In this document: one piece after another, positions 1 to 64,000 of the stretch
Numbering within the stretch: position 1 is the first letter of the stretch
Layout: each line of letters begins with the position of its first letter
Assembly (NCBI GenBank): GCA_017457305.1
Contig: JAFTHP010000004.1
Span: 1,084-65,083 of the forward strand
Direction of reading: 5' to 3'
Source of the DNA: Clostridia bacterium
Lineage (GTDB): Bacteria > Bacillota > Clostridia > Christensenellales > CAG-314
DNA length: 64,000 nt
The notes under the pieces: generated by a model
Seen by the model: the letters and a program-made list of their open reading frames with translations, nothing else
Told to the model about the DNA's origin: nothing
The model's database searches: none
Position numbers and translations under genes: made by a program

Positions 1-7
1 GAGAATT

Positions 8-826
8 ATGTCAGAATGTACACATGATTGTTCCACTTGCACAGCAGATTGCTCCAGTCGCACAGCGGAAAATCAACACGCAAAATTAAACGAACTATCC
101 AAGGTTGGCAAGGTTATTGCAGTTGTCAGCGGTAAGGGCGGTGTAGGCAAAAGTCTTGTAACAAGCTTGCTTGCAACACTAACTCAACGCAAAGATAAGT
201 CCACTGCCATTTTGGACGCAGATATCACCGGACCAAGTATTCCACAAGCATTTGGCTTGCATTGCAATGCCATGGCGGACGACAAGGGTATTTATCCTGT
301 TACCAGCGCCAACGGAACACAAATTATGTCCATCAATCTGTTGCTAGAAAACGAAGCCGATCCAGTTGTATGGCGTGGCCCAGTTATTGCCGGCGCAGTA
401 ACACAATTTTGGACGGACGTAGTTTGGGATGACGTAGACTTTATGTTTGTAGATATGCCACCAGGAACTGGGGACGTTCCACTAACAGTCTTCCAATCCT
501 TGCCAGTAGATGGCATTGTTGTGGTAACCAGCCCACAAGAGCTTGTTAGTATGATTGTTAGCAAGGCTGTAAAAATGGCAGAAATGCTCAACGTTCCAAT
601 CATTGGTTTGGTAGAAAATATGAGCTACTTCAACTGCCCAGATTGTGGAAAGCAACACAAGATCTATGGCGAAAGCAACGTTGACAAACTTGCCGAACAA
701 TACGGTATCGACACAGTTTGCAAGTTGCCAATCGACCCCAAGTTTGCAACACTTTGCGACAAGGGTGCTATCGAAGCTGTCAGCGGAACTTGGCTTGATG
801 CACTTGTAGACAAAATTATCAAGTAG
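8..826 (+). CDS. Mrp/NBP35-family Fe-S cluster carrier ATPase (ApbC-like)
   Basis: 272-aa ORF. Deviant Walker A SGKGGVGKS, Cys-rich N-terminus CTHDCSTCTADC and C-terminal CPDCG motif. A terminator follows. Confidence 0.9.
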   Translation: MSECTHDCSTCTADCSSRTAENQHAKLNELSKVGKVIAVVSGKGGVGKSLVTSLLATLTQRKDKSTAILDADITGPSIPQAFGLHCNAMADDKGIYPVTSANGTQIMSINLLLENEADPVVWRGPVIAGAVTQFWTDVVWDDVDFMFVDMPPGTGDVPLTVFQSLPVDGIVVVTSPQELVSMIVSKAVKMAEMLNVPIIGLVENMSYFNCPDCGKQHKIYGESNVDKLAEQYGIDTVCKLPIDPKFATLCDKGAIEAVSGTWLDALVDKIIK

Positions 827-850
827 AACAAATCAACAAAAACAACAAAA

Positions 851-879
851 CGCTATTGAACTATCAATAGCGTTTTTTT
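851..879 (+). terminator. rho-independent terminator
   Basis: 9-bp stem CGCTATTGA/TCAATAGCG followed by a T7 run, about 25 nt after the stop codon. Confidence 0.75.
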
Positions 880-916
880 GTTACTTATATATGTTAAAAC
901 GTACAACTATGGTTGT

Positions 917-2383
917 TTAGCTCCCTTTATTGTACAATTTGTGGGATTGTTCAAATTGCGTTTTCCACTCCAACAGTTCCGCTTTGGTGGCTACCAACGT
1001 GCTTTCAAATAGGTCCACGGTAGTGGGCGAAAGCAACGTTTGTGCCACTTGTAGGGGCTGTGGTATTTGGTTTTGTTTTTTGTAGTTGTTTCCGCAAAAC
1101 AGGTATTTGTCGTTTGAACGGAAGGTATTTGTCAATATTTTTTGCGCCCTTTGGGCGGTGTCCTTTGCTTCTAACAGTTGGTTTGTAATACAAGATAATT
1201 GGCTTGCAAGCGCCGTTAGTAGCACAGTTGTTGGCAAGGCACAGTTAGCCTTTGAACCAACACTTCTCCACTCAATTCGACCTTGCTGGTAGCTTACAGC
1301 AACAGTTCTGTTTCTTTGAATTTTGTTTAGCTTCAACAAGTCTTTTTCTACGTCAAAGGATGATTGTGTAATTTTATTTACCGCCGTGTGTAATTGCTGT
1401 CCTAGGCACATATTGATGGTTGTTGGCGGTGCTTCCTTTTGACCTAAACGCTTGCAGTTTGTGGGTGTCAACACGGCAAATTGCAGTAGCTGTTGATGGC
1501 TTGCAATGGCGTTTACAAATGCAGCAATAAGTAGCAAAAATCTTGCGTTTTCCATTGGCGTGTTGCCCACTTGTAGCAAGTTGGTGTCCTCCGCCCACAA
1601 CGAGAAGTTTAGGTGCTTTCCGCTTCCGCTGAGATCGGGAAAGGGCTTTTCTTCAAATACACAGTTGTACCCTTCTTTTTGGGCAATGCTATTTAGCACT
1701 TGCATTACTATGTGATTGTTCCAGCAAGCTTGTGTTGCGTTGCAAAATTGCGGTGTAAGTTCCTGCTGGCAGGGAGCAACTTCGTTGTGTTGGCTTTCTA
1801 CTACTATTCCCAAACGGGATAGGCTCTTTTGCACCTTTTGCCAGTAGTCTATTGTTTTGCTGGTGGGTAGTGCACAGTAGTTGTTGTATTGCAAGTTTGA
1901 TTTGTCATTTTGTGGTATCAAAAAGTACTCCTGTTCAATACCAAGCTTGATGCAACTAGTGGAGTAGTTGTACCCTAGCGCATTTGTAAAGCGAAGCAAC
2001 TGTTTTTCTACTGCTTTGCAAGCTTTTTGCAATGGAACAAAGTAGTCCAGCGCTCCTTTGGGGCAAGCAAAGTGGCTAGGTAAATACAGTACGTTGTCCA
2101 ACACAAAGGGGCTAGTATTGCAAATGGTGGCGTATGCGTAGGCGTTAGTCAAATTGCACAGCCGTGAGGCAAAGTTACTGCCGTCCATTTCGGAAAGGGC
2201 AACTGTACGTTCGTCAAGCAGTTCAATGGGAGCTAGTTTTGCGCAGGGTTTACCACCGATGGGAACAAAGTAGTGCCCAAAGTGCGTTGCGCCACGTTTA
2301 ATTGCCCAGTTTTTAAGCTTCTTTACACCGCTAGGGGTAAGTTGACCTTCAAATACATCCCTTCCAAAGCTATTTTTATCCAC
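917..2383 (-). CDS. short divergent type III glutamine synthetase-like ligase
   Basis: The ORF-track start (TTG 2521) overlaps the upstream gene and runs through a terminator hairpin. GTG 2383, preceded by AAGGGGG, is the likely start (488 aa). Motifs seen: WAIKRGATHFGHYF (GSIII N-domain-like), LGIEQEYFLIP, NEVAPCQQE, SGSGKHLNFS, KRLGQKEAPP, RNRT. Confidence 0.65.
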   Translation of the reverse strand: MDKNSFGRDVFEGQLTPSGVKKLKNWAIKRGATHFGHYFVPIGGKPCAKLAPIELLDERTVALSEMDGSNFASRLCNLTNAYAYATICNTSPFVLDNVLYLPSHFACPKGALDYFVPLQKACKAVEKQLLRFTNALGYNYSTSCIKLGIEQEYFLIPQNDKSNLQYNNYCALPTSKTIDYWQKVQKSLSRLGIVVESQHNEVAPCQQELTPQFCNATQACWNNHIVMQVLNSIAQKEGYNCVFEEKPFPDLSGSGKHLNFSLWAEDTNLLQVGNTPMENARFLLLIAAFVNAIASHQQLLQFAVLTPTNCKRLGQKEAPPTTINMCLGQQLHTAVNKITQSSFDVEKDLLKLNKIQRNRTVAVSYQQGRIEWRSVGSKANCALPTTVLLTALASQLSCITNQLLEAKDTAQRAQKILTNTFRSNDKYLFCGNNYKKQNQIPQPLQVAQTLLSPTTVDLFESTLVATKAELLEWKTQFEQSHKLYNKGS

Positions 2384-2433
2384 AACAACCCCCTTGCTAT
2401 GTGGTAGTATATGCTTTGGCTGTGCAAAAAGAC

Positions 2434-2464
2434 ACAAAAAAAGCCATCCAACTGGGGATGGCTT
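2434..2464 (-). terminator. rho-independent terminator between the CofE-like and GS-like genes
   Basis: On the minus strand: AAGCCATCC-CCAGTT-GGATGGCTT followed by T7, about 17 nt after the stop at 2481. Confidence 0.8.
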
Positions 2465-2480
2465 GTAGTTGCATGTTGTA

Positions 2481-3653
2481 CTACATTGCGTAGTTTTTAA
2501 AGTAGTTTTGTACCAATACAAATGGTGTGCCCTTGTCGCCGCTACCGCTTGTTAGGTCGGCAAGACTTGCAAGTAGGTCGGTTAGTCTACGTGGTGTAGT
2601 TCCTTGGCTCTTGATGTTGCCCACAAGGTTGCTTTCCTTGTTTAGGATGGCTTGTTTCATTGCGGCAATTGCTTCTTCGCCAGTAAGGTCACGTAGGTCG
2701 TTATCTGCAACGTACTTTAGTTTGATTTCGTTTGGAGTTCCACTAAGGCCTGCGGTGAACGCTGGGCTACAAACTGGATCGGCAAGTTCCCAAATTCCGC
2801 CAACGGGATCTTTGAAAGCGCCATCGCCGTAAACCATAACTTCCACAAGCTTGCCTGTGCGTTGAAGTAGTTGTTGTTGAACGGCTTGTACAAACTTTTG
2901 CGCATCACGTGGGAACAACTTTACGCTGTTTGCTGTTGCAAGGTTGCTACCAAGAACACCGTACTGTTCGTTGTAGCCGCTACCGTCAACGCTCTTGCAC
3001 AAGATGTTATCCAATGTGATAACCTTTTCTGCACCGCCCAATTGCAACATTTTTTGTGTGCGGAAACGTGTGTGGATATCTGCTGCGATAACGTACTTTG
3101 TGTGGTTGAGAATTTCGCAAGGATTGTTTGCAAGGATAATTTCGCAACCGCTAATGGACTTGTAGTAGTCAATATAGTCTACGCCAGTAAAGGTGTGTTT
3201 AACGTCGCCAAAGGTTTGGTAAAATTGTTGGTCGGTAAACACGTCGGTGTAGGGGTTAACTCCCTTTTCCATCATTTTTTCGTAGGTTACAAAGCTGTTG
3301 CCCACTTCGTCACTTGGGTAGGATAGTTGAACGATAAGCTTCTTTACCCCCTTTGCAATGCCAGCAAGCACTTGAGAAAATCTGTTTCTGCTAAAAATTG
3401 GAAAAACCAATCCAACAGTTTCGTCGCCAAAGATGCTGTTAACGTCCTTTGCAATTTGGTCGATGGTGGCGTAGTTGCCTTGCGCTCTGCCAAGAACAGC
3501 TTCGGTAATGCAGTACACGTCGTGGTCCTGAATTGGCCATCCGCCCGTTTTGCTAGCGTTGATAACGCAATCGCAAGCGATGGTAACAAGGTCATCCCCT
3601 TGTCTAATGATGGGGGCGCGAACGCCTCTGCTGATAGTGCCTTGATAGTCCAT
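2481..3653 (-). CDS. CofE-like protein (F420-0:gamma-glutamyl ligase fold family), function unknown
   Basis: 390 aa from ATG 3653 with a GGAGGG SD. The N-terminal RAPIIRQGDDL...ITEAVLGRAQGN pattern is typical of CofE-like proteins. Assignment is from memory only. Confidence 0.55.
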   Translation of the reverse strand: MDYQGTISRGVRAPIIRQGDDLVTIACDCVINASKTGGWPIQDHDVYCITEAVLGRAQGNYATIDQIAKDVNSIFGDETVGLVFPIFSRNRFSQVLAGIAKGVKKLIVQLSYPSDEVGNSFVTYEKMMEKGVNPYTDVFTDQQFYQTFGDVKHTFTGVDYIDYYKSISGCEIILANNPCEILNHTKYVIAADIHTRFRTQKMLQLGGAEKVITLDNILCKSVDGSGYNEQYGVLGSNLATANSVKLFPRDAQKFVQAVQQQLLQRTGKLVEVMVYGDGAFKDPVGGIWELADPVCSPAFTAGLSGTPNEIKLKYVADNDLRDLTGEEAIAAMKQAILNKESNLVGNIKSQGTTPRRLTDLLASLADLTSGSGDKGTPFVLVQNYFKNYAM

Positions 3654-3730
3654 TACAAACCCTCCGCAACAATAAAGATTTTTTACACAACAAATGTACA
3701 CCTTTTTTATATTATTGTCAAGACTTCACA

Positions 3731-3768
3731 AATAAAAACAACCCCAACGAACGTTGAGATTGTTTTTT
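3731..3768. terminator. bidirectional hairpin terminator ending the SipW operon
   Basis: 13-nt arms AACAACCCCAACG/CGTTGAGATTGTT (10/13 complementary), flanked by an A-run and a T6 run. Confidence 0.6.
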
Positions 3769-3798
3769 GTAGAGATAATTATTGCGAGTTAGGTGGAG

Positions 3799-5175
3799 TT
3801 ATTTTTTTGACCAAGTTCCTGATATATCGCCGTCCCATGTGGAAGAAGTCTTGGTATACAAGTTGTTAGAATTGGTTGGAAGTGTAAGGTCACCAGTTTG
3901 ATTCCACTTGTTATCCCAGTTATTTGTTGAAACGCTTCCGTTCATTCGACAGAAAATAACGTTTATCCAAGTACCATCAGGAATAATAACTTCAAAAATT
4001 CCATCGCCATTGCTATCTGTCATACTTGCCCAGGTATTTGTTCCAGCGGTATTATTAAAGAAGTATGCTGCGAATCTAGCGCCCCCACTATTCCAAGAAC
4101 TATTAGGTTTGAAATAAAGTATCTTTTTGCCACAAACCGTACAACATCCAGTGTCACTATGGTCGCTATTGTGATTACCAGTCAAAAGTGTAGTACCAGA
4201 ACTATTTTTGAAGGTGTGAGTGGTAAGAGTGTATGTAAATGTAGTGTTTTGTCTTGCTATATAAATACTTTCGTTGGATTCTGAAAGTTTTGAAGTATCA
4301 AAGTAGAAATCATACAAATCAGTGTATGACAAATAAATGTTGTCGTCTGAAGATGAAGTTGCCCCTTGACTTCCTGTTTTATTATATTTTGTGCCGTAGT
4401 AAATGTATTGAGATGTTAGGGCATCAACAATTTTTAGTCCAGCTCCACTATATCCAGGAACTCCAGTTAACATTCTTTCGTTTGAATTAGATGGATTAAC
4501 CTTCATACCGTATGTCTCAGTCGCAGTCCAGTTGTTAAAGTCACCAAGAACATAGTATCTGTAATAGAAAGTAGGAGTAAAGGTTGCTGTCCTGGTTATT
4601 CCTTCGTAAGTATATGAAACAGACGAGTCACCAGGGGTTGTGGATTGGTTGTTCCATGTTAATTGATAATCACTTTCGTCCAATACGGCACTAGATTCAT
4701 TGCTAAAATAAGCTGTTACTGTTAGAGCATTTTCAGGCATGTTGCTTCCGACTTCTAGCTTATTGCCCGTATAGGTTGCTGTGATACTTACTAATTCTAC
4801 TGCCAAAACAGTAATAGTAAATGTGTCTGTTTGACCTTGGTATGTAACAGTATAGGTAACAGTACCAGCGGCGGTATTTGTTCCGCTTGTTATTTCAACT
4901 GTATATTGTGAAGATTCTAGTGTTTCCGGTTCGCCAGTGGTGTAGTTAGCATCTACACTCAGTTCATTTGGATCGTAGGATTGTCCTACAAAAATATCTC
5001 CACCCGTATAGCTTGCAGTGATACTTTGCAATTCTCTTTCGGGAACGGCGGCTGTGATGGTTATGCTAAGTGGCTCGGCGTTTAGGGTGTACAACGCAAA
5101 ACAACTGCCCACTGCGGAAAAGCACAGTAGGACAGCAAAAATAAATATCAATGTTTTGGTTGTGTTGTTGTTCAT
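3799..5175 (-). CDS. secreted protein with SipW-type signal peptide, two Ig-like repeats and two glycan-binding-like C-terminal modules
   Basis: 458 aa. Signal peptide ...AVGSCFALYTLNAEP. Repeats of about 77 aa (SITASYTGG.../SITATYTGN...) at about 4576-5031. Then YYVLGDFNNW... and YFKPNSSWNSGGARFAAYFF...NNWDNKWNQTGDL modules. Confidence 0.8.
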   Translation of the reverse strand: MNNNTTKTLIFIFAVLLCFSAVGSCFALYTLNAEPLSITITAAVPERELQSITASYTGGDIFVGQSYDPNELSVDANYTTGEPETLESSQYTVEITSGTNTAAGTVTYTVTYQGQTDTFTITVLAVELVSITATYTGNKLEVGSNMPENALTVTAYFSNESSAVLDESDYQLTWNNQSTTPGDSSVSYTYEGITRTATFTPTFYYRYYVLGDFNNWTATETYGMKVNPSNSNERMLTGVPGYSGAGLKIVDALTSQYIYYGTKYNKTGSQGATSSSDDNIYLSYTDLYDFYFDTSKLSESNESIYIARQNTTFTYTLTTHTFKNSSGTTLLTGNHNSDHSDTGCCTVCGKKILYFKPNSSWNSGGARFAAYFFNNTAGTNTWASMTDSNGDGIFEVIIPDGTWINVIFCRMNGSVSTNNWDNKWNQTGDLTLPTNSNNLYTKTSSTWDGDISGTWSKK

Positions 5176-5185
5176 ATCGTAGTAA

Positions 5186-6220
5186 TTAGTTGTTGTACAT
5201 TTCTTTTTGCAAATCTACCGCATTGGGTGGCAGTTGCGGATAAGGGTACAGTGTGGTTTGGATAACTTCCACTGGTGCTTGTTGCACCTGTTTGGTAGTT
5301 TTTTGTGCAGATTTTTTTGCTTTGCGTTTGTTTAGCCTGTCTACACGTTTTTGGGCACGCAAGCGTTCTTCGGGTGTTTTTGCCAATAGCACGGTTGGAT
5401 CTTCCACTTGGTAAGGTGGTGTAAGATTGTTGTTTCCGTTTGGATTGAAAGGTGGGGGTGGTGGCATAACACCAAGATAAATCTTTCGGTTGTGCTTGTC
5501 TTGCACGATAGAGCCATTGGCACTAACGGACAAATTGGGCGCAGACCAATCTAGTTGCGATTGATACCTTTGATTCCAGTCGTCCCACACGGCTTTTTCC
5601 TTGCGTTGTTTATCTGCAAGCACTTCCAGCCAGAAAGCAGCAAAGAAATAGATAAACAAGCATCCAGCAACAGCAATAATACCGTAAATGCTTTGAACAA
5701 ATCTAATAACGGTAGCAAAACCGCTACCCCAGGTTGTCCAGTAGATACCAATTATTTGTCGTTCGTCCACCAAATAGGGATCGTTTGCGTTGTTAGCATC
5801 GCCCCTGCAAGTGTACATACGCACAACTTGACCTTGTTGATTTACGTACTCGGTTTTGTCAATAATGCGATGCACAACTGTTTTTCCGTTGCTATTTTTG
5901 TAAGCAACAACTGTGTAGATGGATAGTTGACTGCTATCTTCCACAGGCTTGATAAAAATAAGGTCATTTGCACCAAACTGCTCGTCCTGTCTGTTGGCAA
6001 GGTAGTGCATGTTAGAAGGATGGATTTCGCTCATACTAGGGCTGTTGTTAACAAGATAAGCTCTGTAACCAAAAAAGTTGAAGGTGTCATCGCCCCGCAA
6101 TTTGGAAACAATCGCCACCGCATCAACAAAAAGCACAGCAACAATGATTATCCACAACAAAACGTTAAGGATACCTTCCAATGCACTTTTTTTCTTTTTT
6201 TGCTTGTTGATTTTTGCCAT
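5186..6220 (-). CDS. sipW: SipW-type (archaeal/ER-type) signal peptidase I with long C-terminal tail
   Basis: 344 aa from ATG 6220 (SD AAAGGTG). N-terminal TM, SPSMSE Ser box, VVHRII His box, RGDANNANDP Asp box and a second TM. A 142-aa Pro/Lys/Gln-rich tail follows. Confidence 0.8.
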   Translation of the reverse strand: MAKINKQKKKKSALEGILNVLLWIIIVAVLFVDAVAIVSKLRGDDTFNFFGYRAYLVNNSPSMSEIHPSNMHYLANRQDEQFGANDLIFIKPVEDSSQLSIYTVVAYKNSNGKTVVHRIIDKTEYVNQQGQVVRMYTCRGDANNANDPYLVDERQIIGIYWTTWGSGFATVIRFVQSIYGIIAVAGCLFIYFFAAFWLEVLADKQRKEKAVWDDWNQRYQSQLDWSAPNLSVSANGSIVQDKHNRKIYLGVMPPPPPFNPNGNNNLTPPYQVEDPTVLLAKTPEERLRAQKRVDRLNKRKAKKSAQKTTKQVQQAPVEVIQTTLYPYPQLPPNAVDLQKEMYNN

Positions 6221-6384
6221 AGTAAAAAACACCTTTCAAAATAAAAGCAGAACAATGCTTTGCAAAAAACAGTGATAGTGTAAAGTGTCCTTTGCAAAAA
6301 ATTGCTCCAAACCTACTTGCAGGGAGTGCAACCCAAGGTCACACTCCCGGCATAAAAATAGGTTATAGGAAACTTAGATTAGGT

Positions 6385-7290
6385 TTATGGTTGTGCAGAG
6401 TATGAAACGTAGATTTCCCAGTTGTGATTTACATAAATACTGTAGTAACCATCAAGATTAGCAATAAAGTTGCCTTGACCATCAAGTCGCATATCACCAT
6501 AACCTGTTCCGCTTACTCCCCTGAAGTTGCCTTCCCAAGCGGATTGTAGTGCGTCCTCATTATCTAAATAGTAACGCAAAATCTTGATTGTATCGCCAGC
6601 TTTCAATTGTACGTCTTCAAGCCAAGCTCTATTATTGTTAACACCAATATCTTCAGGTGTAGCATAGTGAGAATTATTAGCTTCAGTAAATTTATACAAA
6701 GCATTTTCTCCATCTGTATGTACAGCCCAAGATTCTGTGCCATTGATATTACCTACAAGATACCAACCAGCAACAGGTTCCCAAGAACCGGTGTAACTTT
6801 CATCAATTACCCAATTAGCTGTTACAGTTGCAACTCTTTCTGCCCAAGATTCCCAATCAGCGTCTTCTCCAGTAAAGGTAAAGGAAAAAGTAACTTCGAG
6901 TGGTGAAGCAGATAGTCCATTAAGTTTAAAATAAACACCGTTTGCTAATTGTTCTTTAGTATAGTTATAGGGTTGATCATCGATAGTTGTAGCAACTTCA
7001 AGCATAGAACTGATGCCATTTCCAAATGTAAGGGAGAACTTACCATATTTAGAAGTATCAGAAACTTCTTCCGTTGTGGTGAGTTCAAGAGTCCAAGTTG
7101 TTGTGTCATTATCAGGATTTACAGTAGCATCAAGAGATGTGTTACCACCCCATGTTAAGCTAATTGAGTTACCTGTAGTAAGGGTAATGTTTTTTTCTTC
7201 TGCATTGATTATGTACAATGCGAAACATCCTCCTATAAATGCAATACACAAAACGGAAGCAACAAGCATTACTAAAATTTTATTCTTCAT
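6385..7290 (-). CDS. secreted protein with SipW-type signal peptide and C-terminal beta-sandwich (CBM-like) module
   Basis: 301 aa with a strong AAGGAGG SD. Signal peptide ...FIGGCFALYIINAEE. C-terminal WYLVGNINGTESW...AGDTIKILRYY module. Confidence 0.8.
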   Translation of the reverse strand: MKNKILVMLVASVLCIAFIGGCFALYIINAEEKNITLTTGNSISLTWGGNTSLDATVNPDNDTTTWTLELTTTEEVSDTSKYGKFSLTFGNGISSMLEVATTIDDQPYNYTKEQLANGVYFKLNGLSASPLEVTFSFTFTGEDADWESWAERVATVTANWVIDESYTGSWEPVAGWYLVGNINGTESWAVHTDGENALYKFTEANNSHYATPEDIGVNNNRAWLEDVQLKAGDTIKILRYYLDNEDALQSAWEGNFRGVSGTGYGDMRLDGQGNFIANLDGYYSIYVNHNWEIYVSYSAQP

Positions 7291-7305
7291 AATTCATTGT
7301 CCTCC

Positions 7306-7818
7306 TTATTGTTGTGTTTGTGTGAAACTGATGTTGATGCTACCACCAATAAGAGCTAGTTCTTGTTGTGTATAACTTGCATCAAGCTTATCTAGCAATG
7401 TGATGGACAAGTAGTATGTTGTTGTTTCATCAATGCCTGTGATAGTAATGTCGTCTGCACCTGTAATTGAGTGAAGAGCTTCGCCTGTACGGTCAGCACT
7501 TGCGTAAACATCAATTTTGATTTTATTCGCTAGTACTGAAACGCTTGTGTCAGACAATGTAATAACTAGTGTACCATTGGCTTCTGCCGTTGCACTTTTA
7601 TCAACAGTAGCAACAACGTCATAGTTTTTTGCAACACCTTCTTCAAGCGTAATGGAATTCATAGGTGTGCTTTGTCCTAGTGACAGCTTAACTACTTTAT
7701 CGCCCCTAATAGTACCAGTAGCTGGTGTAGCGTTAAAGTAATTTACGGCAAGAGCGCCACCTATGATTGATAGGCAGACGATCATGCCGACCATGAGAAA
7801 TAAGAGTTTCTTGTTCAT
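7306..7818 (-). CDS. TasA/camelysin-like small secreted subunit with SipW-type signal peptide
   Basis: 170 aa with an AGGAGG SD. Signal peptide ...IIGGALAVNYFNATP. Its size and Thr/Ser-rich beta-strand composition fit the TasA-like family. Confidence 0.65.
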   Translation of the reverse strand: MNKKLLFLMVGMIVCLSIIGGALAVNYFNATPATGTIRGDKVVKLSLGQSTPMNSITLEEGVAKNYDVVATVDKSATAEANGTLVITLSDTSVSVLANKIKIDVYASADRTGEALHSITGADDITITGIDETTTYYLSITLLDKLDASYTQQELALIGGSINISFTQTQQ

Positions 7819-8118
7819 TTAGTTTCCTCCTAAATAAAATATATTTTTTGCGTTGGAAAATGCCTAGTTCCAACAAGGTATTACAATTATATATATTTGA
7901 AAATACAAAGTCAATACTAAATAGAAAAATTATTTGTAAATTTTCATGGATAATTACAGATAAACCACTTTTTTGACAATAAAGTCAAGGCTTGGCAAAT
8001 AAAAACGCAACAAATACTAATGTGGAACTTGACGTAACATAAATAGTTACAGTACAACTACTTAGCAAATTAGATGTTGTTATTCGTCAAGCAACAAGTG
8101 TCCAGCAAAAATTGTGTA

Positions 8119-8146
8119 TTGACAAAAGTATTGTTTGTGGTATAAT
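8119..8146 (+). promoter_or_regulatory. sigma-A-type promoter with extended -10
   Basis: TTGACA, 16-nt spacer, TGgTATAAT, about 65 nt upstream of ATG 8211. Confidence 0.7.
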
Positions 8147-8210
8147 AAAAAACTAGCATACGTTTTTAGTAAAAAAGTTATTTCACACACAAAAAGGAAA
8201 CCAAAGATAT

Positions 8211-8894
8211 ATGAAAATTCTTTACTTACTGGCATTTTGCATAATATCTTGGGGTGTCTACTTGATAGTTCAACCCAAGGCGCGAAGCACCATATTGTAC
8301 ACGTTGGCAATTGGTTCCATTGTCAATGGATTTATCTTTACTGCCGATGCATTTCCCATTATGATAGGCAAATTCCCATTTGGCATGGATAGTGTTGTGT
8401 ACATATTGTTTCTGTTTTGCGTAACTATGATGTACGCCTACTACGGCAAAAAGGAAACAATCACATTGGTTATTGCTTGCATAGCTGCGGTAGTGTTTGC
8501 TGGCATAATAGAAGGCTTAACGGTGTGCAGTATTGATGGTTTAACCGACCAACTTGTACAAAAACTGTTTGGGTATCTCGTTAGAAGTGTGGGTAGTATT
8601 TTGTCCTGCATTGTGGTAGTTTGTTGCTGGTCGCTACTACGCAAGTATCAAATCAACTGCTACCTAAATCTAGTTGTAACGTTACTTGTTGCTAGCATTG
8701 TCAACGCAATTGTGTGCTACCTAACCTTTTTGTTTACAAGCGTGTACAAGGTTAGCTCAATGCTGTTCAATCAGCTTGTAGCAATGTATCTAGGGCACTT
8801 TATTGCCATTGGCTTTGCAGTTGTTACTGCGGTTATTTCCAATTACAAATATGGTGGCAAGTGCGCAATCCCCTACGAACAACAAATTCAATAA
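8211..8894 (+). CDS. polytopic membrane protein, function unknown (weak VUT/YhhQ-like resemblance)
   Basis: 227 aa with about 6 hydrophobic helices. The motif ...YAYYGKKE... is faintly reminiscent of queuosine-precursor transporters, but this is not secure. Confidence 0.6.
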   Translation: MKILYLLAFCIISWGVYLIVQPKARSTILYTLAIGSIVNGFIFTADAFPIMIGKFPFGMDSVVYILFLFCVTMMYAYYGKKETITLVIACIAAVVFAGIIEGLTVCSIDGLTDQLVQKLFGYLVRSVGSILSCIVVVCCWSLLRKYQINCYLNLVVTLLVASIVNAIVCYLTFLFTSVYKVSSMLFNQLVAMYLGHFIAIGFAVVTAVISNYKYGGKCAIPYEQQIQ

Positions 8895-9028
8895 TATTGG
8901 GCAGTGCAGAATTTTTTTCTGTGCTGTCTTTTTTTATATATTTACCAACGCAACACACCGATGTTCATTTTGTTGACAAAATTCCACATTTTTTGTTACC
9001 ATATAGGTATCAAGGGAGAGTAAAATTT

Positions 9029-9601
9029 ATGCAATACGTTGTGTTTGACGTGGAAACACCCAACTGTGAAAATGACCGAATTAGTGCAATAGGCATATCC
9101 GTTGTAGAAGACGGTGCTATTGTGGAGCAATTTTTTAGTTTGGTAAATCCACAAACGCATTTTGACAGTTTCAACACGCAATTGACGGGCATCTCCGCCG
9201 AGATGGTAAAAGATAAGCCCACCTTCGACCAGGTGTGGGCAAAAATTGAGCTTTTGATGGGCGGTGGTGTGTTGGTTGCTCACAATGCGCCATTTGATTT
9301 GTGTGTGCTTGCAAAGTGTTTGCGTGATTACAACATCTATTGGAAAGCATCCGTTAACTACCTAGATACCGTTCGCCTTGCAAAAAACTACTATCCCAAT
9401 TTGCCTAACTACAAGTTGAACACAATCAGCAACTACTTGGGTATAGCATTGGATCATCACAGAGCCGATAGCGACAGCACCGCTACAGCACTTATTTTGT
9501 GCGATATTCTTTCCCGCGGTGCGGTGGATAACTATATACGAAGCTACGACCTAGACAAACGTCCTCAACCACCAAAAGTTGGCGGAAGATGGATATTTTA
9601 G
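9029..9601 (+). CDS. DEDDh 3'-5' exonuclease (DnaQ/PolC epsilon-like)
   Basis: Start moved to ATG 9029 (SD AGGGAGAG), giving 190 aa. Motifs VVFDVETPN (ExoI), VAHNAPFDL (ExoII) and HHRADSDS (ExoIII). Confidence 0.85.
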   Translation: MQYVVFDVETPNCENDRISAIGISVVEDGAIVEQFFSLVNPQTHFDSFNTQLTGISAEMVKDKPTFDQVWAKIELLMGGGVLVAHNAPFDLCVLAKCLRDYNIYWKASVNYLDTVRLAKNYYPNLPNYKLNTISNYLGIALDHHRADSDSTATALILCDILSRGAVDNYIRSYDLDKRPQPPKVGGRWIF

Positions 9602-9750
9602 TACGGGTAAAAGATATCTAAGCCGTCCTTTACAGTTCAACACAGACTTTTAGGGAAGGGGCAACGTTAGTGGTGGAAGGGTGGTAGTGCGAAAACCACT
9701 ATGCAGTATGTTTTTTGCACTTATGATTCATTTTTTAGTATGGAGTAATT

Positions 9751-10074
9751 ATGAAAGTAAACGAATATCAACAACTTGCAATGACCACACTCAATCCACA
9801 ACTAGATAGCAAGGACGTACTCATCAACAGCGTTATGGGCTTGTGTGGCGAATCGGGCGAGTGTATCGACATTGTAAAAAAATGGCTGGCGCAAGGCCAC
9901 GAACTCAACAAAGATAAGCTAATTGATGAACTTGGTGACGTTGCTTGGTATCTTGCCGAAGCGGCAACAGCGCTGGGAGTATCGCTAGAAAGTGTGCTTC
10001 AGCACAACGTTGACAAGCTCAAGGCACGTTACCCACAGGGCTTTGATAGTGCCAAATCCATCACTCGCAAATAA
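9751..10074 (+). CDS. MazG-like nucleoside triphosphate pyrophosphohydrolase (small all-alpha type)
   Basis: 107 aa. Motifs GLCGESGE...KK and ELGDVAWYL are typical of the MazG/YpjD-like family. Confidence 0.8.
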   Translation: MKVNEYQQLAMTTLNPQLDSKDVLINSVMGLCGESGECIDIVKKWLAQGHELNKDKLIDELGDVAWYLAEAATALGVSLESVLQHNVDKLKARYPQGFDSAKSITRK

Positions 10075-10256
10075 GCAATTACCAAACAACACATCTAGCT
10101 GTAATGCAGTCACTTCGTGGTAACCAGCCCAAACAGGTTTGCAAACGTGTGATGTACACTTGCTTGCACTAAGAGCTGTTGATCCTTATGCAGATTATTA
10201 TTTGTACGGCAGGAGTACGCACCTGCCCTACAGTTTTATTAAAGCTTGACCGATAC

Positions 10257-10277
10257 CTTGCCAAAGCAAGATTTTTT
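10257..10277 (+). terminator. small terminator-like hairpin in a long intergenic region
   Basis: CTTGC-CAAA-GCAAG followed by ATTTTTT. Confidence 0.35.
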
Positions 10278-10525
10278 CACAACAGTGATTTTATCCGTTA
10301 TAACGGATTTCATTGGTTGCTTGCAACCTGCATTGGAAGTGTGGCACTGTTACAAACTAACTTAATATAAAAAATCCTGCCTTGTTCGATAAGTTTTACA
10401 AAATGCGTCAACTACGTTTCGTAAAAGGGATTTGCGTCGGGATGAAGATGCCAGGTTACGTAGGGCTTCTGCGGAAGTCAGTAGACTACGGTCTCGGTAA
10501 AAGGCTGATATCATCTCGCAGAATA

Positions 10526-10592
10526 CCCACCTGTTTTGTCAGGTTGAACCATCGTAAAACCACGGCTATGGTGGGATTTTCCTTTTTTTTGA
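10526..10592 (+). terminator. terminator-like structure ending a possible non-coding transcript
   Basis: CCCACC...GGTGGG outer stem with an inner CCAC/GTGG stem, followed by ATTTTCCTTTTTTTT. Confidence 0.45.
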
Positions 10593-10774
10593 TGATATTT
10601 TTGCCTTATGCACAATTGTTTGTAGCTAATACTTTGTCTAAATGGAGTTATATGCTCTATTTATCGTGTGTACTGAATATTTTTTTTGCCAAATATTCGC
10701 AGTATCTTTGCTGAATTGTTGTGTAATTGAAGGTTTTATGTAATAATATAGCCAAAAGGATTTTTATACAAAAG

Positions 10775-11290
10775 ATGAAGAAAGTAACCATTTTTGTGCT
10801 TATTGTGGCAGTTTTGCTACTAACTAGCTGCAATGTTGAGCCACCACTTGGGGACAAAGATTTGCCCAGTAGCGGTACCGACAGTCAACTAAATATTTAC
10901 GTTTGTGGTGCAGTACAAAACGAAGGTTACGTTACTGTAAATTTGGGCGAAGACTATTTTAGCGCTGTAAGCAAAGCTGGCATAATTGAGCAAAGCAAGA
11001 TGCCATCCTTTGGCGACCAACTTGTGGACAAAAACCAAACTGTAGTTATTGTGGAGTATGTTTTACAAGGTGTTAGCTACACACCGATCAACGTCAACGG
11101 ACCATTGGTTACACGTCGCACAACAATACCCAACGTGGATAGTGTTGTGGTGGATATGTTGGCGGATTTCATCGAAAACAATGGAAATATAAAAAATCGC
11201 ACAATGCTACAAAAAGCTTTGGGCGACTATTATCAAGACAATTTTTACAAGTTTTTTGTGGGTGTAGACGATTATGAAAAGGCTAATTAA
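10775..11290 (+). CDS. comEA: ComEA-like lipoprotein (SLBB domain, degenerate helix-hairpin-helix)
   Basis: 171 aa from ATG 10775. Lipobox LLLTSC. The SLBB-like NIYVCGAVQNEGYVTV motif is present. The gene overlaps comEC. Confidence 0.65.
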   Translation: MKKVTIFVLIVAVLLLTSCNVEPPLGDKDLPSSGTDSQLNIYVCGAVQNEGYVTVNLGEDYFSAVSKAGIIEQSKMPSFGDQLVDKNQTVVIVEYVLQGVSYTPINVNGPLVTRRTTIPNVDSVVVDMLADFIENNGNIKNRTMLQKALGDYYQDNFYKFFVGVDDYEKAN

Positions 11291-13412
11291 CGTCCGCCCA
11301 TCCCTATTTGCCGCAGTAGGCCTAATCATGGGCATATACTGCGCTTTTTGTTTTGCCTTTGGCAATATTGTTATGGGTGTAGTATGTCTAGTGCTGTTGG
11401 TTGCATTGGGCATCTTTTTTGTTTGTACAAAATCGGCTAACTTCAAGTACCTTCTACTTGTTGCATTGATGGTGGCAGTAGGAATAACGCAAATGGTTGT
11501 TTACCAACACAGTAGTCAAGCAATGGAAATTGTAGAAAGGGACGTTATGCTTGTTGGCCGTGTTACCGACCTTGGTCGGTTTAGCCCCGACAGCAACGTT
11601 GTGTACTTGGAAAAATGCACCGACGAAAATGGAAATAAGTATACTGGGCGCATTAAAACGTACACCTTTGACAATTTAACATTACAAGTTGGCGATATTG
11701 TTACAATAAAGGGAACGTTGCGCTCCACCTACCCACTACAAGCAAAGGTGCAAACAAGCTACGTTCGAAACAACGTTCGTTACACCCTTTCCGACGTAGA
11801 AATACTATCCTACAAGGCAGGAAAACTAACCCTTGGGGAGATTGCTCGCAGGTATATTTTTGATGCTTGCTCGCAGTTTGGCACACAAAGCGCACCCATC
11901 GTTTACGCTTTGCTAACGGGCGACTGCAATGCCATTGCCGAAGAAGATTCGCTTGCATTTAGGCGCACTGGCACGTTGCACTTGTTAGCAGTAAGCGGTC
12001 AGCACATTGTGTTTATCGTTGGCGTGTTGAACGTGCTAGTCAAAAGGCTAAAACTTCATCCAGCGGTAGAAATGGTGGTTATGCTACTGCCGCTAGTGTT
12101 CTTTTGCTACATTTGCAACTGGGTGCCTAGCATTATGCGTGCGTTGGTTATGTTGCTGTGCGGATACATTGCAAGGATAATTTATGGTCGATACGATATG
12201 CTTTCTTCGCTGAGCTTGTCTGTTATTGTCATTTTGCTGTGGCATCCGCTGTACTTGTTTGACGTTGGTTTTCAACTTTCCGCTTTGTCGGTGTACGGCA
12301 TTGCCACAATTTACTCGGTGTATCAACGCAAAACTATCAAGCGCAAAATGAACAAAATTGTTCGCAACGTTTTGGATAGCTTTGTGTTGTCCTTGTGCTG
12401 TACTGCGGCAATATTGTTTACTACCGCCTACAACTTTGGCGAAGTGTCCGTTGTGGCTCCTTTTGTAAACGTATTGGCTGTACCGGTGGTATCCATTGCC
12501 TTTGTTGTGGCAATGGTGGGGCTATTGCCTTGGGTTTTCCACTACTTGCTTACTGTTGCCGGGTGGCTACTGGGTGCGGTGGCTTATCTTGTTAGGGGAT
12601 TTTCCGCCATATCATTTGCTTCTGCCAAAACTACCACGCTGGGAATAACCATAGTAATTGCTGTTATTTTGCTATTTGTGTGGGGCGGAAGTGTAAACTT
12701 ATCCAAGGTTGGCAAAAGATTATTTAGTGCCATTTGTGTTGTTTTGCTTGTTGTATGCACAGTTATAGCCGTTGTTCCCAACAGGCCAGCGGAAAAGGTA
12801 AAGGTTTTCTTTGGATACAATGATATTGCCCTTGTGGCAACAAACAACAGTGATATGGCTGTGGTAACAAATCTTGCCGACGAGTACGTTGCGGTGGACG
12901 TGCTGGAATATGCCCAAGGGATGCGTGTGGATAATTGCACGTTGTACCTAGTGGACTACGTCAGTTGTGACCAAAGCATTTTGGAGGATTTTTGCCAAGC
13001 ATTGCCAGTAAACAAGGTGTATGTTATGGACCGTTCCTTCAACGATAACGCAACGGCACTTCTTTCTCAACACAAAATACCACTTGTTGTTGCGGAAAAG
13101 AACACCATTTTGCCCGGCTCTATATCGGTGCAAGGGGTGTACGACGGCTCACTTAGGGGTGTTGTAGTAACCATTGGCGAGTTGTGCGTTTCCACTGTGT
13201 ACGGTAGTGACGCCGCCATCCAAAACTATCCCTTTTTGCGACCAGACGTTGACGTGTACATCGCTCAAAAGGCATTTGACTCTTTTGCCCAGCAAAACAA
13301 GGCAACTTTAAGCTTTTATCAGCAGAATATATTATATAACTTTGGATCAAATAAATATGGGGTCTTTACAATTATCCAAAAAGATGATACAATAAAGGTT
13401 AGTTTTAAGTGA
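11274..13412 (+). CDS. comEC: ComEC/Rec2 DNA internalisation channel protein
   Basis: 712 aa, polytopic. Competence-domain motif FRRTGTLHLLAVSGQHI is present. The C-terminal beta-lactamase-like domain lacks HxHxDH. Confidence 0.85.
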   Translation: MKRLINVRPSLFAAVGLIMGIYCAFCFAFGNIVMGVVCLVLLVALGIFFVCTKSANFKYLLLVALMVAVGITQMVVYQHSSQAMEIVERDVMLVGRVTDLGRFSPDSNVVYLEKCTDENGNKYTGRIKTYTFDNLTLQVGDIVTIKGTLRSTYPLQAKVQTSYVRNNVRYTLSDVEILSYKAGKLTLGEIARRYIFDACSQFGTQSAPIVYALLTGDCNAIAEEDSLAFRRTGTLHLLAVSGQHIVFIVGVLNVLVKRLKLHPAVEMVVMLLPLVFFCYICNWVPSIMRALVMLLCGYIARIIYGRYDMLSSLSLSVIVILLWHPLYLFDVGFQLSALSVYGIATIYSVYQRKTIKRKMNKIVRNVLDSFVLSLCCTAAILFTTAYNFGEVSVVAPFVNVLAVPVVSIAFVVAMVGLLPWVFHYLLTVAGWLLGAVAYLVRGFSAISFASAKTTTLGITIVIAVILLFVWGGSVNLSKVGKRLFSAICVVLLVVCTVIAVVPNRPAEKVKVFFGYNDIALVATNNSDMAVVTNLADEYVAVDVLEYAQGMRVDNCTLYLVDYVSCDQSILEDFCQALPVNKVYVMDRSFNDNATALLSQHKIPLVVAEKNTILPGSISVQGVYDGSLRGVVVTIGELCVSTVYGSDAAIQNYPFLRPDVDVYIAQKAFDSFAQQNKATLSFYQQNILYNFGSNKYGVFTIIQKDDTIKVSFK

Positions 13413-13421
13413 GGAATCAAT

Positions 13422-14366
13422 TTGATTAAATTTTTGGATTTGCAAAACAGTCTAAAGGACAACGATTTTGCGGCATTTTGCATATATGGTAACGATCCAT
13501 GGGTACGACGCAAGGCTTTGGCGCGTATTTGTCAATGGGCGGACGTCACCGACGATATGGGTGTGGACTACTTGGACAACCCAACTGCCGATGACATTGC
13601 TTTTGCATGCCTCACTCCCAGTATGTTCTGTGCCAAGAAGGTGGTTGTTTGTCAAAACCTACCTACTGCAGAAGGCAAGGGCAACCAAATCAGGCAAAAA
13701 TTAGCCAAGATTATCGAGCAATACGACGGAAGTTTTTGTTTGGTGGTGGAAACGGAAAGTAAACCATTGGACGTTGTCGGTATGGAAGCCATCGACTGCA
13801 ACAAGCTTTCTTCTTCTAGCGTAAGTGGTTGGATTGTGGCCTATGCCAAGCGTCAAGGTGTGGTTGTGGAAAGGATGTGTGCCGATCAAATTGCCGCCTA
13901 CTGTTTGTGCGATATGGCTCGTGTGGAGATGGAAATTCAAAAGCTTATTGACTACGGCGAAGTTACCCCACAATCCATCGAACAGCTTGTGCACAAGGAT
14001 GCCGAATACGTGGTGTTCGACCTATCCAAGGTAATTGCCAACAAAAACGCTACCCGTGCGCTAGAACTTTACCGCGGACTTATTGCCAGCGGTGAAAGTC
14101 ACTTTGGTTTGTTTGGGCTGTTGTACAACTTTTACCGACGTGTCTACTACATAAAAATCAGCCAATTTACCCCAGAAGAATTGGCAAGTATGCTTGGTGT
14201 AAAGGCGGGCGCAATCAACTTTACTAGGGAATTTGCCCAAAAGTACAAGCCAATGCAATTAAAGCGCGCGCTAGATTGCTTTGCTGTTGCCGATGCCAAG
14301 CTCAAGACCTTTGTTGATGATGACGAAGTTATGACAACGCTAATTTTACAGCTCGTTTCGCTGTAA
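13422..14366 (+). CDS. holA: DNA polymerase III delta subunit
   Basis: 314 aa. TTG start 7 nt after a GAGG SD. It follows comEC as in Bacillus, and its size and pattern fit HolA. Confidence 0.75.
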   Translation: MIKFLDLQNSLKDNDFAAFCIYGNDPWVRRKALARICQWADVTDDMGVDYLDNPTADDIAFACLTPSMFCAKKVVVCQNLPTAEGKGNQIRQKLAKIIEQYDGSFCLVVETESKPLDVVGMEAIDCNKLSSSSVSGWIVAYAKRQGVVVERMCADQIAAYCLCDMARVEMEIQKLIDYGEVTPQSIEQLVHKDAEYVVFDLSKVIANKNATRALELYRGLIASGESHFGLFGLLYNFYRRVYYIKISQFTPEELASMLGVKAGAINFTREFAQKYKPMQLKRALDCFAVADAKLKTFVDDDEVMTTLILQLVSL

Positions 14367-14378
14367 TGGAGGATAATT

Positions 14379-14882
14379 TTGTTAAAAAAACTTATGTCAA
14401 ACTACAACCTTAGCAACATTTTGTGCAAGGTGTTGTTTGTAATTACATTTGCATTTAGTAATTGGCAAGCCTTTATGCTGGCGGCCAACATCTTTGGTGG
14501 GGATAACAGCGTAGTTATTGCAATTATCAGTGCCCTGCTTTTGGGTGTGGTGTTGGTGTTTATTGTTCCGCTAATTGTCAATTTCCTTCTCAACTATATG
14601 CGTTTGTACAGTATTCCTCGTTTGGAATACATCCTTATTGTGGAGTTTTTCTTTACAATTGGATTTTTTATCAACGGATTGCTCAGTCTAATCCACCTAT
14701 TTACTCCCATTTTGCTGGGTTGGGGCACCGTTTTGTTCCCCTTCTTGGTGTCAGTTGGTTGCACCTATGCCTTCTACAAGGTAACCGCCAAGATGTACTT
14801 CAACGACGTTACCGTTGTGTACTACTTCAAGGCATTGGCTGTAATCTTCTTTGTGGCATCTTTCGTGATGGGGGTGTTGTAG
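14379..14882 (+). CDS. hypothetical membrane protein (4-5 TM)
   Basis: 167 aa. TTG start after a GGAGG SD. Hydrophobic throughout, with no recognisable motif. Confidence 0.6.
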   Translation: MLKKLMSNYNLSNILCKVLFVITFAFSNWQAFMLAANIFGGDNSVVIAIISALLLGVVLVFIVPLIVNFLLNYMRLYSIPRLEYILIVEFFFTIGFFINGLLSLIHLFTPILLGWGTVLFPFLVSVGCTYAFYKVTAKMYFNDVTVVYYFKALAVIFFVASFVMGVL

Positions 14883-14883
14883 T

Positions 14884-16095
14884 ATGAAAAAACTATGTCA
14901 ACTTCTGTTGTGTTTGATGCTTGTAGCAGTTATTGTTGCCGTTGTTCCACACAATGCAACAGCCGACACTTCCTTTGATGACGACAGCTATCAAAACACC
15001 GAAACCTACAAGTTTTTGCAACAATTTGTTGCCGACAACCCACAGCGCTCCAATCAGCAGGAAGAGTTGCTTGCTGCCGATTGGATTTTCCAACGTTTTT
15101 CTGGCGTTAGTGGTGTTAACGTAGCAATGGAGCAGTTTACAGTTAACGGCGACTACATTTACCAATCACAAAACGTGGTTGCAACAATCGACAACCCCAA
15201 CACAAACAAAAGCATAGTTATTGGTGCTCACTACGATGCTTCCGCATCTAGTCAAGGTGCTAACGACAACGCAACGGGTATTACTGCATTGTATCTAACG
15301 TTGCAAAGGGTAGCGGCGTATGCAGACAAAAATCCATTGCCATTTGACGTTACCTTTGTTGCTTTCGGAGCAGAAGAACAGGGGCTAGTTGGTTCGGCAG
15401 AGTACGCAAACAGACACTTTGGTCAACTGGAAAACGTCCTTGTAATGTTCAATATCGACAGCATTGTCAACGGCGACTATTTGTACGTTGCTGTGGAAAA
15501 TAAGCCCACCGATATGGAAGACTTGGTGCTTTCTTGCACAAAGCCGTCCCTTAACCTTACCCACAAGCCTTATGCCAAGGGCACTTACGGTGTAATTGAT
15601 ATGTTTGGCTATGGCTACTACGAAACAATTCAAGGCTCCGACCACACTTCCTTTAGGCTAGAAGGCGTGCCCACCGTATTCTATTTTTCCGGTAACTACA
15701 ACGTAAAACTTTGGGATTTTGCCGAAAGTGCCGATATCAACAAGCAAACAATGAACACACCAATGGACAGTATGTCCAACTTGAACAAGTACAACGGCAG
15801 TTTGGTTGTTGAGCGCATCGAAGGTGTTGCAGATAGCATTTTTGCTACTATCACCAATTCCACCTTTGAACAAGTGGCAGGTAACGCTCGCAAGCAACTA
15901 GTTAACCTAAAGTTCTGGTACAATCCATTGTGGCCAACGTTAGTGGTGGTGGCGCTTATTGCATTGCTAGGTTTCCTTGCGTGGAAGCACTATCGCAAAC
16001 TTCAAAAGGGTTCAATTTTGGGCACTGCGGAAATAAAGAACACAACTGTTTTCCATCAACCGGATGCCGAAGATATTTTTACTTTCAAAAAATAA
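14884..16095 (+). CDS. M28-family aminopeptidase, secreted with C-terminal membrane anchor
   Basis: 403 aa with a signal peptide. Motifs GAHYDA, NDNATGI and FGAEEQGLVGS. A C-terminal TM is followed by a basic tail. Confidence 0.85.
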   Translation: MKKLCQLLLCLMLVAVIVAVVPHNATADTSFDDDSYQNTETYKFLQQFVADNPQRSNQQEELLAADWIFQRFSGVSGVNVAMEQFTVNGDYIYQSQNVVATIDNPNTNKSIVIGAHYDASASSQGANDNATGITALYLTLQRVAAYADKNPLPFDVTFVAFGAEEQGLVGSAEYANRHFGQLENVLVMFNIDSIVNGDYLYVAVENKPTDMEDLVLSCTKPSLNLTHKPYAKGTYGVIDMFGYGYYETIQGSDHTSFRLEGVPTVFYFSGNYNVKLWDFAESADINKQTMNTPMDSMSNLNKYNGSLVVERIEGVADSIFATITNSTFEQVAGNARKQLVNLKFWYNPLWPTLVVVALIALLGFLAWKHYRKLQKGSILGTAEIKNTTVFHQPDAEDIFTFKK

Positions 16096-16133
16096 TTGTT
16101 TTTGCCAACGTGGCATAATATAGGTGTAAACTG

Positions 16134-16778
16134 ATGACTAAAACAAAAAAGGTGCTTTCGCTACCTATTTACATTGCAATATTTGCTGGAACTGCCATTT
16201 TGTGCGTGGTGCTAGACCAACTAACAAAACTGTGGATATTCGACCAGTATTTTGGTGGTAACGTATCTGCTAAGCCATTGCAAATTATCAAGGACTTTTT
16301 CTACTTTGATCCCGAACTAAACGAAGGCGCGGCATTTGGCGGAATGAAAGGGGATGCTTGGAACATCATCTTCTTTATTATGACTTTGCTATCATTGCCG
16401 CTGTTTTGCTGGTTGCAGTTGCGCAGTCGCACTCGCAGTGTGTGGGGACAAATAGGCTACGCTTTTGTAATTGGCGGAACCATTGGCAACTTCATTGACC
16501 GTATGTGGTATTTGCCAGGCGATACCTTTTTCAGCGGTATGGTAAGGGATTTCATCTACTTCCCGTTTTTCCCAGCAGTATTCAACGTTGCCGATAGCTT
16601 TTTGGTGGTTGGCGTAATCATGGGCGTGCTTGCCATTGTGTTTTTTGATAGCGACAGCATCGTTGCCGAGTTCAAAAAGGAACGTTTGGAACGCATCGCA
16701 CAAAGAAATGCAGCTTTACAGGAAGATGCTACTACCGAACAATCAACTGCGGATACCAGCGCAGATAACAATCAATAA
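16134..16778 (+). CDS. lspA: lipoprotein signal peptidase II
   Basis: 214 aa. NEGAAFG and FNVADSFLVVG motifs, plus an acidic C-terminal extension. Confidence 0.9.
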   Translation: MTKTKKVLSLPIYIAIFAGTAILCVVLDQLTKLWIFDQYFGGNVSAKPLQIIKDFFYFDPELNEGAAFGGMKGDAWNIIFFIMTLLSLPLFCWLQLRSRTRSVWGQIGYAFVIGGTIGNFIDRMWYLPGDTFFSGMVRDFIYFPFFPAVFNVADSFLVVGVIMGVLAIVFFDSDSIVAEFKKERLERIAQRNAALQEDATTEQSTADTSADNNQ

Positions 16779-16854
16779 CAACCATTGACTGCAACTAAGT
16801 AATGCGGTACAATTAGAAGGTAAGCGGTGGTTTTGCCACGGCAGATATACAAAG

Positions 16855-17763
16855 ATGAAACAAATTCAATTAGTTTGTGAGCAAAGTCAACGACTGGATA
16901 GCTTCGTTGCGGAAAACTCCACACTTACTCGCTCCCACGCACAAAAGCTGGTGCAGGGCGGCAGTGTAACGGTGGATGGCGCAGTTGTAACCAAATGCTC
17001 ACTTGTGGTAAAAGAAGATAGCGTGGTATGTGTAACCCTGCCAGATGAGCAGTCGTTGGATATCCCCGCACAGGATATTCCGCTAGATATCTTGTACGAA
17101 GATAGCCACATGGCGGTCATCAACAAGCAACAGGGGTTAACGGTGCACCCTGCAAACGGAGTCAACACCGACACGTTGGTAAACGCATTGCTTTTTCACA
17201 TCAAGGATCTATCGGGCATAAACGGCGTGCTTCGCCCCGGCATTGTACACAGGTTAGATAAAGACACAAGCGGATTGCTTGTTGTTGCAAAAAACGACCA
17301 AGCACACGTGGAACTACAACGTCAAATTCAAACCAAGGAGTGCAAGCGCATCTACTGGGCGCTAGTGGAAGGGGTTGTAAAGCAAGACCAAGGCATTGTC
17401 AATCAACCCATTGGTCGCTGTCCTACCGACCGCAAAAGGATGGATATTGTTGCTAGCGGCAGACAGGCGGAAACGCACTTTACCGTGCTAAAACGATTTG
17501 ACCGCTACACGTTGATGCAGTTCGAGCTAAAAACTGGCCGAACACATCAAATAAGGGTGCACAGCAGATTTCTTGGTCATCCAGTTGTTGGGGATAAGAC
17601 TTACGGCTTTAAAAACTGCAAGTTTAACCTTTCCGGGCAGTTACTGCACGCAAAAACAATCAGTTTTACACACCCAGTTTCGGGTGAGCAAATGACATTT
17701 TCGGCGCCATTGCCGAGCTATTTTGACAAAATACTGCAAACACTAACAAACAAAAGCAAATGA
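16855..17763 (+). CDS. rluD: RluA-family 23S rRNA pseudouridine synthase
   Basis: 302 aa. N-terminal S4 domain and the catalytic motif HRLDKDTSGLLVVAKN. Confidence 0.9.
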   Translation: MKQIQLVCEQSQRLDSFVAENSTLTRSHAQKLVQGGSVTVDGAVVTKCSLVVKEDSVVCVTLPDEQSLDIPAQDIPLDILYEDSHMAVINKQQGLTVHPANGVNTDTLVNALLFHIKDLSGINGVLRPGIVHRLDKDTSGLLVVAKNDQAHVELQRQIQTKECKRIYWALVEGVVKQDQGIVNQPIGRCPTDRKRMDIVASGRQAETHFTVLKRFDRYTLMQFELKTGRTHQIRVHSRFLGHPVVGDKTYGFKNCKFNLSGQLLHAKTISFTHPVSGEQMTFSAPLPSYFDKILQTLTNKSK

Positions 17764-17771
17764 GGTGGAAT

Positions 17772-18611
17772 ATGAAACATTTATTGTCGCTAACAGATCT
17801 AAACAAAGAACAAATCACACAAATTTTGGAAGTTGCCACACAAATGCGTCGCATTGTGCTAACCGACTACAAAAAAGGCCCACAACTCATTGGTAGTGTG
17901 GTTGCAGGCTTGTGGAAAAAACCAAGTGTTGCTAGCACAGCTTTTGCATTGGCTACAAGCTATCTTTCTGGTACGTCCTTGCCAGTTCTTGGCGCTGACG
18001 ATATGCTAGAACAATGCCGTGCGTTGGACAATATGGGTGTAAATACCATCGTTGTTAGCAACGACAACGATAACCTTGCCAAGAGCTTTTCCGCTCGTAG
18101 CCGTGCAGGTGTTATCAATGGTGGTAGTGGTCAATACGATCCAATCGGCGTTTTGGCAGACTTGATGGCTTTGCAACTAAAGCTGGATGGTTTGACTAAT
18201 ATTTCCGTTTTGGCTGTTGGTAACAGAGATATCAACAAAATCAACGAGCTAAACTACTGCTTGCAACTGTTCGACTCCTCCCTTGTTTGGTACTTGCCCG
18301 TTGACGACTTTGTAACACCTCGTCGTGGTATCGTGTTGGATAACATCGATGCTGCTTTCTTCGGTGCCGATGCCGTTATCGACCTAGGCTTGTCTTCCTT
18401 CTCCGACCCAACCAAGTACTACGGTGCTTCTGGTGGTATTGCCGAAGAACTCATCGACAAGGCTCGTATTCACTGCCCACTTCTTGGTAGCCGTATTGTT
18501 GTAGACAAGGCTGGTATCAAGGAATATGCCTACAGCATCGACAACACCCGTCAAAGCTGCTACGTTGCTGTTGCAATGGCTGTACTCCACCTTTTGCAAA
18601 AGAACAACTAG
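17772..18611 (+). CDS. aspartate/ornithine carbamoyltransferase-like protein lacking the catalytic signature motifs
   Basis: 279 aa from ATG 17772 (SD GAGGTGG). It is collinear by eye with PyrB, but STRTR reads SVASTA and HPxQ reads YDPIG. Confidence 0.6.
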   Translation: MKHLLSLTDLNKEQITQILEVATQMRRIVLTDYKKGPQLIGSVVAGLWKKPSVASTAFALATSYLSGTSLPVLGADDMLEQCRALDNMGVNTIVVSNDNDNLAKSFSARSRAGVINGGSGQYDPIGVLADLMALQLKLDGLTNISVLAVGNRDINKINELNYCLQLFDSSLVWYLPVDDFVTPRRGIVLDNIDAAFFGADAVIDLGLSSFSDPTKYYGASGGIAEELIDKARIHCPLLGSRIVVDKAGIKEYAYSIDNTRQSCYVAVAMAVLHLLQKNN

Positions 18612-18653
18612 TGCCTAGTGTAAGTGGTTGTATATCAATTTAACAAAACAAAC

Positions 18654-18687
18654 AAAAAACGCCCTGATTGGTTCAAGGCGTTTTTTT
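18654..18687. terminator. bidirectional terminator between convergent genes
   Basis: Stem CGCCCTGA/TCAAGGCG flanked by A6 and T7 runs. Confidence 0.7.
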
Positions 18688-18737
18688 ATATTGTAAGATT
18701 GATTGTGTGATAAGTTCCCTATCTGCCCTAACTGTTT

Positions 18738-20435
18738 TTAGTTAACCAGTTCTGCAATGTGGCGGTCGGGATCTACCAAAATGGTGTTGTAGGTGTTGTA
18801 CACAACAAAGCCTAGTGGTGCGTGGTTGGGCTTTTTCAAGTTTTGCTTCAATGTGTAGTCTACGGGAATTTTGCTGCCAGCCTTTCCTTGGCTGTAGTAT
18901 GCACAAATTTCTGCCGCTGCTACAATAACGTTGTCGGGGATGGTTTTATCTTCACTTACGATAACAACGTGACTGCTGTGTATCTTTTGTGTGTGTAGCC
19001 ACATATCGTTAGCACGGGCAATTTTGTGTGTTACGTGGTTGTTTTGAACGTTATTTTTGCCCACGTAAACGGTAAATCCGTGGATATTGTACTTGAGTGG
19101 CTTAACAGGTGGTTCAACTACCTTTTTGCTTTGCTTTTCCTTGATTAGCCCCAGTGCAACAAGCTCACTGCGGATTTGTTGCAAATCGTCGTATTCGGTA
19201 CAAAAAGCAAGGTTTTGCTTGATGGTTTGCAAATATGTTAGTAGTTGTTGATTTTCTTCGACCAGTCGACTATTGTGCTCAGCGCTGGACTTCATCTTGC
19301 GATATTTTTTGTAGTAGGCTTGAGCATTTTGTTGTGGAGAAAGCTGTTTGTCTAGTTCAATTGTAACCTTTGTGTTATCAAAGTAGTTGTCGCAAACAAG
19401 ACTTTCTTGCCCTTGTTTTATTTGCCAAATATTGGACAAAATCAAGTCGCCATATTGCTTGAACAGTTCTCTGTTTTCCGCTTCCAACACACTTTGCCTT
19501 TGAATTGCCAATTTCTTTTCGGTACGGCTGATGGCATTTTTTACTACAGTTGTAACGGATTTTGCTTTGTCGTTGAAACGTTGCGCCTTGTCCAGTAGAT
19601 AGTAATAGTTATCGTGCGCTTGGTTCAATGTGTCAAAGTAAAGGCGTTCGCCTTTCTTACTTGTGTAGTTAAATGGACAAACTTCCACAGGTGTGCCGTT
19701 TACAAGTATCACGCAGGGCTTTTTGTTTTGCAAGTTTGCCTTGTACATTGCAATGCGTTGAACAATCAAATCGTTGTTGACAAGTGTGTGGTTGTTTTCG
19801 TCAATGCCACTCAAAATTTCATTTACTGTTGTTTGGCTTACACCAAGCAAGGTTTGGCTAAGTGCTGTTCGAAGTGGGCTGTTGCATTGAGCCAAAAAGG
19901 CACGTATCCTTGGCAAATCAAATGGTTCAATTTTGTCCTGTGGCAAAAAGAAGTTGTACTTCGCTCCAGCCATTACAATGCGTTTGCTTTCTAGGTCTTG
20001 TGGAAGGTGCTTTATGCTGTCGGCCACAACGTAGTTTTGGTCGGTTAGGATAATGTTGCTTGTTTTACCTGTCAGTTCAAATATTAGGTGCATTACCTTT
20101 TTGTACCCCAGATCGTCGCTTACGTTAAGGGTAAAGTCTAGCACGCGTTCGTAGGGCATTTGATCTACGGCAACAATGGTGGCGTTGGTTATGTGCTTGC
20201 GTAGAAGCATACAAAAAGTGGGGCAAACCTTTGGGTTGTCCGTTGGCATTTGAGTAATATGTATTCTGTTTACTCCAGCGTTGGAACTGATGAGCAACTT
20301 GTGCGTTTGCTTGTTGAATACAAACAGCACAATTTCGTCCCTTTCTGGTTGGTAAATTTTTGTAATTTTGCCGCCTACAAGTATTTGCCTAAATTCTTCC
20401 GCCAATACCGACAGGCTAAGTGCATCGTATGCCAT
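18738..20435 (-). CDS. rqcH: ribosome quality control protein RqcH (NFACT / FbpA-like)
   Basis: 565 aa. N-terminal MAYDALSL...GGKITKIYQPERDEI, a central coiled coil and a C-terminal NFACT-R-like region. Confidence 0.85.
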   Translation of the reverse strand: MAYDALSLSVLAEEFRQILVGGKITKIYQPERDEIVLFVFNKQTHKLLISSNAGVNRIHITQMPTDNPKVCPTFCMLLRKHITNATIVAVDQMPYERVLDFTLNVSDDLGYKKVMHLIFELTGKTSNIILTDQNYVVADSIKHLPQDLESKRIVMAGAKYNFFLPQDKIEPFDLPRIRAFLAQCNSPLRTALSQTLLGVSQTTVNEILSGIDENNHTLVNNDLIVQRIAMYKANLQNKKPCVILVNGTPVEVCPFNYTSKKGERLYFDTLNQAHDNYYYLLDKAQRFNDKAKSVTTVVKNAISRTEKKLAIQRQSVLEAENRELFKQYGDLILSNIWQIKQGQESLVCDNYFDNTKVTIELDKQLSPQQNAQAYYKKYRKMKSSAEHNSRLVEENQQLLTYLQTIKQNLAFCTEYDDLQQIRSELVALGLIKEKQSKKVVEPPVKPLKYNIHGFTVYVGKNNVQNNHVTHKIARANDMWLHTQKIHSSHVVIVSEDKTIPDNVIVAAAEICAYYSQGKAGSKIPVDYTLKQNLKKPNHAPLGFVVYNTYNTILVDPDRHIAELVN

Positions 20436-20533
20436 AGCTTTTTTCTCCTACCTTGCTATTGTACCCTATTTGCAGTTCTTTTGCAACTGGTAATTTATTA
20501 ATATATAATCTTTTTGTGTATTAGCAAAAATAC

Positions 20534-20562
20534 TTGATTAATTTTTGCAAATGTGGTAAAAT
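20534..20562 (+). promoter_or_regulatory. sigma-A-type promoter with extended -10 (tig)
   Basis: TTGATT, 17-nt spacer, TGgTAAAAT. Confidence 0.6.
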
Positions 20563-20628
20563 TACAAATTGCTGGGCAAATGGCTTTGTCTAGCTACAAT
20601 TTAGTAAAAAATCTGTTGGAGGACAACA

Positions 20629-21921
20629 ATGAAATACACAACAAAAAGAAATGTTAACACATTAACAATCACTTTCAAGATGACTCAAGAAGAATGGGCC
20701 GATTTCGACAAGCGCGCTTATGAACAAAACAAGGGTAAGTACAACATTCCTGGTTTCCGCAAGGGCCACGTTCCCAAGAACATTTTGGAAAACAGATATG
20801 GCAAAGGTTTGTTCTTTGAAGATGCACTTTATATCGCTGCACAAGAATATTACACAGCTTTTTTGGATAAGAATAAGAAGGTACTACCTGTTGCTCGTCC
20901 AGCTATTGACGAAAAATCCGTTAAAATCGACGAAAAGGGCGTTAGCTTTGCAGTTGTAGTAACAGTTCGTCCAGAAGTAGTTCTTGGTCAATACAAGGGA
21001 CTTACAATCGAAAAGACTCCTGTTCAAGAAGTTAAGGATCAAGATATCGATGCAGAACTAGACAAGGTTGTTCAACGCAACGCTCGCTTTGTAGAAATTA
21101 CAGACCGCGCTGTAGCAGAAGGCGACCAAGTTAACTTGGACTACTGCGGTAAGGTAAACGGTGTAGCTTTCGAAGGCGGCACAGCAGAAAAACAAAGCCT
21201 AACAATCGGTTCTCACACATTTATTCCTGGTTTTGAAGAACAACTTGTTGGCATGGCTATCGGCGAAACAAAGGATATCACAGTTACTTTCCCCGAAGAA
21301 TATCACGCAGAAGAGCTTGCTGGCAAAGAAGCAGTTTTCACTTGCACAATCAACGGAATTACAGTAAAAGAACTTCCAACATTGGATGACGACTTTGCTC
21401 AAGACGTTAGCGAATTTTCCACAATGGAAGAATACCGTGCAGACATTGCTCGCATCATCGGCGAACGCTACACAAAGGATGCCGAAAATGCTGACGAAAG
21501 CAAACTTGTAGAAACAATTGTAGAAGCAGCACAATTTGAACTTCCAGAAGAAATGGTAGAAGAACAAATTGATAACTACGTTGAAGATTTCAAATATCAA
21601 CTTATGTATCAAGGTTTGGATATCGACAGCTACTTCAAGTACACAAACAGCACAATGGAAGACCTTCGTGCACAACACAAGGATCGCGCAACAAAGGCTG
21701 TAAGAACACGTCTTGTATTTGAAGAAATTGTTAAGGCAGAAAAAATCAAGGCTACTGCAAAGCAAATCAACGAAAAGATCAAGGAATATGCTGAACGCAA
21801 CGGTAGCACATACGAAGATTTCAATGCTCAACTTCGTCCAGAAGATAGATACTACTTCGAAAACCAAGTTATCACAGAAGCTTTGCTTGCATTGTTGAAG
21901 AAGGAAAACACAATCGCGTAG
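20629..21921 (+). CDS. tig: trigger factor
   Basis: 430 aa. GFRKGHVPKNILE ribosome-binding motif and a central FKBP-type domain. Confidence 0.95.
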   Translation: MKYTTKRNVNTLTITFKMTQEEWADFDKRAYEQNKGKYNIPGFRKGHVPKNILENRYGKGLFFEDALYIAAQEYYTAFLDKNKKVLPVARPAIDEKSVKIDEKGVSFAVVVTVRPEVVLGQYKGLTIEKTPVQEVKDQDIDAELDKVVQRNARFVEITDRAVAEGDQVNLDYCGKVNGVAFEGGTAEKQSLTIGSHTFIPGFEEQLVGMAIGETKDITVTFPEEYHAEELAGKEAVFTCTINGITVKELPTLDDDFAQDVSEFSTMEEYRADIARIIGERYTKDAENADESKLVETIVEAAQFELPEEMVEEQIDNYVEDFKYQLMYQGLDIDSYFKYTNSTMEDLRAQHKDRATKAVRTRLVFEEIVKAEKIKATAKQINEKIKEYAERNGSTYEDFNAQLRPEDRYYFENQVITEALLALLKKENTIA

Positions 21922-21966
21922 TTTTGTGCTCTGTGCAAAATCTTGTTACAAACAAAGGCTAAATTC

Positions 21967-22003
21967 ATCGGGGAAATGGTAATAACTGTTTTCCCGATTT
22001 TTT
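21967..22003 (+). terminator. rho-independent terminator after tig
   Basis: ATCGGGGAAA...TTTTCCCGAT stem followed by a T-run. Confidence 0.65.
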
Positions 22004-22036
22004 ATCACAGCACACCTGTGCAAAGGAGTTAACACA

Positions 22037-22621
22037 ATGACACTTATCCCAATGGTTGTGGACCGCACCGACAACGGCGAAAGAAGCTTTGATATCTATT
22101 CTCGCTTGCTAGAAGACCGTGTAATATTTTTGTCTGGTCAAATCACTGATGAAGTTGCCAACCTTGTTGTTGCGCAACTAATCTACTTGGAGTCCAAGGA
22201 TCCCACAAAGGATATTTCTATCTACATCAACAGCCCCGGTGGCTCGGTTACAGCTGGTATGGCAATATACGACACAATGAACTACATCCGTTGTGACGTT
22301 AGCACAATTTGTGTTGGTATGGCAGCAAGCATGGGAGCATTTTTGCTTGCCGCTGGAACAAAGGGAAAGCGCTACGCTTTGCCAAACAGCGAAATTATGA
22401 TTCACCAAGTTTTGGGTGGAAGCCAAGGTCAAGCAAGCGACGTAGAAATCCAAACAAGACAACTACTAAAACTCAAAAACAAGCTCAACACTTTGCTAGC
22501 TAAGCACGTTGGCAAGGAGGTTGAACAAGTGCAAAAAGATACCGACCGCGACAACTACTTGGATGCCGAGCAAGCACTAGAGTACGGCATTGTGGACAAG
22601 GTATTCTACACACGCAACTAA
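22037..22621 (+). CDS. clpP: ATP-dependent Clp protease proteolytic subunit
   Basis: 194 aa. Motifs [11 protein letters not shown] (catalytic Ser) and IMIHQ (catalytic His). Confidence 0.95.
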
Positions 22622-22740
22622 CAGCAACAGCTCAACAAATGCGTGTTAAACAATGCAACAAAAGAGATTTAACAATTCTAGTTGTACAGTAGTCCACATT
22701 GTTGTGTTGTTATTTATTAGTTAGGGAGTATTACAAAAAA

Positions 22741-23952
22741 ATGCAATATTGTTCTTTTTGTGGCAAAAGTGAAGAGCAAGTTGGCAAGCTACTAGCCGCA
22801 CCAACTGGCGCTTGTATTTGTAATGAGTGTATACAGCTGTGTTCTTCCATTTTGGATTGTAAATCAGCTGCCAACACCTACGCCAACAAGCGCACTTTGC
22901 TTACGCCCCACCAAATAAAAGCAGAACTGGATAAGTACGTTATTGGTCAAGATGAGGCAAAGCGTACCCTTGCAGTTGCTGTATACAATCACTACAAAAG
23001 GGTGTTTTCTGCCCCTTCAACCAACGACGACGTTGAATTGGAAAAGAGTAATATCCTAATGCTAGGCCCAACAGGATGCGGCAAAACTTTGCTTGCAAAA
23101 ACTCTTGCCAAGGTATTGGATGTTCCTTTTGCCATTGCGGATGCAACAACCATCACCGAAGCTGGATACGTTGGCGAAGACGTGGAAAACATTTTGCTAA
23201 AGCTTATCCAAGCGGCCGATTGGGATATTGAGCGTGCACAACACGGCATCATCTACATTGACGAAATTGACAAGATTGCCAAGAAGGGGGAAAACGTTTC
23301 CATCACTCGTGACGTTAGTGGCGAAGGTGTGCAACAGGCTTTGCTCAAAATTATCGAAAGCACCGTGGCTAGCGTTCCACCACAAGGCGGAAGAAAGCAT
23401 CCTCAAGCAGAAAACATTGCCATCGACACAACAAACATCTTGTTTATCTGCGGAGGTGCCTTTGTTGGTTTGGAAAAAATTGCCGAAAAACGTATGCAAG
23501 GTGCAGGCATGGGCTTTGGTAGTTCAATAAGAAGCACCGAAGAAATTGACCACGCTGTGTTGGTAAAAAGTCTTCAACCACAAGACTTTATCAAATTTGG
23601 GCTTATTCCTGAGTTTGTTGGTAGATTGCCTATTACAGTTGGGCTTTCCCCATTGGATACAAATGCTCTTGTTCGCATTATGACCGAGCCAAAAAACAGC
23701 CTTATCAAACAATACAAAAAGCTGTTTTCCTACGACAATGTTGAGTTGGAGATGGACAATGATGCCATTTGCGCCGTTGCAGAAAAATCCATCCGCCTAA
23801 AAACTGGTGCACGTGGTTTGCGTTCCGTATTGGAAAACTTGATGCTTGGTTGTATGTTCGATGCACCCGGTGGCAACGTGGAAAAAGTTGTTATCACACG
23901 CGATAACGTGGAAAATGGCACCGAACCCACAATCATCAAGCGTGCCAGCTAG
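22741..23952 (+). CDS. clpX: ATP-dependent Clp protease ATP-binding subunit ClpX
   Basis: 403 aa from ATG 22741. Zinc-binding CSFCGK...CNEC and Walker A GPTGCGKT. Confidence 0.95.
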
Positions 23953-24469
23953 TTGTTACAAGTTGACATATCCACTTTTTATAATGTAAGATTTTTATGC
24001 TAACTCAACGATAGATATCCTTTTGCCATATTTGAAAGGAAATGCTTTTTACTAACGCACAAGCAAACAACTATCCTTTGTACGTTAGCAAAGTGGAATA
24101 ATCAATCATCGTGCTGTTGATATTTGTCAAACAGCCAGTTGTTTGCAGGTCGTGTCAATTTGCTTGTTGGCACACAAACAAAACAAATAACGAATCGTAC
24201 AAAAACTGCTAGTGATGTAATATCTCCGGCAGTTTTTTGTTGCGTAAAACAGTAATTTCATTTATAATATTATCTAATAAACACAAACTAATCAAAAGAT
24301 GACGTTGCGGTGTGGCAAATTGTGCTCGATGTGGTAGCTTTTTGCTATGTATTGGCACAACGGATGCTTTTGTAGTGGCATATCTTGTAACTTTGGTCGC
24401 AAAATTTGTGACAATTTGTTCGTATGTCGTTGCAGTTGCCCATCACAACAGGAAAAAGAGGTAAATATT

Positions 24470-26779
24470 TTGACAGTTTATAACAATCTACCAGTAATTG
24501 CAATGCGCGGAAACTTTTTCTTTCCCAATATCCGTGCAAAGATTGAACTAGCCAGAGATTTTTCCATCAACGCAATCAAGTTTGCTTTGGAAAATGGTGG
24601 AAAGTTCTTGATGGTTAGCCAAATTGACAAGCAAAAGGAAACGGTCAATGCCGATGTCGACTTGTATCGCAGTGGCGTTGTTGCGGAAATTGCCAGTGTG
24701 GAAAACACCAGCAAGGACGTGACCGTTGTTGTTGCACGCACTTTGGAAGCGGCAAACGTTATCAAGTACGGTGGCAACGAACAAATCATTTTTGCCGACG
24801 TAGAAGTGATGGAGTTTGTTCACAGCAACAAAACCCAAACTCACACAATGTTTTTGGAAACGCAAAAATACATTGCCAAGCTTGGCGAAATCAACAAAGC
24901 GGTTGCAAAAATCAACCTTAAGCCCTTTGTCAAGGGGGACGACGTAGATTATCTTGCTTTCACAAACGTTGTAGCCAACGAAATTGTAACAAGACTCAAG
25001 GACCGTGTTGACGTTTTGGAAGAAAGGGATATTGACGTCCGTATGGAAAAAATTTGTGCTTTCATTGCCGAGGAGTTGGATATTGTAGAAGCTGAGCGCC
25101 GAATTGCCAATCGCGTTAAGCAACAAGTGCAGGAAGGGCAAAAGGAATACTACCTTCGTGAGCAAATGAGAGCAATCTCCGCTGAACTAGGTGAAGATGC
25201 CAACGAAAAGCAGGAGTATTTGGACCGCATCAAAAACAGTGGTATGCCCGAGCAAATTGCCAAAAAGGCGCATAAGGAACTTGCTCGCTTGTCCAAGATG
25301 GCACCAACCAGCCCAGATGCTGCCGTTATCCGCAACTATCTAGATTGGCTTTGCGATGTTCCTTGGACAAAGGAATCACAAGATAACAAGGATCTTAAAA
25401 AAGCTCGCCAAATTTTGGACGAAGACCACTACGGTTTGGAAAAAATCAAGGACAGAATTGTGGAGTATCTTGCTGTTATGCAACTAACAGGCAAGTTGAA
25501 CGGCCCAATTTTGTGCTTTGTTGGTCCTCCAGGGGTGGGCAAAACATCCATTGTTCGCTCCATTGCAAGGGCACTAGACCGCAAATACTTGCGTGTTAGC
25601 CTTGGTGGCGTGCGTGACGAAGCGGAAATCCGTGGTCACCGCCGTACCTATGTTGGGGCAATCCCTGGCAAAATTATTTATATGATGAAGCAAGCAGAGT
25701 GCATCAACCCAGTTTTGTTGTTGGACGAAATTGACAAGATGGGCAAGGATAACCGTGGCGATCCAGCCAGTGCAATGTTGGAAGTATTGGATCCAGAACA
25801 AAACTTCAGCTTTACTGATCACTTCCTAGAAGTACCCTACGACCTATCCAAGGTACTGTTTGTTTGCACAGCTAACGCAACGGACGATATTCCTGAGCCA
25901 CTTCTTGACCGTATGGAAATTATCGAACTATCAGGCTACACTCAACTAGAAAAGGTGGAAATTGCCAACAAGTTCCTTCTCAAAAAGAACATGGCATTGC
26001 ACGGCATACCCGATGGTGCAATAGTAATTGACGACCAAACTTACGGCAAAATTGTGGAAAGATACACAAGCGAATCGGGTGTTAGAAGTTTGGAAAGACA
26101 AATTGCTGCAATTTGCCGCAAAGTAGCGCTAAAGCTAGTTGAGGACAAAGATGCAGTTGTAACAGTAACGCCAGATAACCTTCATGAGTTCTTGGGTGCG
26201 GAAAAGCACAAGGACGAAATGGGCATGGTGGATGACACTGTTGGTACAGCAAGGGGACTTGCTTGGACACGAGTTGGTGGTGTAACACTCAACGTGGATG
26301 CAACGTTATTTGGTGGCAAGGGGGAAGTTCAGCTAACTGGTAACCTTGGCGACGTTATGAAGGAATCAGCACGCACAGCTATTTCCTTGGTAAAGAGCCT
26401 TGCCGAAGAGTACGGCATTGACAAGAGCCGTTTTGCTACAACAGATATCCATATTCACGTGCCAGAAGGTGCCGTTCCAAAGGATGGTCCAAGTGCTGGT
26501 ATCACAATGGCAACAGTAGTGATGTCTGCTTTTAGCGGAATCCCCGTTAGTGGCAAAGTTGCAATGACAGGGGAAATTACCTTGCGTGGAAAGGTGCTAC
26601 CAATTGGTGGCCTTCGCGAAAAAGCCCTTGCAGCATATCGCCTTGGCATAACCAAGGTAATTATCCCTGCCGGTAACAAGCAAGACCTTGAACAAATTCC
26701 ACAAGAAGTCAAGGAGCAAATCACCTTTGTATTGGCAGAAGATATCCAAACAGTATTTGAACACGCACTTGTAAAATAA
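24470..26779 (+). CDS. lon: Lon protease
   Basis: TTG 24470 lies 7-8 nt after AAAGAGG, giving 769 aa. Walker A GPPGVGKTS and the protease motif PKDGPSAGI. Confidence 0.9.
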   Translation: MTVYNNLPVIAMRGNFFFPNIRAKIELARDFSINAIKFALENGGKFLMVSQIDKQKETVNADVDLYRSGVVAEIASVENTSKDVTVVVARTLEAANVIKYGGNEQIIFADVEVMEFVHSNKTQTHTMFLETQKYIAKLGEINKAVAKINLKPFVKGDDVDYLAFTNVVANEIVTRLKDRVDVLEERDIDVRMEKICAFIAEELDIVEAERRIANRVKQQVQEGQKEYYLREQMRAISAELGEDANEKQEYLDRIKNSGMPEQIAKKAHKELARLSKMAPTSPDAAVIRNYLDWLCDVPWTKESQDNKDLKKARQILDEDHYGLEKIKDRIVEYLAVMQLTGKLNGPILCFVGPPGVGKTSIVRSIARALDRKYLRVSLGGVRDEAEIRGHRRTYVGAIPGKIIYMMKQAECINPVLLLDEIDKMGKDNRGDPASAMLEVLDPEQNFSFTDHFLEVPYDLSKVLFVCTANATDDIPEPLLDRMEIIELSGYTQLEKVEIANKFLLKKNMALHGIPDGAIVIDDQTYGKIVERYTSESGVRSLERQIAAICRKVALKLVEDKDAVVTVTPDNLHEFLGAEKHKDEMGMVDDTVGTARGLAWTRVGGVTLNVDATLFGGKGEVQLTGNLGDVMKESARTAISLVKSLAEEYGIDKSRFATTDIHIHVPEGAVPKDGPSAGITMATVVMSAFSGIPVSGKVAMTGEITLRGKVLPIGGLREKALAAYRLGITKVIIPAGNKQDLEQIPQEVKEQITFVLAEDIQTVFEHALVK

Positions 26780-26951
26780 TACTCTGTATTAAACGGATTT
26801 TTGTACAATATATACAATCTAAAGTGTACAACTTGCAATGCTAAATGTTGTTGGTTGTACGCAACAAGTTTTGTTATGTGTTGATGGTTTTACAATAAAT
26901 TATTGCAAAACAGCTGCAAATATTGTTGACAAAATAAATAAGGAATTACAA

Positions 26952-27599
26952 ATGAGAATAGTAAAATCTTCGTACGTAATGGGTGCGGCAAGCTACAGTC
27001 AATGTGTGGTTTCCGATATTCCCCAAATAGCCGTAGCAGGCAAAAGTAACGTTGGCAAGAGCAGTTTTATCAACTTTCTTGTTAACGATAGTAAGCTTGC
27101 ACGCACAAGTAAACTTCCTGGTAGAACAAGGCTAATCAACTATTTTTTGATTAACCAAGATAGTCAGGATGAGTTTTTGCTTGCCGATTTGCCAGGCTAT
27201 GGTTTTGCAAAAGTAAGCGATGCCGAAAAGCTCAAGTGGTCGGATTTGCTAGAGAAGTATCTTGCCAAGGAAACTATGCTCAAGCACGTTTTTTTCCTTG
27301 TAGATATAAGACACGATCCTACCAAAGATGACGTTACTATGTACAATTACCTGTTCAAAAACCATCTTCCTTTCACAATTGTGGCAACCAAGGCGGACAA
27401 AATTGGTAAGAGTCAAGTACGTAACCGTTTGCGTGCCATTGCATCATTTTTGCACGTTGGCGAAAGTAACCTTGTGGCAATTTCTTCCTTGCAAAAGATG
27501 GGTAAAGATGCCATTTTGGATAGAATCGACAAGGTGCTACAAGCCCATCGAGATTCCCTTGTTCAAGTGGAAGAAGAACAGGAAGACGTGGAAGAATAG
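26952..27599 (+). CDS. engB: ribosome biogenesis GTPase EngB/YsxC
   Basis: 215 aa from ATG 26952. G1 motif GKSNVGKSS, plus DLPGYG and TKADK. Confidence 0.9.
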   Translation: MRIVKSSYVMGAASYSQCVVSDIPQIAVAGKSNVGKSSFINFLVNDSKLARTSKLPGRTRLINYFLINQDSQDEFLLADLPGYGFAKVSDAEKLKWSDLLEKYLAKETMLKHVFFLVDIRHDPTKDDVTMYNYLFKNHLPFTIVATKADKIGKSQVRNRLRAIASFLHVGESNLVAISSLQKMGKDAILDRIDKVLQAHRDSLVQVEEEQEDVEE

Positions 27600-27740
27600 T
27601 TTGTTTTTTGTTAGCTATTTGTTTTCAAATTCTAGTTACACAGTCCTTTGACGTATTGATGCAGTTGGTGTCAATTTGATTCTTCTTTTGTGTCACAAAT
27701 CTACCCCAAGAAGTGTGATATCTACAACTAATAACACTAG

Positions 27741-27771
27741 GAGTTCAGTATATTGCTGAACTCTTTTTTTT
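27741..27771 (+). terminator. rho-independent terminator
   Basis: GAGTTCAG-TATATTG-CTGAACTC followed by T8, about 140 nt after the engB stop. Confidence 0.8.
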
Positions 27772-27855
27772 GTTGAGTTTTGTTTATAGACGTAAATAAG
27801 CGCCGTAATGTAAGATTTCTTTGTCAATTTTACGTGTCAAATGGTTTTCAATTTT

Positions 27856-27879
27856 GTATTAATATTTCAATATTAATAC
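27856..27879. promoter_or_regulatory. perfect 11-bp-arm palindrome (candidate operator)
   Basis: GTATTAATATT-TC-AATATTAATAC, about 27 bp upstream of the -35 of the next promoter. Confidence 0.4.
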
Positions 27880-27905
27880 AATTTTCCAATAATTGCTGTA
27901 ATATA

Positions 27906-27934
27906 TTGAATTTTTCCTACCATTGTGGTACAAT
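27906..27934 (+). promoter_or_regulatory. sigma-A-type promoter with extended -10
   Basis: TTGAAT, 17-nt spacer, TGgTACAAT, with a 5' UTR of about 95 nt before ATG 28034. Confidence 0.55.
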
Positions 27935-28033
27935 AACTGTAGGTCGTATTGGACTATCCAAACGATACTTTGTTTTTATTCTTTTTGCCGAAAAAAGAAA
28001 TTTGTACCCCTCGTGGACAAAATTGAGGTTTTT

Positions 28034-28675
28034 ATGGTAAATAACAAGGCTTTGCGTGTGGCTAGATATGCCATTATGCTTGCAATTATATTTGTTGCTA
28101 TGATGATAGATAGGGCAATCAGCATGGTGGGGCTTCCATTTAGTATGGCGGCTTGCGCCATTTTGATTACGCTATCTTTTTGTTTGTTGGAAAACGATGC
28201 TCTTTCGGGCGTGCTTGCAGGGTTATTTTTTGGCTTGGCAAGCTTTGTCAAGGAGTTTATTTTTCCTTCGCCAACGGTGGGTGCGGCATTTGCGCCACAG
28301 TATTGGCTACTGATAACAATTCCCCCACGTGTGTTGATGGGGCTTGCCGCTTTTTGGAGTTATCGTTTGATGCTTGTTTTGTGCAAAAAGCTCCCAGCCA
28401 AGCGTGCCCAACAAGTTAGCATTTGTGTTGCCGCTTTGGTTGGCTGTATTGTCAACACAGTTGGATTTTTGTCCGCAGTGCAACTTTGCAACGTAATAAC
28501 TGGCGGTGTAGCTAAGGGATTGTTGGCTGTTATCTACGGAATATTGCTTACCAACATCTTGCCAGAGTATCTCATTGCGGCAATTGGCACACCTTTGGTT
28601 GTGGCTGGTGTACGCAAGGGGCTAAAACTGGGCATCGACGGCAACAACGGCAAACGTGCTCGCAAGCAAGCATAG
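28034..28675 (+). CDS. ECF-transporter S-component-like membrane protein (possibly pantothenate-related)
   Basis: 213 aa from ATG 28034 (SD GAGG) with about 6 TM helices. The substrate guess rests only on its position directly upstream of coaX. Confidence 0.5.
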   Translation: MVNNKALRVARYAIMLAIIFVAMMIDRAISMVGLPFSMAACAILITLSFCLLENDALSGVLAGLFFGLASFVKEFIFPSPTVGAAFAPQYWLLITIPPRVLMGLAAFWSYRLMLVLCKKLPAKRAQQVSICVAALVGCIVNTVGFLSAVQLCNVITGGVAKGLLAVIYGILLTNILPEYLIAAIGTPLVVAGVRKGLKLGIDGNNGKRARKQA

Positions 28676-28799
28676 TTGCAAAGTGAAGAAGCTTTGTAAA
28701 TTACAAGATATTCAACAGCGCTATCTGTTAGGCAAGGTGGGGCTTGTTGAAGTTGAAATATAGCAAATCCCATTACTTAATAGATTGGAGAAAACTGAT

Positions 28800-29573
28800 A
28801 TGATTTTTACAGTAGATATTGGTAACACTAACATAAAAATAGGTTTGTTCAGCCCAGAAGGAAAACTGGTACAATCCTTCAAGATGTCAACGGACGTTAA
28901 GCGCACTTCCGACGAGTACGTTGCGCTACTTTTGCAACTGATGAGCCACTCAAATATTGACGAAAAGTCCATCACGGGTGCTATTGTATCTTCCGTTATT
29001 CCACAGCTAGACTATACCTTCCAAAACGTAATAAACTACGTTTTCAAGATCAAGCCACTTGTTGTGGGGGTTGGTGTAAAAACAGGATTGGCAATTAGAT
29101 ACGACTTCCCACGTGAGCTAGGCTCCGACCGAATAATCACTTGCGTTGCGGCAGAAAAGCAGTATGGCGCACCCTTTGTGCTTGTGGACTTTGGCACAGC
29201 AACCACCTTCAACGTGGTAAACGGCAAGCACGAATTTATTGGTGGAGCAATAACGTTAGGCCTAAAATCTACCATCGAAAGTCTTGCTCGTTGCACAGCA
29301 AAGCTCCCCAACGTAGACTTGGAAACACCACGTAAAACTGTGGCACAATCAACTGGAAAAGCCATCCAAAGCGGCGTAATCTACGGTATGGTTGGACAAG
29401 TTAAGTACCTAATTGAACGCATCAAGCAGGAAGCAAATATCCCTGATGCCAAGGTAATTGCAACTGGCGGACTATCTCGAATTGTGTACGACGTAGAACC
29501 AATCTTCGACCACATTGATCGTGAACTTTCACTAAAAGGCTTGTTCGAAATTTACAAGATGAACCAACAATAA
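28800..29573 (+). CDS. coaX: type III pantothenate kinase
   Basis: 257 aa from ATG 28800 (SD GGAG). Motifs MIFTVDIGNTNIKIG and DFGTATTF. Confidence 0.9.
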   Translation: MIFTVDIGNTNIKIGLFSPEGKLVQSFKMSTDVKRTSDEYVALLLQLMSHSNIDEKSITGAIVSSVIPQLDYTFQNVINYVFKIKPLVVGVGVKTGLAIRYDFPRELGSDRIITCVAAEKQYGAPFVLVDFGTATTFNVVNGKHEFIGGAITLGLKSTIESLARCTAKLPNVDLETPRKTVAQSTGKAIQSGVIYGMVGQVKYLIERIKQEANIPDAKVIATGGLSRIVYDVEPIFDHIDRELSLKGLFEIYKMNQQ

Positions 29574-29762
29574 CACAGTTGATTTTTTCAGTTAAAGCAA
29601 GCAACACAGAAGCAAATTTTTGTGCAACTATCAATAACTAATTTGAGTATTTTCAAGCTACACAACTACATTTGTTTGTAGTACAAATAAATCAACTAAC
29701 ACATTTAAGCAATACAAGCAACAACATTTAGCTTTGTTACTTGTGTGGTATAAAGGATAGCA

Positions 29763-31736
29763 ATGGACTTCAAACTTCACAGCAAATTTCAACCTTGTGG
29801 CGACCAACCACAGGCAATACAACAGCTTACGCAAGGGCTAAAGGACGGACTTGCCACTCAAGTGTTACGCGGTGTAACAGGCAGTGGTAAGACTTTTACC
29901 ATGGCAAATATCATTGCCAACGTCAATCGCCCTGCACTTGTCATTTGTCACAACAAGACGCTAGCTGCCCAACTTTGCAACGAGTTTAGGGAGTTCTTCC
30001 CCGAAAACAGGGTGGAGTTTTTCGTATCCTACTACGACTACTACATGCCAGAAAGCTACATCCCAGCAAGAGACTTGTACATCGAAAAGGAAATTGACAT
30101 AAACGACGAAATTGACAAACTTCGCCACTCGGCAACTTGCAGTTTGTTCGAGCGTCGTGATACCATCGTTGTTGCCAGTGTATCCTGCATTTACGGCTTG
30201 GGCGCTCCTGGCGAATACTACAAGATGAGCCTTTCCTTGCGACCTGGCGATATGGTTAGTAGGGAAGAAGTTATCAAAAAACTCATTTCCATACAGTACA
30301 CAAGGAACGATATGGACTTCCACCGTGGCACCTTCCGTGTGCGTGGAGATACCTTGGAGATTTACCCCGCTAGCTACAGCGAACACGCTATCAGAGTGGA
30401 GTTTTGGGGTGACGAAATTGAGCGCGTGTCGGAAGTGGACGCACTAACGGGCAATCACGTAGCCAACCTTTTGCACACAATTATTTTCCCTGCCAGCCAC
30501 TACGTTGTGGAAGGGGTAACAATGCAATCGGCCATCAAGCAAATTGGTCAAGATATGCTTGCCGAAGTGCAACAGTTTGAAGATATCAACAAGCTGGTAG
30601 AAGCTCAGCGCCTAAAGCAACGTGTCAGCTACGATATGGAAATGATGCAGGAAATGGGCTATTGTAGTGGTATCGAAAACTACTCTCGCTACTTCGATGG
30701 CAGAGATCCCGGTCAACCACCCTTCACACTAATAGACTATTTCCCAGACGATTTTGTTACCTTTATTGACGAAAGTCACATGACAATCCCTCAAATAAGG
30801 GGTATGTACAACGGTGACAGAGCACGCAAAAACAACCTTGTTGGGTATGGTTTCCGTTTGCAAAGTGCCTACGACAACCGTCCACTAACCTTTGATGAGT
30901 TCGACAGCCGCATTGGACAACTTATTTGCGTATCTGCAACCCCTGCCGAATACGAAATGCAACGTGCCGACAACATCGTGGAACAGCTAATTCGTCCAAC
31001 AGGGCTACTGGATCCGCGAATTGAGGTGCGCCCAGTAGAAGGTCAAATCGACAACCTTCTAGGTGAAATTCACAACGTTGTAACGGGTGGCGGTAGAGTA
31101 CTTGTAACCACGTTGACCAAGCGCATGGCGGAAAATCTCACCGACTTTTTGGCAAAGCACGACGTTCGTGTAAGGTATATGCACTCGGAAATTGACACCT
31201 TGGAACGTGTGGAAATTGTCTCGGGACTCAAAAAGGGCGAGTTTGACGTGCTTGTTGGTATCAACCTTTTGCGTGAAGGGCTAGATATGCCACAAGTAAA
31301 GCTAGTTGCCATTTTGGATGCCGATAAGGAAGGTTTTTTGCGTAGTGACACAGCGCTTGTACAAACGGTAGGCCGTGCCGCCCGCAACAGTGAAGGTAGG
31401 GTAATTATGTATGCCGACGTTGTCACCGACAGCATGCGCCGTGCCATCGACGAAACCAACCGCCGCAGAGAAATTCAGCACGCCTACAACGTGCAACACG
31501 GCATTGTGCCAAAGACCATCGTTCACAATGTAGAAAACACCTTGGAAATCACCCAAAAGGATGCCGTTCCACTAACTGTCAAACAGCTAGAAAAGCAAAT
31601 TGAAAGCACAACAGCCCGCATGAAAAATGCCGCAAACCAACTGGACTTTGAAACGGCAATCAAACTGCGTGAAGAAGTGGTGCGCCTAACCAAACAGCTA
31701 GAAATAGCCAAACGCAAAAAGAACGGTGAAAAATAA
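29763..31736 (+). CDS. uvrB: excinuclease ABC subunit B
   Basis: 657 aa. Motifs GVTGSGKT and DESH, plus a C-terminal UVR domain. Confidence 0.95.
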   Translation: MDFKLHSKFQPCGDQPQAIQQLTQGLKDGLATQVLRGVTGSGKTFTMANIIANVNRPALVICHNKTLAAQLCNEFREFFPENRVEFFVSYYDYYMPESYIPARDLYIEKEIDINDEIDKLRHSATCSLFERRDTIVVASVSCIYGLGAPGEYYKMSLSLRPGDMVSREEVIKKLISIQYTRNDMDFHRGTFRVRGDTLEIYPASYSEHAIRVEFWGDEIERVSEVDALTGNHVANLLHTIIFPASHYVVEGVTMQSAIKQIGQDMLAEVQQFEDINKLVEAQRLKQRVSYDMEMMQEMGYCSGIENYSRYFDGRDPGQPPFTLIDYFPDDFVTFIDESHMTIPQIRGMYNGDRARKNNLVGYGFRLQSAYDNRPLTFDEFDSRIGQLICVSATPAEYEMQRADNIVEQLIRPTGLLDPRIEVRPVEGQIDNLLGEIHNVVTGGGRVLVTTLTKRMAENLTDFLAKHDVRVRYMHSEIDTLERVEIVSGLKKGEFDVLVGINLLREGLDMPQVKLVAILDADKEGFLRSDTALVQTVGRAARNSEGRVIMYADVVTDSMRRAIDETNRRREIQHAYNVQHGIVPKTIVHNVENTLEITQKDAVPLTVKQLEKQIESTTARMKNAANQLDFETAIKLREEVVRLTKQLEIAKRKKNGEK

Positions 31737-31883
31737 TTTTTGCTGAGATCCACCCAAAAAGACTTGTGCAACCGACTAGGTGCTCATCATTTTGCCACCT
31801 TTGTTGTGTAGTACAGCAAATGATCACAATTAACTGGCTAAATAGCAATTTGTTAATAGCCACCAATTTCAAAGGGAAAAAAT

Positions 31884-32696
31884 ATGAAGTACACAATTTA
31901 CGCAAACGGACAGGATTTTTTGAAGGAAAACTTGTCGCTACTAAATACACAACCAATAAAAACAGCATTTTTCGTACTGGATGCAGGTATGATTGAGCAA
32001 ACCACGTCCCAAAACTACGCAATTCGTGTGTGGGAAGAAGGCAAGGTTTTGCTTGCCTTGCATTGCCAAGACGTTCCTTTGATACTTTTTGGCGATGCTG
32101 ACTTGTGCGAACAACTGGTGGAAATACTGGTAGAAAACTCATTTGAGTTTGACCGAGTGCTAGCCGACGAAGATTTGTGCACAGGGGTGCTATATCACTA
32201 CTGCAACAAGGTAGGCGGTAACTACAAGGTAAATCTTCGTATGGACATTATGCAGTGCAAGCAAGTTGCTCCCTTTGACGGTTCACTAGTGGAGTGGGCA
32301 ACGGAAGCTGACGTTGAAGAAATTGTGCTGTTGAACAAGGGTTTTGATGAAGATGTTTGTTTCCCTTACGACGAGCAAAAGGTCAGGGAAAGGGTGCAAA
32401 GGGATATTTCCCAATACGCAGTTATCCGCAAGGAAGGCAAAATCATATCCCTTGCCAAGTACACTAAGCGCACGCCCATCAACTATTGCGTGTCGATGGT
32501 GTACACAGTTCCACAGTACCGCAACCAAGGATACAGTCGCAAGGTTGTATCCACCATCACACAAAAAATATTGGAAGAAGGGCGCGTTGCCTACCTGTTT
32601 GTAGACAAAACAAACCCCATATCCAACGGACTATACCAAAAAATTGGATATTTTTACATATCCCCACAATACGAGTATCAGTATATTGCTGACTAA
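31884..32696 (+). CDS. GNAT-family N-acetyltransferase
   Basis: 270 aa. Acetyl-CoA binding motif [11 protein letters not shown] in the C-terminal half. Confidence 0.7.
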
Positions 32697-32728
32697 TTAT
32701 TGTTAACATATTTTGGCATACTAACAGT

Positions 32729-35554
32729 ATGCGCGAGAACTTTACTATGAAAGATATTGTAATTAAAAATGCAAAGGAAAATAACCTAAAGAGCGTAAGT
32801 TTGACTATTCCACGCGACAAGTTGGTGGTTTTTACGGGGCTATCCGGTAGCGGAAAGTCTTCCCTTGCCTTTGACACAATTTTTGCCGAAGGTCAACGCA
32901 GATACGTGGAAAGCTTGTCTAGCTACGCAAGACAATTTCTTGGTCAAATGGACAAACCAGACGTAGAAAGCATCGAAGGGCTTTCTCCAGCAATTTCCAT
33001 CGACCAAAAGACAACCTCATCCAACCCCCGTTCTACCGTTGGCACAGTAACGGAAATAAGCGACTATTTGCGTTTGCTTTATGCACGTATCGGTACACCT
33101 TACTGCCCACATTGCGGTGTGGAAATTGCAAAGTCCAGCGTGGACCAAATTTGCGACAGAGTTCAAGCCTACCCACAAGGTAGCAAGCTAATGGTGCTTG
33201 CACCCGTTGTCCGTGGCAGAAAGGGGGAGTTTGCCAAGCTATTTGAACAACTCAAAAAGCAAGGTTTTGCACGTGTCATTGTAGATGGCGAATTGCACAC
33301 CTTGGACGAAGAAATCAAACTTGTAAAAAACAACAAACACAGCATAAGTGTTGTTGTGGACCGACTTGTAGTCAAGGAAGAGATGAACACACGTCTAACA
33401 GATAGTGTGGAAACTGCCCTTCGCTTGGCGGATGGTTTGGTGGTTATCTCCGTCGATGGCGAAGAAACCATGTTCAGCGACAAATTTGCCTGCCCACATT
33501 GCGGATTTACCTTGGAAGAAATGGAACCACGTTCTTTTTCCTTTAACAGTCCATTTGGTGCCTGCCCCGAGTGTCACGGCATTGGCTTTAAGCTAGAGTT
33601 TGACGAAAGACTAATCTTGCCGGACGACTCTAAAACCTTGCACGGCGATGCCATTAGACTGATGGGCTTCAACATTGGCGCTGGCAGTTGGATGCGTATG
33701 CTATTTGACAGCCTTTCGGAAAAGTTTGGTTTTAGTTGTGACGTTCCTGTTAGGGATTTACCCAAGGAAATATACAACCTTATTATGTACGGCAACGGTG
33801 GGGAGCCTATTCCGCTAGTGTGCCACTTGGATGACGGCAGACCTTTCAACACTACGTGGGAAGGTGTAATTCCAATGATGACACGCAGACATGCCGAGTG
33901 CAAGAGTGATTGGACACGTACCGAATACGAAAAGTATATGATAGAAAAGCCTTGTACAAAATGTAATGGTAAGCGCCTTAAAGATGAAATCTTGTCTGTT
34001 TTAGTGGGCGGTCTTAACATTTGGGAAGTAGGCGAACTGTCTATTGAAAAGTGCTATCACTTCTTTGACAATCTTGAACTTGACCAAACCAAAGCGGCCA
34101 TTGCCTATATGATTTTGAAGGAAATCAAGGCAAGGCTCAAGTTTCTACTAGACGTTGGTTTGGCTTACCTTACACTAAACCGCAGTAGCGGATCTCTATC
34201 CGGCGGCGAAGCGCAACGCATACGTCTTGCCACACAAATTGGTAGCGGACTTGCCGGTGTTGTGTATATTTTGGACGAGCCAAGCATTGGTTTGCACCAA
34301 CGTGACAACGCAAAGCTTATCAAAACGCTGGAGCATTTGCGTGACCTAGGCAACACCTTGATTGTAGTTGAGCACGACGAAGACACAATGCGTTGTGCCG
34401 ATCACATTGTAGACGTTGGCCCAGGAGCTGGCGTTCACGGCGGCGAAATCGTTTGCCAAGGCACCGTTCAAGATATTATCAACTGCCCCAATAGTATCAC
34501 TGGTAAATACCTAAGTGGCGAGTTGAGTATTCCCGTTCCCACCGAACGTAGGCAGGGTAACGGACAGTTTTTGCGTGTGCGTGGTGCTACCAAAAACAAC
34601 CTTCAATCCATCAACGTGGACTTCCCTTTGGGTGTGTTCAACGTGGTAACAGGCGTATCTGGTAGTGGCAAGAGTAGTCTAGTTAACGAGGAAATGTTGC
34701 CACTGCTAGCGGAAAAACTCAACAAAGCTAGACCTGTTGACGTCAACTGCACCTTGGAAGGGCTGGAGCACTTGGACAAGGTTATTGCCATTGACCAAAC
34801 GGCTATTGGTCGCACTCCACGAAGCAACCCAGCCACCTACACAGGTGTGTTCACAGCGATAAGAGAGCTTTTTGCTTCCACGGCGGACGCAAAGGAGCAC
34901 GGCTACACAAGCGGACGATTCAGCTTTAACGTAAAGGGCGGAAGATGCGAGCATTGTAGCGGCGATGGTATCTTGAAGATTGCCATGAACTTTTTGCCCG
35001 ACGTGTACGTGCCCTGCGAAGTATGCCACGGCGCGCGTTACAACCGCGAAACACTTTCCGTAAAGTACAAGGGCAAGTCCATTGCCGACGTACTGGATAT
35101 GACCGTTGAAGAAGCGGTAACCTTCTTCCAAAACATCCCATCCATCAAGAACAAGATTCAAACGTTGTACGACGTTGGTTTGGGATACATCAAGCTTGGT
35201 CAACCTGCAACAACGTTGAGTGGTGGCGAAGCACAACGTGTAAAGCTAGCAACGGAGCTATCCAAGCGTTCCACGGGCAAAACGTTGTACATTTTGGACG
35301 AGCCAACAACAGGCTTGCACAGCCACGACGTTGCCAAGCTAATTGCAATTTTGCAACGATTTGTATCTGCAGGCAACACAGTTATTGTAATTGAGCACAA
35401 CTTGGACGTTATCAAGGTTGCCGATAACATTGTGGACCTTGGCCCCGAAGGTGGCGATCAAGGTGGCACGGTTGTTGCAACAGGCACACCCGAACAGGTT
35501 GCACAAAATCCAAATAGCTTTACAGGACAATTTTTAAAAACTGTCCTCAAGTAA
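32729..35554 (+). CDS. uvrA: excinuclease ABC subunit A
   Basis: 941 aa. Two ABC modules (GLSGSGKSS and GVSGSGKSS) and zinc-finger CxxC pairs. An alternative start is ATG 32747. Confidence 0.95.
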
Positions 35555-35702
35555 CTTGTTGTACTAAGTTAGACTTACCACATCAATGCTACAAACAACT
35601 ACAACTGGCATTGCACAAACAAGATACATTTTGATACAACAACACAATTTTTAGCTGTGCTATAACAAAAAGCTATCGGCACAGCACCCAAAGGAGTAAA
35701 TT

Positions 35703-38225
35703 ATGCAAAAACTTTTGCTAATTGATGGCAATAGCATACTTAACAGAGCGTATTTTGCAATACCTGCGCTAAACGACAAGCAGGGGCAAAACGTAAATGC
35801 GGTATATGGTTTTGTAAACATCCTACTCAAGGTACTGGATGATCACAAGCCCGATAAGCTAGTGGTGGCTTTTGACAAGCACGGCCACAACTTCCGCAAG
35901 GACCTTTTTGCCGACTACAAAGCAAACCGCAAGGGTATGCCCGATGATCTTGCACAACAAATGCCAGTACTACACAACTTGCTTAGCGCAATGGGCGTTA
36001 CTGTAATGGAAAAAGCTGGGGTAGAAGCGGACGACATCATTGGCACAATAAGCAAAGCTTTTGATGGAACAAGTATCATTGTCAGCGGAGACAGGGATAT
36101 GTTGCAACTGGTAGATGACAAAATAACCGTGTTACTAACCAAGCGCGGTGTTACCGAAGTGGAACTAGTAGATCCACAAACTTTGCAACAAAACTATCAC
36201 CTAACCCCACAACAGGTTATCGAATACAAGGCACTTCGTGGCGACACGTCCGACAATATCCCCGGTGTAAAGGGTATTGGCGAAAAGACTGCTATGCAAC
36301 TGCTGGAACAATACGGCGACGTAGACAACATCTACGCCAACCTAGACAAGCAAAAGGGCGCATTGTTAACAAAGCTAACCGAAGGCAGGGATATGGCTTA
36401 CGTAAGCCGTCAGCTTGCCACAATCGTTACCAATGCCGATATCCAATGCGATACCAATGCTTGTCCCCTTCCCACAATGGATGGCAACGTCAAGGCAATG
36501 CTAGAACAGTTGCAGTTCAGGTCTATTTTGGCAAGGCTGACCTTTGACGGCGAGCAAACAAATAGCAATGTGGAAGTGGAGCAAGTGGAAGTTTCCACAA
36601 TGCAACAGTTGCAGGAAGTGTGCAACCAAATGCAATCTTCCCCCTACTTTGCCGTTATCGTCGACCAAAGTGGTGTGTTGCTATCCAACAGCACTACCAT
36701 TGAGTACAAGGTGGTAATGTCCCAAAGCTTTTTGGATGAGCTTACCGAACAATCGGTGTACCAAACCATTGCTCCGTTGCTTACTTGTGCCACACCAAAG
36801 GCCGTCTACGACAACAAGGCAATGCGCCATTGGCTATCCAACTTTGGCATGGATATTTCCGCAGTCAAGTACGACGTGTGCTTGATGCAGTACTTGGTAG
36901 AGTACCGCTCCTACAAGGATTTATCTTCCCTTTGCGATGCCTACGGATACAAAAATTTGTGTGCTGGCATTGTGCACTTGGCGCAAAAGCTAGATAAACT
37001 ACTCGATGAACAGGGTGTTCACGACTTGTATAATGACGTAGAGTTGCCACTATCCGACCTTCTTTTCCGTATGGAGCAGGAAGGTGTGCAGGTAGATTTG
37101 CCCCTTTTGGACGGTATGTCCAAGCAAATGCATGCACAGGTGGATAGCTTGACGGAAGAAATTCATCAGCTTGCAGGGGAAAGTTTCAACGTAAACAGCC
37201 CTATGCAACTGTCGGCGGTGCTATTTGAAAAACTGCAACTTCCCCACGGCAAAAAGACACAAAAAGGTTACAGTACCAATACCGAAGTGTTGGAAAAAAT
37301 CGTGGATAAGCACCCCATTGTTGCCAAAATATTGGAGTATCGCAAAATATCCAAGTTGCTTGGTACGTACGTGGACGGACTTAAACCACTTGTAAAGCAC
37401 GGACTAGTGCACACAACCTTCAACCAAGCACTAACCTCTACTGGCCGTTTGTCCAGTAGCGATCCAAACTTGCAAAATATCCCTATTCGCAACGAATTGG
37501 GTAGGGAAATACGTAAGCTATTTGTAAGCAAATACGGCACCTTTGTTGGCGCTGATTACAGCCAAATTGAACTGCGACTACTTGCTGCCTTTTCTCAAGA
37601 CGAAAATTTGCTAAAAGCATTTATTGGTGGAGAAGATATCCACACCCGTGTTGCCAGCGAAATCCTTGGTGTGCCAGCACAAATGGTCAACAGCGATATG
37701 CGTCGTATGGCAAAGGCAGTTAACTTTGGCATCATCTACGGCATTAGTGATTTTGGCCTTTCTCAAAACACAAATATCTCGGTAAAAAAAGCGCACGAGT
37801 ACATTGAATTGTACTTTGCACGCTTCCCCAAGATAAAAACATATTTGGATAATTGTGTAGAGCAAGCTCGTTTAACAGGCTATGTTAGCACCTTAACGGG
37901 GCGTAGACGTCAAATACCGGAAATCAAGTCGGCAAACTTCAACCTGCGTTCCTTTGGCGAAAGGGCTGCCATGAACATGCCTTTGCAAGGTAGCGCAGCG
38001 GATATTATGAAGATAGCAATGCTCCGTGTTGACCAAGCTATAACAGCCGCTGGGCTCAAGAGCAAGCTTGTTTTGCAAATCCACGACGAAATAATTGTGG
38101 ATTGCTACCCCGAAGAAGCTGAACAAATAAAACAAATTGTAAAAGAGCAAATGGAATCGGCAGTATCCTTGGCTTGCCCACTAGTTGCCGATACCGAACA
38201 AGGAAATACCCTTTATGAAGCGTAA
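35703..38225 (+). CDS. polA: DNA polymerase I
   Basis: 840 aa. 5' nuclease N-terminus LLLIDGNS. Polymerase motifs DYSQIELR and QIHDE. Confidence 0.95.
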   Translation: MQKLLLIDGNSILNRAYFAIPALNDKQGQNVNAVYGFVNILLKVLDDHKPDKLVVAFDKHGHNFRKDLFADYKANRKGMPDDLAQQMPVLHNLLSAMGVTVMEKAGVEADDIIGTISKAFDGTSIIVSGDRDMLQLVDDKITVLLTKRGVTEVELVDPQTLQQNYHLTPQQVIEYKALRGDTSDNIPGVKGIGEKTAMQLLEQYGDVDNIYANLDKQKGALLTKLTEGRDMAYVSRQLATIVTNADIQCDTNACPLPTMDGNVKAMLEQLQFRSILARLTFDGEQTNSNVEVEQVEVSTMQQLQEVCNQMQSSPYFAVIVDQSGVLLSNSTTIEYKVVMSQSFLDELTEQSVYQTIAPLLTCATPKAVYDNKAMRHWLSNFGMDISAVKYDVCLMQYLVEYRSYKDLSSLCDAYGYKNLCAGIVHLAQKLDKLLDEQGVHDLYNDVELPLSDLLFRMEQEGVQVDLPLLDGMSKQMHAQVDSLTEEIHQLAGESFNVNSPMQLSAVLFEKLQLPHGKKTQKGYSTNTEVLEKIVDKHPIVAKILEYRKISKLLGTYVDGLKPLVKHGLVHTTFNQALTSTGRLSSSDPNLQNIPIRNELGREIRKLFVSKYGTFVGADYSQIELRLLAAFSQDENLLKAFIGGEDIHTRVASEILGVPAQMVNSDMRRMAKAVNFGIIYGISDFGLSQNTNISVKKAHEYIELYFARFPKIKTYLDNCVEQARLTGYVSTLTGRRRQIPEIKSANFNLRSFGERAAMNMPLQGSAADIMKIAMLRVDQAITAAGLKSKLVLQIHDEIIVDCYPEEAEQIKQIVKEQMESAVSLACPLVADTEQGNTLYEA

Positions 38226-38781
38226 AACTATTGCAATAACTGGTGGCATTGGCAGTGGAAAATCTGTCGTTGCCCAAATACTGCGTGACTACGGATACGT
38301 AACGTTGGACTGCGATCAACTATCCCGACAGGTGGCGGATATGCCACAGGTGGTTTGTCAAGTGGCATCGTTGCTTGGCGAGCAGTTTGTTGTTGATGGC
38401 AAGCTAAATCGTGCGGCAATTCGCAACGTGATTTTTGCCGATAGCTCACTTTTAGAGAAATACAACCAAATTTTCTTTGACAAAATCCGTCAGCTACTTG
38501 TTGAACAGGCAAATGCTACTCAAGGGCTACTTTTTGTGGAAATTCCCCTTATCAATGCCTTTCCGTTTGATTGGACGGAAATTTGGCTAGTAAAAGCTTC
38601 ACAACAAGACCAAATTGCCCGTGTAACCTTGCGTGACGGAGTTAGCTGTCAAAACGTTAGTCAAATTATTGGCAGTCAAGTTCAAACGGAGCAAGCAACA
38701 AGGGTTATTGTCAACGATGGCACGTTGGACGAGCTCAAGCAAAAGGTGGCATTGGCTTTGCAACAAAGCAATCTAGCCTAG
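38215..38781 (+). CDS. coaE: dephospho-CoA kinase
   Basis: 188 aa from ATG 38215, overlapping the polA stop. P-loop ITGGIGSGKS. Confidence 0.85.
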   Translation: MKRKTIAITGGIGSGKSVVAQILRDYGYVTLDCDQLSRQVADMPQVVCQVASLLGEQFVVDGKLNRAAIRNVIFADSSLLEKYNQIFFDKIRQLLVEQANATQGLLFVEIPLINAFPFDWTEIWLVKASQQDQIARVTLRDGVSCQNVSQIIGSQVQTEQATRVIVNDGTLDELKQKVALALQQSNLA

Positions 38782-38842
38782 GCAAAGATATTTGACAAAC
38801 CTGTCAAATGGCGGTACAATACCCATACAAGGAGTAATTAAC

Positions 38843-39019
38843 ATGGCAAAGAAATCTACAATGTATCAACTAATGCGCCAATCGGAATTGATGGACGACG
38901 ACGGCATGGACTTGTGCGAAGCACAGCGTCAAGATGACCGTTCGGATGCAGAAAAGTTCAAGGAAAAATACAAGGATTTTTACACAGATATCAAAATCAA
39001 CATACGCGAAGATTGGTAA
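38843..39019 (+). CDS. small acidic hypothetical protein
   Basis: 58 aa from ATG 38843. It has a strong AAGGAG SD and its own terminator. Confidence 0.55.
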   Translation: MAKKSTMYQLMRQSELMDDDGMDLCEAQRQDDRSDAEKFKEKYKDFYTDIKINIREDW

Positions 39020-39033
39020 TTGTTGATATTTTC

Positions 39034-39070
39034 ACCGCAAATCACCTATTGTGAGCTTGCGGTTTTTTTT
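39034..39070 (+). terminator. rho-independent terminator
   Basis: ACCGCAA...TTGCGGT stem followed by T8. Confidence 0.8.
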
Positions 39071-39080
39071 ATTATCCCTA

Positions 39081-39109
39081 TTGAAATGGCACTTTGATTG
39101 TGGTATAAT
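39081..39109 (+). promoter_or_regulatory. sigma-A-type promoter with extended -10 (pdp)
   Basis: TTGAAA, 17-nt spacer, TGgTATAAT. Confidence 0.7.
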
Positions 39110-39173
39110 AAAATGTACAAACAAAAAATATGGGCAAAATATGCCCCAAAAACTACATTTTGGGTAGGTTTAT

Positions 39174-40487
39174 ATGACAATATTGGATATCATTGAAAAG
39201 AAAAAGATAAAGGCAGAGCTAACCACAGAGGAAATCAACTTTTTTGTGGAAGGTTTTACCAACGGCACAATTCCCGATTATCAAGCAAGCTCGTTGCTTA
39301 TGGCTATTGTGCTAAACGGCATGACCGACAGGGAAACCTTTGACCTTACCAACGCAATGCTACACAGCGGTGACATTGTGGATATGTCCCACCTTGGTGG
39401 CACCGTTGTAGACAAGCACTCCACAGGTGGCATTGGCGACAGCACAACATTGGCACTTGCCCCAATACTGGCGTGCTGTGGCGTGTACGTAGCCAAGATG
39501 AGTGGCAGGGGTTTGGGCTTTACTGGTGGCACAATCGACAAGCTGGAAAGTATCCCCGGCTTTAACACTTCGCTAACTGAAGAGCAGTTCTTTGACGTGG
39601 TTAAGCGCGTTGGTTGCGCTGTAATTGGACAAACTGCCAACCTTGCACCCGCCGACAAAAAGCTGTATGCTTTGCGTGACGTTACAGGCACAGTCAACTC
39701 TATCCCACTAATTTGCGGTAGCATTATGTCCAAAAAGTTGGCAAGCGGTTCCGACACAATTTTGTTGGACGTCAAGTACGGCAGTGGCGCATTTATGCCT
39801 ACTCCCGAGCAAGCGCTGGAACTAGCACAAAAGATGGTGCAAATTGGCACTCTTGCAGGTAAGCGCATTGGCGCTTTGATTACAGATATGGAACAACCAC
39901 TATCCGACTACGTTGGCAACACGTTGGAAGTTTTGGGCATACTGGAAGTTCTTGGTGGTAAGCAAAACCGACTATACCGCGAAATCAAGGAAGTTGCCGT
40001 TAGACTTCTTGTACTAACGGGCAAATTTGATGCTAAGCAAGCAGAAAATGCCTTCCAAGATGCCATCGACAGCGGTAAGGCACTAGCCAAGCTTGCCGAA
40101 ATGGTACAAGCACAGGGTGGCGATGCTAGCTACATTTTGCATCCAGAAAAATTTGTTCTTGGCACCGAAGAGGTTATCTTGGCTAGCGAGTACGGCTACG
40201 TGGACCAAATCATTGCCGCAGATATTGGCAGAGCGTGCACACATCTAGGTGGCGGACGTATGACCAAGGAAGACGTTATCGACTTTTCCGTTGGTGTTGT
40301 TATGAACGTGGAACTGGGTAGCAAGGTATGCAAGGGAGACGTGCTTTGTCGCATTTACCACAATGGCAAGGGTGTTGAACAGGCAAGACAACTGCTTGTC
40401 AATGCAATTCACATTGGGGATGAACCAATATGCACCCACAAGATTGCCTACGCTTACGTTGACAAAAATGGTGTTGAACTGTACTAG
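39174..40487 (+). CDS. pdp: pyrimidine-nucleoside (thymidine) phosphorylase
   Basis: 437 aa. Motifs VDKHSTGGIGD and SGRGLGFTGGTIDKLESIPG. Confidence 0.95.
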   Translation: MTILDIIEKKKIKAELTTEEINFFVEGFTNGTIPDYQASSLLMAIVLNGMTDRETFDLTNAMLHSGDIVDMSHLGGTVVDKHSTGGIGDSTTLALAPILACCGVYVAKMSGRGLGFTGGTIDKLESIPGFNTSLTEEQFFDVVKRVGCAVIGQTANLAPADKKLYALRDVTGTVNSIPLICGSIMSKKLASGSDTILLDVKYGSGAFMPTPEQALELAQKMVQIGTLAGKRIGALITDMEQPLSDYVGNTLEVLGILEVLGGKQNRLYREIKEVAVRLLVLTGKFDAKQAENAFQDAIDSGKALAKLAEMVQAQGGDASYILHPEKFVLGTEEVILASEYGYVDQIIAADIGRACTHLGGGRMTKEDVIDFSVGVVMNVELGSKVCKGDVLCRIYHNGKGVEQARQLLVNAIHIGDEPICTHKIAYAYVDKNGVELY

Positions 40488-40508
40488 AATACAAAAGGAT
40501 ATATATTT

Positions 40509-41162
40509 ATGGCAGTAAACGTTCTACTAAACTACTACAATTTTGACGAATCGTGGGCAAAACCCCACTTGGAAAAGCTACTTGTTGGCAAAAAGGTGCT
40601 AATCTTACCGCTGGCATTTAGACAAATTCAAGCGTGGGATAACGACAGTTTTTTGTCCATCTACGGCAAGGGCGGGGAAAAGTACGACAACATCATCAAG
40701 CCATTTTTGGCGTATGGCATAGATGAAGGTAGCATTGCTTGGCTCAATCCCTTTGACGACAATCAAAACTATACCGCAATGGTTCAGCAAGCAGACGTGT
40801 TGTTTTTCACCGGTGGTATGCCCGAAAAAGCTATAAGAAGAATCATGCAAATGGGCATTGCCGATGCAGTAAAAAAGCACCCCTTTGTTATGGGTGCAAG
40901 TGCGGGCGCTATGTTGCAACTGGAAAAGTACCACATCACCCCCGACGAAGACTACCCCAGCTACGGCTTGTGGCGTGGACTTGGGCTTGTAAAGGGCTTT
41001 GGCTTGGAAGTTCACTATCTAGCCACCGACATCCAACAACAATGCACAGCTCGTGCAGTCAAGGACTACAACTACCCCGTGTACCAAATGTGGCACCAAG
41101 GTGGTTTGCTAGTGGTGGACGGAAAAATCACAATTATGGGACAAGTTGAAGTAGTCAAGTAA
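40509..41162 (+). CDS. S51 (peptidase E-like) family protein
   Basis: 217 aa. Motif VLFFTGGMPE...VMGASAGAM. Confidence 0.7.
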   Translation: MAVNVLLNYYNFDESWAKPHLEKLLVGKKVLILPLAFRQIQAWDNDSFLSIYGKGGEKYDNIIKPFLAYGIDEGSIAWLNPFDDNQNYTAMVQQADVLFFTGGMPEKAIRRIMQMGIADAVKKHPFVMGASAGAMLQLEKYHITPDEDYPSYGLWRGLGLVKGFGLEVHYLATDIQQQCTARAVKDYNYPVYQMWHQGGLLVVDGKITIMGQVEVVK

Positions 41163-41312
41163 ATTTTTGTAGCAAGTTGCACGTCAAAATGGTGTACTTT
41201 GATATAGATTCTTCTCTATGTAAATATGCTTGCGGACGCATTGTTGAAATTAAACACTATTTGTTGAACAATCAATGCTGGCTTTGCAACTAGCAATCAA
41301 TTGAAACATAAC

Positions 41313-41348
41313 AAAAGAGCAAACACAATTGTGTTTGCTCTTTTTTTT
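41313..41348. terminator. bidirectional terminator
   Basis: GAGCAAACAC-AATT-GTGTTTGCTC flanked by A4 and T8 runs. It serves both the S51 gene (+) and the paralog array (-). Confidence 0.85.
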
Positions 41349-41355
41349 GTTCATA

Positions 41356-41802
41356 TTAACCAATAATTTTGTGTTTTAGCTGTGTAAATTCCTCTTCGCT
41401 AAGTGCGCCGTTATCGTACAATGTCTTTAAGTTTGCAATGCGTTCTAGGTCGGCATTTGGCAACTGTTGTGGTTGTGGTTGCGCCAATTGCGGATCGAAG
41501 TCGGCATCCTTCATGCATAGCAATATGATGCCTGCAATTTGGTTTACAAGCAACAAAATTACAACCTTCCAACCAAGGGAAATGTCGTCGGCACGCTTTG
41601 CATTGTTTACAAGCTTGAGCGCCTTGAAACCAAACCCAACAGCTAATCCACCAAAAGCACCGTAAGCAATAAACATGATTAATAGCGGTACAGTCATTTC
41701 TGGGTCAATAAACATGGGTATTAGTAATATCGAAGCAAACAAACACAGGATAAATCCTGATACAATGCTAAGGATAATAAATACTTTACATGCAGTTTTC
41801 AT
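41356..41802 (-). CDS. small 3-TM membrane protein with SHOCT-like C-terminus (paralog 1)
   Basis: 148 aa: MKTACKVF, 3 hydrophobic helices, RADDISLGWKV...LLCMKDADF, a Q/P linker and LERIANLKTLYDNGALSEEEF. Confidence 0.85.
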   Translation of the reverse strand: MKTACKVFIILSIVSGFILCLFASILLIPMFIDPEMTVPLLIMFIAYGAFGGLAVGFGFKALKLVNNAKRADDISLGWKVVILLLVNQIAGIILLCMKDADFDPQLAQPQPQQLPNADLERIANLKTLYDNGALSEEEFTQLKHKIIG

Positions 41803-41816
41803 ATCGTTTTTCTCCT

Positions 41817-42275
41817 TTAGAAGGGGCGATCATTTAGGATTCTATCCTTTTGTCTGTCGTATTCTTCTTGTGTGATGATGCCATCGTCTAGCATAGCCTT
41901 CAATTTGGCAATGCGTTCTAGGTCGGCATTTGGTTGAACTGTTTGTCTTTGTGGTTGGGCAAGTTGTGGATCGAAGTCTGCATCCTTCATGCACAGCAAC
42001 AGTATGCCAGCAACTGTGTTTACAAACAGCAAAATAACAACTTTCCAACCGGTGGAAATATCGTCAGCGCGCTTTGCGTTGTTGATTAGCTTCAATGCTT
42101 TAAAACCCAATCCAACAAATAGACCACCAAGTATTCCATAGATTACAAACAGTACAATACCTGCTTCAAATCCGTCGTTAGCGATGCCCACAATCAAAAA
42201 TATGGATGCAAGTAAGCAAAGAATAAATCCGCTTACAATGCTGATGATAACAAAAACTTTACTTGCAGTTTTCAT
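41817..42275 (-). CDS. small 3-TM membrane protein with SHOCT-like C-terminus (paralog 2)
   Basis: 152 aa from ATG 42275. It is very similar to paralog 1, including identical 26-nt DNA blocks. Confidence 0.85.
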   Translation of the reverse strand: MKTASKVFVIISIVSGFILCLLASIFLIVGIANDGFEAGIVLFVIYGILGGLFVGLGFKALKLINNAKRADDISTGWKVVILLFVNTVAGILLLCMKDADFDPQLAQPQRQTVQPNADLERIAKLKAMLDDGIITQEEYDRQKDRILNDRPF

Positions 42276-42323
42276 AAAAATGCTTCCTTGATAAAAAATT
42301 GAATAGGTCAACAAAGGAACTGA

Positions 42324-42836
42324 TTAAAATTGGTATGTATCAAAAAGAATATCCTTTTGTTTGTCGTATTCTTCTTGTGTGATAGCGCCGCTATCGTATA
42401 GTTCCTTTAGTTTAGCAAGACGTGTGCTAAGTTCATCCAAATTGCCGCTAGCTGCTGGAGCTGCAGATGGTTGACTGGATGGTGTGTAGTAGCTTTCGTT
42501 AGATGGAGAGTAGTCGCCTTCGCTGCTTGAGGAGTAGGAGTAGTATCCATCAAAGTGTTCGTCTTTTAGGCAGAACAACAAAATACCTGCAATCAAGTCT
42601 ACAAGAAGTGTAGCAACCTTCCAACCAGTTGAAATATCTTGTGGAGATTGTGCGTCTTTAAGTTGTTTGTTTACTTTGGAACAAATAATTATAGTAGCCA
42701 ATCCTAGAATGATGGATGTAAGGCCAGATGATAGAAGAGCTTGTTCGCCAGAAGCGGCAAGAATAACTCCGCCAAGAGCGTTAAATACGCCACCAATAAT
42801 ACCAATAATTAGAAAAATTTGTGTTGCTTTTTTCAT
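42324..42836 (-). CDS. small 3-TM membrane protein with SHOCT-like C-terminus (paralog 3)
   Basis: 170 aa from ATG 42836 (SD AGGAGG). It has a long S/Y/P-rich linker and ends LAKLKELYDSGAITQEEYDKQK. Confidence 0.85.
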   Translation of the reverse strand: MKKATQIFLIIGIIGGVFNALGGVILAASGEQALLSSGLTSIILGLATIIICSKVNKQLKDAQSPQDISTGWKVATLLVDLIAGILLFCLKDEHFDGYYSYSSSSEGDYSPSNESYYTPSSQPSAAPAASGNLDELSTRLAKLKELYDSGAITQEEYDKQKDILFDTYQF

Positions 42837-42914
42837 AAAAAATCCTCCTGTTGCAACTTTTGATTGCAAAATAATATAAACACGCAGTAAATCTGCAATT
42901 GTTTTTTTTGTGTG

Positions 42915-43406
42915 TTAAAAGTTGTACTTGTCAAAAAGGTCGTTTTTAAGTTGTTTGTACTCTTCTTCCGTTATTGCTCCCATATCGTACAATTCCTTTA
43001 GTTTGGCAAATTGTGTCATATAGTCGTCGCCGTTTCCCGTTACTGTTTGTGGTGGGATATATCCGGGGAAGTCTTCATCCTTGATGCAGAACATCAATAT
43101 ACCTTGTACAAGTCCAACAAAAATAAGTGTAATAATTTTCCAGCCTGTTTTGATATCGCTAGCGCATTGTGCCGCCATAAAGTGCTTGTATGCAAATATT
43201 GCAATAATCAGGGAAATTGCGCCTTCAACGATGTAGACAATACCAACAATGCTTTGTGCTTCTTCTATTTCCAAGTTGAGCAATGTGGCAATTGTGATAA
43301 CGTCTTCGTAAGTATCGCCGCCAATCATAACGGCAAGTCCTTCTAGCATTACAAGGCCACAGCCAACCATGGCAATAATCAATAATACTTGTATAGCTTT
43401 TCTCAT
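42915..43406 (-). CDS. small membrane protein with SHOCT-like C-terminus (paralog 4)
   Basis: 163 aa. This is the most divergent membrane part. It keeps DIKTGWKI...MFCIKDEDF and FAKLKELYDMGAITEEEYKQLK. Confidence 0.8.
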   Translation of the reverse strand: MRKAIQVLLIIAMVGCGLVMLEGLAVMIGGDTYEDVITIATLLNLEIEEAQSIVGIVYIVEGAISLIIAIFAYKHFMAAQCASDIKTGWKIITLIFVGLVQGILMFCIKDEDFPGYIPPQTVTGNGDDYMTQFAKLKELYDMGAITEEEYKQLKNDLFDKYNF

Positions 43407-43423
43407 AATTCACCTACTAGATA

Positions 43424-43981
43424 CTAAAAGGTTAGTGGATCTTCGGTGCTTTGTGTTTCACCTAGAATTTTTGCCTTTTTGTAGTCAAATTCTTCTTGTG
43501 TGATGGCACCCATGTCCAACAGTTTTTTGAGCTTTGAAATTTGTTCCAAGTCGTTGTTTTGACTAGCTGGTTGAGCTGTCACAACGGGAGCACCCTTTGG
43601 CAAGTAGTCCTTGTCCGTCATGCATAACATAATTATACCGCTAATAAGGTTGCTAAATAGTAGAACAACAACCTTGAAGCCTGTGGAAATATCACTTGCA
43701 CGTGTTGCATTGTTCAGTTTTTTCAACCCAACAATGGATACGATTAGGGAAATAGCACCAAATACAACAAAACTAATACCAAAGATAAGGAAGGTTGTTC
43801 CAAGAACAAGCCTTTGAATATCTGGGTCGGTAATAACTTCGCCATTGATGTTAACTTCGCCACCAGAAATTGGTGCGTTAAATGCCACAATACCAACCAC
43901 GGTAAAGATAAGTCCCATCAGCACAAGTGCTGCACAGGATACGATTGTCAAAATTAAAAATACTTTTGCTGCAGTTTTCAT
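43424..43981 (-). CDS. small 3-TM membrane protein with SHOCT-like C-terminus (paralog 5)
   Basis: 185 aa from ATG 43981 (SD AAGGAG). It has a first loop of about 30 aa and ends ISKLKKLLDMGAITQEEFDYKK. Confidence 0.85.
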   Translation of the reverse strand: MKTAAKVFLILTIVSCAALVLMGLIFTVVGIVAFNAPISGGEVNINGEVITDPDIQRLVLGTTFLIFGISFVVFGAISLIVSIVGLKKLNNATRASDISTGFKVVVLLFSNLISGIIMLCMTDKDYLPKGAPVVTAQPASQNNDLEQISKLKKLLDMGAITQEEFDYKKAKILGETQSTEDPLTF

Positions 43982-44024
43982 TGTAAATACTCCTTGGTAG
44001 CCAAGTTCAATGTACAAGCAACTT

Positions 44025-44061
44025 GGTTACCTTTTGATATATTATATATCAAAGGTAAACC
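44025..44061. promoter_or_regulatory. long imperfect palindrome overlapping the array promoter
   Basis: GGTTACCTTTTGATATAT-T-ATATATCAAAGGTAAACC. The arms are complementary except for a 1-nt register shift. Confidence 0.5.
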
Positions 44062-44070
44062 CTTTGTCAA
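44041..44070 (-). promoter_or_regulatory. sigma-A-type promoter of the paralog array
   Basis: On the minus strand: TTGACA, 18-nt spacer, TATAAT, about 55 nt upstream of ATG 43981. Confidence 0.6.
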
Positions 44071-44159
44071 GAGTTAGCAAAAATACAGCCCTTTTCTAGC
44101 TATATTTTTTTTGACCACGGCAAAAAGCAACAAAAACTGTTTTTAGTTGCAATCAACTA

Positions 44160-44188
44160 TTTACATTGGCAAAGATTTTTGGTATAAT
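44160..44188 (+). promoter_or_regulatory. sigma-A-type promoter with extended -10 (purC)
   Basis: TTTACA, 17-nt spacer, TGgTATAAT. The leader to ATG 44333 is about 140 nt. Confidence 0.6.
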
Positions 44189-44332
44189 TTACTGTGGACT
44201 AGGTTGAGCACTTTGGCGCTAATGGGTAACACGCACCCTGCGCACAAACTAACAGACCTTTCTTTGGTGCAGGGGATATGGCAAAAGCTGTGCTCCTTGC
44301 CAACAAAATATGGTTGTGAGGTAACAAAAACT

Positions 44333-45046
44333 ATGGCATACGACAAACTACAACTACTACGCGAAGGAAAAACAAAAAGATTTTGGCTAACAAGCAATCC
44401 CAAGCAAGCCATTGCAGAGTTTAGAGATGATCCAACAATGTACCACAGCAAAAAGAAGGAGTACTTCACAGGTAAGGGCGCATTGTGCAATCAAATAAAC
44501 GCTATTCTTATGCAAGTGTTGCAGGAAAACAACATCCCAACACACTTCCTTGAGCAAATCGACCAAAACTGCACTTTGGTTAAACGTGCCGAGATGATTC
44601 CAGTAGAAGTAGTGGTTCACAACTATACGGCTGGTTCAATGTGCAGACGTCTTGGATTGGAAGCTCACAAAAAGCTCAAATTCCCCGTAATGGAATTTTG
44701 CTACAAAAACGACGAACTCAACGACCCCGTTATCAACGAATACCACGCCTACGCAATGGGCTTGTGTACTCAGGAAGAAATGACAATCATGACCTACAAC
44801 GCAATGCGCGTAAACAAGGTGCTTTGCGATTTGTTCGACTCCATCGGTATGGTTGTTGCCGACTTCAAGCTTGAGTTTGGCCGTGTTGGCAACTTCTTGG
44901 TTGTTGCAGACGAAATTACCCCTAACGTTGGCCGTTTTTGGGATAAGGACAGTATGTCTCGCATCAAGTACACACTTGGTAGCGCCGAAAAAGAGTACGA
45001 AATTATCCTTGAACGCCTAAAGCAAGCGGCAAAGGATTTGTTGTAA
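44333..45046 (+). CDS. purC: phosphoribosylaminoimidazole-succinocarboxamide (SAICAR) synthase
   Basis: 237 aa from ATG 44333 (SD GTGAGG). N-terminal LLREGKTKR and typical PurC length. Confidence 0.85.
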   Translation: MAYDKLQLLREGKTKRFWLTSNPKQAIAEFRDDPTMYHSKKKEYFTGKGALCNQINAILMQVLQENNIPTHFLEQIDQNCTLVKRAEMIPVEVVVHNYTAGSMCRRLGLEAHKKLKFPVMEFCYKNDELNDPVINEYHAYAMGLCTQEEMTIMTYNAMRVNKVLCDLFDSIGMVVADFKLEFGRVGNFLVVADEITPNVGRFWDKDSMSRIKYTLGSAEKEYEIILERLKQAAKDLL

Positions 45047-45127
45047 AATAATTGCAAAGATATTTGCCTAGCGTTTTACTGGCAATGGATTTGCACAAAA
45101 CTATCACAAAATAGGAAAAAATTGTAA

Positions 45128-45604
45128 ATGAAATGTATGTATTGTGGCTGTGAAGACAGCAAGGTAATAGACTCACGTTCCACCGAAGACGGCAAAAGTA
45201 TTCGTCGCCGTCGCGAGTGTATCAACTGCGGCAAGCGTTTTACCACCTTCGAAACCATCGAAATTGTACCTTTTTTGGTAGTAAAACGTGATGGAACAAG
45301 ACAAAGCTACGATCGCACCAAGCTAAAAAAAGGTATTTTGCGTTCTTGCGAAAAGCGCCCCATCAGTATGGCGCAAATCGACCAAATTGTGGAAAGCGTG
45401 GAAAAACAACTGTACAACAGCTTGGAGCAGGAAATCACTTCCAGCAAAATTGGCGATTTGGTAATGGAAGAACTAAAACCATTGGACGAAGTTGCCTACA
45501 TCCGTTTTGCGGCGGTATACCGTCAGTTCAAGGATAGTGCAACCTTCTTTGAGGAAATGTCACGCATTTTTGGTCAACCACCAAAGGGAAAGAAAAAGAA
45601 ATAA
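45128..45604 (+). CDS. nrdR: transcriptional repressor NrdR
   Basis: 158 aa. Zinc ribbon MKCMYCG...CINCGKRFTTFE and an ATP-cone domain. Confidence 0.95.
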   Translation: MKCMYCGCEDSKVIDSRSTEDGKSIRRRRECINCGKRFTTFETIEIVPFLVVKRDGTRQSYDRTKLKKGILRSCEKRPISMAQIDQIVESVEKQLYNSLEQEITSSKIGDLVMEELKPLDEVAYIRFAAVYRQFKDSATFFEEMSRIFGQPPKGKKKK

Positions 45605-46629
45605 TGAAGTATATTTTGCAACACTACAGCAAATACCCACAAATGCAATTGCAGGATTTTGTCAAACTGCTTTACCAAGCAAATTTTGGTTGCGAGCATA
45701 TTTTCAGCGACAAAATGGTGGGTTATATCGATAGCGAAATGCAACAATGCCAGTGTAGTAGCGCTCCCTTGTTTGAACAAATTAGCGACGAATATTGTAG
45801 GGTAGATTTGTCTGCATACAAGGCACTTGGTGGAACAAGCCAAACGCTTGGCAAATGTATGCGTAACGTTCACGCATCGGGCACCAAGCAGGATTTGTGC
45901 AACCAACTGGACAAACTGTTGTTGCTAATTAAGGAGGGCACAATCAAGCTAGACTACCACCAAGCAGTAGAGCAAATTGAGTGGTACAAACAGCAAGGTT
46001 GCCCCGCTATCCATCACAGTCAACAGTATCGCGACAGTTACCATCCCCACTACAGGGTGGTGTACACCAAGCAAGCAATGCTTTTGACTGCTATGGTTCA
46101 AATTGAAGGCAAGCTAGCACAGGGCAAACCTATCGTTGTAGGCATGGACGGTCCTTGTGGCAGTGGAAAAAGCACCTTGGCACAAGTGCTATCACAGCAT
46201 TTATCTTGCCCCATTATTCACGCAGATCACTTCTTTTTGCCGCCAGAGCTTCGCACAATGCAACGTATACAAGCCGGGCAAAATCTTCATTGGGAGGCAT
46301 TGTTGCCAGTAATCCAGCAGGCAAAGCAAGGCAAGGACTTTGTGTACCAAGTGTACAACTGCCAAACCAATAGCTACGTAGATAAGCAGTTTAGTGCCGC
46401 TAGTTGTACAATAGTGGAAGGTAGCTACAGCCTTGTAGAACCGTTGCGTCACTTGTACGACGTAACAATTTTGTTGCAAATAGACGCTGACAAACAACTG
46501 CAACGCTTGACCAAACGTCAAGGAAATATTGAACAATTTGTAAACAAGTGGATTGTTTACGAACAATATCATTTGGACAAACTTCCCCCTTGTGATATTG
46601 TTATTGACACCAACGTGGAGGCACTATGA
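45604..46629 (+). CDS. two-domain protein: unknown N-terminal domain plus uridine-kinase-like P-loop domain
   Basis: 341 aa. Walker A GMDGPCGSGKSTLA in the C-terminal half. The start overlaps the nrdR stop (TAATG). Confidence 0.6.
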   Translation: MKYILQHYSKYPQMQLQDFVKLLYQANFGCEHIFSDKMVGYIDSEMQQCQCSSAPLFEQISDEYCRVDLSAYKALGGTSQTLGKCMRNVHASGTKQDLCNQLDKLLLLIKEGTIKLDYHQAVEQIEWYKQQGCPAIHHSQQYRDSYHPHYRVVYTKQAMLLTAMVQIEGKLAQGKPIVVGMDGPCGSGKSTLAQVLSQHLSCPIIHADHFFLPPELRTMQRIQAGQNLHWEALLPVIQQAKQGKDFVYQVYNCQTNSYVDKQFSAASCTIVEGSYSLVEPLRHLYDVTILLQIDADKQLQRLTKRQGNIEQFVNKWIVYEQYHLDKLPPCDIVIDTNVEAL

Positions 46630-47201
46630 GAAATTTGGAACAAGAACTAAAACTGTCACTAGACAGAAGACAATATGACCTTCTTCGTCAACAAGCGGAC
46701 ACTTTGCCAACGCTACAAACCAACCACTATTTTTGGTCGGATGGTATGAGCGAAAACGAAATGGTACGCCTTCGTGAAAGAGATGGTGTGTTTGTGCTGT
46801 GTTACAAAAAGCGTATCAGCAACACCGACGGCATCACAGTTAGTGACGAAAGGGAAATGGAAATTGCACCTGACTTTGCCAACAAGATGATTCAACAAGG
46901 CATATCCTTTGAAACTCTCAAAAGCACCGTTGGCGTAAACTACGAAAACAATCTTAGTTACGTTGGCAAATTAGATACCTATCGCACCAAGTTTATGTTG
47001 GAAGATTGGTGTATCGAACTGGACCAAAATGCCTACTTTGATCAAGTGGACTACGAGTTGGAGTGCGAAAGCCGAAACGTAGAGCAACTTTCCAAGCTCA
47101 AGAGCTACCTTTTTTATACTTTTGGCATTGTACCCAAGCAATCCATACCCAAGAGCCAACGCTTTTTTGAACAGGTATTCAGTAGCAAAACAAACAAGTA
47201 A
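46626..47201 (+). CDS. CYTH-domain (triphosphate tunnel metalloenzyme) protein
   Basis: 191 aa. N-terminal ExExK signature (EQELK) and acidic strands such as YELECE. ATGA overlap with the upstream gene. Confidence 0.65.
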   Translation: MRNLEQELKLSLDRRQYDLLRQQADTLPTLQTNHYFWSDGMSENEMVRLRERDGVFVLCYKKRISNTDGITVSDEREMEIAPDFANKMIQQGISFETLKSTVGVNYENNLSYVGKLDTYRTKFMLEDWCIELDQNAYFDQVDYELECESRNVEQLSKLKSYLFYTFGIVPKQSIPKSQRFFEQVFSSKTNK

Positions 47202-47364
47202 AACTTGTGCTTGTGCAAGTTAAAAGTGTCAAAAAAAAACAATTAGTTTGTGTTGTAAAGATTACTACTATACGGCATATCACTTTTTGTGCATAGCCTC
47301 TTGATTGCAAGGCAAAAGGCGAAAGTACAACAAAAAAACACTAATTTTGGAGAACTAAACTATC

Positions 47365-48009
47365 ATGCATAATCTTGCAGGTAAATACAAATATATCATT
47401 TTTGACTTTGACGGAACAATCAACAACACAGCGCCTGGTATCCATGCCACCTTCAAGGCGGTTTTGGACAAGTTTGGCATCAGCTACGATGGTGTAGACT
47501 TCGACAATCACATTGGCCCACCATTGGATTTTAGCTACAGCCATCTTATGGGTGACAAGTACACATTTGAGGCAATCGAAGCTCACAGACAAATCTATGC
47601 CGACACCAATGCCGCAGCAAATAGCTTTTTGTACGAAGGCATCGAAGATACTCTAATTGACCTAACCAACAAAGGTTACGTGCTAGCAGTAGCATCATCC
47701 AAGTACGAACCACACGCAATCGACTCGTTAAAGCTACTTGGCCTGTACAAGTATTTTGTGTACGTCTACGGGCAAACCGACCGCCGTGGCTACAAAAACG
47801 AAGTGCTTTGTCAACTTGTGGAGGATCACGGCTGGGATCGCAAGCAATGCTTGATGATTGGCGACACAACCTACGATATGCAGGGAGCGATAGCCAACAA
47901 CATCGACTTTTTGGCAGTAACCTACGGTTTTGGCAAGGAACAAGACCTTGTAGTAGGCAATCCCGTTGCCGTTGCGCATTGCCCCAAGGAAATTTCTCAA
48001 TTATTGTAA
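47365..48009 (+). CDS. HAD-superfamily phosphatase (phosphoglycolate phosphatase-like)
   Basis: 214 aa. Motif I FDFDGT and motif IV GDTTYD. Confidence 0.8.
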   Translation: MHNLAGKYKYIIFDFDGTINNTAPGIHATFKAVLDKFGISYDGVDFDNHIGPPLDFSYSHLMGDKYTFEAIEAHRQIYADTNAAANSFLYEGIEDTLIDLTNKGYVLAVASSKYEPHAIDSLKLLGLYKYFVYVYGQTDRRGYKNEVLCQLVEDHGWDRKQCLMIGDTTYDMQGAIANNIDFLAVTYGFGKEQDLVVGNPVAVAHCPKEISQLL

Positions 48010-48043
48010 AAAAAACTGTTTTTGTGTCTTTGCTAAAAAACAG

Positions 48044-48072
48044 TAGACAAATATATTTACTGGTTGTATAAT
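48044..48072 (+). promoter_or_regulatory. sigma-A-type promoter (ferredoxin)
   Basis: TAGACA, 17-nt spacer, TATAAT. Confidence 0.55.
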
Positions 48073-48109
48073 AAAAATACCTTAAATCAAGGTAAAGGAG
48101 ATAATTACT

Positions 48110-48280
48110 ATGGCTCACAAAATTTCATCTGATTGCATTTCTTGCGGTAGCTGCCAAAGTGTTTGTCCTTGCGACGCTATTTTCGAAGGCGACGGACAAT
48201 ACGAAATCAACGCTGATCTTTGCGTAGATTGTGGTGCATGTGCTGCACAATGCCCTGTTAACGCTATCGAAGAAGCGTAA
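48110..48280 (+). CDS. 2x[4Fe-4S] clostridial-type ferredoxin
   Basis: 56 aa, below the ORF-track cutoff: MAHKISSDCISCGSCQSVCPCDAIFEGDGQYEINADLCVDCGACAAQCPVNAIEEA. It has an AAAGGAG SD and a terminator. Confidence 0.9.
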   Translation: MAHKISSDCISCGSCQSVCPCDAIFEGDGQYEINADLCVDCGACAAQCPVNAIEEA

Positions 48281-48294
48281 ACATCAACCTTATT

Positions 48295-48329
48295 CGCCCA
48301 TGCAACCAATTTTTGCGCGGGCTTTTTTT
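48295..48329 (+). terminator. rho-independent terminator after ferredoxin
   Basis: GC-rich stem CGCCCATGC/GCGCGGGC followed by T7. Confidence 0.7.
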
Positions 48330-48606
48330 CTGCACATATGGTCAATGATGTTATAAAAACATACCTTCAACTAGCGGGTTGTTGCAGTTGCTTTAACTGT
48401 TCAATAGGCAATCAAAATGATAAATTAACTACTAACGTAGAAAAATCTTGTGGTGTTTGCGGTAGCTTGATAGTTAAAAATTTTGCAAAACCGTTTGATA
48501 ATTTGGTTAGCTGTTGTGTGCAAAACCGTCAGTTGTTGGGTAGTGCTATCAGTAACTTTATGGCAACATTTATCACAAAAAATATATGTAATACATACAA
48601 ATCACT

Positions 48607-49788
48607 ATGACAAATCTTATTTTAAAACTATTTGTAAAAAATCACACCGATACAAAAAACGCCAAAGTTCGCGAGCAGGTAGGCAAGGTGGCAAGCGTTG
48701 TTGGCATTGTTGTCAACTTGGTGCTTTCCCTGTGCAAAATTGCTGTAGGAACGTTGTTTGGGCTAATCTCCGTTATGGCAGACGGTTTCAACAATTTGAC
48801 AGACTGCGGCAGTAATATAGTATCACTAATAAGCTTTAAGCTCGCTTCTCGTCCTGCAGACAAGGAACATCCCTATGGTCACGCACGTATCGAATACGTT
48901 GCCAGTATGATTGTTGGCTTTATTGTTATGTTGCTTGCCTTTGAGCTTGGCATGGAAAGTGTCAACAAAATTGTAGACCTAGTAAACGGCAACAGCACAC
49001 AAGTTACCTTCGAAGTTATCACAGTAGTTGTGCTGGGTATTTCCATTTTGGGCAAGCTGTGGTTCTACTTTTTCAACAGCAAGCTAGCTAAGACCTACAA
49101 TGCAGAACTGCTAAAAGCCACCGCTTCCGATAGCCTATCGGACGTGTTTGCAACAACAGCGGTATTGGTGTCTGTTGTAATCAGCCCAATTACTGGATTC
49201 AATACCGACGGAATCATGGGTATTGTTGTAGCGGTGCTAATTGCCATTGCCGGTGTGGGAATTTTGCGTGATACCCTGAATCACTTGCTTGGTGCTAGCC
49301 CTACCGAAGAACTTATCAAGAGCATTGAAGAACGCATCCGTTGCTTTGATGGTGTGCTTGGTATCCACGACCTTCACGTACACAACTATGGCCCAAACAA
49401 ATTCTACGCTAGCGTACACGTAGAAGTGGATAGCGCCGTTGACGTTATGGAAAGCCACGATATGATTGACGAAATCGAGCGCGACTTTGCCAACAACACC
49501 GACATTATGCTTGTTATCCACCTTGATCCAATTGTAATTGGCGATCCCGAACTAGATACCTACCGCCAAGAAATTTTGGCCATTGTGCAACAGCTAGACA
49601 AAGCATTTGATATCCACGACTTCCGTATGGTCAAGGGGCCAACCCACACAAACCTTATTTTTGACGTGGCAGTTAGCTACGACACAAAGCTTACTTCCAC
49701 CCAAATTGTGGAGCATATTCAACAACAAATATCTTTGGAACACCCAAACGTTTACGTTGTTCCCACCGTGGAAAGGAAGTTGAGCTAG
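48607..49788 (+). CDS. cation diffusion facilitator (CDF) family transporter
   Basis: 393 aa. It has 6 TM helices, the motifs DGFNNLTD and HPYGHARIE, and a C-terminal cytoplasmic domain. Confidence 0.85.
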   Translation: MTNLILKLFVKNHTDTKNAKVREQVGKVASVVGIVVNLVLSLCKIAVGTLFGLISVMADGFNNLTDCGSNIVSLISFKLASRPADKEHPYGHARIEYVASMIVGFIVMLLAFELGMESVNKIVDLVNGNSTQVTFEVITVVVLGISILGKLWFYFFNSKLAKTYNAELLKATASDSLSDVFATTAVLVSVVISPITGFNTDGIMGIVVAVLIAIAGVGILRDTLNHLLGASPTEELIKSIEERIRCFDGVLGIHDLHVHNYGPNKFYASVHVEVDSAVDVMESHDMIDEIERDFANNTDIMLVIHLDPIVIGDPELDTYRQEILAIVQQLDKAFDIHDFRMVKGPTHTNLIFDVAVSYDTKLTSTQIVEHIQQQISLEHPNVYVVPTVERKLS

Positions 49789-49897
49789 TTTTTGTAGTTA
49801 TCAAGCATAACGATCTTTTGAACTGCTTTTTTGATTGTGAAAAAAAAGACACCGCTGTTTAGCAACGTTTGTTTCAGTCAAATACTATTGTTACAAG

Positions 49898-49926
49898 GAG
49901 CATTTTTTTATAAATGCTCTTTTTTA
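49898..49926 (+). terminator. rho-independent terminator
   Basis: GAGCATTT-loop-AAATGCTC followed by a T-run. Confidence 0.65.
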
Positions 49927-50009
49927 TTGGGTACATTTTTCCCAAGTGCCTTGACCGAGCTAGTGGATATGTGCTACAATACTACCATTAACCAAAGGAC
50001 GTATTACAA

Positions 50010-50840
50010 ATGAGCAAAGCAGATGTAATTTTCACAAGCAATATGAGGCAAATCATCGACAGCGGTGTGGATGACACGGATATGCAAGTTCGCCCCCATT
50101 GGGCAGACGGCACCCCAGCGCACACACGCAAGAGTTTTTGCATTGTCAACCGCTACGATTTGTCCAAGGAGTTCCCCATCATCACCTTGCGTAGAACTGC
50201 CTTCAAGTCTGCTGTGGACGAGCTGTTGTGGATTTGGCAAAAAAAGAGCAACAACATCCACGACCTAAAAAGTCATATTTGGGATAGTTGGGCGGATGAA
50301 ACAGGCAGTATTGGCAAGGCATACGGATATCAACTGGGTGTCAAGCACAAGTACAAGGAAGGGGAGTTTGACCAAGTGGACCGTGTGTTGTACGACCTCA
50401 AGCACAACCCAGCCAGCCGTCGAATCATCACAAATATCTACGTGCATCAGGACTTGCACGAAATGAACCTTTACCCCTGTGCCTATTCGGTAACCTTTAA
50501 CGTGTGCGACGGCAAGCTAAATGCAATCCTCAACCAACGCTCCAACGATATGGCCGTTGCCAACAACTGGAACGTGGTGCAGTACGCTGTACTGGTGCAT
50601 ATGTTTGCCCAAGTTAGCGGACTTCAAGTTGGCGAGCTTGTTCACGTAATTGCCGATGCGCATTTGTACGACAGGCACATTCCACAAGTGGAACGTATGC
50701 TAACAGGCTCGTCGCACCCAGCGCCCAAGTTCCACATCAACAAGGATATCACCGACTTCTACAGCTTTACTGTGGATGACGTGTGGCTAGAAGATTACCA
50801 GTTTGAGCCATTTGCCGAACGCTTTGAAGTGGCTATTTAA
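50010..50840 (+). CDS. thyA: thymidylate synthase
   Basis: 276 aa. The active-site context LYPCAYS is present, as is the RSNDM motif. Confidence 0.9.
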   Translation: MSKADVIFTSNMRQIIDSGVDDTDMQVRPHWADGTPAHTRKSFCIVNRYDLSKEFPIITLRRTAFKSAVDELLWIWQKKSNNIHDLKSHIWDSWADETGSIGKAYGYQLGVKHKYKEGEFDQVDRVLYDLKHNPASRRIITNIYVHQDLHEMNLYPCAYSVTFNVCDGKLNAILNQRSNDMAVANNWNVVQYAVLVHMFAQVSGLQVGELVHVIADAHLYDRHIPQVERMLTGSSHPAPKFHINKDITDFYSFTVDDVWLEDYQFEPFAERFEVAI

Positions 50841-50855
50841 CAAAGGAGATAACTG

Positions 50856-51368
50856 ATGAACCTAATTGTAGCAGTAGACAATCGTTGGGGCATTGGCAAA
50901 AACAACAATTTGCTTTTCCGCCTACCCAAGGATATGGCGTTTTTCCGTCAAACAACCACTGGCAAGGTGGTAGTTATGGGTGCAAACACCTTTTTGAGTT
51001 TACCAAAGGGCGCATTGCCTAACAGAACAACTATTGTGCTAGATAACAGCGGTGCAACACATAGCGGAACAACTACTGTTAGCTCGGTGGAAGAACTTTT
51101 CCAACAGCTTGCCAACTACAACACCGACGACGTGTACGTTTGCGGTGGAGCAATGGTGTACAAACTGTTGTTGCCCTATTGCGCCAAGGCACTCATCACC
51201 AAGGTGCAAGCCGATGGCCAAGCACAGGTATTTGCCCCCAACTTGGACGAGGACAGCAACTGGCAACTGGTTGAATCTTCCGAGCAAATTGAAGACGGCC
51301 AGTACAAGATTGTCTTTTGCACCTACGTCAACAAACAAATTTTGAATTGTGTTTGTGTACACAAGTAA
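50856..51368 (+). CDS. folA: dihydrofolate reductase
   Basis: 170 aa. N-terminal MNLIVAVDNRWGIGKNNNLLFRLPKDMAFF. It follows thyA directly. Confidence 0.9.
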   Translation: MNLIVAVDNRWGIGKNNNLLFRLPKDMAFFRQTTTGKVVVMGANTFLSLPKGALPNRTTIVLDNSGATHSGTTTVSSVEELFQQLANYNTDDVYVCGGAMVYKLLLPYCAKALITKVQADGQAQVFAPNLDEDSNWQLVESSEQIEDGQYKIVFCTYVNKQILNCVCVHK

Positions 51369-51415
51369 CAACTCAATTGTGTATAAGTTTAGATGGTAGG
51401 CATATCACATCTAAT

Positions 51416-51445
51416 GAGTTCAGAGAATAATCTGGGCTCTTTTTA
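51416..51445 (+). terminator. rho-independent terminator after folA
   Basis: GAGTTCAGA/TCTGGGCTC stem (two G-U pairs) followed by T5. Confidence 0.6.
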
Positions 51446-51481
51446 TTTTGTTATTTTGTGTGGTAACAATAATTACTTAAC

Positions 51482-51526
51482 AAAAAAAGAGATAATATTT
51501 CGGCTATATACCGAATTATTATCTCT
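51482..51526 (-). terminator. 16-bp-stem hairpin with flanking A7 run (minus-strand terminator candidate)
   Basis: AGAGATAATATTTCGG-CTATATA-CCGAATTATTATCTCT with one mismatch. The T-run lies on the minus strand. Confidence 0.5.
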
Positions 51527-51787
51527 TATATCGTTATAACAATCTGTTTTGCAGAATTTTTTTGATGAGATCACAAAAAAGGTTAGGATTAGTTTGTGTT
51601 GTAGACGAGCTGTCAATTGTAATGCTACCACTTGGTGAACTTTTCAAATATCCCGCCGACAAAACTGTTTTTAGTTAATTGGATTTTGCTAATGGTATGA
51701 TGAAAGTTTGTACGCTTTTTCTTACATATTGTAGTAAGAACCGATAAGCCACATATCAATTAGGTGTTGTTCTAATGTGTTTGCATT

Positions 51788-52564
51788 TTAAAGATAGCTT
51801 ACTGCTAAAATTACTATGCTTGTTGCAATCATAACAATTCCAACTACTCTATTTAACACTTTTGTATTGGATTTGTTGGCTATTTTTGCAGCAATTCTTG
51901 CCCAAATTAATGTAAAAGCTACACACAGTACAAGGGAAAGAGTATCGGGAAAGCCTCCAATTATAAAGTGGCTAATTCCCCCTGTAAGAGCAGTAAAAGT
52001 CATGATAAACACGCTTGTTCCTACAGCCATATGCATAGGGTATCCCAGGAAAGATGACAAAACAAGCAGTAGCATCATTCCTCCGCCTGCGCCTGCAAAT
52101 CCACAAATAAAGCCAATCAATATGCCACCAATTATTGCTTTTACAAATCTATTTTTTGGGGAGGTTTTGTTCAATTGCTCTTTGGTTGTAGTTACTGGTT
52201 TTAACAAAAAGCGTAGGCCTATAATAATCAAAGCAATTTGCATTGTACCGTTCATTGCTCTATCTGGAAGAAGGCTTGCTACAAAACTACCAATGGTTGT
52301 TACAACAAGGACACTTATTAGGAGTGGTAGGCTTCCTTTAACGTCAAGATTTCCACTTTTTTTGTAGGTGTATGCGCTGATGGCACTTGCCAAAACGTCG
52401 CTGATTAGACCTATTCCTACCGCATCATATGCAGGTATTCCTAAAAAGGTTGTCAGCATTGGTCCTATTATTGCGGCGGCGCTCATACCGGCAAAGCCTG
52501 TTCCTATGCCTGCTCCCGCGCCAGCAATAAAGCATACTAGTATTTTTATCAAAGTATCGCCCAC
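51788..52564 (-). CDS. TauE/SafE-family anion exporter-like membrane protein
   Basis: 258 aa from GTG 52564. The ORF-track TTG 52630 is the alternative start. Gly-rich TM repeats GAGAGIGTGFAGMSAA and GFAGAGGGMM. Confidence 0.75.
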   Translation of the reverse strand: MGDTLIKILVCFIAGAGAGIGTGFAGMSAAAIIGPMLTTFLGIPAYDAVGIGLISDVLASAISAYTYKKSGNLDVKGSLPLLISVLVVTTIGSFVASLLPDRAMNGTMQIALIIIGLRFLLKPVTTTKEQLNKTSPKNRFVKAIIGGILIGFICGFAGAGGGMMLLLVLSSFLGYPMHMAVGTSVFIMTFTALTGGISHFIIGGFPDTLSLVLCVAFTLIWARIAAKIANKSNTKVLNRVVGIVMIATSIVILAVSYL

Positions 52565-52848
52565 TGTACAAATCCGCCTTTTTGGTAAATGTGATAATAT
52601 AATTATAACAAATAAATATTTAAACTTCAACTCATTTTATAGATAAACCGGGCGTATGTGTATGTTTTGGCGTAACATAACTACTAAAAAGGTAGTGTAC
52701 ATAAGGATTGTGAGGGGTAAAGCTGATGTCCTTTGCTAATATGCTATTAATTAAACTGATAGTCAATTTGGATATTGTTTTTAGTTTACTTATGCTGGTA
52801 AGTGTGCTACAATTACATAGTTTTTGAAATCAAAAGAGGTAACCAAAA

Positions 52849-54354
52849 TTGAGTGAAGTTTCTTTACAATCAGATAAAATGCGAAATCGAAGCATAGGCA
52901 AGCTGCTTATGGAAATGAGCTTGCCAGCAATATTCTCCATGTTGGTGCAATCGTTGTACAACATTGTCGACTCGCTATTTGTAACCAATATGACCTCCAA
53001 CATTTTTGGACAGTACAACGGCACAAACCTTGGTGGAGACTCCTTCAACGCAGTTAGTATTGTGTTTCCGCTTACCACATTTGTTGTTGCAATAGCCATT
53101 GGTATTGGCGTTGGTGCAAATGCCTACATTGCACGTAAGCTTGGCGAAGGCAATCGTGAAAAGGCCAACCAAGCAGCCAAAACGTCCATTGTTATGGCGG
53201 CTGTTGCTTGGGTAGTACTTGTAATTTTGGCGTTGACAGTAGCCAAACCATTTGTATCTTTCTTTGTTACAGATAACTGTACCGATCCAGCCTACGTTAT
53301 TCAACAAAGCACTTGGTACATCCAAATCTATATGATTGGAAGCATTGGTTTGCTTGTAGAAATTGTGTGCAATCGCATATTGCAAGCAACAGGAAATATG
53401 CGTGTTCCAATGATTAGTCAGCTAATTGGTGCGTTAACCAACATTGCTTTGGACTGGTTGTTTATCAGCATTTTTAGCTGGGGCGTAATTGGTGCAATTG
53501 TTGCCACTGTTGTTGGACAATGGTGCGCATGTACTTTCACATTGATCAACTTTTTCAGATCCAAGCAGGACGTTAGTATATCACTAAAAGGCTTTAAGCC
53601 CAGTAGTGAGTACTTTAAACGCATTTTGCGTGCAGGTTTGCCAGCATTTGTAATGAACGCAGTTGGTGCTGTTATCACCATCATTATGAACACAATGCTC
53701 AAGGAATACGCCAACGGAATTCAAGTTCTATCCGCCTATTTCAAGGTTCAATCATTTGTGTTTATGCCAGTATTTGGATTGATGCAAGGCACAATGCCAA
53801 TACTCAGCTACAACTACGGTGCAAATCAAAAACCACGCTTCAACCAAACATTTAAGCTTGCTTTGTCCATTGCGTGCGGAGTTATGATTTTTGGTACGTT
53901 ACTGTTCCAAATCTTCCCCGAAGCATTGATGTCAATATTCAAGAGCAAGGCACTTTCTGGCAATATGACTCAGGCTGATTTGGATGCCTACAACGCTTTG
54001 TTCATCAAGGAAGGCGCTTACGCCTACAGAGTAATTTCTATTGCTTTTATCCCTGCAGCATTTTCCATCCTTATCATCAATATGTTGCAAAGCATCAACA
54101 GACCAACTTCCAGTTTGTTTATGAGCTTGTCCAGACAACTGCTGTTCTTGATTCCCTCTGCAATTCTATTCAACCACTTATGGCAACAAGATGGCATTTG
54201 GTTTGCTTATCCATTTGCCGAAGTAATGTCCTTGATTGTGTACACACCAACTGCTATCAAGAACTACCGCAAGCAATTTGCTTACAAGGAAAATCAATAT
54301 CGCACCAAGCAACTTGGTAACCATCAAGTAGAAGTGGAGCAACCACAACAATAA
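52849..54354 (+). CDS. MATE-family efflux transporter
   Basis: 501 aa. TTG start after an AAGAGG SD. N-terminal GKLLMEMSLPAIFSMLVQSLYNIVDS and 12 TM helices. Confidence 0.85.
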   Translation: MSEVSLQSDKMRNRSIGKLLMEMSLPAIFSMLVQSLYNIVDSLFVTNMTSNIFGQYNGTNLGGDSFNAVSIVFPLTTFVVAIAIGIGVGANAYIARKLGEGNREKANQAAKTSIVMAAVAWVVLVILALTVAKPFVSFFVTDNCTDPAYVIQQSTWYIQIYMIGSIGLLVEIVCNRILQATGNMRVPMISQLIGALTNIALDWLFISIFSWGVIGAIVATVVGQWCACTFTLINFFRSKQDVSISLKGFKPSSEYFKRILRAGLPAFVMNAVGAVITIIMNTMLKEYANGIQVLSAYFKVQSFVFMPVFGLMQGTMPILSYNYGANQKPRFNQTFKLALSIACGVMIFGTLLFQIFPEALMSIFKSKALSGNMTQADLDAYNALFIKEGAYAYRVISIAFIPAAFSILIINMLQSINRPTSSLFMSLSRQLLFLIPSAILFNHLWQQDGIWFAYPFAEVMSLIVYTPTAIKNYRKQFAYKENQYRTKQLGNHQVEVEQPQQ

Positions 54355-54564
54355 CATAACTTACCCCAAAAGGGTAAGCTTGCCCATCGAGTAAATATAC
54401 CTGGTTAGTTTTGCTAAACGCTAGCAAACTTCCAGTATGTTTGCTCTTTTTTTTTGCTTTTTTGCTAAACACTATCAAGCAATTAACCCGATAGTATAAA
54501 TACCTTACTATGTTGTAGGCAATAAAAGGACAGCTTGTACATATATTATTGTGATTACAACTGT

Positions 54565-57084
54565 ATGGGGGATTGTATATTGGAAAAACGGTTTTTATCC
54601 CAATCGTTAACTACCGAACAGGCAGTAAAATTGCTTGAACAAAATGGAGCAAACGTAACACCTAAAGGACGCAAAAAGACCTTTGTTCACAAGTTTTTTA
54701 GTCAGTTTGCCGACTTGATGATAGTAATACTGCTCATTGCTGCGGCATTGTCCTTTTTTGTGGCAATACGTAGCGGTCAACAAAGTGAGCTTGTAGAGCC
54801 CATCGTGATATTGGTAATTGTAGTTTCCAATGCGCTGTTAGGTGCCTTTCAGGAGTATCGTGCGGAAAAGTCGTTGGATGCTTTGCAAAAGCTATCCATG
54901 CCCAAAACTAAGGTAGTAAGAAATGGCCAAGTGGTCGTGGTGGATAGTGACAGCATTGTTTGTACTGATATATGCTTGTTCAACTGTGGTGACGTTGTTA
55001 CGGCAGATTGCAAGCTGTTAGATGCTGAAAGCTTGTTTGTAGATCAATCGGCGCTAACGGGCGAAAGCCTACCTGTAGAAAAAAGTTTACTTGATAAAAC
55101 CGTAAAGGATGGCAACACAATTTACAGCGGAAGCTTTGTAACAAAGGGCAAGTGTGTTGCCAAGGTAATTGCAACGGGCGCAAACACCGAACTGGGTAAA
55201 ATTGCCAGCATTTTGCAAAGCGGAAAAACCGTGCTAACACCCTTGCAAAAAAAGCTAAAACAGCTATCTAGCACTATAGGAATTGTTTGCGTGGTGGTGT
55301 GTGTTGCGGTGTTTGTTTTGGGGCTTGTCAAGGGCATACGCAACATGTCGCAATCAGACAGCCTAACCCAAGTATTTGTAGACGTTTTTCTAACGTCGGT
55401 ATCATTGGCAGTTGCCGCTATCCCCGAAGGGCTACCTGCCGTAGTTACTGTTGTGCTTGCTAACGGCATACAAAAGATGGCAAGCAAAAACGCCATTGTC
55501 AAACGGCTTACAGCAGTTGATTCACTAGGCTGTGCCACGGTCATTTGCTCGGACAAGACTGGCACGATAACGCAAAACAAAATGACTTTAACCGCTGTAT
55601 ATGATGGCTTTAACACTTTTACTGGCACAAAACTGTTGCAAGCAAGCACCCCTATTAGTCAGTACTGTTGGTGCTGTGACGTGTCCGTTAGTGGTAACAA
55701 CTACATTGGGGATCCCACCGAAGTTGCCGTGTACAGCATTGCCAAAAACCTTGCACAACCACAGCGTGTTTTTGCTATACCATTTGACTCTACTCGCAAA
55801 TTGATGACGGTTGTTGTCAAGGATAAGGATTGTCTTTTTGCCGTTACCAAGGGCAGTTTGGAAAGTATGAAAAAGGCTAGTAACTACGCAAAATTTACTG
55901 CAAAAGCCAATCAGTTTGCTTCCAAGGGATACAGGGTTTTGGCTCTTTCCGTTGTCAAGGTAGGCAATGATTTTTCTCGTTCTACAAAGTTGGAAAACAA
56001 CCTCAACATTGTTGCCCTTTTTGCATTAGTTGATCCGCCCAAACAAGGGGTTTTGCAATCGGTCAATTTGTGCAAGTCAGCAGGGATTAGGCCAGTTATA
56101 CTAACGGGAGATAACCTACTTACCGCCAAGGAAATTGCCAGTCAGGTAGGTATCTACACCGAAGGAAGCTTGGCTATTGACGGGGATACTCTTCGCAGTT
56201 ACACCAAGGATGAACTGGCAACAAAAGTGGGGCAAATATCGGTGTTTGCACGTGTCACTCCGCAAGACAAGTTGACCATTGTGTCAGCTTTGCAAGCGCA
56301 AGGACAGGTGGTGGCAATGACGGGGGACGGAGTAAACGATGCTCCTGCACTCAAATGGGCGGATATTGGTTGCGCAATGGGTAGTGGTACAGAAGTTGCC
56401 AAGGATGCTTCCGACATTGTGCTTGCCGACGACAACTTTTGTACCATTGTGGATGCCGTATCCGTTGGACGAACCACCTTTGACAATATCAAAAAATCCA
56501 TTTTGTACCTAGTAACCTGCAACATTGGCGAAGTGCTGTGTGTTTTTTTGGCGCTGTTGTTGTTCAACGTGTCACCCCTTTCGGCAATGCAACTGTTGTG
56601 GATAAACCTTGCTACCGACGGTCTACCGGCATTGGCACTAGGCACATACAAGGCGGAAACGGACGTTATGAATCGACCACCATTGTCGCAAAAGCAAGGT
56701 TTTTTGAGCAAGGATACCTTCAAAATGGTGGTGTGCGGTTTTTGCTTTGGATTGGCTTCGCTGTGTGGTTATGCTATTGGCAACACAATTAGTCCCCAAG
56801 CAGGTAGCACAATGGCATTTTTGGTTTTGTCCCTTTCCCAACTGATATTTGCCTTGCAAAAGCGTTCTAGCGATGGATTGTTTTCTTGCGGAATCACAAA
56901 ATTGATGCTTGGTTGCTTTTGCCTTTCCGTTGCGTTGACCTTTGTTGTATGTCTTGTTCCGTTGTTTCAACAGCTATTTGGACTGTGCACTTTGACCGTT
57001 GGCGGATATTTGTTGAGCCTTGTGTTGGCTTTGGTGCCCAGTTTGGTGGCGGAATTGTTCCCAAAAGTGGCAAAAAATAGCTAA
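54565..57084 (+). CDS. P-type cation-transporting ATPase (Ca2+-ATPase-like, P2 type)
   Basis: Phosphorylation motif CSDKTGTITQNKM, plus TGES and MTGDGVNDAPAL. The start is uncertain: ATG 54565 or TTG 54580 after GGGGGA. Confidence 0.85.
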   Translation: MGDCILEKRFLSQSLTTEQAVKLLEQNGANVTPKGRKKTFVHKFFSQFADLMIVILLIAAALSFFVAIRSGQQSELVEPIVILVIVVSNALLGAFQEYRAEKSLDALQKLSMPKTKVVRNGQVVVVDSDSIVCTDICLFNCGDVVTADCKLLDAESLFVDQSALTGESLPVEKSLLDKTVKDGNTIYSGSFVTKGKCVAKVIATGANTELGKIASILQSGKTVLTPLQKKLKQLSSTIGIVCVVVCVAVFVLGLVKGIRNMSQSDSLTQVFVDVFLTSVSLAVAAIPEGLPAVVTVVLANGIQKMASKNAIVKRLTAVDSLGCATVICSDKTGTITQNKMTLTAVYDGFNTFTGTKLLQASTPISQYCWCCDVSVSGNNYIGDPTEVAVYSIAKNLAQPQRVFAIPFDSTRKLMTVVVKDKDCLFAVTKGSLESMKKASNYAKFTAKANQFASKGYRVLALSVVKVGNDFSRSTKLENNLNIVALFALVDPPKQGVLQSVNLCKSAGIRPVILTGDNLLTAKEIASQVGIYTEGSLAIDGDTLRSYTKDELATKVGQISVFARVTPQDKLTIVSALQAQGQVVAMTGDGVNDAPALKWADIGCAMGSGTEVAKDASDIVLADDNFCTIVDAVSVGRTTFDNIKKSILYLVTCNIGEVLCVFLALLLFNVSPLSAMQLLWINLATDGLPALALGTYKAETDVMNRPPLSQKQGFLSKDTFKMVVCGFCFGLASLCGYAIGNTISPQAGSTMAFLVLSLSQLIFALQKRSSDGLFSCGITKLMLGCFCLSVALTFVVCLVPLFQQLFGLCTLTVGGYLLSLVLALVPSLVAELFPKVAKNS

Positions 57085-57140
57085 AATTGGTGCAAAACAA
57101 CAAAAGATTGAATATCTGTGGTATAAATATTCGTAATCTC

Positions 57141-57169
57141 TTGAAAAAGTTTTTGTTTTTTGATACAAT
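57141..57169 (+). promoter_or_regulatory. sigma-A-type promoter with extended -10 (clpC)
   Basis: TTGAAA, 17-nt spacer, TGaTACAAT. Confidence 0.65.
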
Positions 57170-57205
57170 ACTTTTTAAGAATAATTAACTATAGGAAGGT
57201 CACAG

Positions 57206-59629
57206 ATGCTTTCAGATAAAGCCAGCGCGATATTTGAAACGGCGCTAATGTTTGCTCGTCAAAACCTTGACGGCATGTTGGAAGCAAAGCACGTGTTATT
57301 TGCTTTGTCCAACGAAGATAGCGATGCCAAAAAATATCTAAATCACTTTGGACTCAACTCCAAAAACCTTGAGCCAAAAAACAAAGGTCGTGGTGGGGCG
57401 GTGCATCAATCGCAGGAAGTTTCCCACCTTATCAGCACGGCGGATATCATTGCACGACAACTTGGCGCACCCGAAGTGGATTGCGTTCACTTGCTCATTG
57501 CAATTTTGTCCATACCCAAGACCTACGCATACGAAAAAATTGCCTTTTTGCTAGGAGAAAAGGGATCTTCGCCAGAAGCTTTCTTCGACTACATAATGAG
57601 CCAAATCCCCAACAGCAAAAAGCTAAATAGCTACTCCCAGTTTACCCAGGACGTGGAAACAATGCAACCACAAACCACCACCGACGTGTACGCACGCAGG
57701 GTGGAGTCTGCCACTATCCCCTTTAGTGTGGACCTAACGGAAAAGGCAACAATCGGCGGTTTTGATCCCGTTATTGGCAGAGAAGTGGAAACAGAGCGTG
57801 TTATCCAAACGCTTACTCGCCGTTCCAAGAACAACCCAGTGCTTGTAGGCGAACCGGGCGTAGGCAAAACAGCGGTAGTGGAAGGCTTGGCACTTGCCAT
57901 TGTCAAGGGACGTGTTCCTGCCGAACTACAAGGCAAGCGTCTTGTTGAGTTGGATATTGCATCAATGGTAAGCGGAACTCGCTTTAGGGGCGACTTTGAA
58001 GAACGCCTAACCAACACCATCAACCAAGTAATTGCCGAAGGCAACATCATTTTGTTCATTGACGAAATCCACAACATGGTGGGCGCTGGCAGCACGTCGG
58101 ATAACTCCATGGATGCAGCAGAAATATTGAAACCAGCGCTAGCTCGTGGCGAACTTCGTATCATCGGTGCAACCACCACGCGTGAGTATCGCAAGTATAT
58201 CGAAAAGGATCCCGCTTTGGAAAGACGCTTCCAACCAATCATGGTGGAAGAACCTTCGCCAGAGCTGGCTATTCAAATTGTCAAGGGTGTCAAGTCTAAG
58301 TACGAAAACCACCACAACGTCATCATCACCGACGAAGCCATCAAGGCGGCAGTTGAACTGTCCGTTAGATACGTCAACGACCGTTTTTTGCCAGACAAGG
58401 CATTTGATATTATCGACGAATCTTGTAGCAAACTCAAAATTTCCACCTTTGCCGTACCCAAGCACCTAATCGACTTGGCGGCAGAGCTTACTACACTCAA
58501 GCGCAAGCTGGATTTGGTTCGCCTAAACGATCCACAGCAAGCTGCCGTTATGGAAGAAAAGTACGCTAACCTTTTGCACGAATACGAGTACGCACAGTTT
58601 GACTACAACCAACAAGTGGAAGAGTACAAATGCAAGCTAACAGCAAACGACGTAAGGTTGGTAGTTTCCCAAATGACAGGTGTTCCCGTTGCGGAACTTT
58701 CCCGCGAAGAAAAGGACAAGCTTGTCCACCTAGAACAAGAGTTAGCTCGTCGTGTTATTGGACAAGAAGAGGCGGTAAAGGTCGTTTCTCGTGCAGTTAA
58801 AAGGCAAAGGGCAGGCATCAAGGATCCAAACCGCCCCATTGGTAGCTTTATCTTTGTAGGTCCAACTGGTGTGGGCAAAACGGAGCTTGCCAAAGCTTTG
58901 TCCGACTTGCTATTTGGCTCCAACAGCGAGGTTGTTCGCATTGATATGTCGGAGTATATGGACAAGCAATCCACCGCAAAACTTATCGGTGCGCCCCCTG
59001 GATACGTTGGCTATGACGAAAGCGGATATCTTACTGAAAAAATAAGAACAAAGCCCTACAGCGTGGTGCTGTTCGACGAAATTGAAAAGGCGCATCCAGA
59101 CGTATTCAATTTGCTACTGCAAATCTTGGACGAAGGTCGCCTAACCGACTCCCACGGAAAGACAGTCAACTTCCGTAACACGGTCATCATCCTGACAAGT
59201 AACATTGGTATTTCCGATAGCACTTCCTCCTTCGGTTTTGCAACAAAGGACAGCTACGAAACGCTAAAAGACAACGTTGAACGTGCATTGAAAAAGTTCT
59301 TCCGTCCAGAGTTTTTGAACAGATTGGACGAAATTGTACTGTTCAACTACTTGGACGAACAGTCCACAATCAAGATTACCGAACTGTTGTGTTTTGGCTT
59401 GTACAAGCGTCTCAAGGGCACGTTGAACCTAAAGTTCACCGACAATGCCATTGCCCTAATTGCACAGCAAGGCTACGACAAAAACAACGGCGCAAGACCA
59501 CTTAAACGTGCTATCCAACGCCAAGTGGAAGATGCCCTTGCCGAAAAACTACTCACAGGGGAAATTGCCCAAGGCAACACCGTGGTAGTTGATGCTCAAA
59601 ACGGAAAGATTATCTTTACCAAGGGCTAA
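57206..59629 (+). CDS. clpC: Clp/Hsp100 ATPase, ClpC-like
   Basis: 807 aa. Clp_N repeats and two AAA modules (GEPGVGKTA and GPTGVGKTE). Confidence 0.9.
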   Translation: MLSDKASAIFETALMFARQNLDGMLEAKHVLFALSNEDSDAKKYLNHFGLNSKNLEPKNKGRGGAVHQSQEVSHLISTADIIARQLGAPEVDCVHLLIAILSIPKTYAYEKIAFLLGEKGSSPEAFFDYIMSQIPNSKKLNSYSQFTQDVETMQPQTTTDVYARRVESATIPFSVDLTEKATIGGFDPVIGREVETERVIQTLTRRSKNNPVLVGEPGVGKTAVVEGLALAIVKGRVPAELQGKRLVELDIASMVSGTRFRGDFEERLTNTINQVIAEGNIILFIDEIHNMVGAGSTSDNSMDAAEILKPALARGELRIIGATTTREYRKYIEKDPALERRFQPIMVEEPSPELAIQIVKGVKSKYENHHNVIITDEAIKAAVELSVRYVNDRFLPDKAFDIIDESCSKLKISTFAVPKHLIDLAAELTTLKRKLDLVRLNDPQQAAVMEEKYANLLHEYEYAQFDYNQQVEEYKCKLTANDVRLVVSQMTGVPVAELSREEKDKLVHLEQELARRVIGQEEAVKVVSRAVKRQRAGIKDPNRPIGSFIFVGPTGVGKTELAKALSDLLFGSNSEVVRIDMSEYMDKQSTAKLIGAPPGYVGYDESGYLTEKIRTKPYSVVLFDEIEKAHPDVFNLLLQILDEGRLTDSHGKTVNFRNTVIILTSNIGISDSTSSFGFATKDSYETLKDNVERALKKFFRPEFLNRLDEIVLFNYLDEQSTIKITELLCFGLYKRLKGTLNLKFTDNAIALIAQQGYDKNNGARPLKRAIQRQVEDALAEKLLTGEIAQGNTVVVDAQNGKIIFTKG

Positions 59630-59650
59630 AAACTAAACAAACAAATTCAA

Positions 59651-59683
59651 AAAGGACTCTCCGCTACGTAGAGTCCTTTTTTT
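59651..59683 (+). terminator. rho-independent terminator after clpC
   Basis: GGACTCT-loop-AGAGTCC followed by T7. Confidence 0.8.
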
Positions 59684-59686
59684 GCA

Positions 59687-59719
59687 TAAAAAAAACAAGC
59701 ACCTCAAAAAAAGTGCTTG
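59687..59719 (-). terminator. rho-independent terminator after the XRE gene
   Basis: CAAGCAC-loop-GTGCTTG. The T-run lies on the minus strand (A9 on the plus strand). Confidence 0.65.
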
Positions 59720-59761
59720 TCAAAGGTCTAGTCAATGTGCATTTTTGCAAAAATACCGCAA

Positions 59762-59977
59762 CTAGTCGTCTTGTCTGCCCAATAAGTAGTCGGAAGAAAC
59801 GCCAAAATAATCGGCAATTTTCACCAAAATACTGGCAGTAGGCTCAATATTGTTATTTTCGTAGTCGCAATAGGTGCTTTGAGAAATTCCCAAAGCATTG
59901 GCTACTTCTTTTTGTGTTTTTTCTTTTTCTTTTCTCAATTCTTTGATTCTAGCAGATAGTATTTTCATACTTGACAT
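59762..59977 (-). CDS. XRE-family helix-turn-helix transcriptional regulator
   Basis: 71 aa (68 aa if the ATG at 59968 is used). HTH motif KTQKEVANALGISQSTYCDYENN. No obvious SD, so it may be leaderless. Confidence 0.8.
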   Translation of the reverse strand: MSSMKILSARIKELRKEKEKTQKEVANALGISQSTYCDYENNNIEPTASILVKIADYFGVSSDYLLGRQDD

Positions 59978-59991
59978 ATTAACATAAAAAA

Positions 59992-60033
59992 ATCGGAAAA
60001 ACTATTGACATCGGTTTTCCGATAGTGTATAAT
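59992..60033 (+). promoter_or_regulatory. consensus sigma-A promoter embedded in an inverted repeat (candidate XRE operator)
   Basis: TTGACA, 17-nt spacer, TATAAT (60005-60033). ATCGGAAAA (59992-60000) and its complement TTTTCCGAT (60015-60023) bracket the -35. Confidence 0.6.
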
Positions 60034-60152
60034 TTAGACAGTAAGGTTTCCTGCTACTATTGTAGCCATTTTGCTCTGTGGAAAGTAGTGGTTATTTGTG
60101 CTATAAATAATAATAAAAAAAAAAATTAATTATCCATTTTTGACTGCATATA

Positions 60153-60181
60153 TTGTATTTGACTATTCTTTGTGGTAAAAT
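60153..60181 (+). promoter_or_regulatory. second promoter candidate upstream of hpf
   Basis: TTGTAT, 17-nt spacer, TGgTAAAAT. Confidence 0.45.
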
Positions 60182-60232
60182 GCAAGTGGGAAAGGTTAAT
60201 GCTTTTTCTAATATCAAGTTGGAGGTATAATT

Positions 60233-60766
60233 ATGAAACTTGAAATTATTGCAAAAAACTACCGCGTATCCGACAGACTAGAACAAATTTTGGAAGCCAA
60301 AATTAGAAAGTTGGACAAGTATTTCCCAGATGGTAACACCCCATGCAAGGTAGTTATGAGTGATCTTGGCAGACAATGCAAGATGGAAATTTCCATCAAC
60401 TACCACGGCGTACATATCCGTACCGAAGTGGTAGGGGACACAATGTACTACAACATTGACGATGCATTGCCCAAGCTAGAGCGTCAAATTGTAAAGCACC
60501 GCGACAAGCTCAACAGATTCCACAAACTACCAGAAAAACCATCCGAATACGCATTTGTATCGGAAGTGGAAGAAACACCATTGGAAATTGCCAAGGTTAA
60601 ACGTTTCGAAGTGGAACGTTTGTCCCCAGTAGAAGCAGCGGAAAACTTGGAGTTGGTAGGACACGACTTCTATTTGTTCATCAACGAGGAAACAGGCAAC
60701 TTCGAAGCCGTTTACCGTCGTAAAGATGGCTCAATTGGTTTGCTTCAACCTTACGAAGAAGATTAA
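60233..60766 (+). CDS. hpf: ribosome hibernation promoting factor (long form)
   Basis: 177 aa with a GGAGG SD. An N-terminal S30AE domain and a C-terminal dimerisation domain ...GHDFYLFINEETG...VYRRKDG. Confidence 0.9.
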   Translation: MKLEIIAKNYRVSDRLEQILEAKIRKLDKYFPDGNTPCKVVMSDLGRQCKMEISINYHGVHIRTEVVGDTMYYNIDDALPKLERQIVKHRDKLNRFHKLPEKPSEYAFVSEVEETPLEIAKVKRFEVERLSPVEAAENLELVGHDFYLFINEETGNFEAVYRRKDGSIGLLQPYEED

Positions 60767-60799
60767 AACACTGTTTAGTGTTTGGAGGTAGACACGAAA

Positions 60800-61333
60800 A
60801 TGAACACATTAACTCTTTTGGCGTTCGAGTCGGCCACACTTGCGGGTGATTGGCTACCATGGATTATCACAATGTTTATTGTGGGTGTAATCATGGTGGG
60901 TATCGAAATGTCCATGCCAGGATTTGGCGTATTTGGTATTGTTGGTGTATCGTTGTTTGTTGTAGCTAGTATTTTGCACTTTGTAACGGGCGGTCAGTTT
61001 ATCGTTTGGATAATCATTTTCATTGTTTCGGCGGTACTGATTGTTGCTATGTTCATTGTTTTGAGCCGTTTGGTTCGCAAGGGAAAGCTTGGCAAATCAT
61101 CAATATTCAACAACAAAGCATCCGTTCCTACGGACATCACACAAGGAACAAAGGACTTTTCCTACCTGCTAGACCAAGTTGGAACAACAACTACATTGCT
61201 AAGGCCTATTGGCCGTGCTAGTTTCAATGGCGAAACTGTAGACGTTGTTGCACGTGATGGCTTCATCGAAAAGGATGTTGCCGTTGTTGTTGTAGCGGTA
61301 GAAGGACAACGCGTTGTCGTTGTAGAAAAATAA
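60800..61333 (+). CDS. NfeD-family membrane protein
   Basis: 177 aa from ATG 60800 (SD GGAGG). TM helices followed by a C-terminal OB-fold-like segment GRASFNGETVDVVARDGFIEKD. It lies upstream of floA as in Bacillus yqeZ-yqfA. Confidence 0.8.
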   Translation: MNTLTLLAFESATLAGDWLPWIITMFIVGVIMVGIEMSMPGFGVFGIVGVSLFVVASILHFVTGGQFIVWIIIFIVSAVLIVAMFIVLSRLVRKGKLGKSSIFNNKASVPTDITQGTKDFSYLLDQVGTTTTLLRPIGRASFNGETVDVVARDGFIEKDVAVVVVAVEGQRVVVVEK

Positions 61334-61369
61334 ATATTTTGTGAAATTATCACAGGGAGGACACACATT

Positions 61370-62374
61370 ATGATTGGATTACTAGCAGCTAGCATCCCTC
61401 CATGGGGAATTGCTTTGATCGTTATTGGCGTACTTTTGCTTTTCGTGCTAATGTTCTTGCCAATTGGCACATACTTTGTTGCCATTGTAAGTGGAGCACA
61501 CGTTCCAATGGGCAGACTAATTGGTATGAAACTTCGTCGTATCAAGTACAAGTTGCTTGTTGACGTTTACATCCGTGCAAAGAAAGCTGGTTTGGATATT
61601 GACATCACCGAACTAGAAAGCCACGTTATGGCAGGTGGTAACATTTCCAACGTAGTAAACGCTCTAATTTCCGCGCACAGCGCAAATATCGACCTATCTT
61701 TGCAATCAGCTAAGGCAATCGACCTTGCCGGCCGTGACGTACTAAACGCCGTAAAGGTATCCGTTAACCCAAAGGTTATCGAAACTCCAGTTATCTCCGC
61801 CATTGCCAAAAACGGTATCGAATTGCGTGTAAAGGCTCGTGTAACAGTACGTGCTAACATTGCAAGACTTGTCGGTGGTGCCGGGGAAGAAACAATCATT
61901 GCCCGCGTAGGCGAAGGTATCGTAACAACAGTTGGTTCTGCCGAACTTCACAAGGAAGTTTTGGAAAACCCCGACCTTATCAGCAAAACCGTACTCAAAA
62001 AAGGTCTCGATGCTGGTACAGCATTTGAAATTTTGTCCATCGACATCGCTGACGTAGACGTTGGCCGCAACATCGGTGCACAACTTCAAATGGACCAAGC
62101 CGAAGCAGACAAACGTATTGCTCAAGCTAACGCCGAAGAACGTCGTGCAATGGCTATTGCAACCGAACAAGAAATGAAGGCTCACACTCAAGAAATGCGC
62201 GCTCGCGTAGTAGAAGCAGAAGCAGAAGTTCCAAGAGCTATGGCAGAAGCTTTCCGCAGTGGCCGTTTGGGCATCATGGATTACTACCAAATGCAAAATA
62301 TCCAAGCCGACACAGCAATGCGCACAGCAATTAGCGGTGACAACCACGACGGAAAGGGCCCAAATAACAAGTAA
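61370..62374 (+). CDS. floA: flotillin-like protein FloA (YqfA family)
   Basis: 334 aa. An N-terminal TM, an SPFH-like core and an Ala/Glu-rich coiled coil [18 protein letters not shown]. Confidence 0.9.
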
Positions 62375-62398
62375 GCCTAACTTTCGGAGGTAGACGCT

Positions 62399-62926
62399 AT
62401 GAAAAATCTACTTTTGCTGTTTGCAGAGTTGGATATTGCGCCCATCATTATACCCATCATTGTTATTGTGGTTATCATCATCAAGGTAATCAGCAAGGTA
62501 AGCAACAAGGTGGATCAGGAAGAACTTGTAAGGCAACATCAGCAACAATCGGAGGCTCGTCAAGCCCAACCAAGCGGATTGACCAACAGCCAACGTAGCT
62601 ATTTGGAGCAACTCAAGGAAAGACAGCGCCAACGCAATCAAGCGGCTCAAGGCACTGTGACACCAACCGTTCATCCCGTTGGTAGCGACCACGACCACGT
62701 TGGTCAACAAACGGAGCAGTATGACGAGATTATTGGCTCCTTGGGGGATGTTTCCACCGAAGGCTGTGATGAGCTTTCTGGCGTGCGACTTATCGCTCAC
62801 GACCTTGCTTATGCCCCCGAAAGGGAAAACTCTGTCGACTACGACAAGGTTGCAAGGGCAATGGTGCTAGGGGAAGTGCTCAACTCGCCCCGCTACAAGG
62901 TTCCCTACATCAGCAAACGCAAATAA
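62399..62926 (+). CDS. hypothetical membrane-anchored protein (yqfB position)
   Basis: 175 aa with a GGAGG SD. One N-terminal TM and a Gln/Arg-rich segment. No recognisable motif. Confidence 0.6.
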   Translation: MKNLLLLFAELDIAPIIIPIIVIVVIIIKVISKVSNKVDQEELVRQHQQQSEARQAQPSGLTNSQRSYLEQLKERQRQRNQAAQGTVTPTVHPVGSDHDHVGQQTEQYDEIIGSLGDVSTEGCDELSGVRLIAHDLAYAPERENSVDYDKVARAMVLGEVLNSPRYKVPYISKRK

Positions 62927-62941
62927 TCAGTAAATAAAAAT

Positions 62942-62989
62942 ATACCCTGCAAAATGGATGTAAAAGTCCGTTTTCAGGGTATTTTTTTG
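62942..62989 (+). terminator. rho-independent terminator
   Basis: ATACCCTG...CAGGGTAT stem followed by T7. Confidence 0.75.
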
Positions 62990-63302
62990 TGATTGCAGTT
63001 GTTTGGTGTTACTGCTTGTATTGTACTTATCTAGTGTTAACGTTTTTTTGTGATGTCAGTCTGCTTGCGTTGTGTTAACTAAATCAATGTTTATGTTGGC
63101 AGGAGTCATCCTAAAATCAAGTTTTTTTGTTGTAATCGGTCTAGTTAAGTTTTGCACCTTTGAGTGGATAACTACACTTTTTTATCACAGGATGTTTGTG
63201 TGTTGATTGTAGTTGTCTTTATTGTTTCTTATCCCCAAAATGCCCAATATTGTGGTTGTTGTAGGTTGTTTTTGTCAAAGTTCCCCTATTTTACTCAAAC
63301 AC

Positions 63303-63332
63303 TTGACTTTGCTTTGTGCTGGTGACTATAAT
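63303..63332 (+). promoter_or_regulatory. sigma-A-type promoter
   Basis: TTGACT, 18-nt spacer, TATAAT. Confidence 0.55.
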
Positions 63333-63382
63333 ATTTGTATCACAAAATGCTATCAAGCATTGTCGAAGTGGGGGAGTATTTT

Positions 63383-63829
63383 ATGGGACCAACCAAAAAA
63401 CAAGCAAAAAGAGAAAATGCTTTTACCTTTTTTATTATGTTAGCGGTAAGCATTGGTTGCATTGTTGGCCATTTGTTTATCAAAAGTGACTGGAAGTACG
63501 CATTGCTATTTGTAGGAGTGGTGGGCATTTTTGTAAGTTTTGGCGAATTGTTCAAAGGACTAAAAAAGATAAAACGCAGTTTTTGCCCCCAATGCGGTGC
63601 TTACTACCAATACGGCAAGGATATCACTTGGGAAGCAGATAGGGAAGAAATTTACAAAAATGGCAACAAAGCTTACTACATTGCCACTTTCTATTGCGTG
63701 TGTCCCGATTGCGGTAAGCAAATTGTTTACAAAAGACACGGTGTCTACGCCGATTTTGACAAGAATACAAACAGTTGGAAACAACGTGACGTCTATGCCG
63801 AAGCAAAGGATTTGTTTTGGACGGAATAG
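63383..63829 (+). CDS. hypothetical 2-TM protein with C-terminal zinc-ribbon
   Basis: 148 aa from ATG 63383 (SD GGGGGAG). Two CxxC pairs (CPQCG and CPDCG). Confidence 0.6.
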   Translation: MGPTKKQAKRENAFTFFIMLAVSIGCIVGHLFIKSDWKYALLFVGVVGIFVSFGELFKGLKKIKRSFCPQCGAYYQYGKDITWEADREEIYKNGNKAYYIATFYCVCPDCGKQIVYKRHGVYADFDKNTNSWKQRDVYAEAKDLFWTE

Positions 63830-64000
63830 TTTGTTTTATTTAGCTAACAGGTTGTGCCTGAACTTAAATCAACAATGGCTTAGATAAAGTTAACCTTTTG
63901 CTGTCAAGTTTTTGAAAAATGGAGTTTATCGCAGGTTAGTGTGCTCAAAATGGGGGATTTATCACTTGTTCAACGCACAAAAGGGTAATGACTAGCAATT

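Follow-up and report, generated by a model that had tools for sequence, protein, structure and literature searches.

A tandem array of five small SHOCT-tailed membrane proteins in a Clostridia bacterium, possibly surface-facing envelope adaptors that vary between strains

Five paralogous genes lie in tandem on the minus strand of a Clostridia bacterium contig, at 41356-43981 of the 64,000-nucleotide stretch that was analysed (the window). Their products may be abundant, co-expressed, non-enzymatic adaptors or scaffolds of the cell envelope that face the surface and are under diversifying or balancing pressure from an outside agent, a reading to which we give a probability of about 0.4. In each protein, the N-terminus would lie inside, loop 1 outside and the basic loop 2 inside, with the third transmembrane helix (TM3) heading outward; the linker and the SHOCT hairpin that follow TM3 would thus be placed on the outer face of the cytoplasmic membrane, beneath the cell wall. 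We infer that loop 2 and TM3 form an assembly core, the part by which the co-expressed paralogs would associate, each with its own kind or with the others. Hetero-oligomerisation of the paralogs is pure conjecture on our part. The segment TM1-loop1-TM2 would be the exposed periphery, swapped between strains as old allelic cassettes while copy 2 is gained or lost. Such a pattern would be expected of envelope proteins recognised by a phage, a membrane-targeting bacteriocin or a host antibody.

The five co-oriented genes (ORF calls, ATG starts) encode proteins of 185, 163, 170, 152 and 148 residues, lengths that recur in the public gene calls for eight independent metagenome contigs and agree with the description in the earlier note. 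All of them comprise three transmembrane (TM) segments, a linker and a SHOCT tail. Copy 5 (43424-43981, minus strand, as are all gene coordinates below) has a 24-residue loop 1 with an NGEVITDPD core, and copy 4 (42915-43406) an acidic loop 1 of 22 residues. Copy 3 (42324-42836) is marked by an S/Y/P-rich linker of 44 residues, and the linker is Q/P-rich both in copy 2 (41817-42275), the presence of which depends on the strain, and in copy 1 (41356-41802). The intergenic gaps are 17, 78, 48 and 14 nt, and direct reading of the sequence places an AGGAG-like Shine-Dalgarno motif ahead of each of the five starts. The single promoter and single terminator previously proposed for the block both stand. 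The promoter (44041-44070, minus strand) reads TTGACA-18-TATAAT, matching the sigma-70 consensus at 12/12 positions, and strains L091 and L004 share its -35 and -10 hexamers, as does a syntenic sister species (L089). The terminator (41313-41344) is a bidirectional hairpin (14-bp stem, 4-nt loop) with a run of A on one side and a run of T on the other; in strains L004, L006, L007 and L091 its loop holds an insert of about 340 bp. The consensus promoter and its conservation in the sister species, the terminator, the short gaps and the ribosome-binding site of each gene together indicate, on sequence grounds, that the array is a single transcription unit. Traces of its expression in metatranscriptomes are confined to fragmentary contigs, one of which joins 41803 directly to 42294, with copy 2 missing. 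The neighbours are purC (profile score 211 bits), nrdR, a peptidase and pdp, the last recognised through its Pfam domains. The housekeeping setting noted earlier is upheld; the "S51 peptidase" is no more than S51-like (22.8 bits against a cut-off of 23.9).

The paralogy of the five genes is confirmed by sequence comparison to lie far beyond chance. Their membrane cores alone score z values of 14-58 against composition-preserving shuffles, the most distant pair still aligns with a BLASTP E of 4e-12, and the repeats are detectable in the DNA as well. Over the full length, the other copies are 65, 38, 34 and 48% identical to copy 1. All five C-termini match SHOCT (Pfam PF09851; gathering score 27 bits) at 34.1-40.2 bits, so that the motif earlier called SHOCT-like has proved to score as such throughout. 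The match covers residues 146-173 in copy 5 (43463-43546; 35.0 bits), 134-157 in copy 4 (42936-43007; 36.7 bits), 139-164 in copy 3 (42345-42422; 40.2 bits), 120-147 in copy 2 (41835-41918; 38.9 bits) and 120-146 in copy 1 (41365-41445; 34.1 bits), and in 5/5 it finishes 2-12 residues short of the C-terminus, well within the roughly 50 residues allowed for its location. In the AlphaFold2 model of copy 2, the SHOCT region is a helix-turn-helix (115-130 and 136-148, pLDDT 96-98). The tails have the two amphipathic helices, the short turn with a conserved Gly and the helix-2 Glu of the domain, free of indels, and D130, G132, E137 and E138 are invariant in all five copies.

SHOCT is among the more widespread bacterial domains to which no function has been ascribed, and most model organisms lack it; the sole published trial saw no oligomerisation of a reporter by a SHOCT peptide (Eberhardt et al., 2013, PMC3581485). 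Like other small SHOCT proteins, such as those with PLDc_N+SHOCT or TM2+SHOCT, the array proteins (<190 residues) combine a membrane module with the tail and no catalytic domain, and their orthologs are already named "SHOCT domain-containing protein" at NCBI. The membrane module of the array differs from these in being neither PLDc_N nor TM2 (none at E<=10); specifically, PLDc_N (PF13396) is unmatched by the five copies at E<=1 and by ten relatives at E<=10. A further difference from the known small SHOCT membrane proteins is that here five genes stand in tandem.

The membrane core defines a family with the signature MKTAAKVFLIIG, then a variable stretch, then ALKKLxxAxxxxD..GWKvvtLLFvNLIAGILmLCmKDeDF. 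Loop 2 and TM3, with a near-invariant Asn, Gly-Ile and Cys, are the best-conserved part of the proteins. A search of 1.84 billion proteins gives the family 465 cluster representatives (E<=1e-3), and 80/80 of its genome loci come from gut metagenome-assembled genomes of Clostridia or Bacilli. As far as these searches reach, it occurs in gut-associated Firmicutes only, and no Pfam or NCBIfam model describes it. The earlier note could not place the core in a characterised family, and neither could searches of Pfam, NCBIfam, PADLOC, PHROGs and PDB sequences or Foldseek against PDB and BFVD; at E<=1, PADLOC-DB v2 models match 0/5 proteins. The array proteins contain no catalytic motifs, nothing in the surroundings points to a phage, a plasmid, a defence system or a bacteriocin, and no gene partner is conserved across 79 loci, the commonest clustered neighbour being a generic ABC transporter, seen at 10 of them. 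Readings of the array as enzymes, transporters or mobile-element cargo were set aside.

The nearest relative, at sub-threshold level, is DUF4064 (PF13273), which resembles the family in size, in the basic N-terminal start with MK and in its Firmicute range. It is matched over most of the profile by 27/145 family representatives at E<=0.1, the best (P0209) with 31.2 bits and E = 2.6e-7 over profile positions 4-90 of 102; no relative reaches the gathering score of 32.1 bits, and the five window proteins are unmatched at E<=1. The function of DUF4064 is unassigned, so kinship would yield a name and no mechanism. Tetraspanins (PF00335) offer an analogy only: their first three helices share the predicted topology (N-terminus inside, small outer loop, basic inner loop), and TM3 leads to an outward-facing module. 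Sub-threshold matches over profile positions 4-104 occur in copy 4 (E = 0.0099), copy 5 (E = 0.0024) and 11/145 relatives (best E = 7.9e-7). Unlike tetraspanins, however, the array proteins have no fourth helix and no EC2 with its CCG motif, and in Foldseek no tetraspanin rises above the noise (PRPH2-ROM1 at E = 8.1). With three TM segments, no CCG motif and profile scores of 16-18 bits against a cut-off of 32.1, membership was rejected, and the matches most likely reflect compositional and architectural resemblance. A third likeness is to Firmicute membrane proteins with a zinc ribbon (Zn_Ribbon_1/DZR plus TM): in 16-17 family representatives, an N-terminal ribbon precedes the same 3-TM module. 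The ribbon is absent from the five window proteins, and P0171 is the sole ribbon relative that carries SHOCT.

On which side of the membrane does the SHOCT tail lie? Hydropathy and the AlphaFold2 model of copy 2 (pLDDT 89.5) agree on three hydrophobic segments with a basic loop before TM3, which, together with SHOCT, bears out the common architecture first described for the five copies. Loop 1 of the five holds 0-1 K/R and 1-6 D/E, and loop 2 holds 1-4 K/R. Family averages are 3.3 K/R and 1.5 D/E in loop 2, 2.0 K/R in the N-terminal tail, and 1.4 K/R and 3.1 D/E in the 12 residues past TM3. Three TM segments follow the ribbon in 17/17 zinc-ribbon relatives, which would put the C-terminus opposite the presumably cytoplasmic ribbon. 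From the charge bias and these fusions, the N-terminus is predicted inside and the C-terminus outside, with SHOCT thus on the extracellular side. Short 2-TM relatives are modelled as a simple helical hairpin, and the N-terminal motif therefore cannot share one side in all members. The outward placement of SHOCT conflicts with Ravi et al. (2024, PMC11237479), who predicted SHOCT-like domains to be generally intracellular and to dock proteins to the inner leaflet.

The membrane-proximal, intracellular role inferred by these authors favours a different arrangement, in which cytoplasmic SHOCT hairpins dock on the inner leaflet in the manner proposed for PSP-type envelope-stress systems, the array encodes membrane-stabilising or recruiting proteins, and the strain variation in TM1-loop1-TM2 is tolerated drift of lipid-facing helices. 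Cytoplasmic SPFH/band-7 domains often precede SHOCT, the charge bias is weaker once the whole tail is counted, SHOCT itself having about 5 K/R, and relatives with two TM segments and SHOCT exist. Against this, the basic loop 2 and the 17 N-terminal zinc ribbons would fall outside and the acidic loop 1 inside. Genes for PspA, PspC, LiaF, LiaI-LiaF-TM, Toastrack or their regulators are found neither among the neighbours in the window's species nor among the clustered neighbours at the 79 loci, and drift leaves unexplained the sharply bounded cassettes, of dS 0.8, in genes otherwise 98-100% identical. We consider an inner-face scaffold doubtful.

These cassettes concentrate the differences between strains in TM1-loop1-TM2, and in copy 3 in nearly the whole membrane domain up to TM3. 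In copy 5, comparison with strain L004 delimits an 87-nt cassette over loop 1 (codons 34-63; 43795-43881, minus strand) that holds 36 differences, with 9 in the other 470 nt, and 17/17 of the amino-acid changes; dS is 0.82 inside it and 0.04-0.10 in the remainder. Public sequences of copy 5 fall into two allelic clusters (7 and 24 members), both of which retain the NG..ITDPD loop core and recur across many samples. In copy 3, comparison with strain L091 delimits a cassette from TM1 to TM3 (codons 7-90; 42567-42818, minus strand) with 52% amino-acid identity and dS 0.86, and codons 91-170 are 100% identical with dS 0.02. At least five copy-3 alleles occur in public data (P0050, P0052-P0055). 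The cassettes have dN/dS of 0.49 and 0.62 at a dS of about 0.8, values that point to old alleles or imports and not to recent positive selection in place. The earlier picture of a conserved core with hypervariable exposed segments holds between paralogs, whose linkers are wholly different, but not between strains: there, it is TM1-loop1-TM2 that varies, and within each ortholog the linkers and SHOCT tails hardly change and are the best-conserved parts.

Selection-free import of divergent DNA would give the same cassette picture as an outside agent. It is improbable, in our estimate, that the array is simply a fast-evolving, weakly constrained membrane family with its mosaics as by-products of homologous recombination with divergent relatives and of gene conversion among the paralogs, free of diversifying selection. 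Such an account agrees with the cassette dN/dS below 1, with an alternative copy-3 allele that is in one part 79% identical to copy 4 at the DNA level, which suggests gene conversion, and with P0029, a hybrid of copies 2 and 1 that shows unequal crossing-over between them. It fits less well with the two cassettes being the only such outliers in the 7-12 kb compared, where flanking genes are uniformly 97-100% identical, with both striking the same structural region, with the loop core kept in both recurrent copy-5 alleles and with dN = 0 in the rest of each gene.

Five copies are found in this species only. Among 79 loci in other species, 70 have one copy, eight have two and one has three; the syntenic sister species has four in the same order, including P0056, 63% identical to copy 4, and P0059, with a copy 5-type loop. 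Within the species, copy 2 is missing from strains L091 and L092 and other strains hold five. The comparison thus supports a lineage-specific tandem expansion. The earlier note had named as contrary to its account a confident match of the core to a family of known biochemical function, or else a tail that does not score as SHOCT in an array invariant among relatives; the searches gave no such match, the tail scores, and copy number differs among relatives. Orthologs are 46-63% identical to those of the sister species and flanking genes 66-94%, with ortholog dN/dS of about 0.12-0.24 at saturated dS: whole genes are under purifying selection, yet they change faster than their flanks. The loop 1 and linker of each paralog are retained across species, so the five would be specialised and not redundant.

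Tandem paralogs of changing number, small multi-TM products, allelic cassettes in the membrane domain and the dense competition of the gut habitat would also suit an orphan immunity array, in which small membrane proteins against the membrane-active bacteriocins or contact-dependent toxins of competitors have built up and diverged, like the contents of other immunity-gene islands. However, no bacteriocin precursor, dedicated ABC exporter, toxin or secretion gene flanks the array or is conserved at the other loci, plasmid sequences gave no match, and the paralogs already stood in this order before the sister species split off. Most genomes hold a single copy that is well conserved, its N-terminal motif and TM3 being invariant, a pattern that a housekeeping envelope role fits better, and we regard immunity as quite improbable. 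A holin- or channel-like pore lined by the conserved Asn/Gly TM3 and gated by the charged C-terminal tail, conceivable from the small size, the 2-3 TM segments with a charged hydrophilic C-terminus and the polar Asn within TM3, is highly improbable, since there is no endolysin, spanin or phage gene nearby, no holin family matches in Pfam or PHROGs (PHROG matches are confined to the SHOCT tail), phage, plasmid and IMG/VR collections contain no member of the family, and five constitutively promoted holins would kill the cell.

If surface-facing adaptors are indeed what the array encodes, what would they be for? One tentative and, at present, doubtful suggestion is a chromosomal, recombination-diversified surface set that manages recognition by phages, membrane-targeting bacteriocins or host antibodies, with the outer loops and outward SHOCT tails as the recognised or recognising elements. 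Cassette exchange and the gain and loss of copies are typical of loci that interact with phages, competitors or the host and would mark an interaction surface; with this strain pattern, the array could be used to mark strains or be examined as a candidate phage receptor. Should the proteins prove to be merely a fast-evolving membrane family, the gain would be improved annotation only, and a name for the membrane module would help to annotate many gut metagenome-assembled genomes. With five natural variants on a single simple plan and a clear topology prediction, the side and the binding partner of SHOCT can be tested directly. If true, the suggestion of a surface set that manages recognition would define a new DUF4064-like family of envelope organisers, analogous to tetraspanins, and would for the first time assign SHOCT a function and a topology, as a membrane-proximal module on the extracytoplasmic side.

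The array consists of five minus-strand genes, each with an ATG start in the ORF listing, which are in transcription order c5 (43424-43981, 185 aa), c4 (42915-43406, 163 aa), c3 (42324-42836, 170 aa), c2 (41817-42275, 152 aa) and c1 (41356-41802, 148 aa). Public gene calls on eight independent metagenome contigs reproduce these protein lengths, and the five-gene array proposed in the earlier note is real and was correctly described. Gaps of 17, 78, 48 and 14 nt separate the genes from c5 to c1, and an AGGAG-type ribosome-binding site can be read before every one of the five starts. The single promoter and single terminator first suggested are also borne out: TTGACA-18 nt-TATAAT (44070..44041, minus strand) matches the consensus at 12 of 12 positions, its hexamers being conserved in the syntenic sister species, and a 14-bp hairpin lies downstream of copy 1 (41313-41344). 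An Rfam search of the array region found no riboswitch or sRNA, the single sub-threshold match being the terminator hairpin, and the metatranscriptome contigs covering the array are too fragmentary to define a transcript. The small membrane proteins of the array are non-enzymatic, and their genes appear to be co-transcribed.

Several features accompany these signals. In the c4-c3 gap (42837-42914, minus strand), the longest at 78 nt, a weak 5-bp hairpin precedes a T-rich stretch (42897..42883), an arrangement that might attenuate transcription of the three distal genes. An imperfect palindrome, ACCTTTGATATAT-A-ATATATCAAAAGGT (44030-44062, minus strand), overlaps the -10 box of the array promoter, where it has its centre; the palindrome is kept among strains and is not conserved in the sister species, and a role as operator is therefore doubtful. 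In several strains, a non-coding insert of about 340 bp with abundant ATATCGA-like repeats occupies the loop of the terminator hairpin (window site 41313-41344; contigs L004, 6935-7285; L007, 5772-6188; L091, 6020-6346). The L091 insert has the opposite orientation and 80% identity, and the element looks like a small mobile or invertible one, MITE-like. The seemingly altered copy 1 of contig L001 (157 aa, without a recorded Pfam domain) is an artefact of a run of N in the scaffold.

The paralogy of the five copies is far beyond chance: between array copies, the membrane cores alone reach z = 14-58 against shuffles, and the most distant pair gives E = 4e-12. By hydropathy, the proteins have three membrane segments, a loop 1 that is either short or long, a basic loop 2 and an acidic KDxDF motif after TM3; in copy 2, the first two segments are fused into a 56-residue hydrophobic stretch. 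The AlphaFold2 model of copy 2 (mean pLDDT 89.5) places helices at residues 2-32, 36-66 and 75-94 and, beyond a linker of low confidence, a SHOCT helix-turn-helix modelled with confidence at 115-130 and 136-148, in agreement with the three-helix layout and basic loop described earlier. All five C-termini, previously called SHOCT-like, pass the Pfam cut-off for SHOCT (PF09851; 34-40 bits vs 27), a domain for which we know of no function. Loop 1 is paralog-specific, with 5-7 residues in c1, c2 and c3, a 22-residue acidic segment in c4 and 24 residues with an NGEVITDPD core in c5. So are the linkers, which are Q/P-rich in c1 and c2, a 44-residue S/Y/P-rich segment in c3, and shorter, P-containing and each its own in c4 and c5. 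Lipobox-like tetrapeptides are found in the middle of TM1 at residues 13-16 of copy 5 (IVSC, 43934-43945) and of copy 4 (MVGC, 43359-43370; MISC in the copy-4 ortholog). Lipoprotein processing of these two copies seems unlikely, because the hydrophobic helix runs about 17 residues past the Cys, which is not conserved across the membrane-core family.

What kind of protein is the membrane core? Pfam and NCBIfam on the five copies return nothing significant for it, nor does Pfam when ten distant relatives are searched at E<=10. PADLOC matches no defence model to the array proteins, PHROGs matches are confined to the SHOCT tail, a PDB sequence profile search with the core finds no match, and Foldseek yields nothing above noise (best E = 3.4 against PDB and 0.69 against BFVD). 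The NCBI annotation of the orthologs gives nothing beyond 'SHOCT domain-containing protein'. The family to which the core belongs is uncharacterised, and Pfam has no model for it. A five-core profile run against 1.84 billion representative proteins recovers 465 at E<=1e-3, of which 47 reach E<=1e-10. Members range from 53 to 418 aa, share an N-terminal MKTAAKVF motif and the basic loop, and have a TM3 reading LLFvNLIAGILmLCmKDeDF; 2-TM forms of about 70-85 aa occur among them. Within the best 150, SHOCT (detected with an HMM built from the family's own tails) is present in about 30% and an N-terminal zinc ribbon in 17. A Pfam scan of 145 family representatives returns SHOCT (43), DUF4064 (27), zinc ribbons (16) and Tetraspanin (11). 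Since DUF4064 is matched in 27 of the 145 and its top score lies just below the cut-off (31.2 vs 32.1 bits, with most of the profile covered), the core is most likely a divergent relative of DUF4064, a family that to our knowledge has no known function. The Tetraspanin matches are sub-threshold and span TM1-TM3 only, and this likeness is treated as architectural resemblance. The array proteins are a variant of an already known kind, the SHOCT-tailed small membrane proteins.

The orientation of these proteins can be approached through their charges. In the array proteins, there are about 2 K/R in the N-tail, 0-1 K/R and 1-6 D/E in loop 1 and 1-4 K/R in loop 2, and the flank following TM3 is acidic; family averages are 3.3 K/R and 1.5 D/E for loop 2 and 1.4 K/R and 3.1 D/E for the 12 residues after TM3. 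Under the positive-inside rule, this bias points to an inside N-terminus, loop 1 out, loop 2 in and the C-terminus out. We consider an outward C-terminus roughly 75-80% probable for the window's proteins; the linker and SHOCT would then lie at the outer membrane face. Three TM segments follow the ribbon in 17/17 zinc-ribbon relatives, 1 of which is also SHOCT-terminated, and the reading assumes that the N-terminal ribbon is cytoplasmic. Counter to an outward C-terminus, SHOCT-like domains have been predicted to lie inside the cell, docked to the inner leaflet (Ravi et al., 2024, PMC11237479). The array would then act as a stress scaffold at the inner face, the alternative that survives best, if an unlikely one given the charge bias. 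The 2-TM relatives are modelled by AlphaFold2 as a plain helical hairpin, so the N-terminal motif cannot share one membrane side in all members; a 're-entrant hairpin' in these relatives, considered for their invariant Pro22 and Gly26 as a way to bring the topologies into line, is rejected, as the model has one continuous helix over residues 2-35. Two relatives, P0096 (237 aa) and P0228 (327 aa), consist of two 3-TM modules fused head to tail. As there is no linking helix, the second module must be inverted in the membrane, and either orientation is possible; in P0096 the second module shows a matching shift of charge (1 K/R in loop 2', 5 in the C-tail). Such fusions hint that the module may pair in an antiparallel manner.

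The most informative result on the array is its variation between strains, which is localised and cassette-like. Identity between the window and contigs of other samples is 97.5-100% over 7-12 kb. In L004, L006 and L007, which form the 97.5% lineage, copy 5 has 17 amino-acid changes, all within residues 34-63, and its DNA has 36 differences in the 87 nt of the loop-1 cassette vs 9 in the remaining 470 nt. Public data contain two recurrent alleles of the copy-5 loop, in clusters of 7 and 24 members, and both retain an NG..ITDPD core. Copy 3 has at least five alleles that diverge strongly from TM1 through loop 2 (52% identity in the membrane domain between the window and L091) and are identical in linker and SHOCT. 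Inside the cassettes of copies 5 (codons 34-63) and 3 (codons 7-90), dS is 0.82 and 0.86, against 0.02-0.10 elsewhere in the same genes; cassette dN/dS is 0.62 and 0.49, and dN = 0 outside. The cassettes are therefore old alleles or imports and not the product of recent in-place positive selection. A diversity-generating retroelement is rejected, the cassette differences being of all base types and having no template repeat. The linkers, which the earlier note took to be hypervariable, are by per-segment diversity the least variable segments within ortholog groups, together with the SHOCT tails. A diversifying surface family is plausible, with population-level support at loop 1 and the first two helices and none at the linkers.

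Copy number varies as well. Copy 2 is missing in strains L091 and L092, and the copy-2-less junction is also seen in one metatranscriptome contig. In P0029, c2 and c1 are joined in a hybrid, the expected outcome of unequal crossing-over, and one part of an alternative c3 allele has 79% DNA identity with c4, a hint of gene conversion. Could the whole pattern be a neutral by-product of recombination? Events of this kind would supply it; we regard this reading as improbable. In the sister species (GCA_965353495.1), the pdp-purC interval contains c5-, c4- and c3-like genes and a single c1/c2-like gene, four in all and with their order unchanged, with purC-nrdR on one side and S51-like peptidase-pdp-coaE-polA on the other, as in the window. 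Two copies are present in a more distant relative, in a different genomic context. Identity between window and sister species is 46-63% for the array proteins and 66-94% for seven flanking genes; array dN/dS is about 0.12-0.24, ratios that are indicative only, with dS saturated (1.2-2.4). Between c1 and c2 dS is about 1.6, so that duplication is also old. The paralogs are long-lived and individually maintained with their order kept.

The expansion belongs to one lineage. With one genome per species drawn from bacterial and archaeal contigs, 80/80 recovered loci are gut MAGs, from taxa that include Clostridia, Oscillospiraceae, Christensenellaceae, Lachnospiraceae and uncultured 'Bacilli' such as Candidatus Coproplasma; the sequencing runs in which the locus occurs come from gut, faecal and bovine gut metagenomes. 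Counting family genes within about 6 kb of each match, the 79 other-species loci have one copy in 70, two in tandem in 8 and three in 1, and five copies are found in the window's species only. Gene neighbours of the core family are not conserved: clustering 524 ORFs from 79 loci recovers only generic ABC transporters (10 loci) and housekeeping genes. The array is chromosomal, and a mobile-element origin is rejected, since core tblastn finds no match in 50,697 phage records, 72,556 plasmids or IMG/VR and the GC content of the array (0.37-0.41) falls only a little short of that in the flanks (0.42-0.49). An orphan immunity array, which the tandem copies might recall, is improbable, and pore or holin-like proteins are very improbable for a core absent from the phage sets.

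Around the array, three plus-strand genes (45128-47201) form a chain in which each stop codon overlaps the next start: nrdR, one for a 341-aa protein that ends in a CoaE/PRK-like P-loop kinase domain, and one for a CYTH (triphosphate tunnel) protein. The chain is kept in all strains and the sister species, and kinase and CYTH are unusual partners for NrdR. Between coaE and pdp, a 58-aa acidic ORF (38843-39019, plus strand) is called in every strain contig and the sister species and has no Pfam match. The neighbour once named an S51 peptidase (40509-41162, plus strand) is S51-like, matching the C-terminal two thirds of the profile only and falling short of the Pfam cut-off (22.8 vs 23.9 bits).

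The most likely of the readings, a diversifying surface array, would work as follows. Loop 2 and TM3, with a polar Asn, Gly-Ile and Cys, may form a packing core for self- or cross-association; the sole published test of SHOCT oligomerisation was negative (PMC3581485). TM1-loop1-TM2 and the outward linker-SHOCT tail would constitute the exposed part. Exchange of old alleles there, along with gain and loss of copies, may reflect pressure from a cell-surface recogniser, candidates being a phage, a membrane-targeting bacteriocin or a host antibody. The paralogs themselves, old, maintained and ordered, argue for specialisation rather than redundancy.
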